Source: Thecamonas trahens ATCC 50062 (lineage: Eukaryota > Protista > Apusomonadida). From it: DNA of 64,000 nt. Below the pieces are notes generated by a model, which worked only from the letters and a program-made list of their open reading frames with translations, ran no database searches and was not told where the DNA came from. Made by a program: the position numbers and the translations under genes. This document shows, piece after piece, positions 1-64,000 of this stretch (positions within the stretch are counted from its first letter, which is position 1; every line of letters starts with the position of its first letter). Where the stretch lies: NCBI RefSeq assembly GCF_000142905.1, contig NW_013657670.1:335498-399497 (forward strand), read 5' to 3'.

Positions 1-1236
1 CTTTTTGGCCGGCCTCGTCGTAGGCGGCGACTCGGGAACAAAGACCGACGGTGAAGCCGCAATCGTAAATGAGGCTGTCCGTGGAACAAACGGCGACGCG
101 AGTGTGTACGCGGCACGCGCAGAGTGCGGCGCCGACGGTGAGCTGCTGAGCCGCTGCTTCTTGCGTACCTTGCCCAACAGGCCCGGCAGTGGCGTCTCTT
201 CGCGCGGCGTCTCAAACTGAGCGAACGTCCTCAGCAGATTGGGCGTTGGCGTTGGCATTGCCGGTGCTCGCGACGGCGCTCGTCGTGGACGGTGCGACGG
301 CGAGTCGCTTGATGGACTGCTGGGGCCCGCCGCGTCCGCGGCCTTGATCAGCGCCGCGGTGAACGGGGTGAGGGCGAGTGGCGTGGCGAGCGACATGCCA
401 CTTGCGCTCAGCGCTGCGGTTGCAGTCGGCGTCGTCGGCAAGCATAACGCCCCGCTCTGGGTCATCGACATGCCCAGTGAGGCTGAGAGTCGCGAAACAG
501 AGGCCTGCAGTGTGTTGGAGAGCTGTGGCGAGTATGCGGCGGCATACGGTGACGTCGGCTTGCGCGGCGAGGTGATGCGCGCCACGCTCGGCGGCGACGC
601 CTGCAGAGCATCGGCACAGGCCTGTAGGAGCGCCACAATCGCCATCGAGTACGCACCGGTGAGAGGCGGGCCCATCCGGACAACCGTGTCCTCGGTTGTG
701 GACAGTCCGAGGCTATCAAAGGTGGCCATACCGTCGGGAACCCGCGCCGCAGCACGGGCGACGGCGGCAAAGCGGCCGCCGGGCAGGGCGATGACTTTGC
801 CGCTTCCACCAGCAGTGGTCCTCGTGGCGCCTGTCTGAGCAGCGGAGGCTCCCGTCCGTGGGGCGGGAATCACAAACTGGAAGAGCTTGCCCACAAAGAA
901 GGTCTCGACGGCGGTGCGGACAAGGTCCGGGGCGTAGCCTGCGGCAGCGCGGGCAAAGGTCTCTGCCGAGGCGCCAAAGCAGGCGTTGAGCGAGTCGCCA
1001 AAGACCACCAGCGTCCTCGGCTGGGGTGAGGCTCCGTCGGTGACGGCAAAGGCCAGGCGGTAGCGATACCACACAGGACACCCGCGCCTTCTACAGCGGC
1101 GGCAGTCTGCCCGTGGAGTGCCTCCAGACCCTCCCGTCGTCGTCACCACCGTCTTCCGTCGGCACGCCGTACACGCCGGGTACATCGGACCACCCGCGTA
1201 CATCACCTTGAGCACCGTCCCTGTCACACGCGGCAT
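1..1236 (-). CDS. DDIAS: DDIAS/noxin-like protein (N-terminal RPA70C-type Zn-binding OB fold plus Ser/Pro-rich tail); 3' end runs off the window
   Basis: Not in the ORF track. Manual translation from ATG 1236 is open to base 1: MPRVTGTVLKVMYAGGPMYPACTACRRK...DCRRC...WYRYRLAFAVTD...LVVFGDSLNACFGASA...AVETFFVGKLFQFVI. This matches the DDIAS pattern YPxCxxC...CxxC...YRYxL...VFGxxLxxxFG...AVETxFVG. Confidence 0.7.
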   Translation of the reverse strand, partial: MPRVTGTVLKVMYAGGPMYPACTACRRKTVVTTTGGSGGTPRADCRRCRRRGCPVWYRYRLAFAVTDGASPQPRTLVVFGDSLNACFGASAETFARAAAGYAPDLVRTAVETFFVGKLFQFVIPAPRTGASAAQTGATRTTAGGSGKVIALPGGRFAAVARAAARVPDGMATFDSLGLSTTEDTVVRMGPPLTGAYSMAIVALLQACADALQASPPSVARITSPRKPTSPYAAAYSPQLSNTLQASVSRLSASLGMSMTQSGALCLPTTPTATAALSASGMSLATPLALTPFTAALIKAADAAGPSSPSSDSPSHRPRRAPSRAPAMPTPTPNLLRTFAQFETPREETPLPGLLGKVRKKQRLSSSPSAPHSARAAYTLASPFVPRTASFTIAASPSVFVPESPPTTRPAKK

Positions 1237-1886
1237 GGTGCAGAGAAGAGAGAGAGAAAGGTTTTCGATGTATGGGTTGTGTGGGGGATGAGTGTGGAGG
1301 TCACCACCACGTCTCCCGCCAATGAGGGGGTATGGGGGGGGGGCGCCTTGTCCGTAAAAAGGTCGTGGTTTGCGTCGGTCGCCCGCCCACCCGCCAACCG
1401 CCGGCCGACTGGTCACCTGCCACCGCTGCAGCAGACGGGCAGCACGGGATGATGACATCATGACGCGACAAGCAGCAGGAAAGGGATTGTGCGTGTGCGC
1501 GTGTGTGTGAAAGGGGGGGCGGGCACCCACCTCACTCCCTCCCTCTCGTNNNNNNNNNNNNNNNNNNNNNNNNNNNNNNNNNNNNNNNNNNNNNNNNNNN
1601 NNNNNNNNNNNNNNNNNNNNNNNNNNNNNNNNNNNNNNNNNNNNNNNNNNNNNNNNNNNNNNNNNNNNNNNNNNNNNNNNNNNNNNNNNNNNNNNNNNNN
1701 NNNNNNNNNNNNNNNNNNNNNNNNNNNNNNNNNNNNNNNNNNNNNNNNNNNNNNNNNNNNNNNNNNNNNNNNNNNNNNNNNNNNNNNNNNNNNNNNNNNN
1801 NNNNNNNNNNNNNNNNNNNNTATTGAGTCCCTCCCCTCTCTCCCCCTCCCCCCCCCCCCCCCTACTCACACTCCGGCCGCCGCGTC

Positions 1887-3187
1887 ATGTCGTGGGTCAT
1901 CTTCACCATTGCCTCTTCGCTGGTGGTGTACGTGGTGGAGTTTGTCCTCGACCGCCGACAGTCACAAGCACTGCAGGAGAAGACGGTTCCACGGGCTCTT
2001 GCCCATCGCCTGACGCCTGAGGCTACTCGCGCCTACAGGCTCACTCGATGTCGCAGGTCTCGTTCAATAGAGTCGAGGCCACCGTCGGCTTTGCCCTCGA
2101 GGTCGCTGTCATCGCCTCGGGCGCTTTGGTCTACCTCTGGGACCTCGCACTCGCCGTCCATCTGGCCGGCCTCTTGGCTTTCGGCGCAGATGCCGCAGCT
2201 GTCGACGGTGCTCGCCACTCCAAGACCCGGGGAGTCATCTTTATTTTGATCGTCTCACTCGTCTCGGCCGTCGTCAAGCTCCCGTTCCAGGTCTTCTCCG
2301 TGATCGGGAGCAGGCAGGCCGATGGCGCTCGGAGTGGGCTGCGAGCCCTGTGTGCGTGGGCTGTTGCGCAAGGCATGGTTTTTGTTCTCTCTGTCGGCGC
2401 AGGCGTACCCATCATCTACACCCTTCTATGGATTCTCGAGTACCACGGATCAGGCTACTGGCTGCTCAATTGGTTCTTCCTCGCCCTACTCTCGGTCACC
2501 ATCTCGGACCTCTACTCGACGGTCGTGGCTCCGTTTTTCGACACCTACGAGTCGCTTCCACCAGGCTCGCTCCGCACCGAGCTCGAGCTCCTCACCGAGC
2601 GGTCGCACTGCCCAGTCTCGGAAATCTACATCCGCAAGTCGAAGGACGAGGTCGGCGGCACCCATTCGAACGCGTTTTTCATGGGCGTCGGCACCTCGCG
2701 CTCGATCGTGCTCTACGACACGCTCCTCAAGCGCATGTCCGAGCAGGACGTTCTGGCCATTATTGCCCACGAGATTGCCCATGTCAAGGCCAACCACTTT
2801 TGGAAGCAGGTTGTGCTCGAGTTTGCCACCATCGGCGTGTTCTTTGGCTCCTTTGCCGCCCTGGTCGAGAACACCGGCTACTACCAGGCCTTTGGCTTTT
2901 CGACCACCAACCCGGCCATCGGCCTCGTCCTCTTCTCGTACATGTACACCCCGATTGCTTCAATGCTGCAGACGCTGCAGCACGTGGCGACGCGGTCGTT
3001 TGAGTTTGCTGCCGATCGCTACGCCGCCAAGCTCGGCTACGACCTCGAGCTGCCGCTCATCAAGCTTCATCTCGTCAACATGGTCAACATCCATGCCGAC
3101 AAGCTTTTCTCACTCTACCACTACTCACATCCTTCGCTCTGTGAGCGCCTCGACGCGCTGGCTACGATCAAAGCCAAGATGAGCTGA
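1887..3187 (+). CDS. STE24: CAAX prenyl protease 1 (peptidase M48A), frameshifted near 2023
   Basis: Multi-TM protein with HSNAFF, IVLYDTLL, HEIAH (HExxH), RSFEFAADRYA and YSHPSLCERL. The N-terminal TM (1887 frame) joins the 2048 frame if one base is added at gaggc^tac. Confidence 0.88.
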
Positions 3188-3205
3188 GTTGTTCATTTTG
3201 GCGCG

Positions 3206-6200
3206 TCAGAGAATCTCGCTGGACGCCGAGTGCGCGAGGACCACTACCTCGGTGTCCTGCGGCGTCGACGCGCTGCCGTCGCGAACGACGGTGGCCACGT
3301 CTGCATTGCAGAAGAAGCACCGGTGAACGTTGAGGAGCTGCCGCGTCATGCATCCGTAGCACGCCCGGTGCTTGCACGGTTCAAACGTGGCGTTGATGAG
3401 CGAGGCGTAGCAGATGGTGCACACGTCGCCTGACGGCGACCGCGAGACAGACGCTCCGGCCAGGAGCTGGCTCCGCGACCCAGCCGCCGCCGTCACCCGT
3501 GAGGTAAGATCGGCCAGTGCATCGACATCCGGCGCAGCTGCAAGCGCGTCGGTCACAAACTCGAGCGAGCCGACCTCAAACGAGGCCGAGAGCAAAAGTG
3601 CGTCCACAACGCCGCGCGTGTTGCCAGCCGCCACCATCGGGCGGTCGAGCGCAACGAGGATGCCCGCCACCGCCTTGAGCATGTCCGTCTGCGGCATGAT
3701 CGGCTCGGCGCCCGGCCGTTCAAGTTGCATCTGCACGTCGGCGAACAGCCGCGCGTCTGGCCCAGTTGTGTACTGGGCGAGAACCACGGCCACGACTTCG
3801 ATCATCCGCATCATGTTGACTTCGGGCGGCGCGAGGCCCGCCGGCGGCGCGACTTCGCCGCATGCCTCCTCCGCAAACAGCTGCGGCAGGTACGATGCTG
3901 TAAACTCGAGGACTCGGAGCAAGTTGACTGCAAGTGCAAACATGACCCCGAGCTTGCGGGTCGACGAGTGCAGCTCGCCCGCCGCGCGCAGCGCCAGGTG
4001 TTGGTCTAGCGCGACAGAGAGCTCGGTGAGCGACCAGTTGAGCGAGTTAAACGCCGTGTTGACAAAGAGCGACAACAGGTCTGGTGCATTGAGGTATGAC
4101 GCCACAAATGCAGCCTGGAACAGCGGCGATGCCACGTTGGCCTGAGGATCTGGCAGCCGGTACCGCGGCGTGCTCCGCTTGCCGCGCTTGCGAAGCGCAC
4201 GCGAACCAAATCCGGTGCCCTTGAAGATGCGCAGAAGCATGGTGGTGATGGTCACCGTGACCCAGAACCGGTCATCGTACGCCGCGAGTAGCCGCGGCAC
4301 AAGATACGATGCTGTGAACAGGTCGCTCTCCAGCAACTCGACAAACTCCTCGTACTGCAGGAGGAGCGAGAGCGACTGCAGCAGCAGGTCGCGAAGGTCT
4401 GGGTTGTGAATCCGGCGGTCCGAAAAGTGCGCCACCGTCCACTGCAGAAACACCAGACACTGGTGACCAGTCTCGACCAGCGGATACGGCTCGATGGCAC
4501 GGCGGAGGAGGTGAAACGCATCGACTGCAGCATCAAGGTAGAGCGCCGGCAGGTAGGCGAGCTCCCACGACGGCGGCGGCCATCCCGAGCCGGGCTCATC
4601 GTCCTTGGCTGCCGCGGCGTTGTGCGCGACCGCTATCGCCGCCGGCGACGCTCGCTCGAGGAGCGAGGCCAGAAAGTGGTGAAACGCAAAGATGGCGACC
4701 GACTTGGCCTTGGTGTGGACGACCAGAGACGACCATGAGACCTTGCGTGCTGCAGCCTCAATGGCGTGGAAAAGTCTGCTCGGTGACGCGCCAAGTGACC
4801 GCGCCAGCCGCAGCGCGAGCTTGTCGTCCAGGTCTAGCAGCGCCTGCCGGAGCTCTTGGGTCTCGATAAGCGAGGCCTTGGCCTGCAGTGCCAACCCGTC
4901 GACGTAGAGCAGGACGAGGGCGTCGAGCAGGAGCGCAGACCGGATCCCCAACGAGGCTGCGACATCAGCGTCGCACTCGTCGTCAGGAGCAGGCACGGCT
5001 TTGCGGAGATGTGAGATCATGCCTGACACACGGTCGACGTCGGGCACAATCATGCCATGCGCGTCGTTTGCGTCGTCGCGCACAAAGTAGTGCAGCGGAA
5101 AGCTGGCTGCAGCAGCAGCCGCCGACTGCGGCCCGTCCGGAAACACAATGTCTGCCAGCGCAAAGAAGATGTTGATAAGCGCCGAGCGCATCGAGAGGCC
5201 CATCGGCTTGAGGTTGCGCGACACGCCGCGGTTGCGGTAGACGAGCTCGGCGAGCCAGGACGTTGTCGCCTCGGGCTCGACCTCGAGAAGAAGACTGAGC
5301 AGCGCATGCTGTGCACGCTCGATGGAGCCCAGTGCACCGCCGAGCTCGGCAACAGCCGATGCGTGCTTCTCGGCCGAGAAGACCGCAGAGGCGTCAAAGC
5401 CGGCATTGCTGAGGTGACTTCCCGCCCGCTCCCACCACACGTGCGGAAGAAGAACCGCGAGCTCTTCCTCGGATGGATGCTTGAGAGCAAAAAGAAACTC
5501 GAGAGAGTTCGAAAATGACTGTGTTTGCAGCCAGCTGCGCCGCCAGGCCGGCTGGGCCACCAGTGCGTTTGCCAGTCGGACAATCACCAGCGGTCCACTG
5601 GAGCACCGCGGCGAGATCGCAGTCGATGCCGCTAGATGGCCAAGTCGCTCCATGACCCGCCCGGCAATGGCAGTGAGCTCGTGGCTCTCACACACCCGCT
5701 CCATACAGGCTACCAGCGACGCAATCAGATTGCGCTCTGGCCGCGAGTTGAGGTAAAGAAGAAGCGGGAGAAAGTGAGAGCCGACTAGATAAGGTGAGGC
5801 CAGAAGCGGGACAAGTGACTGGAAGATCCGCGTCCCGACCACCATCTGTTCGATGGCGGCAAAAGTGGCGCTGTTGTCCGCGCTTGCGGCCGAGAGTGGC
5901 GATGCGAGGTTGCCCGACGCAAAGTAAGGGACGGCCCGCTTGAGTGCGCCGCACAGATACGCGCTCTGCGCTGTCGCAAGCGGCGGCGGAGGCTGCGAGA
6001 GCGGGGCGTAGCCTGGCACGGCAAACCGGAACGGCGAGGCGCCCAAGTTGACCCACACCCGCTCGTGGCGTGAGAGTGAGACAGACGGAAAGTAGGCCAT
6101 GCCCGGAGCGGCAAAAGCGACGTCAGTAAAGGCGACACCCAGGTCGAGGCCGTTGCGGTAGAACGAGATGGTGCCGTCGTCGAGGTCGATGGCGACGCCG

Positions 6201-7345
6201 ATGACATCTCCGGCCTTCCACCGCTCGCCGTACTCGTATGAGGCACAGTTCCACTTGCGGACCCGCGAGCCGTCGTAGGCGTACGAGTCTGGCGAGTCAC
6301 CGACGCCCTCTTCGGTGGTAAACTTGCAGCCCATGGTTGCCCACCCGATCTGCATCACGCCCTCGGTCTCGAGCACCACCTCGTACATCCACTTGGAGGC
6401 AAAGACCGCCGTGGTCCCGACCACAGATGCAAAGTTGATGGCCGACTCGATGCGGAAGCCACCCAGCACCTCCTCGAGCTTGCACGACGTGTCGCCTAGC
6501 GTAACCATCAGCCCGGCGATACTGCCGCCGAGCTTACCACGTGCCTCATCACGACGCGGGCAGATGCGGTCAACCAAGACGGCACCGTCACGAGCGAGCG
6601 TCTGAAGGTCGAGCCCTGGGACGTGCAGGCCACCGAGGGTATGAGCGTGGGATTCGGTAGCTGCGGCGGCGGCAGCCAGCGCGGCGGCGGCATCACTTTG
6701 CGATGCGTTCGGCTTTGAACTCGACGTGGATGACGATGACGGAGCCGACGCCCCCGGATCCGGCATGCCCATGCGTGCGTACTCGAACACGTCGTCCAAA
6801 TCGTCCTCGTCGGCCGAGTCTGCTGCCGCAAGGCGAGCGCCGAGGTGGGCGCTCAAGTTGGCGAGGCTGAGCCTGTCGGGCGCCGTCGCCAATGGGAGGC
6901 GAAAGGTGTATCTGAGAAAGCGGTCGAGCTGAAAGGCATGCTCGTCGGCTGGCAATACCAGGTAGATACGTGTAGAGTGAGTGTGGCATGATTATGGCAC
7001 AGCTAGCGCCCCATCTCACCTCGTGCCTGCGCAGGGGTTCGAGGGCGACCCGGTCGCCTCGCGCGCACAGGTCACCGGTCGCCCAACCTGGCCGCCACAC
7101 TCACTGGGGGCGGAGGGTGGCTGTAGAAGGCATGTGCTGAAGAAGATGGCTACAGAGCAGGTAGAGCAACACATGAACTATATTCCTTGTGTGTGTCTGC
7201 TCCACGATCGACCATGGGTGGTCCTGGGTGGCTCTCAATTACATGCCCATGGACAAGGGGGGAAGGGGGGGAGGGGGAGGGGGGCCGGGGCCAAAGCGGG
7301 GAGCTGAAACAGAACATGCCACTTACCTTCGGTCGCCGCCGCCAT
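3206..7345 (-). CDS. RNF123: E3 ubiquitin ligase RNF123/KPC1 (SPRY domain plus C-terminal RING)
   Basis: SPRY motifs (WMYEV, MQIGW, GVGDSPDSYAYDG, W.AGDVIG) and C-terminal CTICY...PCKHRACYGC...CFFC. Main exon about 3206-6948. Probable first exon ATG 7345 (atggcggcggcgaccgaag|gtaagt); upstream exon structure uncertain. Confidence 0.88.
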
Positions 7346-7532
7346 CCCGTGAGAAATTTGGTCGTTGGGAGACGAGTGCAGAATGAAATGAATGGTCACC
7401 ATTCATTAACACCATTCTCAATGGTGTTCTGTCACCGCTTGCCGGCACAGTGTGGTGTAGCATCCCAGTCGACGATGACATGATGCATGGACAGTGGAAG
7501 GAGTGTTGAGGAACGCTGGCTTGTTTGTGGTT

Positions 7533-10500
7533 TTAACGACGACGTCCGCCCTTGCCACCTCTGCGGCCGCCGCGACCGCGACCGCCCTTGCCGCCACGGC
7601 CACCCTTGCCGCCGCGGCCACCGCCGCCGCCGCCAGAGTTGTGGTTGCCACCGGAGCGACCACCACCACCACCACCGCCGCCGCGGTAGCCGCCACGACG
7701 CTTGCGGCGGCCACCGGAGCGGCCGCCGTTGCCAAAGCGGTCGAAGGAGATGTTGTGGTCGTCGAGGAGCTTCTCGTTGTTCTCGACCATAAGGGAGGCC
7801 TTCTCGGAAAGCTGGAGGGCGAGCATCTGGACGCGCGACATGTCGTCCTTGTGCATGACGATGGAGGCCGTGGGCTGGTCCCACGAGGCGTGAATCTCCT
7901 CGGAGATCATCATCTTGGAGACGAGGGCGTGGACGGCCTTCTCGGGCAGGCCGAACTTGGTGCAGAGGGTGGCGACCGAGAACGAGGCGTAGTAGCCACC
8001 GTTCTTGAAGAGGTAGGTGCGGAGGGCAGCCTCCTTGATCTTGGTCTCGACCATAGAGCGGACGTCCTGCGGGTTGGAGAGCAAGTTCCAGCACGACTGC
8101 GAGAGGACGTGGGAGAGGGTGGCGGTCCAGTCAAACTTGACGAGAGCACGGGCGCCTGCGATGATGTGGTCGCGCGGCGACTCGGGCGGGCCGGTAAAGG
8201 GACCGCGCTCGGTGAGCTTGCGGCGGAACTCCTTGTTGATGACGCGGCGGTGGGAGTCGGTGGTGGAGCGGGCCATGTTAGGGATTTCGAGGACCATGGC
8301 GCACACAAGGTGGACGCACTCGATGAGCTCGATGTTGATGTGGAGATGGAACGGCAGGATGCGGCGGCGCTGGACCTTCTCACGCTGCTGGTCGGCCTCG
8401 GTGCGGATGGCGGTCGAGCCCTGGGCAAGGAGCTCGCGGATGTGCTTGGACGACGAGATGATGATAAGGCAGCGGTGGGCCTCGGCGATGAGGCCGGCCC
8501 GGAAGGCGCAGAGCCCGAGCTGAACCATCATGCGGTTGAAGAAGACCTGGACCTCGGGCGATGAGCGGTGGATAATGTCCTGGAGGTGCGACATGAGGAG
8601 CAGGTCGCGGGCCTTGAAGTACTGGTCAAAGATGGCGTAGTGCGTGACGAGGTAGCACATACCAATCTGGCGCACAAACTCCGAGTTGGAGGCAAACATC
8701 TCGATGCAGAGCTCGTAGATGGTGGCCTTGGCGGCGTCGATGGCGTCGGCGGCGAACATGTCCGGCCGCTTGTAGTAGATGTGGTTGACCCGCCGGTAGG
8801 CGCAGTAGATGGCGTCGTCGGCGTTGCGGGCAACACGGGAATCGGTCTTGAGCTTGGCGTGCACCCGCTCGGCAAGCGCCTCAAAGTCGGCCGCATCGCG
8901 GAGGCGCTCCAGGTACCGCGACGAGTGCGGCGAGAGCGACTGGAGCGACTTGGTGAACTCGTCGTCGAGCCGCTCGACAATGGCGCGGAGCGAGCCGGCG
9001 ACACGGACACGCCCGGCCTCGGCATCCTCGGTCTCCTGCGCCGTCAGCTTGGGCTGCGGCTCCGGCGGGATCTCCTCGCCCTTGTCGTTCTTCTTCTTCT
9101 TGCGCGCCTCCATCTCGGAGGGCGTCCGCGGGCAGATGCCACGGTAGTCCGGGTCGACAACAATCTCGGGGTTGGCTTCGAGCAGTTCCATGATCTCGAC
9201 GCTCCGGGCGAGCATCGACTTCCACGCCTCGTTCGAGATGGCCGAGAACATGTTCGGCGCCACATCGAGCTGGAACGAGCAGAGCAGGGCAAGAACTTCG
9301 ATCCGGCGCTGCGGCGTGATCGCCAGCGGAAGCGCCTCCTCGAGCTTGGCCATCTGCGCCGGAATGTCGAGGTTCTTGCGCCCGCGCTTCCGCGAGCACT
9401 CGACCACCACATCGCGGACGTCGTACGCCGTGGGCTTGTCGTCCTCGGCCGCATCGCGCGCCTGGCTCTCGGCCTTGCGCGCATCGCGCTTGGCACGCCG
9501 CGCCGCACGCCGCTCCTCCTTGGCCTTCTCCTCGGCCGCCTTGGCAGCTGCAGTCTCCTCGTCGTCCGAGTCCGAGTCCGAGGCCATCCAGCGGTTGCGC
9601 CGCGCCGCGGCAGACACCGCCGGCCCGGCATCCTCCGAGTCCGAGTAGTACTCGTACTCGTCGTCGTCGTCGTCGCCACCAGCCTGCGCCGGGCCAGCGT
9701 GGTCCGACCCGTCAGCGGCGTCGGCGTCCGACGCCCCCTCGTCGACCTCGCCGGCGTCGCGCTTGGCCTGCCATGCCGAGAGCTCCTTCTGGTACTGCTT
9801 GGTCGCCTTGCGGACCTGCTGGCGGACCTTGGACAGAGCCTTGGCCTCCTTGCCATCCATGGCCTTGCGCTTCTTCTTGTCGCCAAACATCTCCTCGGCG
9901 GACTCGGCCACGCTCTCCAGCGCCCGGTAGAAGGCAGACGGCACGCCGTACTTCTTCATGTCGTTCTTGCTCTTCTTGTGAAGCTTCTGCAGCTCGGCAA
10001 ACAGCTCTCCCACAGCAATCCACTGGTTCGCTGCCACAGCCTTGCTGAGCTTGTTGGCCAGATCGCCAAACGCCTCGTACATCTTGGCCTTCTTCGACTT
10101 GACCTCGCGCTTCTCATCGTCCGACGACGACTCGCCAAACATGTCAAACTTGGAGACGTCTACCCTCACCCACTCTTTCCATGGTGAGTATCCATCGCTT
10201 TGCCATCTATCGCCTTCATCGCCTTTTCTCGCTTCTGGTCGCACTCTCACCCTTCCACCCTCTGCCTGCCTTGCTCCAGCTGTGCGACCACAGCTGCCGT
10301 CGCCAGCCTCACACAAAAAATGGGATGGGAGACGGCCGCACATCGTCCTCCCCCCGGCTGCAGCCGAGACTCCCCCCACGGGGTGGGAGTATGGCGACAG
10401 CATGCGACATACGAGTCTACAGATGTTGTAGCCATGTAATATAGGCAACACCCATGCTCATAACTTCCTTGCTGTCCCGGAAATTGAATCCAACCGTCTG

Positions 10501-10722
10501 TTGGTGGTATGGGTAGTTGCCAGCCGAGCCGGACTCTATGGCATCAACACATCATCAACAAGCGGGTCGAAGGGGGGGGGAGGGGGAGGCGGGAGAGGGA
10601 GGGGGGGGGGACCACAAAGGGGTAGAGCTCATCGTACAGTTCTCCTGCGGCCTCAGCTGCTCCTCATCGGAGTACTCTTCCGAGGAAGACGACGAACCGC
10701 CGCCAAAGAACCTGGACGACAT
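7533..10722 (-). CDS. EIF3C: Translation initiation factor eIF3 subunit c; join(10638..10722, 7533..10159)
   Basis: Exon 1 MSSRFFGGGSSSSSEE ends aact|gtacg and splices in phase to tag|acgtctcc (N-Y-V-S-K-F-D). Contains ARDLLLMSHLQ, PFHLHINIELIEC, GPPESPRDH, a PCI domain and an RGG tail. Confidence 0.95.
10385..10521 (-). ncRNA. Candidate intronic H/ACA snoRNA in the eIF3c intron
   Basis: Sense strand shows a hairpin (GGCAAC-U-ACCCAU / AUGGGU-GUUGCC), then an ANANNA H-box (AUAUUA), a second hairpin (GGC..ACAACAU / AUGCUGU..GCC), then AUA. About 135 nt. Confidence 0.35.
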
Positions 10723-11113
10723 GGTTCTCGAGTTGAATGTGGCAGAGGTCGAGCCATTGGTCCGCAGCGGACGAATGGGCCGAGTTGACCATCGGCTCGC
10801 CCGCGGCGAGCAAGAGCAGAGATAGCAATCAAACTGACTAGCATCGGGATCCATGGCCTGGACTCTGCTAGCTGCAACGTGCGAATCATCGGGTCAGCTC
10901 GAGTCGAAGGGTGTACGAGCAAGAAAACGGGTTGGATGTCTGTCAATTGATTGGGTTGCGTGTGGTGTGGTGTGGTGGTGTGGTCGGCATCCACGGATCG
11001 TGCTCCTCCACAAGAGCTCGAGCCTGTGGCATGAGTGCAGACAGCGGCAGTGGCAGCGAGTTACTGCAATTGTGGTTGAGGAGCTTGGCTCTGAGAATCC
11101 ACGATGGGTTTGT

Positions 11114-12472
11114 TTACACCATCGGGATTGCGCCATCGTAGTCGTCATCGTCGTTGTCGCCAAGGTCGAGAGCGGCGGTAGGATCGAGGTAGGTCTCGCA
11201 GTCGGGGCAGCACCAGGCCGACGTGGTTGGCGGAGCATGTAGGCCAACACAGGTCGGATGGAAGCCCTCGGCGCAGCCATCGCAGAGAATGAGGATCTGA
11301 CTCTTGTCGCCGACGTGGCCGCAGGCGGCACACGGTTCATCCGGATCCGACGCGACCATGGCTACCGTTGCCGCATCGGTCCGCAGCTCTTGCAGGGCGG
11401 GAAACAGACCGCGCATGTCTTCGACCTTGGGCACAGACTCAGCGTTGTGGTTAAAAGTGAGGTCGAGGAGTTCGAGCCGATCGGCGCAAAGCATGCTTGG
11501 GTCGGATCTCAGCGCGTCGCAAAGTGCGGCGGGGTCGAGAGAGTTGTCCGAGAGATACAGCGCTGAGAGCCATGGCAGCGAGCCAAGAGCCACACGATCG
11601 GCCGCAAGCTGGTTCGATGATAGATCTAGGACAGTGAGGTGCGGTCCCAGGATCCGATCCGTGTTTCCGGCGTCAGTGCGGAACTCGCGGAGCTCGGTGG
11701 CAGCCAGCGCAAGGACCTGCAATGTCGGTGCATCGAGGATGACGGCGGCGTCAAGACTGACCAGCGGATTGCTTGAGGCGATGACGACAGTGAGTGCTCC
11801 GTTGTGGCGCGGGAGTGCATCGGCAAGCGCGTGGCCGTCCGACAGCGCATTGGAGCTGACGTCGATGGTGACGAGCGCACCGCAGCCTGCCAGCGCTGGA
11901 GGAAGCACACTGAGCGCGTTGTTGCGCAGGTCCAGGTGGACTAGATGCGCCAATGGTGCCGATAGCGGCAGTTGCCTCAGCACTCCGTTGCGAATCATCA
12001 GTGCTTGCAGGCCGCTCAGCGCGTCGAGCGGGCCGTCCAGCGCCTTTAGCACCAAGGCTGGCGTACGAGTCCAGGATGGGGCGTGGATGAGTATGCCGAG
12101 CTCGGGCGCGGCAGCAGCAAGCTTGGCCAGCGGCAGCGATGGAAGGCAGAGCTCCGAGGCGTCAATGCCCGACGCCTGCGGCACCAGCGGGAGCGAGATG
12201 AGCACGGCCTCAGACTCGGCGGTAGCCGGCACCAGCCGGGCAAACAGGCCAGGATACGGCTCGTCCAGCAAATCTGCCTCAGTTGGGCGACCACGACCTG
12301 GGCGCCTCGCAGCAATCGGCACAGCGGTCCACGGAGCCGAGAGACAGGCAGCGACGCAACCATGCGGGTCTTCATCACCAGGAGCAGCCCACGACGGGAG
12401 CATGGCCGCCGCCGCATCTGCCGCCTCATCCACAGGCACAGCAGCATTACCTTCATCCATAGCCACAGCCAT
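11114..12472 (-). CDS. Leucine-rich repeat protein with C-terminal PHD finger
   Basis: LxxLDLxxNxL repeats; C4HC3 PHD CAAC...ILCDGC..GFHPTCVGL.....AWCCPDC. First plausible ATG at 12472. Confidence 0.8.
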   Translation of the reverse strand: MAVAMDEGNAAVPVDEAADAAAAMLPSWAAPGDEDPHGCVAACLSAPWTAVPIAARRPGRGRPTEADLLDEPYPGLFARLVPATAESEAVLISLPLVPQASGIDASELCLPSLPLAKLAAAAPELGILIHAPSWTRTPALVLKALDGPLDALSGLQALMIRNGVLRQLPLSAPLAHLVHLDLRNNALSVLPPALAGCGALVTIDVSSNALSDGHALADALPRHNGALTVVIASSNPLVSLDAAVILDAPTLQVLALAATELREFRTDAGNTDRILGPHLTVLDLSSNQLAADRVALGSLPWLSALYLSDNSLDPAALCDALRSDPSMLCADRLELLDLTFNHNAESVPKVEDMRGLFPALQELRTDAATVAMVASDPDEPCAACGHVGDKSQILILCDGCAEGFHPTCVGLHAPPTTSAWCCPDCETYLDPTAALDLGDNDDDDYDGAIPMV

Positions 12473-13102
12473 GGCAGGTTGATAAAGCGAGGCGAGACGG
12501 AGAAAAGGAAAAGCAGAAAGAGAGAGAAAGTGAGAGAAAGAGAGAGAGAGAGAGATGCTCTTTGCTGGCTTGGCTTCGACTTTGCTCCGTAGGCCGGGCA
12601 AGTGCCTCACCCAAGTCAAGCCATCAATGGAAACAAAAGCAACATGCCAGGGCTGCCCACGACCCGCCGACGGCTGCTCAGCGCGTGCTCGCTCGATGAA
12701 AGTTAGTTAGAAAACGGGTAGNNNNNNNNNNNNNNNNNNNNNNNNNNNNNNNNNNNNNNNNNNNNNNNNNNNNNNNNNNNNNNNNNNNNNNNNNNNNNNN
12801 NNNNNNNNNNNNNNNNNNNNNNNNNNNNNNNNNNNNNNNNNNNNNNNNNNNNNNNNNNNNNNNNNNNNNNNNNNNNNNNNNNNNNNNNNNNNNNNNNNNN
12901 NNNNNNNNNNNNNNNNNNNNNNNNNNNNNNNNNNNNNNNNNNNNNNNNNNNNNNNNNNNNNNNNNNNNNNNNNNNNNNNNNNNNNNNNNNNNNNNNNNNN
13001 NNNNNNNNNNNNNNNNNNNNNNNNNNNNNNNNNNNNNNNNNNNNNNNNNNNNNNNNNNNNNNNNNNNNNNNNNNNNNNNNNNNNNNNNNNNNNNNNNNNN
13101 NN

Positions 13103-13176
13103 CCCCCCGTCGGCCACCCGCCGTCCGCCCCTCGTCGGCCACCCGCCCTCCGCCCCTCGTCGGCCACCCGCCGCCC
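13103..13176. repeat. About 25-nt tandem repeat (cccctcgtcggccacccgccNtccg), three copies abutting an assembly gap
   Basis: Three near-identical units directly after the N run. Confidence 0.75.
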
Positions 13177-13282
13177 CACCGTCGACCGCCTGCCCCACCA
13201 AAGGATGTGGCAGCGACTATGACTGTAGCAGTAGCAGTGACTACCCCTCTCTCTCTCTCTCTCGCAAGGAGCCAACCGAAAC

Positions 13283-14698
13283 ATGCTGTCCTTCCTCCAT
13301 GATATCCCGCTTGTGGGTTCTGCCTATGCCTGGTTCTTGGTCCTTCTGGCTGCTGCCTCCTACGTCTCGTTCTACACCTACGTGGGTATGTCCAACCAGC
13401 CACCCTCTTCCGTGCTACCCCCTCCCCCCCCCCGGGGCTGGCCTGTGCTGTAGACACTACACCACAGGCCACCAGTCCACCCATCATCCATCACATACCA
13501 CCACTCACTCTATCTCCTTCCCCCCTTCCCCCCCCCTCTCCCCCCCTCTCCCCCCTCTGCAGTGCCTTTCTTCATTCAGGCCTTCCTCCTCAACGAGCAG
13601 AACCTCAAGGTACGACACACCCTCTCCTCCCTCATCCCCTCATCCCCCCCTCTCTCTCCCTCCCTCCTTCCTCCCTCTTTCCTCCCCTATCTATCTATCA
13701 TCCTCACCCTCTCATCGAAATATGCGCAGAACAAGTACGATGCCAAGTGGGCGGTGGTGACCGGTGCGTCGTCGGGCATCGGCCGGGCGCTGACCGAGAA
13801 GCTGGCGTCGCAGGGCGTGTCTGTGGTCATGGTGGCGCTGGATGACCAGCTGCTCGAGTCGTTCCATGCTGACATGTGCTCGCAGTATGCAGACGTGGCC
13901 GATGTGGAGTTCCGCAAGGTTGGCGTCAACCTCGGCTCGTCGGGTTACCTCCAGGTCATTGCCGAGGCCACCGAAGACATTCCGGTCCAGCTGGTGTTCA
14001 ACAATGCCGGGTTCGTCATCACTGGCCTCTACGCCGACGTCCCGCTCCCTGCGCAGCTGGCCAACTTTGAGTGCAACGCCGCGGCGCCAATCCACATCAC
14101 CCACCTCTTTGTCAACCGCATGCTCAACCAAGGCCTCCGCGGCGCCGTCTGCTTCACCTCATCGCCGGCCGGCCTCATGCCCGCCCCGCTCACCGTCATG
14201 TACTCGGCGACCAAGTCGTTCCTCACCACCTTTGCCGCCTCGCTCGCTCCCGAGATCAAGCCCGACGGCATCGACGTCCTTGTTGTCCACCCGTCGCCGG
14301 TTGACACTCGGTTCTACGAGGGCAACACCCACGATCTCGACGCCATGCGCGCCTTCCAGAAGACTGCCTACCCGCCGACCACCATTGCCGCCTGCTTCTT
14401 CAAGTCGCTCGGCCGCTTTGTCATCCACGACCAGGGCTACTTTTCGCTCTCGCTCCGCATGCTGATGAAGACCGTCGACTACAACTTCCTCGCCCTTGTC
14501 TTCTCGCGCACCGCCTCTATCTCGGGCGACTACACCAAGACCAAGAAGGATCGCCCGCTGCCTGATGACAACTCTGGTGGCCTTGTCACTCCGCGCCGCT
14601 CCCGCTCGGTCTCGGCTGTCTCGGCGGCCGACTCGGTCTCGCGCTCGGTCTCGCGCTCGGTCTCGCGCTCGGTCTCAGTCGCAAACCGCCGCCGCTGA
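13283..14698 (+). CDS. SDR, very-long-chain 3-oxoacyl-CoA reductase/17beta-HSD-like; join(13283..13385, 13563..13609, 13730..14698)
   Basis: N-terminal TM exon, NLK|NKYDAKWAVVTGASSGIG, NNAG and catalytic YSATK. GT-AG introns are in compatible phases. Confidence 0.85.
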
Positions 14699-14994
14699 TC
14701 ACTGTCTTGCCTAAGTCTGTAGAAATCACGATGGCCAGCGCGTGCAAGGGACACAGAGTACACAGCTAGAGTCTCTCCCGCTTTTTTCTCCCCTTTCTCC
14801 AACCCAGTACCTCCATCAGCCAACACCGACCGCTGGGTCAGCCAAGTGAGCGGTCGTCCGACGGGCTGCGGTCTGATCACGGCAGCCGAGTGTGAAGGGC
14901 CAGGGAGGCAGAGGGCGGGGCGGGGCGGGGGGGGAGACGAACTGGAAAAACACATCTCTGCCCAGCCGAGCTGACAACCCCACGGGTAGAGAGC

Positions 14995-16251
14995 ATGGCG
15001 GATGACGTGCAACTGTACGAGGGGGCGGAGAAGACGCTGCGTGTGCTGTTTGGCAGCTCTGGCGTCCTTCGTGAACAATCGCCGTGTCATCCTCCGACTC
15101 ATGGAGCCGGGCCACGAGGAGACGGGCATGGCCTTAGCGGAAGCGAGAGCGGACGGGAGACGCTGGTGGATGTGACCCGAACGCAATGGGCTCAGTTGCT
15201 TGAGCCGACAGGTTGCACCATCCTCTCCGAGCTCCGCACCTCGGCTGCCTGTGCGTATGTCCTCTCCGAGTCGTCGCTCTTTGTGGCTCACGCCGAGGTC
15301 ATGGTCAAGACCTGCGGCCAGTCACACCTTCTTGCCCTGCTGGCCCCGCTGCTGGAGCTGGCCCGGGGCCTAGGCCTCACTCCGCGCGCCCTCTCTTACG
15401 GCCACAAGGCTTTTGCATGCCAGGATGCACAGCCGGCGCCGTACTGCGATGCCTTTGCTGCTGAGATCGGCGAGCTTGATGCCGTCCTCGCCGCTGCATC
15501 GCCGGCTGCGGCTGCGCCGACGGCGGCTGCCTCCGTCTTTACCGGGCCCGGCGACACGTATTGGGTGTACCACGCTGCGTGGACAGCCCCTGACTCACCG
15601 GCATCCTTCACCCTGCCTGCACCGGCCGACTTTGGTGCCCTGGCCAAGCTCGAGATCATGCTCGTCAATCCCGACACCGCCGCGCTCGCCCAGTTTGACG
15701 TCGCTGCCGTCCGCGACGCTGCGCTCGCCGATCCTCTTGTGGAGCGCCCGGTCACTGCCGCCGAGCTGCTGGACATGGTGCCGCCGGCGAGGCCCGTCCC
15801 GGGGGCAGGCGCCGAGCCGGCGGTGGGCGACTCGCCGCTTGCGGGACATCTCGTCGATGCTCACGTCTTTGATCCGTGCGGCTACTCGTTCAACGCGCTT
15901 GGCGCGCCAGGTCTGGCGCGCGCCACCACTCCGTTTGCCACCGTCCATGTCACGCCCAACGCGCCAGCGCCGTATCTCTCGTTTGAGACGTCCGAGTCGA
16001 GCTTTGCCGCCGCCGCCCGCGCCTTGCCGACCATGCTTGCCAAGTGCCGGCCACAGCACGCGCTGCTGGTGGTCACCGGCGCTGGCGATGACAAGCTGGC
16101 AGGCGCCGACGCGGTCGCCTCGCTCGCTGCCCGCCACGGCTATGCTGCTTCGACAGCCAGCAACCGCCCGCTGCCGACCAAGCTTGATCGTCCCGGGGCT
16201 TGTCTCGTGGACCTGCCGGCCGTCTACCATCTCATGCCACGCCCGCAGTAG
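14995..16251 (+). CDS. AMD1: S-adenosylmethionine decarboxylase proenzyme (eukaryotic class 2)
   Basis: YEGAEK, AYVLSE|SSLFV autocleavage site, KTCG, FDPCGYSFN, TVHVTP and LSFET. Confidence 0.88.
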   Translation: MADDVQLYEGAEKTLRVLFGSSGVLREQSPCHPPTHGAGPRGDGHGLSGSESGRETLVDVTRTQWAQLLEPTGCTILSELRTSAACAYVLSESSLFVAHAEVMVKTCGQSHLLALLAPLLELARGLGLTPRALSYGHKAFACQDAQPAPYCDAFAAEIGELDAVLAAASPAAAAPTAAASVFTGPGDTYWVYHAAWTAPDSPASFTLPAPADFGALAKLEIMLVNPDTAALAQFDVAAVRDAALADPLVERPVTAAELLDMVPPARPVPGAGAEPAVGDSPLAGHLVDAHVFDPCGYSFNALGAPGLARATTPFATVHVTPNAPAPYLSFETSESSFAAAARALPTMLAKCRPQHALLVVTGAGDDKLAGADAVASLAARHGYAASTASNRPLPTKLDRPGACLVDLPAVYHLMPRPQ

Positions 16252-16281
16252 CTCGGCCTCCTCGCCTGAGAGTAACACCCT

Positions 16282-17892
16282 TTACGGCTTGGTCCATGAT
16301 GTGGCCTTGGTCTCTGTGTTGTAGTAGTAGACCTTGCCGTCGGCAGTGTGGGCCTTCTTCCACTCGGCCTTACCCTTGCCCTTGCCCTTGCCCTTGCTCT
16401 TGCCCTTGCCCTTGCCCTTGAGCAGCGGCTGGGCCTCATTGACCGACCGGCGCGAGCGCGGTGCAGCATTAGACGACGACGACGAGTCCGAGTCGGACGA
16501 GTCCGAGTCGTCATCGTCATACAGCCTCGCCGGCTTGGACTTGGGTGGGCGCGACCTGGACTTGGACTTGGACTTGGACTTGGCCTTGGCCTTTGACTTG
16601 GCCTTGGCCTTTGAAGGGAAGTTCTCGACAAGCGGTGGTGGCACGTTTTCGGGCCCGATGCGGTTGACCTCGACCACGGTTGCAGTCTGGCCGCGCTGGT
16701 ACTGCGAGATGAGCTGCATGGCAAGGAAGAAGCGCTCACGAGTAAGATCGTCACGGCGGCGAACGTCGGCCAGCCGCCACAGCTTGGTCGCGGTCGGCTG
16801 TGGAATCGACGGCAGTCGCCGCATAAACCGCGAGACCTTGATGGCTGAGACCTGATCCGGGTTGATGTCGTCGCGGCAGAGCTCAAAGAGCGACTCGAAC
16901 GCAGGCGTGTAGTTGATCCCGCCCGCGGCTGCCAGCGAGCCCGACGACGGCAACGCGCCGTACTTGGAACGCATCTTGGTGTACTGCACAATCATGTACA
17001 CGCCGCAGGCGCAGCCGGCCAGCGCCAGCACGCCGCCGCCAATGCCAATAAAGATGGCGCCAACGTTCGAAATCGTCGGCTTGGTCGGCGCCGGCACCGG
17101 CGAGTTGGTCGTGCTGTCTCCAGAGCTTGTCCCAGAGCTGGTCTTGGAGGTACTCGGACTTGTCGTTCCCGTGGCAGTTGTCGATGACGAACTTGACAAC
17201 GTCGTTGATGACGAGCCCGTAACAGACGTCGACGATGATCCTGTGGCGGTCGTCGACGATGATCCTGTGGCGGTCGTCGACGATGATCCTGTGGCGGTCG
17301 TCGACGATGACCCCGAAAGCGTCGTCGATGACGATCCCGTGGCCGACGTTGACGAGCTCGTAACGGTTGTCGACGACGAACCCGACGAAGTCGACGACGA
17401 GCATCCGCCGGCGCAGGCGTTGCAGTGTGAGACCGAGATGGTGGTGACGCAATCCGTGGTCTCGCCGTAGACAAAGCTTGGAGCCGAGGTGACCGACTGG
17501 TCGCAGTTAAAGGTGATCTTACCAACGTTGGCCTTGCCGCACGTGCCAGACATGGCGCCATCAGGTAGGGTCATGACCACGCCATCACCCGAGGTAGCCT
17601 TGGCAAAGGTCGGCTCGTTGAGGCCAAGCTGCTTGGAGCCGCCGTCCCACTCCTGGCAGAGAGCCACGTTTGCTGGCGAGGTACACTCGGAGACGGCCAG
17701 GGCCTCACAGACCGCCAGCAGGTATGTAAACTTATCACCGTCCTTGGCCTCGTAGCCCTTACCACCGTTCTGAAAGGCTGACAGATCCACATCACCCAGG
17801 CCACAGTCTGCGCCGTCTGCCAGGCCAGCCATGGCCACGCACGTGACGACGACCACCGCCACCATGACATGCCACACGCCACCCACAGCCAT
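16282..17892 (-). CDS. Type I membrane protein: signal peptide, MRH (M6P-receptor homology) domain, Ser/Thr stalk, TM, EH domain, Lys-rich linker, WW domain
   Basis: Single intronless ORF. MRH Cys pattern (DLS..YLLAVC..CQ..ITFNCD..E..CV..AC); TM VGAIFIGIGGGVLALAGCACGVYMIV; EH-like LWRLAD....DLTRERFFLAMQLI...PPP; WW EWKKAHTADGKVYYYNTETKATSWTKP. Confidence 0.85.
   Translation of the reverse strand: MAVGGVWHVMVAVVVVTCVAMAGLADGADCGLGDVDLSAFQNGGKGYEAKDGDKFTYLLAVCEALAVSECTSPANVALCQEWDGGSKQLGLNEPTFAKATSGDGVVMTLPDGAMSGTCGKANVGKITFNCDQSVTSAPSFVYGETTDCVTTISVSHCNACAGGCSSSTSSGSSSTTVTSSSTSATGSSSTTLSGSSSTTATGSSSTTATGSSSTTATGSSSTSVTGSSSTTLSSSSSTTATGTTSPSTSKTSSGTSSGDSTTNSPVPAPTKPTISNVGAIFIGIGGGVLALAGCACGVYMIVQYTKMRSKYGALPSSGSLAAAGGINYTPAFESLFELCRDDINPDQVSAIKVSRFMRRLPSIPQPTATKLWRLADVRRRDDLTRERFFLAMQLISQYQRGQTATVVEVNRIGPENVPPPLVENFPSKAKAKSKAKAKSKSKSKSRSRPPKSKPARLYDDDDSDSSDSDSSSSSNAAPRSRRSVNEAQPLLKGKGKGKSKGKGKGKGKAEWKKAHTADGKVYYYNTETKATSWTKP
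17190..17400 (-). repeat. 24-nt coding tandem repeat encoding a TATGSSST mucin-like stalk
   Basis: gtcgacgatgatcctgtggcggtc units, three near-perfect plus several degenerate. Confidence 0.85.
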
Positions 17893-18680
17893 GACGACAC
17901 AGAAGAGAGGAAGAGGATGAGGGGGGAGGGGGAGGGGGAGGGAGGGGAGAGGAGGGGTCAGGGGAGGGGTTGGAGGTTGGGGGGTGGGGGGGTTGGGGTG
18001 GGGTGGGGTTGAGAGCGGTGTGCCTAATGGCCACACAGCCCCTCTGCCCCTGCCCCTGCCCCTGCCCCTGCCCCTGCCCCCTGACCCCTGACCCTTGCCA
18101 CTGCCTTGTNNNNNNNNNNNNNNNNNNNNNNNNNNNNNNNNNNNNNNNNNNNNNNNNNNNNNNNNNNNNNNNNNNNNNNNNNNNNNNNNNNNNNNNNNNN
18201 NNNNNNNNNNNNNNNNNNNNNNNNNNNNNNNNNNNNNNNNNNNNNNNNNNNNNNNNNNNNNNNNNNNNNNNNNNNNNNNNNNNNNNNNNNNNNNNNNNNN
18301 NNNNNNNNNNNNNNNNNNNNNNNNNNNNNNNNNNNNNNNNNNNNNNNNNNNNNNNNNNNNNNNNNNNNNNNNNNNNNNNNNNNNNNNNNNNNNNNNNNNN
18401 NNNNNNNNNNNNNNNNNNNNNNNNNNNNNNNNNNNNNNNNNNNNNNNNNNNNNNNNNNNNNNNNNNNNNNNNNNNNNNNNNNNNNNNNNNNNNNNNNNNN
18501 NNNNNNNNNNNNNNNNNNNNNNNNNGGTCCCGACCCTTCGCCACCTCGCCCCTACCCCCCCCCCCCCCCCCCCCCCCTCCCCTCCCCCCTCCTCCGTTTG
18601 GCGACACCACCACCACCACCACCACCACCACCACCACCACTCGACTCCACTTACCCATACACTCAGAGACTGGACGGGCT

Positions 18681-19460
18681 ATGGCTGCTGATCAGACTGC
18701 CGCCATGCAGGCTTACATCGAGTCGCTCGAGGAGGCCCTGGCGGAGGCGGCGGCGGCGGGCGGGACCGACTCGGGGCCGGCGAGAGCTGGACACAGTGGC
18801 AGCAGCAGCGGCAAGATGGCCAGACCGTGGCAGAGTCTGGAGAGAGAGAACAAAGCGCTGCGGGAACAGGTGGCGGCGCTGACGTCTTCGCTGGATCAGG
18901 CCTCTCATCAGATCATGGCCAGCTCGTCGCCTCGGAGGCGTGAGCGGTCGCTCCATGACCGGCTGGTGACGGCCGAGGCAAAGATCGGCGAGCTGGAGGG
19001 CCTGCTCGCCGAGCGCGAGGCCGAGCATCGGGACGATCTGGCGCTTCGCATTGAGCTTCGCAAACGGGTTGCCCGCCTTGAGACTGCGCTTGAGGCGGCC
19101 AAGTCGTCCGAGTCGCGGGCATCGGCAGGCCTCGCCCGAGCCCTCGCCGCCCACGCTGCAGCCGAAGATCGCATCACCGACCTAACCCTCCAGCTGGCAC
19201 GTGAGCAAGCTGCAAGCTGTGAGCTGAGCGAAGTCAATCAGTCGCTGACGCTGCGGCTTCGGGCGGCTGGGGCAGCGCTCCCACAAGCAGCTGTGTCCCC
19301 AACAGCGACACCCACCCGGGCAGCTATGGGCCGGCCGGCGAGCCATAGCAATGCCAGCGGGGCGCAAGGGGCAGACGGTGGAAAAGATGACCAGCAGACG
19401 CCGGCACCAAAGCGGCCGCAGACTCCACCACGGGGAGCACGAGCCGCAGCGCACAAGTGA
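18681..19460 (+). CDS. Hypothetical coiled-coil protein
   Basis: ATG 18681; heptad-rich E/L/A/R sequence (LERENKALREQVAAL...) with coding-like codon usage. Confidence 0.7.
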   Translation: MAADQTAAMQAYIESLEEALAEAAAAGGTDSGPARAGHSGSSSGKMARPWQSLERENKALREQVAALTSSLDQASHQIMASSSPRRRERSLHDRLVTAEAKIGELEGLLAEREAEHRDDLALRIELRKRVARLETALEAAKSSESRASAGLARALAAHAAAEDRITDLTLQLAREQAASCELSEVNQSLTLRLRAAGAALPQAAVSPTATPTRAAMGRPASHSNASGAQGADGGKDDQQTPAPKRPQTPPRGARAAAHK

Positions 19461-19492
19461 CCTTGAATGCCTGCAGTCATTTACAAGAGCGG

Positions 19493-20662
19493 CTAAGGTG
19501 CTTCCTGGGCAAGCAGCGCTAGCGACGAGGCAAACTTGTGGACTGCAAGGCGGGCTAGAATTGCCTTTTTGAACTCTTGCTTGTAGCGGATGATGGCCTC
19601 TTGGCTGCCAGTCGAGGTGGTGTGCGGAGCATCGACAGCTAGCCACTCGTGGTCGAGGGCCTCGGCAGCAGTGAGGCGCGTCTTGGGGTTGACGGTGAGG
19701 AGGGCTTCGATGAGGTCCTTGGCTTCGTCAGAGACATGGTCCCAGTACGGCGAAGGATAGTCGAACTGGCCGGACATGATCTGGTCAAAGAGAACCGAGA
19801 GGTTCTCGTCGTAGAAGGGCGGAAAGCCGCAGAGCAGAATGTACAGAATGACTCCGACCGACCACAAGTCAACCGGCGTGCTGTAGCCCGACGACTTCAG
19901 GATCTCTGGTGCGACATAGCCAGGCGTTCCACACGCTGTCTGCAGCCACGAGCCGTCGTCACAGACAGTCGAGAGGCCAAAGTCGGCAATCTTGACCACG
20001 CCGCCGGCGCCCGGCTTGGCAAACAGCAGGTTTTCTGGCTTGAGGTCGCGGTGGACAACGTTGCGGCTGTGAAGATACTTGAGCGCCTGGAGGATTTGCC
20101 GCACAATGCCTGCAGCCTCGGCCTCGGACAGATTGCCCTTCTGCACAATGCGCTCAAAGAGCTCGCCGCCACTGACCAGCTCCATGACGAGCACGAGTTG
20201 CGACGGCGTCTCAAAGATCTCCAGGAGCGTAATAACATTCGGGTGGTCGATAGATTGCATGATCTCCACCTCGGTCAGCAGCATGTGTGTCTTTTCTCCA
20301 ACAGCGTCCTTGTCGATGATCTTGACCGCCACCTCATCACCGCTGATGTTGTGCACGCCATGGTAGACCTTGGAGAACGAGCCCGCGCCCAGTTGCCTGT
20401 CGCCACACAGCCCAGTCCCATCACACAAACTCCTTGATAAGTCCCACCCCGTCCCATTCCCACCATCACTTCCCCTCTCCCCTCCCTGGTCATCCTCCTG
20501 CCATGCCCCGCACCCCAAGCCGCACAGCTGTCCCACCAGCCGCCCCACCCCCCCCCCTTCCCCTCTTGCCCTTCCCGCCTCTACGTACTTGCCCAATGTG
20601 TAGACCTCACCTACTGGCACGTGCTGTGCGTCTTTGATAAGATGTGCCCCAAACGCCGCCAT
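19493..20662 (-). CDS. CAMK1: Ca2+/calmodulin-dependent protein kinase I-like; join(20589..20662, 19493..20396)
   Basis: LGAGSFS, VAVKII, HRDLKPENLL, DFG, TACGTPGYVAPE and YWDHVSDEAKDLI; intron aa|gtacgt...acag|g. Confidence 0.88.
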   Translation of the reverse strand: MAAFGAHLIKDAQHVPVGEVYTLGKYVEAGRARGEGGGVGRLVGQLCGLGCGAWQEDDQGGERGSDGGNGTGWDLSRSLCDGTGLCGDRQLGAGSFSKVYHGVHNISGDEVAVKIIDKDAVGEKTHMLLTEVEIMQSIDHPNVITLLEIFETPSQLVLVMELVSGGELFERIVQKGNLSEAEAAGIVRQILQALKYLHSRNVVHRDLKPENLLFAKPGAGGVVKIADFGLSTVCDDGSWLQTACGTPGYVAPEILKSSGYSTPVDLWSVGVILYILLCGFPPFYDENLSVLFDQIMSGQFDYPSPYWDHVSDEAKDLIEALLTVNPKTRLTAAEALDHEWLAVDAPHTTSTGSQEAIIRYKQEFKKAILARLAVHKFASSLALLAQEAP

Positions 20663-21166
20663 GAATCCTCCCCCTTGGCGTCTAGAGACAGATACCCACC
20701 CTCCGCCCTCGGCTCTCCCTCCTTCCGCTCCCGCCTGCCGCCGGCCCGCTACCGGTGCTCGGCTGCCTGGCAGCACTGGCGGGCTCGGCTCTGGCTATTT
20801 TCCACACCTACTCTCACTTGATAACCCATCGCATCCATGTAAGGACATGAATCGGTGGAAGAGGGTATGTCCTTGCCATGCGCTGACTGCGTTACTTGGT
20901 CCTCGAAGCTCACCTCTGTCTCTGCTCATCTCCAGCAAGGAACGATCTAACAAAACTCATGATCATTCACCGGTCACTGTCAGCCATCCCCATCACCATC
21001 TCCATGTTGAACACCCTGCCTGCGTCACACCCGCTCACATTGCTCACACACACACACCGTCTCCTCCCCCTCTCATCTTCCCTCCTCCCCTCACCCCGAT
21101 CCGCACTCACTCTTCTCCTTGCGGGCTCTGTGACTCGAGCTGGGCATCACTCGTCTCGCGGTCATC

Positions 21167-22709
21167 ATGTTTGCCCTCGAGCGCGACGAGCGCGAGGCGC
21201 GGGCAATTGAGCGGCGGCGTATGCTTGAGGAAGAGCGGCGGCAGCGGATCTTCAACCCAAAGGCTCGGACCATCGGCGTTGACGTTGCTGCGCTTGATGA
21301 GCAAGTGCGGATTAAGGAGGAGGCTGAGCGTGCTGCTGCTGAGCGCGAGGCGGCGTATGCTGCCGAGCAGGAACGGGTCCGCCGCCAGCTGCTCCAGCTC
21401 GAGGCTCAGGCGGCCGAGCAGCGGCGGGACGTTCTCCGCGAGCAAGAGGCCTACCGCCAGCGGTACCAGACCTATGACTCGCGCAAGGAATTTGACCTCA
21501 ATGACCCAGACTACCTCCGCAAAGACCTTCCAGCTCGTGTACGTATATGGTGTGTGTGTGTGTGGGTGGGGGGGGGGGGGGGGGGGTAGGGGTCGGTCCC
21601 GTACCGTTCGGTCCGGGTTCGGTCGACTTATATTNNNNNNNNNNNNNNNNNNNNNNNNNNNNNNNNNNNNNNNNNNNNNNNNNNNNNNNNNNNNNNNNNN
21701 NNNNNNNNNNNNNNNNNNNNNNNNNNNNNNNNNNGGGGGGGGGGGGGGGATTGGCCCACTTGCCGGTTGGCTGCCGTGAGCGGTTGGTTGGCCGTTTGCC
21801 TTCAAATTTAGCCGCTGCTGTGGGCGGGGGTGGACGGGGGAGCAGGGTAGGGTAGGGGGAAAGAGGGACCAGGGGGAGACTGACTGAGTACGTGTGTGTG
21901 TGTGTGGGATGTGTGTGTGTGTGCTTGGTGTGCTTGTTGTGTAGGTGGCTGATGATGACGAGCGACTCGGACCGGCGTCGCTGCAGAAGTTCGAGGGCGA
22001 GGACTTGACGGGCGAGGAGCGGCGGAAGGCGCAGCAGGAGCAGATGCGACGGTGGGTGGCGCTGCAACTGGCGCAAAAGAAGCAGAAGCAGCGCGAGGAG
22101 GAGGAAGCACAGCGGCTGTACGAGCTCCGGCAGCAAGAGATGACGCTGCGCGGGCTGGAGATGGAGGAGGCGCAGAACCGGACGCGGCGGGCGGTGCAGA
22201 CGGCGGTGAAGGACTACAATGCGGCGCTGGCGGCCGAGTGGGCCGAGCGCGAGCGGGCGCGCAAGCTAGCCGAGACCCGCGAGGGCCTGGAGGAGATCCA
22301 CAACAACCTCAACTCGGATCTGCTGTGCGAGAACCCGTACAAGGCTGCGGCAGCGTCGCAGCTGCCCGGGCGTGTGGTGGTCACCGAATTCAAGGGCCTC
22401 CTGCCGGAGGAGCGCGAGCGGATCCGGGCCATTCAGGCCGAGCAGGCTGAAGAGCGGGCACGGATCGAGGCAGCGCGCGCCGAGGAGGAGCGCCGTTGGG
22501 AGCTGCAGGCCGAGGCCAACCGGCGCGCGGCGCTGCGGCTCGAGGCCCAGAACCAGCGCGAGCGCCGCGCTGTCAACGAGCGGGTCTCGGGCGAGAACGC
22601 CCAGCTTGCCGCCGAGGCAAGGCAGCGCCAGGAGTTTATCAACAACAAGCTGTACACTAACCAGCCGACCCAAGCGTACTGGGACCAGTGGAACACGTCC
22701 ACGCGGTAG
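21167..22709 (+). CDS. RIB43A: RIB43A-like ciliary microtubule inner protein; join(21167..21538, 21945..22709)
   Basis: RRQRIFNPKARTIGVD, FDLNDPDYLRKDLPAR|VADDD..GPASLQKFEGEDL, and C-terminal YTNQPT..YW.QWNTSTR. Confidence 0.92.
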
Positions 22710-22735
22710 TAGGTGCAGAGCCCACACATGTCAAA

Positions 22736-24100
22736 TCAACAGCAGTTGTAGCAGCAGCACGGGAGCATGTGAGGGATGAGGCAGCAGCCATCGCACGCCG
22801 TCTGCGAGTGGTTGTATCCGATAGCAGCAGCGTGCGCCAGCCATGCGTCGACGCCGGCGCTGACATTGACGCCGGTCCACCACGGGGTGTCGGTTGACGA
22901 CGAGGCCGAGAACGAGCGCGACGAGATCGCGGATGAGGCGGCTGAGCCCAACGACGGCGACGAGGTTGACGGCGAGCGGGCGCGCGATGACTTGCGCCGG
23001 CGGCCACGGCGCTTGACAGGTGTTGTCTCGCATGTAGTCGACGGATCAGATGATGTCGAAGACCACTGCGACGACGAGCCGCGCGGCGGCGGCCGCAGGA
23101 GAAGGTTGTTGGCGGTGAGATCGGTCCAGCGCTCGACGCCAAAGGTGTGGCGAGCCTGAGCGGTGAGCACGTTCCACACCTCTTCCTGGCGAGTGACCGA
23201 GTAAGTGGCGTCGTCGGAGCCAATCGAGGTGACAAAGCAGCAAGTCGGCATGTAGAATGCGCCCGAGGTGATGGCATCGGCACGGGCGAGGTTGATGGCC
23301 GGCTTGGCGCCGTCGCGGGCGCCCTTGAGCGTGCAAGGGCACATGAGGCACGCCAGGATCGACTGATGCTGCCAAAGCCCGGTCCGAATGACACCCGGGT
23401 GGGCCGAGGCGACTTGGATCGTGGAACCAAAGCCGAGCGCCTCGAAGCGGCGGGCGAGGGCCTGGGTGAGGAGGACGTTGCCAAACTTGGAGACCGAGTA
23501 CGCTCCCCACGGGGTGTATGCGTCGCCGCCGCGGTAGGCCGAGAGCAGATTGTCGATGTTGGGCACGCCGCCGTAGTGTGCTGTTGACGAGAGGTTGATG
23601 ATGCGCGGCGGAAAGCGGTTGAGGCGGTCGCTGGCGGTCTCGATCATGAGCGGAGCGAGGAGAAGGGTGAGGACAAAGTGGCCGAGAACATTCGTAGCCC
23701 ACTGCATCTCGACGCCAGCCGGAGTAGTGGCGTAGGGCGAGGCCATGATGCCGGCGTTGTTGATGAGGACATCGATGCGGTCCAGGTCGCGGAGGAGCTT
23801 GCGGGCGGCGTTGGCGACCGAGTCGAGATCGGCCAAGTCCACCACCCGAGCCTTGAGCGTGGTGCGATCGGTAGAGACCGAGGCGCATGACGCCTCACGA
23901 ATGTCCTTGATCGCCGCCTGAGCCTTGCTTCTGCTTCGAGCCAGAACGACCACCGTACCAAAGCCGAGTTTGGCCAGCGCCCGCGCCGTCGCCTTACCTA
24001 TTCCTGCGTTGCCGCCGGTCACGACAGCCACCCGTCCGGCGAGCTTCGTCTTGGCGGCATAGCATCCGCACGACCAACAGCAGGGGCCGTCACAGAACAT
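22736..24100 (-). CDS. Retinol dehydrogenase-like SDR with Cys-rich N- and C-termini
   Basis: VTGGNAGIG, DLADLDSV, LINNAGIM, NVLGHF, YSVSK and HPGVIRT. Confidence 0.85.
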   Translation of the reverse strand: MFCDGPCCWSCGCYAAKTKLAGRVAVVTGGNAGIGKATARALAKLGFGTVVVLARSRSKAQAAIKDIREASCASVSTDRTTLKARVVDLADLDSVANAARKLLRDLDRIDVLINNAGIMASPYATTPAGVEMQWATNVLGHFVLTLLLAPLMIETASDRLNRFPPRIINLSSTAHYGGVPNIDNLLSAYRGGDAYTPWGAYSVSKFGNVLLTQALARRFEALGFGSTIQVASAHPGVIRTGLWQHQSILACLMCPCTLKGARDGAKPAINLARADAITSGAFYMPTCCFVTSIGSDDATYSVTRQEEVWNVLTAQARHTFGVERWTDLTANNLLLRPPPRGSSSQWSSTSSDPSTTCETTPVKRRGRRRKSSRARSPSTSSPSLGSAASSAISSRSFSASSSTDTPWWTGVNVSAGVDAWLAHAAAIGYNHSQTACDGCCLIPHMLPCCCYNCC

Positions 24101-24352
24101 GGTCTCGTAGCTCGTGGAGTTGCGGTTGGATGTGGGTGGGTGGTGGAGGAGTGTGGAAGCGCGAGATGGGGGCTGGGTGTGCCGTGGGTGTGGGTGCGGG
24201 TGTGGGTGCGGGTGTGTCTGCGGGAGGCTACCGGCTGACATGACAGGCAGCTTGAGGAGCCGGGTTCAATGAACGAGACTTTGTCGAGGCGAGTCAAGGC
24301 GAATCAAGGCGCACATGCGCCCGCGTCTGTGAGTATGCGTAGGGGGGGGAGG

Positions 24353-25231
24353 TCATCGGATGCGAGGGCCACCGTTGGCGGCCAAGGCCACGGCGGATCG
24401 TGATTGGCGAAAGGCAGCAGCAGCCTCGATGGCAGAAGCAGACTGCTTGGCGCTGGCCCGGGCACGGTGCTCACGGCGGATAGCCCGCCTTTCCTGGTCG
24501 TCAGCAGCGGCGGACTCACGTGCAAGAGCCGAGGCGGACACAACGGTTGCGCGGTCGATGTCGTTGACAGAGAGCATGCCGCGGAGGAGCGAGGGCGAGG
24601 CTTGGAGCGGAGGCCGAGCCGGCGATGAGGCTGCGGGCGGCTGCGGCGGCTGACGATGCGGCGATCGCTTGCTGGACGACTTGCGGGACCGCTTGCGACG
24701 GCGGCGGCGTTTGCCGGAGCCGGATGTCCGCGACGGCTTGCTTGCCGTTTGCCGGACCTCGCCGTCCATGAGCCGACGCAGGGAGGAGGCGCGGGCGTAG
24801 AGGCGGGCGCGGGCGGCGGCCTTCTCCTCATGCTCGCGGGCGCGGCGATCTCTTCGGAAAACGGAACGCGCGCGGAGCTTGCGGAGCGCCTCTTGCTTCC
24901 GGGCGAGATTGGCGGCAAGCTGGCGATTGGCGACGGGCGAGTTGTCGAGCGGCGGGGCGAGGCGCTTGTGGTTGCCAGCCGCGTAGCAGGCGATGCAGAC
25001 GTGGAGAATAGAGTCCTGCGTGATGCGGAAGCGGTTCTTGAGGCGGGTGCAGCAGACGGCACAGATGAAGCAGTGCGGATGTAGGACGGCACCGGCAGCA
25101 AGAACAGCCGGTGACGGCGAGGGAAAGTACACGCCGCATCGGGCGCAGACGTCGTCGTCCGACGCCACCACCTGCCGAGCTTCGCCAAAAGTCAGCGCTC
25201 CTGTAGCGATGCTGAAGCCCTTTCCTGCCAT
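24353..25231 (-). CDS. LIM-domain protein with basic low-complexity C-terminus
   Basis: CARC...HPHCFICAVC...CIACY LIM pattern. Confidence 0.7.
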   Translation of the reverse strand: MAGKGFSIATGALTFGEARQVVASDDDVCARCGVYFPSPSPAVLAAGAVLHPHCFICAVCCTRLKNRFRITQDSILHVCIACYAAGNHKRLAPPLDNSPVANRQLAANLARKQEALRKLRARSVFRRDRRAREHEEKAAARARLYARASSLRRLMDGEVRQTASKPSRTSGSGKRRRRRKRSRKSSSKRSPHRQPPQPPAASSPARPPLQASPSLLRGMLSVNDIDRATVVSASALARESAAADDQERRAIRREHRARASAKQSASAIEAAAAFRQSRSAVALAANGGPRIR

Positions 25232-25462
25232 ACCCCACGCGGGCTGGGGAGGGGTGGAGGCTACTTGGTGTGGGACGAGAGAAGTGCGTGTGCGTGTGTA
25301 GAGGGGGGGGGGATCTGGTTACGACTTCCTCACCCACTCACGCACACCCACACACAGTCGTCACCGTCACGACCGTCACCACCACCATCACTATCACTCC
25401 ACTCTCGCTCGACCCAACCCGAGCTATCTCTCTTCCTGGCTTTCGGGCAATCAACAGAGTCT

Positions 25463-26722
25463 ATGCTGCCGCAGGTGAGACAGCGGGCTGGTGGAGGCAG
25501 TCGAGGTGGAGGCGGGAGACGGAGCTACACACGCTGGGCATCGTCGTCATCGCAGTCGTCCCGATCGTCGTCATGCTCGGTTGCTACAGCTTTGATGGTC
25601 CTTGCGGCCGGTGTGGTTGTGGCGGTCATATTTTCGTTGTACTTGCTAGACTCGGCGCTGGATCGATCTGCGAGTGGGGCTGGTGCGGGTGCGGGGAAGA
25701 TGCGGGGTGCTCGAAGCCGAAAGCTTGGCGATGACGGCGCTGAGCCCGGGCCTGGTGTACCGAGCGACTCGGAGATTGCTGCCCGGGGAGTCGCGGACGA
25801 TGATAATGTGGCTGTGGGTGGCGATGAGTTGCCGGGCAGCATCGCCGGTGGTGATGCTGGTGGTGGCGACAACAACGACGAGAGCGGCGAGGCCAAGTTC
25901 CACTACTTTACCTACGCCACCCACCGTGGCTCGGACGATCTGTTTTGCAAGGCGCTGAGCTCGGCATGGCACGCAAGAGTGCCGCTCCAGATCCTGGGCT
26001 GGGGCACGCGGTGGACCGGGCTCGCCGACAAGCTCAAGGGCGTGCAGCTCGCGCTGGAAGCCCTTCCGCCGCACGACATCTTTGTCTTTGTCGACGCGTA
26101 CGATGTGCTGTTTGTCGAGAATGTCGACGTTCTTCAGGAGGCGTACGTGGCGGCGATGGCGCAGTACGCCCGCGAGGCTGATCTGGGCGATGTGGTGCTC
26201 TTTGCCGGCGAGCGTGGGTGCTGGCCGTACATGGATGGGCGACCCGAGGGCAAGGAGCTGTGTGAAGTTGTCTATCCGACCTCGCCCACTCCGTACCGGT
26301 ATGTCAATTCGGGCATGTGGGCTGGGACTGTGCGCAGCGCGCAGCGGCTAATGGCGCTGGTTGCGGACGTGCTTGCTGCCGCGCCGGACGGGGCCAACGA
26401 CCAGGAGATCATCTCCGATCTGTACCTTGCGCGGATTCCGGGCGTCACCGACTCGCCGATTGTGCTTGACACCGCGACGTGGCTTTTTATGTGCCTCCAT
26501 CTCTCGCAGACTGATCTACACAACGACTTGACCAACAAGTTGACTGGTCACAAGCCGGCCATCCTTCACTTCAACGGCGGCTCCAAGCCGAGCATGCGCT
26601 CGATTGCCAGCGCACTTCCGACTCCGCGCTCAGAAGCGCCCGAGTTTGATCTCGCCTCCATCGCCGCGGACGGCGGCCTGGAGCTCACCCGCGCCTCCCT
26701 GGCTGACCTCTGCAGGCCGTAG
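25463..26722 (+). CDS. Type II membrane glycosyltransferase, PLOD/LH3 GT-domain-like
   Basis: N-terminal TM; VFVDAYDVLF (DxD), FAGERGCWP, YRYVNSGMWAG, NDQ and PAILHFNG. Confidence 0.82.
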   Translation: MLPQVRQRAGGGSRGGGGRRSYTRWASSSSQSSRSSSCSVATALMVLAAGVVVAVIFSLYLLDSALDRSASGAGAGAGKMRGARSRKLGDDGAEPGPGVPSDSEIAARGVADDDNVAVGGDELPGSIAGGDAGGGDNNDESGEAKFHYFTYATHRGSDDLFCKALSSAWHARVPLQILGWGTRWTGLADKLKGVQLALEALPPHDIFVFVDAYDVLFVENVDVLQEAYVAAMAQYAREADLGDVVLFAGERGCWPYMDGRPEGKELCEVVYPTSPTPYRYVNSGMWAGTVRSAQRLMALVADVLAAAPDGANDQEIISDLYLARIPGVTDSPIVLDTATWLFMCLHLSQTDLHNDLTNKLTGHKPAILHFNGGSKPSMRSIASALPTPRSEAPEFDLASIAADGGLELTRASLADLCRP

Positions 26723-27030
26723 TGTAGCGCTTGGTCGCCGCCGCGGGCTTGGAGTTTGGAAGTTGACATCGACGCTATCGGCTTGTTGCGGCAAGGCCCA
26801 CCAAGTGCACACAACTTGTCCGAGCTCTTCTTTGTGCTGGTGGCGGCGCACACATGGGTCTACGAGGTAGCAGGTGTGCTTGACAGGTCCGGTGCGGCAA
26901 AGGCGGGCACAAATTGGCTTTGCACCAACGATTGTTGAATCCGCATGGATGATATTGTTCCGTTTTGTCGAGTCGCCAGTTTGCAGAGCCACTCCCTCGC
27001 TGCGGGAAACCACTCCTCGCGGCAGTTGTC

Positions 27031-27572
27031 ATGGCGACCGAGTCTATTTCGCTCAACGACTACGTTCTCCTTGACAACCTTGCTTCGGGTTCTTCGGGTA
27101 CCGTCTACACATGCGTGCGCAAGGATGTATGTTCCGTCTCTCAGTGCGCACAGCTGCTAGATATGATTCCAGAGCGGGAAATGGGGGGAGGGGGGAAGGC
27201 TAGCCGAACGATATGAGGACGTTTGGCTGGAGGCCATGCGGGTGTGTCAGCAACGGAGCAGTTTTTGAAAACCCTTGCGGGTGTTCTGTGCGTCACGCGG
27301 GGAGTGGGGAAGGGCATGGCTATGTGCGGAAGGGCACTCACACACTGTGGAAATGGGCATGGGCTGGTGGTTGCGAGGGGTTAGGATCCCCATGGTCGGG
27401 TCATGGCCATCAAGATCGTCGATATGTCCGAGTTCAAGCTCAAGGATGTGCAGGTACGCTTGGCTGGCTGGTTGTTCGGTGCGGGCAAGGTTGGAGGGGG
27501 AGGGTGGGAGGGTAGGAGGGGGCGTGTGAGTGTGCGGATGGGATGATAAGTATCACTTATGTGTGGAATATG

Positions 27573-27621
<49 letters not shown>

Positions 27622-28866
27622 GTGTGTGTGTGTGGGGACGCGGGGGGTCGCTGTGAGTAGCATGCGATGGCCGAAGTGACGGCCATGTCGACACTCCAGC
27701 ATCCGAACATCATCGAGTACATCGAGTCGTTTGTGGATGACTCGAACTTGGTGATTGTGATGGAGTATGCGCCGTCGGGGGATCTGGAGTCGGTCATCAA
27801 GTCGCACCGGCGGATCCGCGAGTACATCGACGAGGACATGGTGCTCTCGATTTTCATCCAGCTTGCCGACGCACTGGCATATGCACACGAGATGAAAATC
27901 CTTCACCGCGATGTCAAGACGCAGAACGTATTCATGTTTGGCGAGCGGTGCAAGCTGGGCGACTTTGGACTGACGACGATCCTGTCGACAACGCAAGCGG
28001 TGGCCTTTACACGACTTGGGACACCGTACTACATGTCGCCGGAAGTCTGCCGTGGCGTGCCGTACTCTGACAAGAACGATGTGTGGTCGCTCGGGTGCCT
28101 GCTCTACAAGCTCTGCTCGCTGCGCAACGCGTTCAACGGTGAGTCCCTCAAGGGTCTGCTGGAGGCAATCTGCCGCGAGCCGACGCCCAAGCCACCGTCG
28201 CGGTACTCGCGTGAGCTGCGGTCGCTCATCAAGCTCATGCTCAAGAAGGACGTTGACTCGCGGCCGACGATGAAGCAGATCCTGGAGCTGCCGTTCATCC
28301 AGGAGACCCGGGCGCGGCTCGAAGGCGCGGCGCCTTCGCTCGAGGCTGCCCTTGACGCCTCGGACTCGAACTCTGTCTCGTCGACCTCATCGCAGTCGGG
28401 CGCCGGTGCCTTGTCGTATGGAAACACCGGGCGCAAGAAGGCCGGTGATGGCATCGGCGCCGTCTCGTACGGCGGCGAGCAGGCGTACGCCGTTCTCGAG
28501 AAGCGCATGGAGGCCATGAAGATGGAGTCGATGGCCGACGGCGACGCCAAGGCCAAGTCCAAGGCCAAGTCCAAGGAAAAGTCCAAGTCCAAGGAGAAGT
28601 CCAAGACCAAGGACAAAGACAAGGACAAGTCCAAAGCCAAGGGCAAGTCCAAGTCCAAGGACAAGTCCAAGTCCAAGTCCAAGTCCAAGTCCAAGGCCAA
28701 GTCCAAGGCCAAGGATGGCTCCGATTCGGCTTCCTACGATGAAGCCGGCAAGAAGCCTGATGCCAAGGCTCTTCGCAAGCATCATAAGGAGGGTCTCGCT
28801 GAGCTCCGTGAGCTCTACCTCAAGTCTAAGCAGGAGAAGGGAGGCAGCGGCGCCGACGAGTACTGA
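27031..28866 (+). CDS. NIMA-related (NEK) kinase; join(27031..27126, 27385..27453, 27661..28866)
   Basis: LASGSSG, MAIKIV, LQHPNII, HRDVKTQNVF, KLGDFG and GTPYYMSPE; phase-0 introns; Lys/Ser-rich tail. Confidence 0.9.
27576..27633. repeat. (TG)n microsatellite in an intron; similar tracts near 45007, 48845 and 56796
   Basis: Directly visible dinucleotide run. Confidence 0.9.
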
Positions 28867-29628
28867 TGAGCCGAAGGCGATACGACTCTACGACTCTACG
28901 ACTCTACTCTCGGTGGCGATGCCATGCGCTTATCCTCTCTTTGCCAAGCTGTTGGTGATGAATCCTACTTTATGGTTTAAATGGATTCGAATTGAAGTGT
29001 GGGTGTATCGGTGAAGTTTGTGCATGGAGGGGGGGGAGGGGGGGGGAGGGCGGGGGCGGAGTCCCGACGGCTTGGGTTTGGGCCTGGGACACGTACACCT
29101 CCCTCTCCTTCCCTCCTTCCCTCTCCTCTTTAACTCTCTCTCTCTCTCTCTCCCAGGCGGGANNNNNNNNNNNNNNNNNNNNNNNNNNNNNNNNNNNNNN
29201 NNNNNNNNNNNNNNNNNNNNNNNNNNNNNNNNNNNNNNNNNNNNNNNNNNNNNNNNNNNNNNNNNNNNNNNNNNNNNNNNNNNNNNNNNNNNNNNNNNNN
29301 NNNNNNNNNNNNNNNNNNNNNNNNNNNNNNNNNNNNNNNNNNNNNNNNNNNNNNNNNNNNNNNNNNNNNNNNNNNNNNNNNNNNNNNNNNNNNNNNNNNN
29401 NNNNNNNNNNNNNNNNNNNNNNNNNNNNNNNNNNNNNNNNNNNNNNNNNNNNNNNNNNNNNNNNNNNNNNNNNNNNNNNNNNNNNNNNNNNNNNNNNNNN
29501 NNNNNNNNNNNNNNNNNNNNNNNNNNNNNNNNNNNNNNNNNNNNNNNNNNNNNNNNNNNNNNNNNNNNNNNNNNNNNNNNNNNNNNNCCAACCGTTCCGT
29601 ACCCACCACCCCCCCCCCCCACTTCATC

Positions 29629-30126
29629 ATGCTCTGTCTGTGGTCATCATCGCGGCTGTTGGGTGTGGCGTGCCGGGGCGTGAGCACAGTCGGCTCGCAG
29701 GTGGTGTGGCGGACTCTGGCGCACCGACCGCCATTCCTTCTGGTCGATGCAGTGGAGGAGCACGAGATTGGTGTGGCACTGCGCGGAGTCAAGCACGTGG
29801 TGGCTAGCGACGTCGAGGATGGAGCCGGCGCTGGAGTGCTGTCGGCTGCCAAGACGCTGGAAGGCGCCGGGCAGAGTGCGTGCATCCTGGTCAAGCACAT
29901 CGACGGGCTCGAGGACTCGCTTCCAGTCTTTGCGGGCTTCCAGAACATCGTCTACCATCCGAATGGTAAGCTGCCGCCGCTTGGCTCGACAGTTGTCTAT
30001 GACATTGTCCTGGAGACTATCAAGGGTGCCCGGTTCGGCCTAGTCTCGGCCACCGTCACCGACGCCGCCGATCCGGCCACGGTCTACCTCTCGGGCCAGC
30101 TCCAGTTTGGGTTTCTCCGGACGTGA
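29629..30126 (+). CDS. FabZ-like hot-dog fold protein (3-hydroxyacyl-ACP dehydratase family)
   Basis: LAHRPPFLLVDAV (FabZ LPHRYPFLLVD) and LEGAGQ (xEAMAQ). 5' end lies next to a gap. Confidence 0.7.
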   Translation: MLCLWSSSRLLGVACRGVSTVGSQVVWRTLAHRPPFLLVDAVEEHEIGVALRGVKHVVASDVEDGAGAGVLSAAKTLEGAGQSACILVKHIDGLEDSLPVFAGFQNIVYHPNGKLPPLGSTVVYDIVLETIKGARFGLVSATVTDAADPATVYLSGQLQFGFLRT

Positions 30127-30142
30127 TATGTAATGGAAGCAG

Positions 30143-31273
30143 CTACATGGGCGGCTCCTTGCGCTTGCGGCTAGGTCCGCTCGCTCTGGTCGGCGGTGCC
30201 GGATGGCTGTGGTGTCGTGCGTACGAGACATCGACGACAACGGCGGAGGCCTCGAGCGCGCCGCTGATCCGCAGGCGCCAGCGTGCGGTCTTGGACGCCG
30301 GGCAGGCAGTCTCTGCAGTGCTGCTGGCGCAGACAAACTCGAGCGGTGGTAGCGTGCGCGCCACGACGTTGGCAAAGAACCGCTGCGGGGAGTGCGACGG
30401 CGGGGCCGGAGCTGCGAGCGCGTCGGTCAGTGCGCTGCGCAGAAAGGGCGCGTCGGCGGCATCAAGCAGCATCTGCAACGCCACCGGCTTCCAGCCGTAG
30501 CCATCGCTGGTGCTGTTTGCAAGGTACTGCGCAACCATGGAGCGGATCATCCGCTCAAGGGCAGCCGCGGCGGTCTCGAGTCTCGCGGCGGCAGCTGAGC
30601 CGGACCAGGCGGCGGCGGCGGCGGCTGGCGGAAGATCGCCAGGGCTGGCGGCGAGCGGATTGCTGCCCGGCGCGCTCTCGGCAGCCTCGTTGTCTGCCGA
30701 CGGCATGTCGAATCGCGACGGGCGGCGGGTCCGCGCCAGGCGATCAGCAAGAGTTGTCGGCGGATGGGTGTGCTCTCCGCGGTGCTTCTCGACGACCTCG
30801 AGGTTCTCGCCGGCGGGCGATCGGCTGAGCACGTCGACTGTCTTCTTGGCCGGACATCCCGGGTGGGTGCACCGGTAGTACGAGCGGGGATATGGCCTGC
30901 TTGTCACGGTCTTCTCGCCGTACTTGCGCCAGTAGTGCTGTGCGGTGCCGTCGCCGGCTTTCTCACCATCGTCACCGCCTCCGCCGGTCTCCTCCTCCCT
31001 GACCTCCTCCTTTCCTCCGGAACTGTGCCGAGTCGGACTCGCCGCATCTTTCGCCGGCTGCGTGACTACGGGCGGGATCCAGTTGTTGCGGACAATGTCA
31101 AAGACCAAGCCTGTGCCCTCCCCGCCCGGCCCAGACCCTGCCGAACTCCGCTTCCGCCGGCATGGCTTCTTCCGTCGCGGACGCGGACCAGAAACGACAA
31201 CCGGTGGCGGGAGTGCAAGGACAACCGGGCCGGGTGGGTGAGTGGCAGCTACTATTGATGCTGTGGTGCCCAT
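30143..31273 (-). CDS. WRKY-domain transcription factor (one intact and one degenerate domain)
   Basis: WRKYGEK...YPRSYYRCTHPGCPAKKTV...HRGEHTH; basic NLS RPRRKKPCRRKR; ATG 31273. Confidence 0.9.
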   Translation of the reverse strand: MGTTASIVAATHPPGPVVLALPPPVVVSGPRPRRKKPCRRKRSSAGSGPGGEGTGLVFDIVRNNWIPPVVTQPAKDAASPTRHSSGGKEEVREEETGGGGDDGEKAGDGTAQHYWRKYGEKTVTSRPYPRSYYRCTHPGCPAKKTVDVLSRSPAGENLEVVEKHRGEHTHPPTTLADRLARTRRPSRFDMPSADNEAAESAPGSNPLAASPGDLPPAAAAAAWSGSAAAARLETAAAALERMIRSMVAQYLANSTSDGYGWKPVALQMLLDAADAPFLRSALTDALAAPAPPSHSPQRFFANVVARTLPPLEFVCASSTAETACPASKTARWRLRISGALEASAVVVDVSYARHHSHPAPPTRASGPSRKRKEPPM

Positions 31274-31660
31274 GGGTGGAAGTGGGGTGGGAGGGGGAGG
31301 GGGGGGGGGGAGGTGGTGGTCATCGTGATCGTGATCGTGATCGCGATCGCGATCGAGTTCGGGATTGTGGTGGAAGTGGAAGGTTGGGGATGGTGGAGGG
31401 GAGGGATGGAGAGGCGGTTTGGGTAAAGAGCATGAGTCGGGGTAGAGGATCGATCGCACAGGGTGTACGGCCGAGCAGGTTGCTGGCAGGTGATGGACGG
31501 ACGGTGTTCGGGCAGGGTGGGCGGTGGATGATGTTCGGGCGGGCGGGCGGGCGGTTGGTCTGTTTGGCGCGGTTGGGCGCCGCTGGCGTGACCAGGGGAT
31601 AGCCATTGGAGGGCAAAGGCCTTTCTCCGGACTGGACCAGAGGGGGCAGAGGGACCAAGT

Positions 31661-32068
31661 ATGAACACGTCGTCGCCGTCGTTGGGACCTGGAGCGGCAG
31701 GCGGAGGCGAGGAGGGCGCAGAGAACACGTACGACATCCTCCCGCGGCACAAGTTCAAGCAGCGGGTGGCCAAGGCCATCATCGCCGAGGTTCTGGACGA
31801 GATGCTCAAGGGCGAGGCGTACCACCCGGAGCAATCGTCGCGGCTGGCCCGCGAGGTGTCGGACGAGATCAAGCACAGGCTCAAGGGCCTCGACCTGCCG
31901 CGGTATAAGTTTGCTGTCCAGGTCGTCATCGGCCAGCAGCACGGCCAGGGCGTCCGCATGGCCGGCCGCTGCCTCTGGGACGCAGACACCGACAACTCGG
32001 CCCAGGAGGTCTACGTCAACGAGTCGCTCTTTTGTGTCGCAGCTGCCTTTGCTGTCTACCTCTACTGA
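31661..32068 (+). CDS. TCTEX1D2: Tctex1-domain dynein-2 light chain
   Basis: ENTY...RYKFAVQVVIGQQHGQGVRMAGRCLWDADTDN...LFCVAAAFAVYLY. Confidence 0.88.
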   Translation: MNTSSPSLGPGAAGGGEEGAENTYDILPRHKFKQRVAKAIIAEVLDEMLKGEAYHPEQSSRLAREVSDEIKHRLKGLDLPRYKFAVQVVIGQQHGQGVRMAGRCLWDADTDNSAQEVYVNESLFCVAAAFAVYLY

Positions 32069-32316
32069 TGCGGCTATCCGGTGGCTGTACCGCTTTACTT
32101 GGTCCGGCCTACGCTGGTTGTCGCCACACCTGCGCCCGTCCAGTGCGCCGGCCTCCCGTCTAGTCCTACCTGCCTTCAGCCTCTGTGATCGCTGAGCCCG
32201 GCCTCAGATCGGACCCCCCCCCCCCCCCTCCCCCCCCCCTCCTTCCAGTATGTGTGCCGCCGCGTGCCATGCTGCACGCTTGCAGCGCTGTAAACACTCG
32301 TCGCTCCGACTCGGCC

Positions 32317-34061
32317 ATGGCATCCACTCCCCGACTCCGGCTCGGCTCGGCAGAGGCTGGCGCAGCGGTGGCAACCGAGCTCCTGGGCCGTGCGCCCGAT
32401 CCGGGCCTCCCGTTCTGCCCGTACATGCCGCCCATTGCAGCGTCGGTGGACGCCATGTGGAACAACGAGTTTGCCGCGGCCGAAGCGGCGGTGGCAGACG
32501 GGCGCGACGCAGCGCCACGCTTCCGCTTTGCGCACGCCACCTCGGGCCTGCTCCGCGCCTTTATGTCCGGCGATGTGGCGATCTGGCTGCTGCTGCCGCC
32601 GCCATGGCCGACGTCTCGGCTTTTGCCACCGCCTTTGGCTCGCCAGGCTCGGGCAAGACCAAGAAGGCCGCCGCCGCCAAGCAGCGGTTGGCGGGACTGG
32701 CCAAAGCCATGGAGACAAACAGCGGCGGCGATGTGGTCGTCGCACTCCGCAATGCGGCGTGGGACACACGACTGGTCGCCGCCGAGGCCAAGCTCCTCGA
32801 GGCCATGCTCCTGCTCAACATCGGGTCCAAGATCTCCGGCTCGCTCGCGCTGCGCAAGTCGTGGAAGGCCTTTACCGCCATCCAGACCGACATCCGCGCA
32901 AGCTCGCTCCCGATCTCCCAGTTTGTAGCCAACGGCGTCAACTTTGGGGTCGGTCTCTTCTTCTTTGTCGTCTCGCTCGTCCCGCCAGGCCTCGTAGCCA
33001 AAGTTCTCAAGATGCTCGGCTTTCGTGGCGACCGCGCCCTCGGCCTCGGCCTTGTCCGCGGCGTCTCTGATTCGGGCATGGGCCGGTCGGGCTTTGCCGC
33101 CATGATCCTCCTCTTTTCCATGCTCTATCTGCCGCGCGGCTTTGATCGCGATGATGGCACCCTTGACGATGCCTCCGACGTCTTGGACGGTATCCAGGCC
33201 AGGTATCCCAACGCAGCGCTCTTCCTACTCTTCCGCGGTCAGCTGCTGCGCAAGACGGGCCGAGCTGCCGATGCATCGGACGCTGTCGAGGAGGCTATTG
33301 CACAGACTCGGGCTGCAAACATCGCTGCCCCGTGTACGCTTCTCTACGAGCTGGCAAACACCCATTTTCACGCTCTCGCCTGGTCCCGCGCCGCAACTGC
33401 CTACGACGACGTTCTCGCCGCCGATGGCGAGTTTGGTATGCGCGGCATGTCTGCGCTCTCTATCGCGGCATGCATTGCCATGACGGCGCCTCAAGACTGC
33501 GACGGCTTCCGCGCTGCCCTCGAACGCGTGGCTGCTGTTGCCACGCCCAAGTCGCGGTACGACGACGCAGCCACATGCCTTGCCTCCCGCTACCTCGCCC
33601 ACCCGCTCCTCGCCCCGCTTCTCGCTACCGAGCTGTTGTTTTTCAAGCACGATCTGGCGCATCTTGCCGCTGATCAAGCCCAGCCACTGCTTCACCGCTT
33701 GACGGCCGCGCCGATGGGGGTCGATTTCGACGCGCTCGCGCGGACCGCCGACAACAGCCTTGCCTTTGCGCCGCTCGTGCTGTGCGTGGCGGCGCTACGG
33801 CGCCGGGTTGGAGACACCGCCGGTGCGCGGACGGCGCTCGACGTGCTCATCGCCGCCGAGCCGGAGTTGGCTCGCAGTGAGCGCACCTATCTCGCGTTTG
33901 CGCTCTCGGAGCGTGCCGAGATCGCGCACGCTGCCGGCGATCTGGACGCGGCGGGCGTCGACGTGGCGCGGGCCCGCAAGCTCAAGGACTACCTGTTCTC
34001 GTTCATCCTCACGCGGCGGCTACGTGTGTGCGAGGCAGCGCTGGCCGAGGCCGCGGCGTAG
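32317..34061 (+). CDS. TTC39: TTC39/IML2-family TPR protein, frameshifted near 32580
   Basis: MWNNEFAAAE, LRKSWK, GVNFGVGLF..SLVPP..LGFRGDR.LGL and YPNAALFL. The 32317 frame joins the downstream frame with one base added at gtggc^gat. Confidence 0.8.
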
Positions 34062-34090
34062 CCAAGAGAGATGGCGCCGTCACGAGTCGC

Positions 34091-34731
34091 TTACAGAGTC
34101 TTGTTCTTGAGCGCCTCCTCCAGGGCCGCCTTGGCGTTGGTCACCTTGGCCCGGATGTACAGCGAGCCGCCCTTGGCCGGATCGTTGGCCTTGAACAGAT
34201 GGTCGTAGCGCTTGGCAATTTCTGCTGGCGTAATCTTGTTCTTGGGGATGTCGAGAATGGTGGCCGCGGCCTCGGTCGAGATCGAGCCGGCCGGGCCTGC
34301 CTTGCCGCGGCGCTTGACCGCATTGGCGCCGCCCTTTGCGGCGTCTGTGGCAAGGAAGAGAGCATGAGTGAGTATCGCCGATCAGGAGCGAGAGAAGGAA
34401 CCAAAGAATGAGGAGGGAGGAGGCAAGGAAGTGACCACAGTGACTGGCAACGTACTCTGCATGCCCTTGCGATACGCTTCACCAAAGGCCTTGAACACGA
34501 TCTGCGATGCCGACAGCACAATGGTGGCGATGATGCGGGCGGCCTGGTGGGGTGAGGGGAGGGCGGGAGGGGGGAGCGAGTGGTGGAGAGATCGAGATAG
34601 CCCATACCAGGTCGTGCAACAGTAAGATGTGGTGAGTGGGCGGTGGAGGGGAGGACGGGAGGGAGGGAGGGAGGGAGGGAGGGGCAGAGTGGCGGGATGG
34701 GGAGAGGGAAGGGAGGGGGAGGACCTACCAT
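34091..34731 (-). CDS. PAM16: Mitochondrial import motor subunit Pam16/Tim16; join(34729..34731, 34456..34543, 34091..34344)
   Basis: Manual splice gives M|AARIIATIVLSASQIVFKAFGEAYRKGMQ|NAAKGG...EAAATILDI...RYDHLFKANDPAKGGSLYIRAKVTNAK. Confidence 0.9.
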
Positions 34732-35402
34732 GGCGTGGACAGTGCGAGGCTACGGTGCGGAGTGTGTGCGTGAAGTGTATGGAGAGGAGTGCGGGTGGGA
34801 AGGGTGTGTGTGTGTGTGGGGTGGGGGGGGGTGGGTGGGTGGGTGGGAGATGTGGTAGTGTCAGNNNNNNNNNNNNNNNNNNNNNNNNNNNNNNNNNNNN
34901 NNNNNNNNNNNNNNNNNNNNNNNNNNNNNNNNNNNNNNNNNNNNNNNNNNNNNNNNNNNNNNNNGGGGGGGGGGGGGGGTGGGGGTGGGGTGGGTGGGTG
35001 GGGAAGCTGTGGGTAAGTGTGGTTGAGTTGGGTGGGAGGGTGTTGGCGAGGGAGGGGCAGAGTACTTTGATGCACACAGATACGCCGCCAGTTGGCTTCG
35101 TCACGCAGAACGAACACCATAGTCATCTGCTACTGCAGCTTGCCGTCAAACAACTTGCACTTTGGTGGACCCATCCACTGCGTCTCCTGCTGGATCACGC
35201 CCACTTTTGCGTTCTGCGTTGGCGCGCTGCTGGTCTGCTTCTCACCGCTCGCGACACGCCGCCATCTCGGCTTCAGGTACACCGCCCGCGATCAGACTCG
35301 GAATCATGCCTTGCCATGCCCAGGGTACCGTCCAAACACAGTCGATGGTCGGTGGGAGTGGGCTCGGTGGAAAGTCTCGGTTTGTTTACGCCTGCTGCTC
35401 CG

Positions 35403-36002
35403 TCAGAGGGAAGAGTGGTTGCACGGGCGAGTGAAGATGTCGGACGCAGGCTCGCCGACAACCACGTCGGTCATCGAGTACGTCTCGGTAGCACCAAGAG
35501 CGGAGATCCAGGTGAGGGCGACGGGTGCGCCGCCGGCCTGCAGATCGACGTCCATGGCGACGGTCGATCCCGCCGGCCAGGTGTAGTTGTAGCGAGCATA
35601 GCCATCGGGAGTGGTGCCCGAGTAGGCCATGAGCGACGGAGCAGTGTCCGCAAACGTGACGGTCGTGAAACCCAGAGGGCCCGGGTACGTTACCGGCGCC
35701 TTGTCGCAGTAGCAATTGTCAGCCGGAAGGCCAAAGCAGGTGATGTACATGCCCGATGGCTTGGCACGCTGCGCCTGAGCAATGTTGATCCTTCCCTTGC
35801 CAAACTGCTGAAACGTGGCTCCGACCCGGTCAGACGTCGCCCATGTGTACGTCGACGTCCACTTGGACATGGTCTGGGTCACAGTCCCGCTCCATGCCGA
35901 CGCCACCGCATCAGCCAGATTCTGCGGCGGCTCGCCTCCGGCACCGGCCACAGCCACAGCCAGCAGAGCAACCGCCACAAAGCTCACAACATGCGCCATC
36001 AT
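35403..36002 (-). CDS. Secreted beta-rich protein, possibly ependymin-related/LolA-like
   Basis: Signal peptide; beta-strand pattern; C-terminal VVVGEPASDIFTRPC resembles the EPDR GxxdpxxFxxPxxC motif. Confidence 0.55.
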   Translation of the reverse strand: MMAHVVSFVAVALLAVAVAGAGGEPPQNLADAVASAWSGTVTQTMSKWTSTYTWATSDRVGATFQQFGKGRINIAQAQRAKPSGMYITCFGLPADNCYCDKAPVTYPGPLGFTTVTFADTAPSLMAYSGTTPDGYARYNYTWPAGSTVAMDVDLQAGGAPVALTWISALGATETYSMTDVVVGEPASDIFTRPCNHSSL

Positions 36003-36305
36003 TGGTTTGGGAGAGGGGGAGATAGTGCAGTGTTACCCAAAGTTTGGCGTCGTTGGTTCTGTCCGTGGCTGTGGCTCCAGCTCGTGCACTACGCCGACTC
36101 GCCCTGCCACGCCATCTCGCATGTGTCATCTCATCGTTCACCGACTGCCTGCGAGGGCAATCACTGCCACCCATACGGATAAAAAGCCCCCCTCCCCCCC
36201 CCTCCCTCCACCTCACTACCTTCCTTTCCTCCGTACGTATCTCCTCCTCTCTTGCACCATCGTCACTCATTTTCACCCAGATCGTCCCCTACCCCCCCCC
36301 CCCCA

Positions 36306-36829
36306 CCCCCAGCCCCCCCCCCCTCCCTCGCCACTGATCAGGCCGAGCCGTTTGCCTCCCCTCCCCCCCCTTCACCACTTTACCCTCTGCCCACACACTG
36401 CTCTGCTTAAAGAGCTAGAGACAGACAAGGCGAGCAGTAGCGATAGGTGGATGGGCATGGAGCGAGGTGAGGCACGCCGGTATCTCTGGCGGGAGCTGTC
36501 GCCGCTGGACTTGCAGGCGCTGGGGCGGGCGCCGGTGGTCGACGCTCTCCACTTGGCCGCAACTGTAACAAATTCGTCCCCAGCCCCCCCCCCTCCCTCG
36601 CCACTGATCAGGCCGACGCCGTTTGCCTCCCCTCCCCCCCCCCTTCACCACTTTACCCTCTGCCCACACACTGCTCTGCTTAAAGAGCTAGAGACAGACA
36701 AGGCGAGCAGTAGCGATAGGTGGATGGGCATGGAGCGAGGTGAGGCACGCCGGTATCTCTGGCGGGAGCTGTCGCCGCTGGACTTGCAGGCGCTGGGGCG
36801 GGCGCCGGTGGTCGACGCTCTCCACTTGG
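36306..36829 (+). repeat. About 273-bp tandem direct duplication of the CFAP119 5' region
   Basis: About 36306-36557 and 36577-36829 are near-identical, differing mainly in C-run lengths. Confidence 0.9.
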
Positions 36830-37791
36830 CGGGCATGCTCCGTATTCCGACCAAGAAGGCCCTGACAGACTCGTGGACGGCCGCCACGCTGGAGTATCTG
36901 GCCTCGGTCCTGGTCTTTGCCCGCGAGGAGCAGCTGACTGCTCCCCAGACCTCGGTCGTCTTTGCTCTCGTCCGTGAGCTGCATTCTCGCGCCACCCGCG
37001 ATGCCGCCCCGCTCGCTGATGTGGTTGCTCTGGCCAAGTCCGTCCTCGCTGCGCACGCGCGCAGGGCGCCCGGTCTGCCAACTACTCCCGCTACACCTGA
37101 TGCTGCTATTTCGGACGATGACGCTGTCGACGGCGACGACGCGAGTGACGCCAATGACGGGAACGCCCCCGCTGCCGCGGAGCTGTTCTCCCTGTCCGAG
37201 ATCAAGAACATCATGGCGTTCCTCTCGTCGACGCTCTTTCAGCACTACAAGCTGTTCCAGTTGGCAGCTAGCACGCCGCAGCCACAAGTCATCACATCCG
37301 AGGATGTGCTCGTCGAAGTCCCGGCCCGTCCTCCGCCGCTCGCCGACGCCGTACTTCGCGACGAGTTTGTCAAGTCGCAGGCCCGCAAGCTCGAGGATCT
37401 CAACACAATGGTCGAAGCCGCATCTCGTGGCCAAGCTCTTCAGGCCCAGCTGGAGAGCTATCTCGAGAAAGCGCGCCCGCTTCTTGCTGCGCTCACCGTC
37501 TCACACTCGACCGCCCAGCTGCAGGCTCTGCTCGAGGCCAACGTCGCCGAGTTCTGCGCGCTGTACAAGGCTGGCGTCTCCGAGGCCATGGCGGCCCGCG
37601 AGGCGGCTCTGCTGGCCAAGCTTGCCGAGCTTCCGGTTGCTGCTCCATCGCATCGCTCGCACAAGTCGTCGCGCGCTATGTCGCCCACTCCTGGCGCGGC
37701 TGCTGCCGCCGCTGCCGCCACCGCCGATGATGCCGCGCCAACCAAGGACCGCAAGTCGTCGTCCAAGCGCAAGAACAAGTCTCGGCAATGA
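36724..37791 (+). CDS. CFAP119: CLAMP-domain central-pair protein (CFAP119/C1a-32-like)
   Basis: LTAPQTSVVFALVRELH and FSLSEIKNIMAFLSSTLFQHYKLFQ. Confidence 0.72.
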   Translation: MGMERGEARRYLWRELSPLDLQALGRAPVVDALHLAGMLRIPTKKALTDSWTAATLEYLASVLVFAREEQLTAPQTSVVFALVRELHSRATRDAAPLADVVALAKSVLAAHARRAPGLPTTPATPDAAISDDDAVDGDDASDANDGNAPAAAELFSLSEIKNIMAFLSSTLFQHYKLFQLAASTPQPQVITSEDVLVEVPARPPPLADAVLRDEFVKSQARKLEDLNTMVEAASRGQALQAQLESYLEKARPLLAALTVSHSTAQLQALLEANVAEFCALYKAGVSEAMAAREAALLAKLAELPVAAPSHRSHKSSRAMSPTPGAAAAAAAATADDAAPTKDRKSSSKRKNKSRQ

Positions 37792-37836
37792 ACACACACA
37801 TCCGAACTGACAGCCTATTCTAATTCTCGAGCACCT

Positions 37837-38843
37837 TTACTCGCAATCAAGCCCGGTCTCGGTCAGCAGCGCCTCGTGTCCGGCGAGCGCTGCGTCTACG
37901 GCAGTCGTCACCGACGAGCCCGCACTTGGCGCGAGGCTCGTATCCACGAGCGTGGCATGACACGCGCCCCCCGCATGCCGATGTGAGCTTGGACGGAGTC
38001 CACTCCCGCCGAGCGTGGCTGAGCCTGGCGTGCGCGGGAGCGCAATGACGTCGACAGTAGTGAGGGGCTCCTGCACAGGCTCGGCGCTGAGCATCGAATT
38101 CGCGCCCGTTCCGGCAAGCAACTCCAGCGCGGGGTCGTCCTCGGGTGCATCCGACGATTTGAGCTCGAGCGATGTTCGGGTCACGGTTCCAACCACTCGC
38201 AGCGAGTACACACCGGTGTCCAGCGTGCGATCAAACAACTGGGCAAGAGGCTGTTCGTCCAATGTGTGGTACTGGACCGACGGCGAGGCGAGGAGCATGC
38301 TCTCGACGATGATGCCGCCGTAGTATGATGCCGCGTTGTCGTCCATGAGACGAGCAACCAGAGCCTGAACCGGCGACTTGCACAGCGCAAGCAACAGCAG
38401 GCGGAGGAGGACTGGGCCATGGGCGTGGATGAGGCCGGCGGCCCGGTCCTCGGCGTCTGCGCTGGAAGACCGTGCCTCGGTCACCTCGACCGTCCACCGC
38501 TCAAGCAAGAGACGTCCGGCGGCATCCGTCACAGGATCAGGTTCACCACGCACGTCTGCAACCAGATACACTTCGGGCGCAGTGATGCCTGCGGCGCAGG
38601 CCGCGTACACCTCGATGGCAAAGGATGTAACGGTGGTGGCAGGCGTGCTCACAGTCGACAGCGGCAGCACTGGGCTTGCTGCCCCTACTGCTGCGGCCTG
38701 GATGCCGAGGCTGTCGCTGGATGCAAGTCCACGATGCGGTGACTGCGGTGGGCCAGGCACGCACGGTGGCGGCGGTATCCGGTTGTGGCCACCGCCCGCG
38801 CGTCTTGAATGGTCTGTGCCACCGAGGCCATGAGCACCTCCAT
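37837..38843 (-). CDS. ATG13-like HORMA-domain protein, frameshifted near 38727
   Basis: VAQTIQDAR, FAIEVY, LLLERWTV, VLLRLLL..CKSPVQAL and DTGVYSLRV follow the ATG13 HORMA motif order. The N-terminus is in a different frame. Confidence 0.5.
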
Positions 38844-39176
38844 GATGCCGGAGAGGGAGAGAACAGAGAGAGAGAGAGAGAGATAATGTGGTGGTTGTGG
38901 TTGTGGTGAGAGACTGGTGTGCGTTGTGTGCACTGTGTGTGTGTGTGTGGCGTGTGTTGTGTGTCGTGGTGGCCAGGGCAAGTGTTCCATCGTCTCGCCC
39001 CCTGGTCACCTCCTGCTCCACATGCCTTCCACCAATTCCTTTGCTCCGGCTCGTAGGGCCAATAGTGTGACGTGACACCCAGCTGTCCGATCAAGCCCAA
39101 GCGCCATGGGTCATCCGGTTAGACTCATTGAGCCATGATCAAATGAATCGGCTACCGCTGATGAGGGGCTTGGCGG

Positions 39177-39932
39177 ATGCCTGCGGCGACGCTGTGGTCT
39201 GACCTGGTCACGGTCGGTCGCCACCTCGCGAGACACCTCACTATGGCAAGCCTGGGCCCAGTGGAGGCTGTGGTCTTTGACGTGGGCGGAGTGCTGACGG
39301 CGTCGCCGCTGCCAGCCATCGCAAGGTATGCAGCCGAGCTTGGCGTGCCAGCCCGCGAGCTTGCGATGACTCTGGCTGGCTCGACAGCCTTTGCTCTGCT
39401 CGAGTGCGGGCTGATCGATGTAGACGAGGCGTGCGCTCGGCTGGATCGCGAGGTGCAGCTGCGGCTGGGTACCGAGGCTGCAGCTGGTTTTGCTGCGGCT
39501 GACATGTTTGCCGTCCTCCGCAACGCGCTCCGCCCGCGGCCCGAGGTGCTCCAGCTGGTGGCGGAGATCGCCGGCGCCGGGCTAGCCATCGGCATCCTCA
39601 CCAACAACTGGAAGGGCGCCGAGCCGCCGCGTGAGCTTCGCGACCTGGTCCCCCGCGCTGTTGTTGTCGAGTCGCGGCTGGAGGCGATGCGCAAGCCCGG
39701 GCCGGCCATCTTTGCACGCATGCTCGACCGGCTCGGCGTGGCACCGGGTGCGGTCGTCTTTCTGGACGACATCGGGGCCAATGTCAAGACGGCGCGGTTG
39801 CTGGGCATGCACACGATCAAGGTGCCAGCGTCTGAGGAGGTGTACGGTGAGGCGTTTGATGAACTGGCTCTGGTGCTGCGCGAGCGCAACGGGCTCAACA
39901 TAGCACTGGGGCAGGTGCGGTCCAAGCTGTGA
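39177..39932 (+). CDS. HAD-superfamily hydrolase (sEH N-terminal/ACAD10-like phosphatase)
   Basis: VVFDVGGVL, ILTNNW, RKP..IF and FLDDIGANV..A..LGM. Start could be 39243. Confidence 0.85.
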   Translation: MPAATLWSDLVTVGRHLARHLTMASLGPVEAVVFDVGGVLTASPLPAIARYAAELGVPARELAMTLAGSTAFALLECGLIDVDEACARLDREVQLRLGTEAAAGFAAADMFAVLRNALRPRPEVLQLVAEIAGAGLAIGILTNNWKGAEPPRELRDLVPRAVVVESRLEAMRKPGPAIFARMLDRLGVAPGAVVFLDDIGANVKTARLLGMHTIKVPASEEVYGEAFDELALVLRERNGLNIALGQVRSKL

Positions 39933-39944
39933 AGAGGCGGCGCG

Positions 39945-41462
39945 TTAGGCCCAAAGGCCCGGATCAAAGCCGTGGTTGGTGCGCGGACGGGAGCCATCGA
40001 TGAACAGCCCAGTGTTGGTTCGCAGCATGCCGTTGAGCACGGCCTTGCCCTTTGATGAGATGCGATTGCGCTCGAGGCGGAGCGAGACCAGCGAGGTGTT
40101 GGTCTTGAGCGACTCGGCGAGGTAGCGAGCACCGACGTCGGTGATGGCGTTGAGCGAGAGGTCGAGGGTGGTGAGGGTGGCGTTCGCCTCGAGGGCGCGG
40201 GCAAGTTCGCGGACGCCGGCGTCGCCGATGGCGTTGTTGCGGAGGTTGAGCCGGACCAGGACGTCGTTGGCGGCGAGACCCTCGCCGAGAGCGGCGGCGC
40301 CCTCGTCGGCGATACCAGTGCCGGGCATGTTGAGCGTCGTCACGCACTCGTTGACCGAGAGCGCCTGGCCGAGGACCGTGCCGGCTGCCGGGCCGATGAG
40401 GTTGCCGGAGAGGTCGACGGTGTGGACGCGCGGGTTAGTTTTGAGCGCCTCGGCAATGGCGGACCCGCCGTCACTCTCGAGGTGCTTGCCCTGCAGTAGG
40501 ACATGAGTAAAAATGTACTCGGTGTCGAGGTTCGGGTAGCCGACGCGGTCAAAGGTCTTCTTGTGTCCCTCACCGAGCATAAGAATCTGGGTGTAGTTCT
40601 CGCGGTTGAGCGTAATGAGCTCGCACTTGGTGCGAGCGGTACATGTTGCGTTTCGTCGTGCATCTTTTTGCTGCAGCGCCTGCTCACCAAAGTCCTGTCC
40701 AGGCACCATGTGGGTCACCGGGTCGCGCCCGGCCGCCGACACGTAGATGTCAACCGTTCCCGAGAGAATCATGTAGAACTTGTCGCCGGTCTCGCCTTCG
40801 CGAATGATGGGCGAGCCTGGCGCGTGGACCTCGTAACCGACCATCCGGCACATCTCACGCCGGATGTACTCGGACTTGGCCTTGAGCACACGCTGCTCGC
40901 AGAGGACCTGGTAGATGATATCAGCATCGTCCTCGGTCCGTTCCTGAGGCGCCTTTTGCAACGCCATCTGCAGCCGGCCCGAGTCGCTGCTCGCACCGCC
41001 ACCACCGCCAAACACACCACCACTAGCGGCTGGCTTGTCCTCGTCCTTGCCCTTCTCGCTGTGGGTTTCACCCGCCGACACCTGGGTCTGATCTGGAGCC
41101 GGCACCGGCGCGGGAGCCTCATCCAAGTCCGAGTCCGAGTCCAACAGTGCCTGTAGGCGAGCAGCAGTGGCGGCTCTAGCAACTTCACCATCGTCGAGCT
41201 CTCCACTTCCAGCGACTGTTGTAACTGGAAGCGCAGGAGCGTCGTCCGAGTCGGAATCGGCTAGAGCCTGCAGACGGGCAGCGGTGGCAGCTCTGGCGGC
41301 GTCTGCGGCTTCTTGCTCCGACTGCTCGCTCTCTGCCCCCGACTGGTGGCTATCGACCTCAGCTTCGGGCTCATCGTGGTCCGAGCTGCTGCTCTCTGCC
41401 TCGTGGGCCTTGGCAGCTTCCGCCATGGCCCTTGCCTGTGCCCGTGTCACCCTCCGCGACAT
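39945..41462 (-). CDS. Cyclic-nucleotide-binding domain plus RNI-like LRR protein
   Basis: IIREGETGDKFYMILSG..GQDFGEQAL...RNAT, then L.L.NNAIGDAG repeats. Confidence 0.85.
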   Translation of the reverse strand: MSRRVTRAQARAMAEAAKAHEAESSSSDHDEPEAEVDSHQSGAESEQSEQEAADAARAATAARLQALADSDSDDAPALPVTTVAGSGELDDGEVARAATAARLQALLDSDSDLDEAPAPVPAPDQTQVSAGETHSEKGKDEDKPAASGGVFGGGGGASSDSGRLQMALQKAPQERTEDDADIIYQVLCEQRVLKAKSEYIRREMCRMVGYEVHAPGSPIIREGETGDKFYMILSGTVDIYVSAAGRDPVTHMVPGQDFGEQALQQKDARRNATCTARTKCELITLNRENYTQILMLGEGHKKTFDRVGYPNLDTEYIFTHVLLQGKHLESDGGSAIAEALKTNPRVHTVDLSGNLIGPAAGTVLGQALSVNECVTTLNMPGTGIADEGAAALGEGLAANDVLVRLNLRNNAIGDAGVRELARALEANATLTTLDLSLNAITDVGARYLAESLKTNTSLVSLRLERNRISSKGKAVLNGMLRTNTGLFIDGSRPRTNHGFDPGLWA

Positions 41463-41738
41463 GACGGGCGTATGTCGGGACTGTGTCTGTGTCTCTGTGC
41501 GTGTGTGTGTGTGCAAAGGTGGTTGGCCAGGTGGGGTGAAGTGTGACTGCGTCTGTGTCTGTGGGTGCTGCTATGGGTGTGGGTGTGGGCGTGGGTGTGG
41601 TTGTAAACATGGCGAACACAGCCGGCGGGGGAGAGAGCGGGAGGGCGCGGACTCCGGCAAGGGCCATTGGCCTCACCCTGGAGCTGGACGTCACCTCACC
41701 ACCTGACTTGCTTCTCGGCCAGACGGGGTTGATTCCAT

Positions 41739-42478
41739 ATGTCGACGCAGGATAGCATCTTTGCAGATGCGCCTGCCGGGCCTACAGGCCGGCGTAGAGG
41801 CCGCCGTCGCGAGGGTGCCGAGGCGGCAGCGGCGGGGGCGGCGGCTGTTCTTGGCGAGGCTGGCGGGAAGCGGCCTGGTGCCCCGTCCACGGGCTGGGGG
41901 CAGAACGAGCCGCTGCGCAAGCGCGGAAATGTCGATGCCTTGTTTGGCTCGCGGGCTGCGTACGTGCGGGTGCGGGTGTGGGTGTGGGTGTGGGTGTCGG
42001 GGTGGCGGCAGCAGCTCACACGCAGGCGCGGGGCAACAGGAACGAGGACGTGGCGTTTGGGGCTGCGGTGGAAGAGGAGAGCGTGTCGACGGATGATGGA
42101 GTTGCGATTCCGGATCTAGAGGATGTACAGCGGGAGGAGCGGATGGGCGCGCTGGCGCAGGCGCCGACCATGGCGGCGGCGCCGGTGCAGAGCATCGACG
42201 AGCTGGACCTGCATGCCGGCAAGCTCTCGCACGTGGCTATTCCCGACCCGGACCTGGATCTGTCGCTGCTGACAGACGCACTGATGCCGCTAGAGGCGGT
42301 GCAGGATCCGGAAGCGGCGTGGGACTGGGCCTCGCTCTTCCGTCATGTCTCCAACGAGATCTCGCAAGAAGCAGCGCACAAGGCGGGAGCCGCGGCTCGC
42401 GCGGCGGCCAGCACCGATGAAGGCGTATCTGCGCTGGCAGCCGGAACGTCGGACGGCAACATGTTTGCGCTCGAGTAA
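41739..42478 (+). CDS. IFT43: Intraflagellar transport protein 43; join(41739..41959, 42040..42478)
   Basis: TGWG, IPDLED, AQAP, DLDLSLLT..L.P and WDWASLF..VSNEI; phase-2 intron gc|gtacgt...caacag|g. Confidence 0.88.
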
Positions 42479-42512
42479 AAAGGCGTACTTATAGTCTGGC
42501 TTTACAGCTGCG

Positions 42513-44514
42513 TCATGACCGATAAGCGTACGAGCGGCGGCGGGCTGAGCCGGCCGATGTACGGCGGGCCGAGCCGACCTTGACATGTGGCGAGTCAAAG
42601 GCAGGCGGGCTCGCCGGTGGGTGGACAGTCGGCGTGCTTGTCGGCGAGTCAGACTCAAAGTTGAGGTGCCGCCGGTCGACGGTGACCGGCGACTCGATGT
42701 AGCCGTGCGGCGGAAGGTCCGACATCCACTCCCACATCATCTCGGTCTCGCCGCGGATCTTACGCGGCGCCTCGCGAACCGACGGGTTGGAGAGGACCTT
42801 GTGGACGGCAAGGCCCCAGATCCGCTCCCACCGCGAGTCCGACAGCTGCTCCGGCGAGAGCAGGGTGTGCTTGATGTGCGAGCGTGGAACCGAGCCGTTG
42901 AAGTCGAACAGCGTGCGCAGGACCGTGTTGTACAGCGCCGCCGCGTCGGCATTGTCCATCGCCGCCGCCTTGGCCTTCATCCGCCACCACATGATCAACG
43001 CGACCAGAATGAGCGCGCCGCTGACCTCATACAGGTATGTTCTGAGTGTCTCCAGCAGATAAGCCTTGGCCGAGCAGACCAGCGAGTACTGGGCCGAGCC
43101 CGGCGCAGCAAAGAAGAGCACTTTTCCGGGATGGGCCGCGACGTCGGACGGGACCCCGTTGTCCACTTGGTTCATCATAGCCACGTAGATTCCACTCGTG
43201 TTGGTGTACGTCGTGCTGGTAAACTGGCGGGCCGTGTCGTAGAGGAACGTGGGCCACGCAGCGTCCAGCAGCGGCAAGACCGACGACGGGGCCGAAGCGC
43301 GGATTGCATCCTTCAGCTCTTCCTCTTCCCACGCCCGCGAAGCCACTCCCCCACAGAAAAACTCGCCAGCCCGCGTTGCAATGAGCTTGACGCCAGTGGT
43401 AGCAACATATGCCTTGGCCCGGACAAGCTCGGGCACTTCGACACACTTTCCGTCGCGCAACATGCGGAACTGTCCTGAGCACGTGGCCGCTCCGCCCAAG
43501 CATGTGGCGCCGGACGGACAGGGGACACAGCCCGGTGGGGAAGGCGCGTGCGCCGAGTCAATGCTCGGACCCTTGTCGCAGTACACAACCTTGGGCGCAA
43601 AGAACGTCGGGTCGACAACAACAAACGCCACTGCAGCGATCGCCGCAAGGGCAAGCAGGCCACGGAAGCACATGGCCATGTCCGACGACCGACTATGCGG
43701 GGTCGCTGTCGCCGGTGTCGTCGGCGTCACCGGCATTGCCGGCGACACAGCCATCTTGGTGCTCCGCAGCGGCGTCGTCCCGCCCGACGTGAACCGCGAG
43801 TCGGCGATCGGTGACCGGTACGAGTACTTTTTGCCAGAGTACGACTCGTTCTTCCACAGCTACCGCCCTGGTTCTGCACCGCTGGCGACGGCTGAGGCGA
43901 GGGTGACGGCGAGGGTGACGGCGAGGGTGACGGCGAGGGTGATGGGGACGGATCAGGCGAAGGCTGGGGCGGCGGGGACGGTGAGACCGCGCGGCGGACC
44001 CGGTACACCAGATCGCCGATCTTCCCGCTCACCACCGCCATCGACGCCGCAACGGTGTCGGCCACCGACGGCGAGCGTGAACGCCGATTGTCGTCGTTCA
44101 TCTCTTCGTCGTCGTAGCTTTCATAGCCGTCGTTGTCCTCGGTCTCGACGTCGCTCTCGTCGGCCGGCCCCAGCTTCATCGGCGTGCCCACCACCGAAGC
44201 CTCCAGATGGGTATCGACATACCACTGCTCCAGCGCGGCGACCATGTCCTTGTTCTACCCCAGAGCACATCACATGAGTCCTCACCACCCACTCTCCCTC
44301 CTTCCCCTGCCCTCCCTTTGCCCACGACACAGCCTGCGCAGAGTGCGACTTTGGCGCCACAAGTCGACAGCGGTCAGCGAAGGGGGAGGGGGGTATGGAG
44401 TATGGAGCGTACCTTGCCATTAGCACGCAGCTCGCGTTCCTTGCACAGAGCCTGCAACACTTTGCGCTTAAAGGTGGGGAGCTCTTCTGGGTCGAACTCG
44501 GTGAGGCTGCTCAT
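42513..44514 (-). CDS. MAN1/Src1/Heh-like inner nuclear membrane protein (HEH/SAP-like N-terminus, 2 TM, MSC domain); exons 44413..44514 and 42513..44254, frameshift near 43860
   Basis: Exon 1 MSSLTEFDPEELPTFKRKVLQALCKERELRANGK|NKDMVAALEQW; CVPCPSGATC..C..KC luminal domain; two TMs; C-terminal GETEMMWEW. Confidence 0.8.
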
Positions 44515-44684
44515 ACCTCCCTGGCTCGAGTCGGGTGCCGGCTGCTGTCCGTGTCCGTCTCCGTGTCAGTGGTTGGTGACGGCGCGTTGGCGCGAGTGCG
44601 GGCGGCCGGTGGGCGAGTGGTGGCAGGGAGGGACCGAGCGGCACGTTGGCACCTGACTTGCTCACTCTCTCTCTTGCTGGCGCC

Positions 44685-45004
44685 ATGTCTGCAGAAGACC
44701 CTTTCGGAGACGCACCTGCTGCCGAGTTTGACGGCGGTACCATTCCGGTCATGAAGCTGAAGGATCCCGAGCCCGGCAACGGTCTGCAGATGCGGTTTTC
44801 TCTCGATGATATCCCCAAGGTATATATATATATATGCGCTGCAAGGGAAGGTGGTGGGAGGGGTGAAGGAGCGTGACGTAACGGGCGGTGTGGACTCATT
44901 ATGTGTGGGCGTGCAGATGGACCTACTGGGCAAGTCTGACCCTCAGTACGTATGCATGGAGTGTGGGGTGTGGGGGGGTTGTGCGTGCGTAGTGTGTGGT
45001 GTAT

Positions 45005-45042
<38 letters not shown>

Positions 45043-45450
45043 TGGTAGGGGTGTGCACCTGGCAAAGGAAGCCCTCTGTCTTTTGTCAGACTCATGGTGA
45101 TATGCATTGGGCTGGCAATGGGCAGGCTGCTGGTCTTTCTGATGGACCATGATGAGCACTGGATTCTGTACGGCAAGACTGAGTGGCAGAAGGACAAGAC
45201 GTCAGCGGTCTTCGACACGCCTGTCACCATTCCCATCGATGACGAGTTCAAGGAGGTCAAGATCCAGGCGTGGGATCTGGACAAGTTCAAGCCCGACCAG
45301 ATTGACGTCATGTCGAATCATGATCTCATCGGCACGGTCACCATCAACATCCGCAAGTTGGTGGACAAGCCCGAGTACTCGACCGCGCTCTACAACTCGA
45401 AGCTCTCCGGCGATGCCGGCCAGCTCACCATTTCTTCCACCCGCGTGTAG
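44685..45450 (+). CDS. Stand-alone copine-type C2 domain protein; join(44685..44819, 44917..44945, 45126..45450)
   Basis: MDLLGKSDP, GKTE, AWDLD and HDLIG Ca-binding motifs; phases are compatible. Confidence 0.8.
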
Positions 45451-45617
45451 GCGTAGGGAAGTAGCTGATGAGTTGTTCTTAAAGCAAGGCGGCCACCGCC
45501 ATGCATATCTGGCCACTTGCAGCATAGCATGGTTGTGATTGCATCTCACGCGGATGCGGGCAGCAGTTGCCTCCTGGCTGGAAGACACCACACCTGACTG
45601 GGGCAACAACTACAGCC

Positions 45618-46594
45618 ATGTCTCGCTCACGTCGCAAGCAGTCGTTTGGCCTCTCCACCGAGGTAAGTGGCGAACCAGCGTGTTGAGAAAGTGAATGAGA
45701 TGGGGCCCGCACGGTGTGTGGCCGATGGGGGTCTCTGGAGCGTGCTGGAGCGTGCGGGGAAGGGTGGGCGAAAAGCCAGCTCCATGCGCCCCCTCGCCAC
45801 CTGACCGCCAACACGCCAAAGGGCACTGTAGACGAGCTAGAGGATGAGAGGGAAGGAGAAAAGGGCACGCTGGCAAGATCAAACAAGGACGACGGGTTGT
45901 GTGTGTTTTGTGGAGGGAGCAAGAGCGTATTCGCCATGGTGTAGCGTGGCGTGGCGGACCAGGCTCGGCATGGGTGGCGTGGTGGGAGCAGCAGTTCCTG
46001 CGAATTGCATGTGTTGGTGAAAGTTGTTGGCCGTTTTTGGCGTCGGGCAATGGACGAATTTGGCCAAGAGGGGACTGATGCGGGTGGTTGGGAGGGCGGG
46101 GACAGGACGCTATGGACGCCGATGCCATCAACGAGTACAAGGGCATTTTCAAGGCCATTGATCTCAACAAGAACGGCAGTATTTCCAAGGCCGATCTTGC
46201 GTCGTCGCTCGCGGCATACGGCATCCGCATGTCACCGGCGCAGATCGAGGAGATGTGGAACGACACTGGGCTCTCTGACTCGTCATCGCTCTCGTTCTCG
46301 CAGTTTGTGTCGATGATCGAGGCAAACATGTCAGGCTATGTCACCAAGCCCATGCTGGGCGAGGCCTTTGAGTGCATCGAGGCCAACGTCGGGCGCGACG
46401 AGCTTGTTGGTGGCGGACCCGGCCCGAACAAGGTTCGCGGCAAGCTCAACGCCGACCAGTTCGAGAAGCTCCTCCTCACCACTGGTGACAAGCTGCGGCC
46501 GGATGAGGTCGATGCCTTCTTCTCCTTCCTCAAGGTCTCGGCCGGCGGCGAGCTCTCGACCGAAGAGCTGACCACGCTCCTCACCCAAGGCTGA
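45618..46594 (+). CDS. EF-hand calmodulin/myosin light-chain-like protein; join(45618..45662, 46106..46594)
   Basis: EYKGIFKAIDLNKNGSISKADL and LLTTGDKL..DEVD. Upstream exon MSRSRRKQSF ends gag|gtaagt. Confidence 0.78.
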
Positions 46595-46637
46595 GCAGGA
46601 TGCGTGTGCAGCGAGGACGTGGCGGATAAAGCGTGTT

Positions 46638-47996
46638 TCATGTTGTGGTGGTGGTGTCTGACGACGATGAGGACGATGAAGACGACGACGATGAGCTGGC
46701 GCCGTCGTCGTTGCTGTCAAACACACCCACGGACTTGTCGTCATCGGCTTCCGGCTCGTCGTCGGCTTCATCGTCTTCGTCGTCGTCATCATCGTTCTCC
46801 TCGTACTCGTCGGTCTCTTCGTCAGCCTCGGAGACCGCTTCGTCGTCGCTGTCGTCGCCGTCGTCCGAGACCATGGCACCAGGGATGTTGCGGCGTGGGT
46901 CGACAAAAGCCTGCGGGACAACCATGGCGCGGCCATCGTCGTAGAGAGTCTCCATGGCGGCACGCATGGCCTCAAGGTCTTCGGGCGCGTGGTGGTTGGT
47001 GTGGAGCTGGGCGGCGCGGAGGACAACGCGAGGATGCTCGACAAGCATGCGCCGTGCGCGCTCGAGCGGCGAACACGCCGGATCGAGGCGGTCAGGCGCG
47101 AGAAATTTGGCATGCGGGCGGTGGACGGGAGCGCCGACGACGTTGACCGGGTGGGCCCGCTTTCCAGTGCGGACGCGGTCCTGGGCGAGGGTTAGAAAGG
47201 TGGCGGCGATGGTGTCGCGGATGACAGCCTCAAGGCGCATGGCGGCAAAGGCCCTCAGTGGACCATCAAGCACGCAGGCGCGGGCGCGGGTTGCAGGATC
47301 GGAGACGCGCGCCTTGGCCAGCTCGTCCCACACTTCGTCGACGAGGGCAGTGACGGCCGGCAGGGCGTCGGCGTGGGCGGCCTTTTCCGACGCCAAGCCC
47401 TGGATCATCTCTTGGACTCGCACCTCGGCCAGATCTCGAGCGAGGACCGGGGTGAAGCCGACCCGTGGGTCACCGACCACATCGCGCTTCTTCAGCTCTT
47501 CCGAGACCAAGGCAAAGTCGTGGGCGACGACGGGCGCAGTAATAACCGGCGACTGTAGGACCCGCGACCGCGGGAGCGGGACAGCAAACTCGTACAACTC
47601 GTTGTCAAAGATGAGATCATCGTCGATGGTGGCAAGTTCGTCAGCGCGTCCGAGAAGGCCCGGCGGCAAGTCGCGATTGAGCGGAATGTCCCCAGCCTGC
47701 CGCGGCGCATCGTCGACGCTCAGCGGCCACGTTGTGCTCACCCACTGTTCCAGCCGCGGCGGCCGGGTAGCAGCCAGCTTGCGGGCCAGTTTCAAGTGTC
47801 GCAGATTACAAACAACCCGGTTGGGCTGGCGATGCTTGGGCAGTCTCGCCTCCTTGGTCCTTGTCCGTTTGGCCTCGCGCTCGATGTCGGTCATGGAGCT
47901 CCTCCGCCGCTTCCGGCGCCGGGACTCACCAGCGTCTGCTCCAGCCTCTTCCATCGCTGCCACCACCCCATTACCCTTCCTCTCTCCAGCCGACAT
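46638..47996 (-). CDS. Hypothetical nuclear protein (basic N-terminus, acidic C-terminus)
   Basis: 452-aa ORF with coding-like bias, RRRKRRR NLS and a D/E tail; no recognised domain. Confidence 0.65.
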   Translation of the reverse strand: MSAGERKGNGVVAAMEEAGADAGESRRRKRRRSSMTDIEREAKRTRTKEARLPKHRQPNRVVCNLRHLKLARKLAATRPPRLEQWVSTTWPLSVDDAPRQAGDIPLNRDLPPGLLGRADELATIDDDLIFDNELYEFAVPLPRSRVLQSPVITAPVVAHDFALVSEELKKRDVVGDPRVGFTPVLARDLAEVRVQEMIQGLASEKAAHADALPAVTALVDEVWDELAKARVSDPATRARACVLDGPLRAFAAMRLEAVIRDTIAATFLTLAQDRVRTGKRAHPVNVVGAPVHRPHAKFLAPDRLDPACSPLERARRMLVEHPRVVLRAAQLHTNHHAPEDLEAMRAAMETLYDDGRAMVVPQAFVDPRRNIPGAMVSDDGDDSDDEAVSEADEETDEYEENDDDDDEDDEADDEPEADDDKSVGVFDSNDDGASSSSSSSSSSSSSDTTTTT

Positions 47997-48330
47997 GCCA
48001 GCAGCAACAGCGAGTGGGGGAGGGTGCTACGGTTGATGATGGCGATGCGGCAGCAGAACCAGCGTAGCAAGATCCGTGGGTGTTGGAGGGTTGGGAGGTT
48101 GGGGGGGTTGGGGGGTTGGGCAAGGGACAGGAGGAGAGGATGTGGATGTGGAGTGGTTGTGATTGGTGGTTGGTGGTTGTGGTGTGTGGAGGTGGAGGTA
48201 GTCGATGGCTGTGGTGTGGGTGGTGTGTGCGGGTCGGCCGAGTGTGACGGGCAGAGTGGCTCTGTGGGAGAGTGGGCGGGGGCGGGCTCGGGCTGAGGTT
48301 GGGTATCTCTCTCTCTTTCTCCGTCAAGCT

Positions 48331-48840
48331 ATGGCTGACGCTCCTGCTGGCGCAACACCGTACCCTGGTACGGACGAGGGAGAGGGGGAGATAGGCGGTG
48401 TGCGGCGGGTTGTCTGGTGTGTGTGTGGGGTTGGGGAGGGTTGGGAAGGAGGGTGAGGAGAGAGGGAGGGAAGGGGGGAGGGTGGGTGGGAAGGAGCGGC
48501 GAATACTGTTTGTCGCGNNNNNNNNNNNNNNNNNNNNNNNNNNNNNNNNNNNNNNNNNNNNNNNNNNNNNNNNNNNNNNNNNNNNNNNNNNNNNNNNNNN
48601 NNNNNNNNNNNNNNNNNNNNNNNNNNNNNNNNNNNNNNNNNNNNNNNNNNNNNNNNNNNNNNNNNNNNNNNNNNNNNNNNNNNNNNNNNNNNNNNNNNNN
48701 NNNNNNNNNNNNNNNNNNNNNNNNNNNNNCTAAACGGTGGGAAGGAGCGGCGATTGTGGAGAGGAGGGAGTGGCAAGGGGGGGGAGGGGGGAGGGGGAAG
48801 GGGACGGAGAGGGAGGTGGGGGAAGGATATGTGACTCATG

Positions 48841-48886
<46 letters not shown>

Positions 48887-49264
48887 CTTGTTGTGGCTCT
48901 GGCTCTGGCTCTGGCTCTGGTGGTCGTGGTGGTGGTCGTGGTGGTGGTCGTGGTGGTGGTCGTGGGGTGGGTTGCGGGCTGTGTGGTGTGGGGGTATGGA
49001 TGGACAGTGGTCAACGCGGCCCCGAATGTGGCCGAGACCGTGGCCAACTTTTCAATGGGCGACGTGTCCAAGTGGGCGCTGATGACCGGGCTCTCGCTGC
49101 CGTTTGGCTGGGCCATCGGCAAGCCGATCCGGATGCAGACCATGGTGATGGCAGGCTCGATCGGGTTTGTGGGCGGCTTTATGTGGGCGTACCAGAACGC
49201 GGCTGGGCGGCTGATGGGCACGTTTGAGAACAAGTCTGAGGTCAAGCGGCACTACTCGCAGTGA
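48331..49264 (+). CDS. Complex I accessory subunit NUXM/20.9-kDa type; join(48331..48367, 49008..49264)
   Basis: PYP|VVNAAPNVAETVANF...GFMWAYQNAAGRLMG..EN..EV. The intron spans a gap. Confidence 0.82.
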
Positions 49265-49320
49265 GTCTGCTCGGCAGCGTGAATAAAGACAGAAAGCGTC
49301 TCGCGGCGCCTGGGGTGTTA

Positions 49321-49953
49321 CTAAAGAGCCGGACGCGGGTGGGAGCGCAGGTAGTCGACCACCATCTCCGGGCGCGAGTTGACGTGCTGGTGGCCGTGGT
49401 CGACGGTGATCCACTCGATGACGTTGTTGTTGACGACGGCGGCAAAGAGATGAAGGCCAGACTTGGCGCCCTCCTCGAAGTGCGGGCAGACGAGGCCAGC
49501 GCCGCGGGCAAAGACGCCGTTGGCGTCGGACACGGTGGTCCACACCTCGGGATGCGGGGCTTCGTGATGGTGGCGGGTAAAGGCGTTGTTGGCAAACGGA
49601 TCCGAAGCCATGACCATGACGATGGCGTCGAGGCCGAGATCATCGTAGTTGTGGTAGACCTGGCGGACCATGTCCTTGAACTGGACGTCTGCGCCGGGCT
49701 CGTAGGCGGCGGCAACCGAGAAGAGCAGCACCCGCTTGCGGGCAAAGAGCCGCGGCGAGCGGACAAGCTTGATTTTGCCCATATGCAGCGTCGAGAAGGT
49801 GGTCAGCGGAAGCTCGTCGCCCGCCGAGACCGGAATCTGCGTCACCTCGCCGGTCTCGCAGTTCTGCTCATACCGGTGGACTGTCTCCGAGTAGGCCGCA
49901 GCGACGAGCGTGGCGAGCGCAACCGCTGCCATAAGCATGTGCAGAGCGTACAT
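49321..49953 (-). CDS. Signal-peptide-bearing peroxiredoxin-5-like protein lacking the catalytic Cys
   Basis: GDELP, LFARKRVLLFSVAAAYEPGA (vs PGAFTPxC), SDPF, SDANG.F and FAAVVNNNVIEW. Confidence 0.72.
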   Translation of the reverse strand: MYALHMLMAAVALATLVAAAYSETVHRYEQNCETGEVTQIPVSAGDELPLTTFSTLHMGKIKLVRSPRLFARKRVLLFSVAAAYEPGADVQFKDMVRQVYHNYDDLGLDAIVMVMASDPFANNAFTRHHHEAPHPEVWTTVSDANGVFARGAGLVCPHFEEGAKSGLHLFAAVVNNNVIEWITVDHGHQHVNSRPEMVVDYLRSHPRPAL

Positions 49954-50161
49954 AGTAACGTGTCACGTGTGTGTGTGGGGAGGGAGGGAAGGAGGGAGAG
50001 GAATGCCTTGGCCTTGGCTGGCTCCGAGGTGAGCTTGTGCTGCTGACGTCGGCGACGTCGGCGGCGCAGGGGAACGTGTGAAATTCACGTGAAAGTCGCG
50101 AGTTGGGGAGAGGAGCAGCGCAAGCGTTCACTAGGGGGCGATGATTTGAGTATGAGGACAA

Positions 50162-51449
50162 TTATGCCTCGGTAAAGGCAGCGAGGACGTTGAGGCGGAG
50201 GGTGAACTCATCGACCTTGGCGCCAGTGAGCGAGCCCGAGTCGATCATGCGGGTGAGACGAGCCGGCTCGGTCTCGACGTAGTCGTCACCGCGGGCCACG
50301 ATCTTGGTCATGGCCTGCGAGTAGAACTTTGCGGCCTTGGGGAAGGCGCCGTCGTACGACTCAAAGAGGGCCTTGGCGGCGTCGATAAGCGAAGCGCGGG
50401 TGGCGTCGTCGGCCTCAAGGAACTGGGCGGCGAGCTCGTCGAGCTCGGCAACGCGGCCGGCGGCCGAGGTCAGCGAACCGTCGGTGGTGCGGAAGGTGCC
50501 GCACTGCGTGTTGAGGTACTCGACAATGTCGTCGGCGGTCCGGCCGCCAGTGTACTTCTCCTCACCGGACTTGTCGTCCTTGGCAAAGGCCTTGATGGTG
50601 GGGAAGCCCGAGACATCGTACTTGGAGCCGATCTCGCGGTGCTTGTCGGCATCGAGGGCGGCGACGACGCAGTTGGGCTCGTTGGCAAAGGCCTTGGCCA
50701 CCTTCTCCCACTCGGGCGCAAGGGCCTTGCAGTGGCCGCACCACGGCGCAAAGAACTCGACAAGAACAAAGGCGTCCTCGTTGAGAACGACGTCGTCAAA
50801 GTTGTCCTGGTTCAGCTCGACGACGGCCGTCGGCTTCTTCTTGAGCTTCTCCGACAGGCCGGTCTTCGAGTTGACAAAGGCCACCAGATCCTCGGCCGTC
50901 CGCCCGCCAGAGTAGTCCTCAGGCTCGGTCGAGCCCTTGGGGAAGAACTTGAGGGTAGGGAAGCCCGAGACACCAAACCGGCTGCCGAGCTCGCGATGAG
51001 CATCAGCATCCACAGCGGCAATGACCACCTCGGACGAGTGGCGGGCAAAGGTCTCGCCGAGCTTCTCCCACTCGGGCGCGAGGTTCTTGCAGTGGCCGCA
51101 CCACGGCGCAAAGAACTCTGTCGTACACCATCTCCCACCGCATGCCTATGAGTGTGGGGCGGAGGGGAGGGTGTGTGTGCGTGTGTGTGTGTGTGTGGGG
51201 GCTGTGTGGGGACGGGCATGTGCCTGTCGGTGACCTCAGCAAGCGAAGAAAATGGTTCCTCCGACGCGACCTGTTGTCAGCTGGGAGAAGAGGGGGGGGG
51301 GAGGGGGGAGGGGGTGGCGTACCGACAAAGACGTGCTTGGAGCCGTCGAGAACAGAGTCAAAGTTGTCCGGGGTGAGGGTCACACCGCCGGCAGAGGCAA
51401 GGAGCGGGAGAGCGCAGAGGGCAAGGACGACAATCGCGGCGACCTTCAT
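50162..51449 (-). CDS. Protein disulfide isomerase, PDI-D/ERp38 type (a-a'-ERp29c); join(51323..51449, 50162..51117)
   Basis: Signal peptide, two FAPWCGHCK thioredoxin domains and a helical D domain ending RLNVLAAF. Confidence 0.92.
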
Positions 51450-51564
51450 GATGATGCGGGTGGGGAGTGAGGTGTCGCCCAGCTCAGCTCAGACCTGGCC
51501 AAAGGGGTGCGACTCGTGGCGGGCGCGATCGTTAATTGTGGGGAGGCGATGTTTAACAGCAGTG

Positions 51565-53408
51565 CTAGTTGGGAGTGGCGGCGGGGCTGGCGGGTGCGGG
51601 TGGGTGGACAACGGCCTCGACCATCTCGAGCAACTTGTAGCCGACCATGGCAAAGCAGGCAGCAGCGGTGGCTGCGGGCGAGGTATCGGGAGCGAGATCG
51701 CGCTGCTCCACCCGCTCGAGGAGCGCGGTGAGCGAGGCCTCGAGCGCCGCGGCCTGGGCCGCCGAGAACGGCCACTGGCTGTTCTTGTGGCCAAAGTTGT
51801 ACAGCGCCTTGCACGCAACGTCGAGAACCCGGAGCGCTGACGGAGCGTCGAGCAGATCGGCGTCGGCGGCTTTCGAGCCCACGACGCGGATGAGCGCATC
51901 AACGCCGCCGTGCTGCTGCAGCGCAGCCTTGGACGCCGGCGACGCCTGCAGGTTGGTGACGACGCCAGCAACGGCAAAAACCACGTCGTCGATGTCAGAG
52001 TCGAGGAGAACAGCCATGGCCTCGTCGGCGCGCAGCTTGGCCATCAGCACACGCATGTCTTCAAATCGCGAAAAGTTGCCGTACGCCCGCGCCACGTGGT
52101 ACACCATCTCCCAGTTGGGCTGCAGCAGGAGCGGAAGCAACAGGCGGACCACACGCGCCCGGCCTGCCAGCACCACGTTGCCTTCGCTCGCCTCGGACTG
52201 GGCAAAGAACGAGACGTTGGTAACAAGCGCCACGCAATTGAGCACAAGCTCCTCCGAGTTCTCCACTGCCAGCCGCTCCATCAGGTCGAGGACGCGCTCC
52301 AGCTGCGACGCGCACGCAACCCGCTCGCCAACCGCGTGGTCGACGCACAAGTTTGCGGTCAGCCGGACGACCTTGACCAGCACCTCCTCCAGTGCCAGCC
52401 GCTCTGCGCGCGCGGTGTCGTCATCGGAGCTGCTATCGGCCGCAGTCAGCTGCTCGTGGCTTGCTACGTAGCGGTCGATGGCGGAGAGGAGTCCACTCAC
52501 AAAGCGGCGGCTGCCCAGCGCCGCACACACCGCCGGCCGCTGGGTCGTCACGTTGCCGAGCGCAAAAGCGAGGCGGACAACAAGCGGATGGCGCTGCGCC
52601 TGGCTCCGCAGCACGCGTAGCATAGTCTTGCCTAGCCCGCTTGCGTCGCGCGCCAGCTCGTCGGCGGCACCTGCCAGGAGCGAGGCCTTGGACAGGACCC
52701 GCGCCACGTTGAGGCTCAGCTCCGAATGCTTGGCAAAGCGGTCAAGGAGGGCGACAAGCGAGGGCAGGACGCCCGCGCCGACCACAAGTTCGACGGCGGC
52801 GTTGAGGTTGAGGCATGTCCGCAACAGTGCGGTGACTTGGACCAGCGTCTGACCGGCACGCGCCTCGCCATCGTTCTCGGCCTGTGCGATGAGCTCTGCC
52901 ACCGTCGCCGGCGAGACGAGATCGGCAAGCACACTGGTGAGCTCGGCACGAAGGACAGCCTTGAGGACGGTTTTGGAGCCGGCGCACACGTTCTTGAGCG
53001 TGCCGAGCGCAAAGAGCGCGGTCGACGAGCCGAGCGGCGCTCTTGCTACGGTCTCGACAAGCTCGCTAGCGCTTGCCGCGTTGGCCGCAAAGTGCGTGTC
53101 GTTGGCTTCTTTCTTGGAGAGCCGAAACAGGAGCTTGGACGCGTTCAGCACCACAACAGGCAGCGAGTAGCCGAGCGCCAGGATGGTGAGGCCGAGTGGG
53201 ACAAGGATGTGCCCGTCGTCGAGCGCTACGAGATCAAAGAGCGCCCGCAGGACAGTATGGCGCTCGTCGTCAGACCATGCTGCCTCGACGTCACGGGCCC
53301 ACTCGCCAAATGCAGCTACCTCGCGAGCCAGCGCCTCAGTGGCGCCCGGCGGTCCAGGTGTGGCGAGGTCGGTTGCGAGGTCAGCAAGGCGTGCCATCCA
53401 GGCCGTGA

Positions 53409-53439
<31 letters not shown>

Positions 53440-54020
53440 GCGTCGAACAGGCACAGCCGGCCGCTTGGCCGGGCTTCCACTTGCACCCAGAGGACGCTCG
53501 TCTGAGGGCGGTGACGGAGTTTGCGGCGGTGGCGGCGCGAGCTTGCGCGGCGGCGGCAGGGCACGGGCGGCAGCCGACGGGCGAGCCTGCGGCGGAAGCT
53601 TCCGCCTTGAGCCGCGGAGGATCGGACGTTGTGAGCGATCGGTGCTCCGGACAGGTGGTAGAGCTGATGAGCTGCCAAGCGGCGGAAGAGCGCCTGCTGG
53701 TCCGGCATTGAGTGGCGGGAGCACTCGCGGAGGGGTTGGCGGCCGGAGGCCCGAGCGAAAGGTGGCTGATGACGGCTTGGCCGACGCTGTGGGTGGACGG
53801 GCAGCGTCATAGTCACCCGAGTCAAACAACGACCGCTGGTCCCGGGCAGGTGTGACTGGATGCAGGGATAGGGGGTGCGGTGAGTGGGAGGAGCAGGGTG
53901 TGTGGTGGTAAGACGGCGGCGTGGGGCATGCGTACCAGGCCGGAGCGGGGTGAGGAGCGAGGCCCGTCCGGGGCGGGCGGTGCGTGAGCGGAGCGGAATG
54001 GGGGCTCGGCGGCCGTGCAT
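51565..54020 (-). CDS. ARMC2: Armadillo repeat-containing protein 2; join(53936..54020, 51565..53855), possible additional 5' exon
   Basis: Spliced N-terminus LRPVTP..QRSLF..RPPTA; EELVLNCVALVTNVSFF, ARAYGNFSR, GVVTNL and ACKALYNF. Confidence 0.82.
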
Positions 54021-54219
54021 ACTCCTGTCTTTGTGAGTGCGTGTGTGTGTGTGTGTTTGGTGGGTGGGGGTGATGGGTGAGGTGTTTGGCGCCAAGTCGG
54101 CGGGCGGCGGGCGGCGGGCGGCAGGCGTGAGGGTACGATGTCGGAGTTCATTCGGCGCTCGGCGGCTCGTCGACGACGGCATTGGTGGTGTTGTCGGATG
54201 CAGGCTGTAGGGGACAGGC

Positions 54220-54828
54220 CTACGGCTCTGTGTCGGCAAGACGGACGCCCGGCCCAAGATCGTCCCACGTGTGGCGGCGGGGCTCAGAAGGGCGCAGCGG
54301 GCGTGAGGCGGCGGCGGCGGCGGCGGCCGGTGTCGAGAGGAGTGAGAGGCGCGGAGCGCGCGGAGTGGTCGACGAGCTCGTGAGCAGGCGGACCTTGGCA
54401 GCGCAGAGGCCGCGCTCGGTCCGCTCGGCATGGAGCTGGTGGAGGAGCGCATTGACGCCCGAGTAGACCTGCTGGGTCGGCGGTGGGACCGGCGAGAGTG
54501 ACGGCCGCGGCGGGACGGCACCGCGGAGCGAAGATGAGAGCGGCGGCGCAAGATCCATGCCCCTCAGCGGAGCATGGCGCTTGGCTGGACGCACAAGATC
54601 CATGTCGTCGGGCGCGGCGAGCGGGAGAGCGCTTGGGCTCGAGTCCGACGGCTTTGCGCGCCAGACCACCATCTCGGCCTCATCGTCCGAGTGCAAGCTC
54701 AAACTGTCGTCCAGCTGCGATCGGCCGCGCTTGCGCCCGCCTGTATCTTGACCTGGGCTGTGTGGGCCTGCGGCACGCGGGAGGTCAGCGAGCGGCTTGC
54801 GCATCTTATGCGGGCGTGGCGGCAGCAT
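54220..54828 (-). CDS. Hypothetical low-complexity protein with a YxxxNxLLxxLH helix
   Basis: Open frame with RKRGR and a VYSGVNALLHQLHAER helix; start uncertain. Confidence 0.5.
   Translation of the reverse strand: MLPPRPHKMRKPLADLPRAAGPHSPGQDTGGRKRGRSQLDDSLSLHSDDEAEMVVWRAKPSDSSPSALPLAAPDDMDLVRPAKRHAPLRGMDLAPPLSSSLRGAVPPRPSLSPVPPPTQQVYSGVNALLHQLHAERTERGLCAAKVRLLTSSSTTPRAPRLSLLSTPAAAAAAASRPLRPSEPRRHTWDDLGPGVRLADTEP

Positions 54829-64000: not shown

What the first reader, a model, noticed from the sequence alone, without database searches (positions are those of the whole stretch)
16282..17892. Self-contained sorting receptor: MRH ectodomain with EH and WW domains in its own cytoplasmic tail
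Seen: one intronless ORF encodes a signal peptide, an MRH-like Cys domain (about 17413-17805), a Ser/Thr stalk, a TM (about 16984-17064), a juxtamembrane YGAL (YxxPhi), an EH-like domain (about 16640-16911), Lys-rich and acidic Ser clusters, and a canonical WW domain at the C-terminus. Known: CD-MPR, CI-MPR and Atg27 have short tails with linear motifs only, and EH domains (NPF binders) normally sit in soluble adaptors such as Eps15, intersectin and EHD. Inference: this receptor may recruit endocytic machinery (NPF and Pro-rich partners) directly. I know of no described protein with this architecture.
Basis: partly seen in the sequence, partly recalled or inferred. Interest (0 to 1): 0.85.

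Follow-up and report, generated by a model that had tools for sequence, protein, structure and literature searches.

The report
MPR-like receptor with EH and WW tail
A single-exon gene of the protist Thecamonas trahens encodes a membrane receptor whose outer part folds like a mannose-6-phosphate receptor and whose inner tail carries two protein-binding domains (EH and WW) normally found in soluble endocytosis adaptors, a combination I found in no other protein, though its function is untested.

Summary
Window 17892..16282 (minus strand) is one intact 536-codon ORF. It encodes a signal peptide, a P-type-lectin (MRH/CIMR) domain, a 113-residue stalk that is 71% Ser/Thr, one TM helix, a YGAL motif, an EH domain, polybasic and acidic clusters, an EAQPLL dileucine motif and a C-terminal WW domain.

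Sequence and fold both support the three domains:
- MRH: a family profile hits CI-MPR at E 1.5e-60. The model (pLDDT 88) matches CI-/CD-MPR domains at TM 0.65-0.76.
- EH: Pfam 23.5-25.6 bits against a cut-off of 22. The model (pLDDT about 90-96) best matches solved EH domains.
- WW: Pfam 39 bits, FBP11/Prp40 type.

The organism is Thecamonas trahens. An exhaustive search of 1.84 billion representatives found no protein sharing two of the three modules. The only relative of the tail is a 584-bp metagenome fragment that conserves the EH end, the linker motifs and the WW (63% identity).

Two T. trahens paralogues carry MRH-TM tails ending in a degenerate WW, so domain-bearing tails are a lineage habit. 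Only this gene has an EH domain.

Caveats: only Gln of the Q-R-E-Y sugar site survives, the EH calcium loop is degenerate, and transcription is not shown. I rate it a new variant of a known kind, of moderate interest. Other first readers of this scan noted the paralogues elsewhere in the same genome.

The parts
17812..17892 (-). Start codon and predicted signal peptide (residues 1-27, hydrophobic core 6-24)
   Evidence: Kyte-Doolittle window 6-24 scores 2.31. No dedicated signal-peptide predictor was available.
17404..17814 (-). P-type lectin (MRH/CIMR) fold ectodomain, residues about 27-163. Family-conserved Cys at 62, 70, 79, 130, 148 and 160 (also C118). Gln80 is kept, Asn122 sits at the essential Arg position, and Thr150 at the Tyr position.
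   Evidence: profile against CI-MPR E 1.5e-60; best repeats D5, D14, D9, D15, D3; pLDDT 88, pTM 0.83; Foldseek CI-MPR/CD-MPR TM 0.65-0.76.
17065..17403 (-). Mucin-like Ser/Thr stalk, residues 164-276 (71% S+T), encoded partly by 24/48-bp tandem repeats
16984..17064 (-). Single transmembrane helix, residues 277-303, followed by basic residues (KMRSK)
16951..16962 (-). Juxtamembrane YGAL (YxxPhi), residues 311-314. Equivalent motifs in the paralogues are YRAL, YRPL and YEVL.
16612..16920 (-). EH domain, residues about 325-427, including its C-terminal Pro-rich tail PPPLVENFPSK. Pocket Trp372 is kept and the EF loop (376-387) is degenerate.
   Evidence: Pfam EH above cut-off; ungapped alignment to intersectin and Eps15 EH; pLDDT about 90-96; top PDB hits AtEH1/Pan1, gamma-synergin, Eps15 EH1.
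16369..16611 (-). Disordered linker, residues 428-508: polybasic (KA/KS)n 428-447, acidic Ser cluster YDDDDSDSSDSDSSSSS 458-474, EAQPLL ([DE]xxxLL) 486-491, polybasic (KG)n 492-509
   Evidence: (pLDDT about 50). The acidic cluster, RRSVNEAxPLL and the polybasic runs are conserved in the metagenome orthologue fragment L009.
16285..16368 (-). C-terminal WW domain, residues 509-536, FBP11/Prp40 type (YYYNTETK...SWTKP); stop codon at 16282-16284
   Evidence: Prp40 WW E 2e-10; pLDDT 91-95; rmsd 0.6-0.7 A to Prp40 and FBP11 WW.

Best explanation
This is a lineage-specific (apusomonad) member of the MPR/ATG27 P-type-lectin receptor superfamily in Thecamonas trahens. It is a type I membrane protein. 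A single MRH-fold domain is held on a heavily O-glycosylatable stalk on the luminal or extracellular side. The cytosolic tail combines ordinary adaptor-complex sorting signals (YxxPhi eight residues after the membrane, an acidic Ser cluster, [DE]xxxLL) with two folded peptide-recognition modules. Most likely mechanism (inferred, not shown): the protein cycles between the surface or endosomes and the TGN. Its EH domain binds NPF-type motifs of trafficking proteins, for example the NPF-repeat N-termini of the organism's SCAMPs. Its FBP11-type WW domain binds Pro-rich ligands. The cargo receptor would thus tether part of the coat or accessory machinery in cis, instead of relying only on short linear motifs. 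The luminal ligand is probably not mannose 6-phosphate, because three of the four canonical contact residues are replaced. Shown here: the ORF, the three folds, the topology-compatible layout, conservation of the tail in a second organism, and the existence of NPF-bearing candidate ligands. Inferred: localisation, ligand binding and trafficking role.
For: Intact ORF with uniform coding signal. MRH fold. EH. WW. The paralogue L004 (AMSG_03648) is a clear ATG27/Man-6-P_recep member (71 and 62 bits) and is 40% identical to this ectodomain. Paralogues L002 (AMSG_07409) and L005 have the same MRH-stalk-TM-YxxL-tail layout ending in a WW-like module, and a metagenome orthologue of L002 (P0001) keeps it. 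The orthologue fragment L009/P0009 conserves the EH C-terminus, acidic cluster, dileucine motif, polybasic runs and WW at 63% identity with dN/dS about 0.56. NPF-x-NPF clusters occur at 14 places in the genome against 2 in the control, three of them at the N-termini of SCAMP genes. Independent contigs bridge EH, TM and stalk.
Against: There is no usable RNA or protein evidence. The runs that hold the locus are of unknown kind, and one metatranscriptome gives only three short pieces in the stalk and MRH end. Only Gln of the sugar site Q-R-E-Y is kept (Arg to Asn122, Tyr to Thr150, Glu not in register), so lectin activity is doubtful. In the EH domain the pocket Leu four residues before the Trp is Ala, and calcium ligands 3, 5 and 12 are Arg, so NPF affinity may be weak or altered. 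The single ENTH protein found shows no NPF. The second-species evidence covers only the last EH helix onward and does not show TM or MRH in that organism.
Confidence: 0.6

Rival explanations
1. It is a cell-surface recognition or phagocytic receptor rather than a TGN-endosome sorting receptor. The long mucin-like stalk displays the lectin-fold domain at the surface of this bacterivorous gliding flagellate. The EH and FBP11-type (formin-binding-type) WW domains couple ligand engagement to actin and endocytic machinery for uptake or adhesion.
For: A 113-residue stalk that is 71% Ser/Thr is typical of surface-exposed proteins. The WW is closest to FBP11/Prp40-type domains. The loss of M6P contact residues argues against classic hydrolase sorting.
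Against: The YxxPhi close to the membrane, the acidic cluster and the dileucine motif are the classic intracellular sorting signals of MPRs (established knowledge). There is no localisation data. The nearest relatives are ATG27/MPR-like proteins.
Confidence: 0.2
2. It is an ATG27-like membrane scaffold with no cargo of its own. The MRH-fold domain is structural, and the protein's job is to place EH/WW interaction sites on a particular vesicle class (for example Atg9-type or recycling vesicles), acting as a membrane-anchored adaptor.
For: The sugar-site residues are lost. The closest clearly named paralogue matches Pfam ATG27. The tail is dominated by interaction modules.
Against: The ectodomain is well conserved among paralogues, with an invariant CQxW and Asn, which suggests a maintained binding surface. 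The stalk would be needless for a purely structural luminal domain.
Confidence: 0.12
3. It is a signalling receptor processed by regulated proteolysis. The released tail would use its polybasic (NLS-like) runs and Prp40/TCERG1-type WW in the nucleus.
For: The WW is most similar to those of nuclear splicing and transcription factors, and the tail has two long polybasic runs.
Against: There is no protease-site evidence. EH domains and YxxPhi/dileucine/acidic motifs point to membrane traffic. The polybasic runs are microsatellite-encoded.
Confidence: 0.04
4. It is a gene-model or assembly artefact: two genes, or non-coding low-complexity DNA, read as one ORF in a GC-rich genome.
For: Long spurious ORFs are common here. 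There is an assembly gap about 215 bp upstream of the ATG (about 18106-18540). Transcription is not shown.
Against: All domains lie in one frame with no internal Met that could start a separate EH-WW gene outside the TM. GC3 is high in nine of ten blocks. Independent contigs bridge EH, TM and stalk. Paralogues have the same layout. The tail is conserved in another organism.
Confidence: 0.04

Closest known systems
Cation-dependent mannose-6-phosphate receptor / ATG27 (single-MRH type I receptors; Pfam PF02157, PF09451)
   Same: One P-type-lectin fold domain with conserved disulfide cysteines, a single TM, and a cytosolic tail with YxxPhi, an acidic cluster and a dileucine-type motif. Fold match TM 0.59-0.66 to CD-MPR. 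A paralogue in the same genome is a clear family member.
   Different: The tail is 233 residues and contains folded EH and WW domains. There is a long Ser/Thr stalk. Only Gln of the M6P contact set Q-R-E-Y is kept. Pfam MPR models do not reach threshold on this protein.
Cation-independent MPR (CIMR repeats, PF00878)
   Same: Best sequence and structure matches. The family profile hits repeats D5, D14, D9, D15 and D3. Foldseek TM is 0.74-0.76 to domain 8 and to the N-terminal three-domain fragment (domains 1-3).
   Different: One repeat instead of fifteen, no IGF2 or FnII parts, and a different tail.
Eps15 / Ede1 / Pan1 / AtEH1 / intersectin EH domains (PF12763)
   Same: Two EF-hand fold with the conserved pocket Trp and the C-terminal Pro-rich extension (PPxLV...PSK). 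Top structural hits are AtEH1/Pan1 and Eps15 EH1.
   Different: Here a single EH sits in the tail of a transmembrane protein rather than in a soluble multi-EH scaffold. The calcium loop is degenerate and the pocket Leu is Ala.
FBP11 / Prp40 / TCERG1 WW domains (PF00397)
   Same: About 50-70% identity over 26-33 residues, both Trp and the final Pro present, and a YYYN core.
   Different: Here the domain is the extreme C-terminus of a membrane receptor tail.
Thecamonas trahens paralogues AMSG_07409 (L002) and the C57 gene (L005)
   Same: MRH-like ectodomain, stalk, TM, juxtamembrane YxxL, an acidic or dileucine stretch and a C-terminal WW-type module in register with this WW.
   Different: They have Pro-rich rather than Ser/Thr stalks and no EH domain. 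Their WW-like module has lost the second Trp. L002 adds a CxxC-x10-CxxC zinc ribbon.

Membership tests
P-type lectin / MRH (CIMR) fold superfamily | Significant sequence similarity to MPR repeats | tested here: met
   phmmer against CI-MPR chains E 1.1e-5. Family profile E 1.5e-60, best single repeat 47-52 bits. Pfam models alone do not reach threshold on this protein.
P-type lectin / MRH (CIMR) fold superfamily | Flattened beta-barrel fold with conserved disulfide cysteines | tested here: met
   AF2 model pLDDT 88, all-beta. Foldseek probability 1.0, TM 0.65-0.76 to CI-/CD-MPR, then OS-9, GNPTG and XTP3-B. Six cysteines are (nearly) invariant in the family.
Functional mannose-6-phosphate receptor | Q-R-E-Y sugar-contact residues | tested here: not met
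   HMM alignment to CI-MPR D3 and D5, whose Q, R, E and Y positions I recalled from the literature and matched to the chain numbering. Gln80 is kept. The essential Arg aligns with the family-invariant Asn122, Tyr with Thr150, and Glu is not in register.
Functional mannose-6-phosphate receptor | Type I topology with Tyr and/or dileucine tail motif (the operational criterion of bioRxiv 10.64898/2026.10.22.760878) | tested here: met
   Signal-like N-terminus, one TM, YGAL and EAQPLL. Criterion quoted.
EH domain (PF12763) | Score above Pfam gathering threshold | tested here: met
   23.5 bits on the whole protein, 25.6 on the tail, cut-off 22; 27.2 bits in the genome scan.
EH domain (PF12763) | Pair of EF-hands fold with C-terminal Pro-rich extension | tested here: met
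   Model pLDDT about 90-96 over residues 328-427, with four core helices and a short fifth. Best PDB matches are all EH domains. PPPLVENFPSK aligns with LPPxLVPP...K of other EH domains.
EH domain (PF12763) | NPF-pocket residues (conserved Trp and Leu) | tested here: inconclusive
   Trp372 is conserved, but the Leu four residues before it is Ala. Binding was not tested.
EH domain (PF12763) | Canonical calcium-binding EF loop | tested here: not met
   The loop DVRRRDDLTRER has Arg at ligand positions 3, 5 and 12. From memory, not every EH domain binds calcium, so I do not treat this as excluding membership.
WW domain (PF00397) | Score above threshold, two Trp about 22 residues apart, terminal Pro, three-stranded sheet | tested here: met
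   39.1 bits against 26.9. W511...W533..P536. pLDDT 91-95 with the first two strands assigned as full strands and the third as a two-residue bridge. Rmsd 0.6-0.7 A to Prp40 and FBP11 WW.

The most novel reading that the evidence does not exclude
Apusomonads have hard-wired adaptor-type modules into the tails of a small family of MPR-like receptors: EH plus WW here, and a zinc ribbon plus a WW-like module in paralogues. The receptor itself would then nucleate coat or accessory proteins (NPF-bearing SCAMPs and others, Pro-rich partners), a 'cargo with a built-in adaptor' mode of sorting not described in any model organism.
Probability: 0.3. Interest if true: 0.7.

Novelty: new variant of a known kind. 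Interest (0 to 1): 0.55.

Why it matters
Sorting receptors are thought to talk to coats only through short linear motifs, and EH and WW domains are thought of as parts of soluble adaptors. A natural protein that fuses the two sides is a ready-made experiment. It asks whether tethering adaptor modules to cargo is sufficient for sorting, and which NPF or Pro-rich partners matter. It comes from a lineage that, from general knowledge, branches close to animals and fungi. It also shows that the MPR family diversified by tail-domain shuffling, not only by MRH repeat number. That point is absent from the recent pan-eukaryotic MPR survey, which scored tails only for Tyr and dileucine motifs. The protein is uncharacterised. 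Its sequence is held letter for letter in a public protein atlas, but I found no record or name for it in the other protein collection, so the gain is interpretation rather than new sequence.

Tried and rejected
- Word-indexed homologue searches with the whole protein, the ectodomain region and the tail all returned nothing. The first was probably swamped by low-complexity words. They are uninformative.
- The exact 536-aa sequence is not in the 15-billion-protein collection, so I obtained no source name or accession for it. The protein atlas holds it letter for letter.
- Two JGI metagenome scans, with the tail alignment and the ectodomain alignment, gave no relatives. One attempt failed because the alignment was too diverse.
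- The atlas feature search gave no usable hit.
- An ectodomain tree of 11 family members is unresolved: only one starred branch, which does not involve this gene. I make no claim about the order in which WW and EH were gained.
- Epsin as the EH ligand: the single ENTH locus shows FGDF and clathrin-box-like motifs but no NPF in any downstream frame. I rejected it as a specific candidate. SCAMP N-termini are better candidates.
- I first considered the conserved PPPLVENFP an intramolecular ligand for the protein's own WW. I dropped this because it aligns with the standard Pro-rich C-terminal extension of EH domains.
- Expression: all four runs laid are contigs only, and three are of unknown kind. 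I draw no conclusion on transcript ends.
Full report
**What is there**

Window 17892..16282 (minus strand) is one uninterrupted ORF of 536 codons starting at an ATG. The longer GTG-initiated frame upstream translates only Pro-rich low-complexity DNA, and I take that to be 5' UTR.

Third-position GC is 0.72-0.86 in nine of the ten 50-codon blocks I checked. It is 0.56 in the repeat-rich stalk block and 0.77 overall, similar to the convergent AdoMetDC gene that ends 30 bp away. The frame therefore looks coding from end to end.

The layout:
- hydrophobic N-terminus, residues 6-24
- Cys-rich domain, about residues 27-163
- stalk, residues 164-276, 71% Ser/Thr, partly encoded by 24/48-bp tandem repeats
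- basic juxtamembrane residues and YGAL at 311-314
- folded region, about residues 325-427
- polybasic (KA/KS)n run
- acidic cluster YDDDDSDSSDSDSSSSS, residues 458-474
- EAQPLL, residues 486-491, a [DE]xxxLL motif
- polybasic (KG)n run
- WW domain, residues 509-536, ending at the stop codon

**The three domains**

WW: Pfam gives 39.1 bits against a cut-off of 26.9. The best solved relatives are the Prp40 and FBP11/PRPF40A WW domains at E 2e-10.

EH: Pfam gives 23.5 bits on the whole protein and 25.6 on the tail alone, against a cut-off of 22.
- The alignment to the intersectin and Eps15 EH domains has no gaps through the core.
- The pocket Trp is kept (W372 in KLWRLAD).
- The Leu four residues before it is Ala.
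- The EF loop DVRRRDDLTRER has Arg at calcium-ligand positions 3, 5 and 12.
- The conserved PPPLVENFPSK that follows corresponds to the Pro-rich C-terminal extension seen in other EH domains: LPPELVPP in P0119 and LPPEYIPP in intersectin.

An AlphaFold2 model of the tail (20-row alignment) gives pLDDT about 90-96 for residues 328-427, about 50 for the linker and 91-95 for the WW. Its best PDB matches are EH domains: AtEH1/Pan1 (TM 0.76 by target), gamma-synergin, Eps15 EH1, EHD1 and Eps15 EH3. Next come TCERG1, Prp40 and FBP11 WW domains, the last two at 0.6-0.7 A rmsd. The atlas's own model of the protein gives the same picture.

MRH: no Pfam model reaches threshold on this protein, but several other lines do.
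- phmmer hits CI-MPR chains at E 1e-5.
- A profile of this ectodomain with 12 relatives (alignment A1) hits bovine CI-MPR at E 1.5e-60. The best repeats are D5 (47-52 bits), D14, D9, D15 and D3.
- The model has pLDDT 88 and pTM 0.83.
- All of the top 43 Foldseek ranks shown are CI-MPR or CD-MPR domains (TM 0.59-0.76), followed by OS-9, GNPTG and XTP3-B.

The fold claim is therefore solid. The lectin claim is not. I took the residue numbers of the M6P contact set of CI-MPR D3 and D5 (Q, R, E, Y) from memory of the literature, and they fit the numbering of the matched chain. In the HMM alignments to those repeats:
- the Gln is kept (C-Q80-E-W)
- the essential Arg aligns with an Asn that is nearly invariant in the whole apusomonad family (N122)
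- the Tyr aligns with Thr150
- the Glu is out of register

I therefore do not file the protein as an M6P receptor.

**Organism and relatives**

Cluster look-ups of paralogue hits name Thecamonas trahens ATCC 50062: AMSG_07409, AMSG_03648 ('Autophagy-related protein 27') and AMSG_11094.

The same 28.7-Mb assembly holds six further places that match the ectodomain.
- L004 (AMSG_03648) is a clear ATG27/Man-6-P_recep member (71 and 62 bits) with a short tail.
- L002 (AMSG_07409, 416-aa ORF) and L005 (485-aa ORF) have an MRH-like domain, a Pro-rich stalk, a TM, a juxtamembrane YxxL (YRAL, YEVL) and a C-terminal module.
- That C-terminal module is 63% identical between L002 and L005. It aligns in register with the WW of the window gene, but the second Trp is replaced by Ser. 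Pfam WW gives 24.3 bits on L002, below the cut-off.
- L002 also has a CxxC-x10-CxxC zinc ribbon.
- A metagenome orthologue of L002 (P0001) keeps that whole layout.

Receptor tails that carry domains are therefore a habit of this lineage. The EH domain occurs only in the window gene.

**Rarity**

phmmer of the whole protein against 1.84 billion representatives gave 187 hits at E<=0.001. Among the 150 listed, each matches one module only: ectodomain, EH or WW.

The one exception in kind is P0009, a 62-residue ORF on a 584-bp metagenome contig (L009). Read upstream in frame, it aligns at 63% identity from the last EH helix (LISQ) to the stop codon. The aligned stretch runs through PPPLVEN[FY]PSK, the polybasic run, LYDxDDSDS, RRSVNEAxPLL and the WW. 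dN/dS is about 0.56 over 123 codons. Upstream of LISQ the contig turns AT-rich, with a stop codon and a polypyrimidine-cag, which looks like an intron in that organism.

This shows that the EH-linker-WW tail is maintained in a second species. It does not show the TM or the MRH domain there.

Two metagenome scans, three word-indexed searches and the atlas feature search added nothing.

No paper in the library describes MRH plus EH plus WW. A 2026 preprint that surveys MPRs in 53 eukaryotes includes T. trahens. It scores tails only for Tyr and dileucine motifs, and notes dileucine in two T. trahens homologues.

**Is it real DNA and real RNA?**

Contigs from three small public runs of 'organism A' (kind not on record) cover 15948-17700 at 100% identity, apart from three skipped simple repeats and a short gap at 17293-17308. 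One of them (16770-17256) bridges EH, TM and stalk, so the junction does not depend on this assembly.

A subsurface metatranscriptome holds three identical short pieces (17165-17459). That is weak evidence at best. Transcript structure remains untested.

An assembly gap lies about 215 bp upstream of the ATG.

**Mechanism**

The signal-like N-terminus, the single TM and the basic residues after it fit a type I topology, with the disulfide-rich domain outside and the tail in the cytosol.

The tail has the classic signals read by AP complexes. It also has an EH and a WW domain separated by about 80 disordered residues.

Candidate EH ligands exist in the same genome. In-frame NPF-x-NPF clusters occur at 14 places against 2 for the reversed-pattern control. 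Three of them form the N-termini of SCAMP genes. From memory of the literature, SCAMP N-terminal NPF repeats are known EH ligands in animals. The only ENTH protein found shows no NPF.

My best reading is a cycling MPR/ATG27-type receptor that also holds NPF- and Pro-rich partners in cis. The rivals are:
- a surface or phagocytic receptor, suggested by the long mucin stalk
- an ATG27-like membrane-anchored scaffold without cargo
- a proteolytically released signalling tail
- a gene-model artefact

They are weighed in the Rival explanations section. The genome also has a Stealth (GNPT-like) gene and other CIMR loci. Classic M6P sorting may therefore be served by other receptors.

**Verdict**

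The protein is a new variant of a known kind: an MPR-superfamily receptor with an unprecedented tail. Its sequence is already held in a public protein atlas.

Other first-stage notes of this scan flagged the WW-tailed and zinc-ribbon paralogues and the degenerate Q-R-E-Y elsewhere in the same genome. I found and checked these independently.

Noticed in passing
L002 (G000:C36:32736-36116), ORF L002:706-1953 minus strand: The paralogue AMSG_07409 has an MRH-like domain, a Pro-rich stalk, a TM and YRAL, then CPGCATLNMEDAKYCKACGG (CxxC-x10-CxxC) and a WW-like C-terminus. By my reading the zinc ribbon has the spacing of RanBP2/NZF fingers. Pfam gives only sub-threshold zinc-ribbon hits.
   Followed up: partly
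L005 (G000:C57:248760-252641), ORF 1171-2625 plus strand: A third MRH-like receptor with a long (TPGP)n stalk, YEVL after the TM and the same WW-like C-terminal module as L002 (63% identity), in which the second Trp is Ser.
   Followed up: partly
G000:C41:298346-298438, C4:263031-263072, C14:384707-384754: Three SCAMP genes (Pfam SCAMP 131-166 bits just downstream) begin with acidic NPF repeats such as MADNPFESSGSDHNPFDETEDDANPF. From memory, this resembles the NPF-repeat N-termini of animal SCAMPs, so the arrangement may be old.
   Followed up: partly
window 14995-16251 (+) and 16282 (-): The AdoMetDC-like gene and the receptor gene converge with only 30 bp between their stop codons. One public contig (15948-16360) spans both ends, so the 3' UTRs must overlap if both genes are transcribed.
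   Followed up: no
window about 18106-18540: An assembly gap (run of N) lies about 215 bp upstream of the receptor's start codon. It is flanked by (CTGCCC)n, poly-C and (CAC)n simple repeats.
   Followed up: no
P0101 (metagenome protein, 1060 aa): An unrelated protist-like type I membrane protein with a large Cys-rich ectodomain, one TM and three cytosolic WW domains. WW domains in receptor tails are therefore not unique to Thecamonas.
   Followed up: no
L009:1-62: The metagenome relative appears to have an intron inside the last EH helix (an AT-rich stretch, a stop codon and polypyrimidine-cag), where the T. trahens gene has none.
   Followed up: partly
L012 (G000:C18:267939-271259): A Stealth_CR2 (GNPTAB-like) match of 164 bits in an 809-aa open frame. 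The organism probably has the M6P-tagging enzyme.
   Followed up: no
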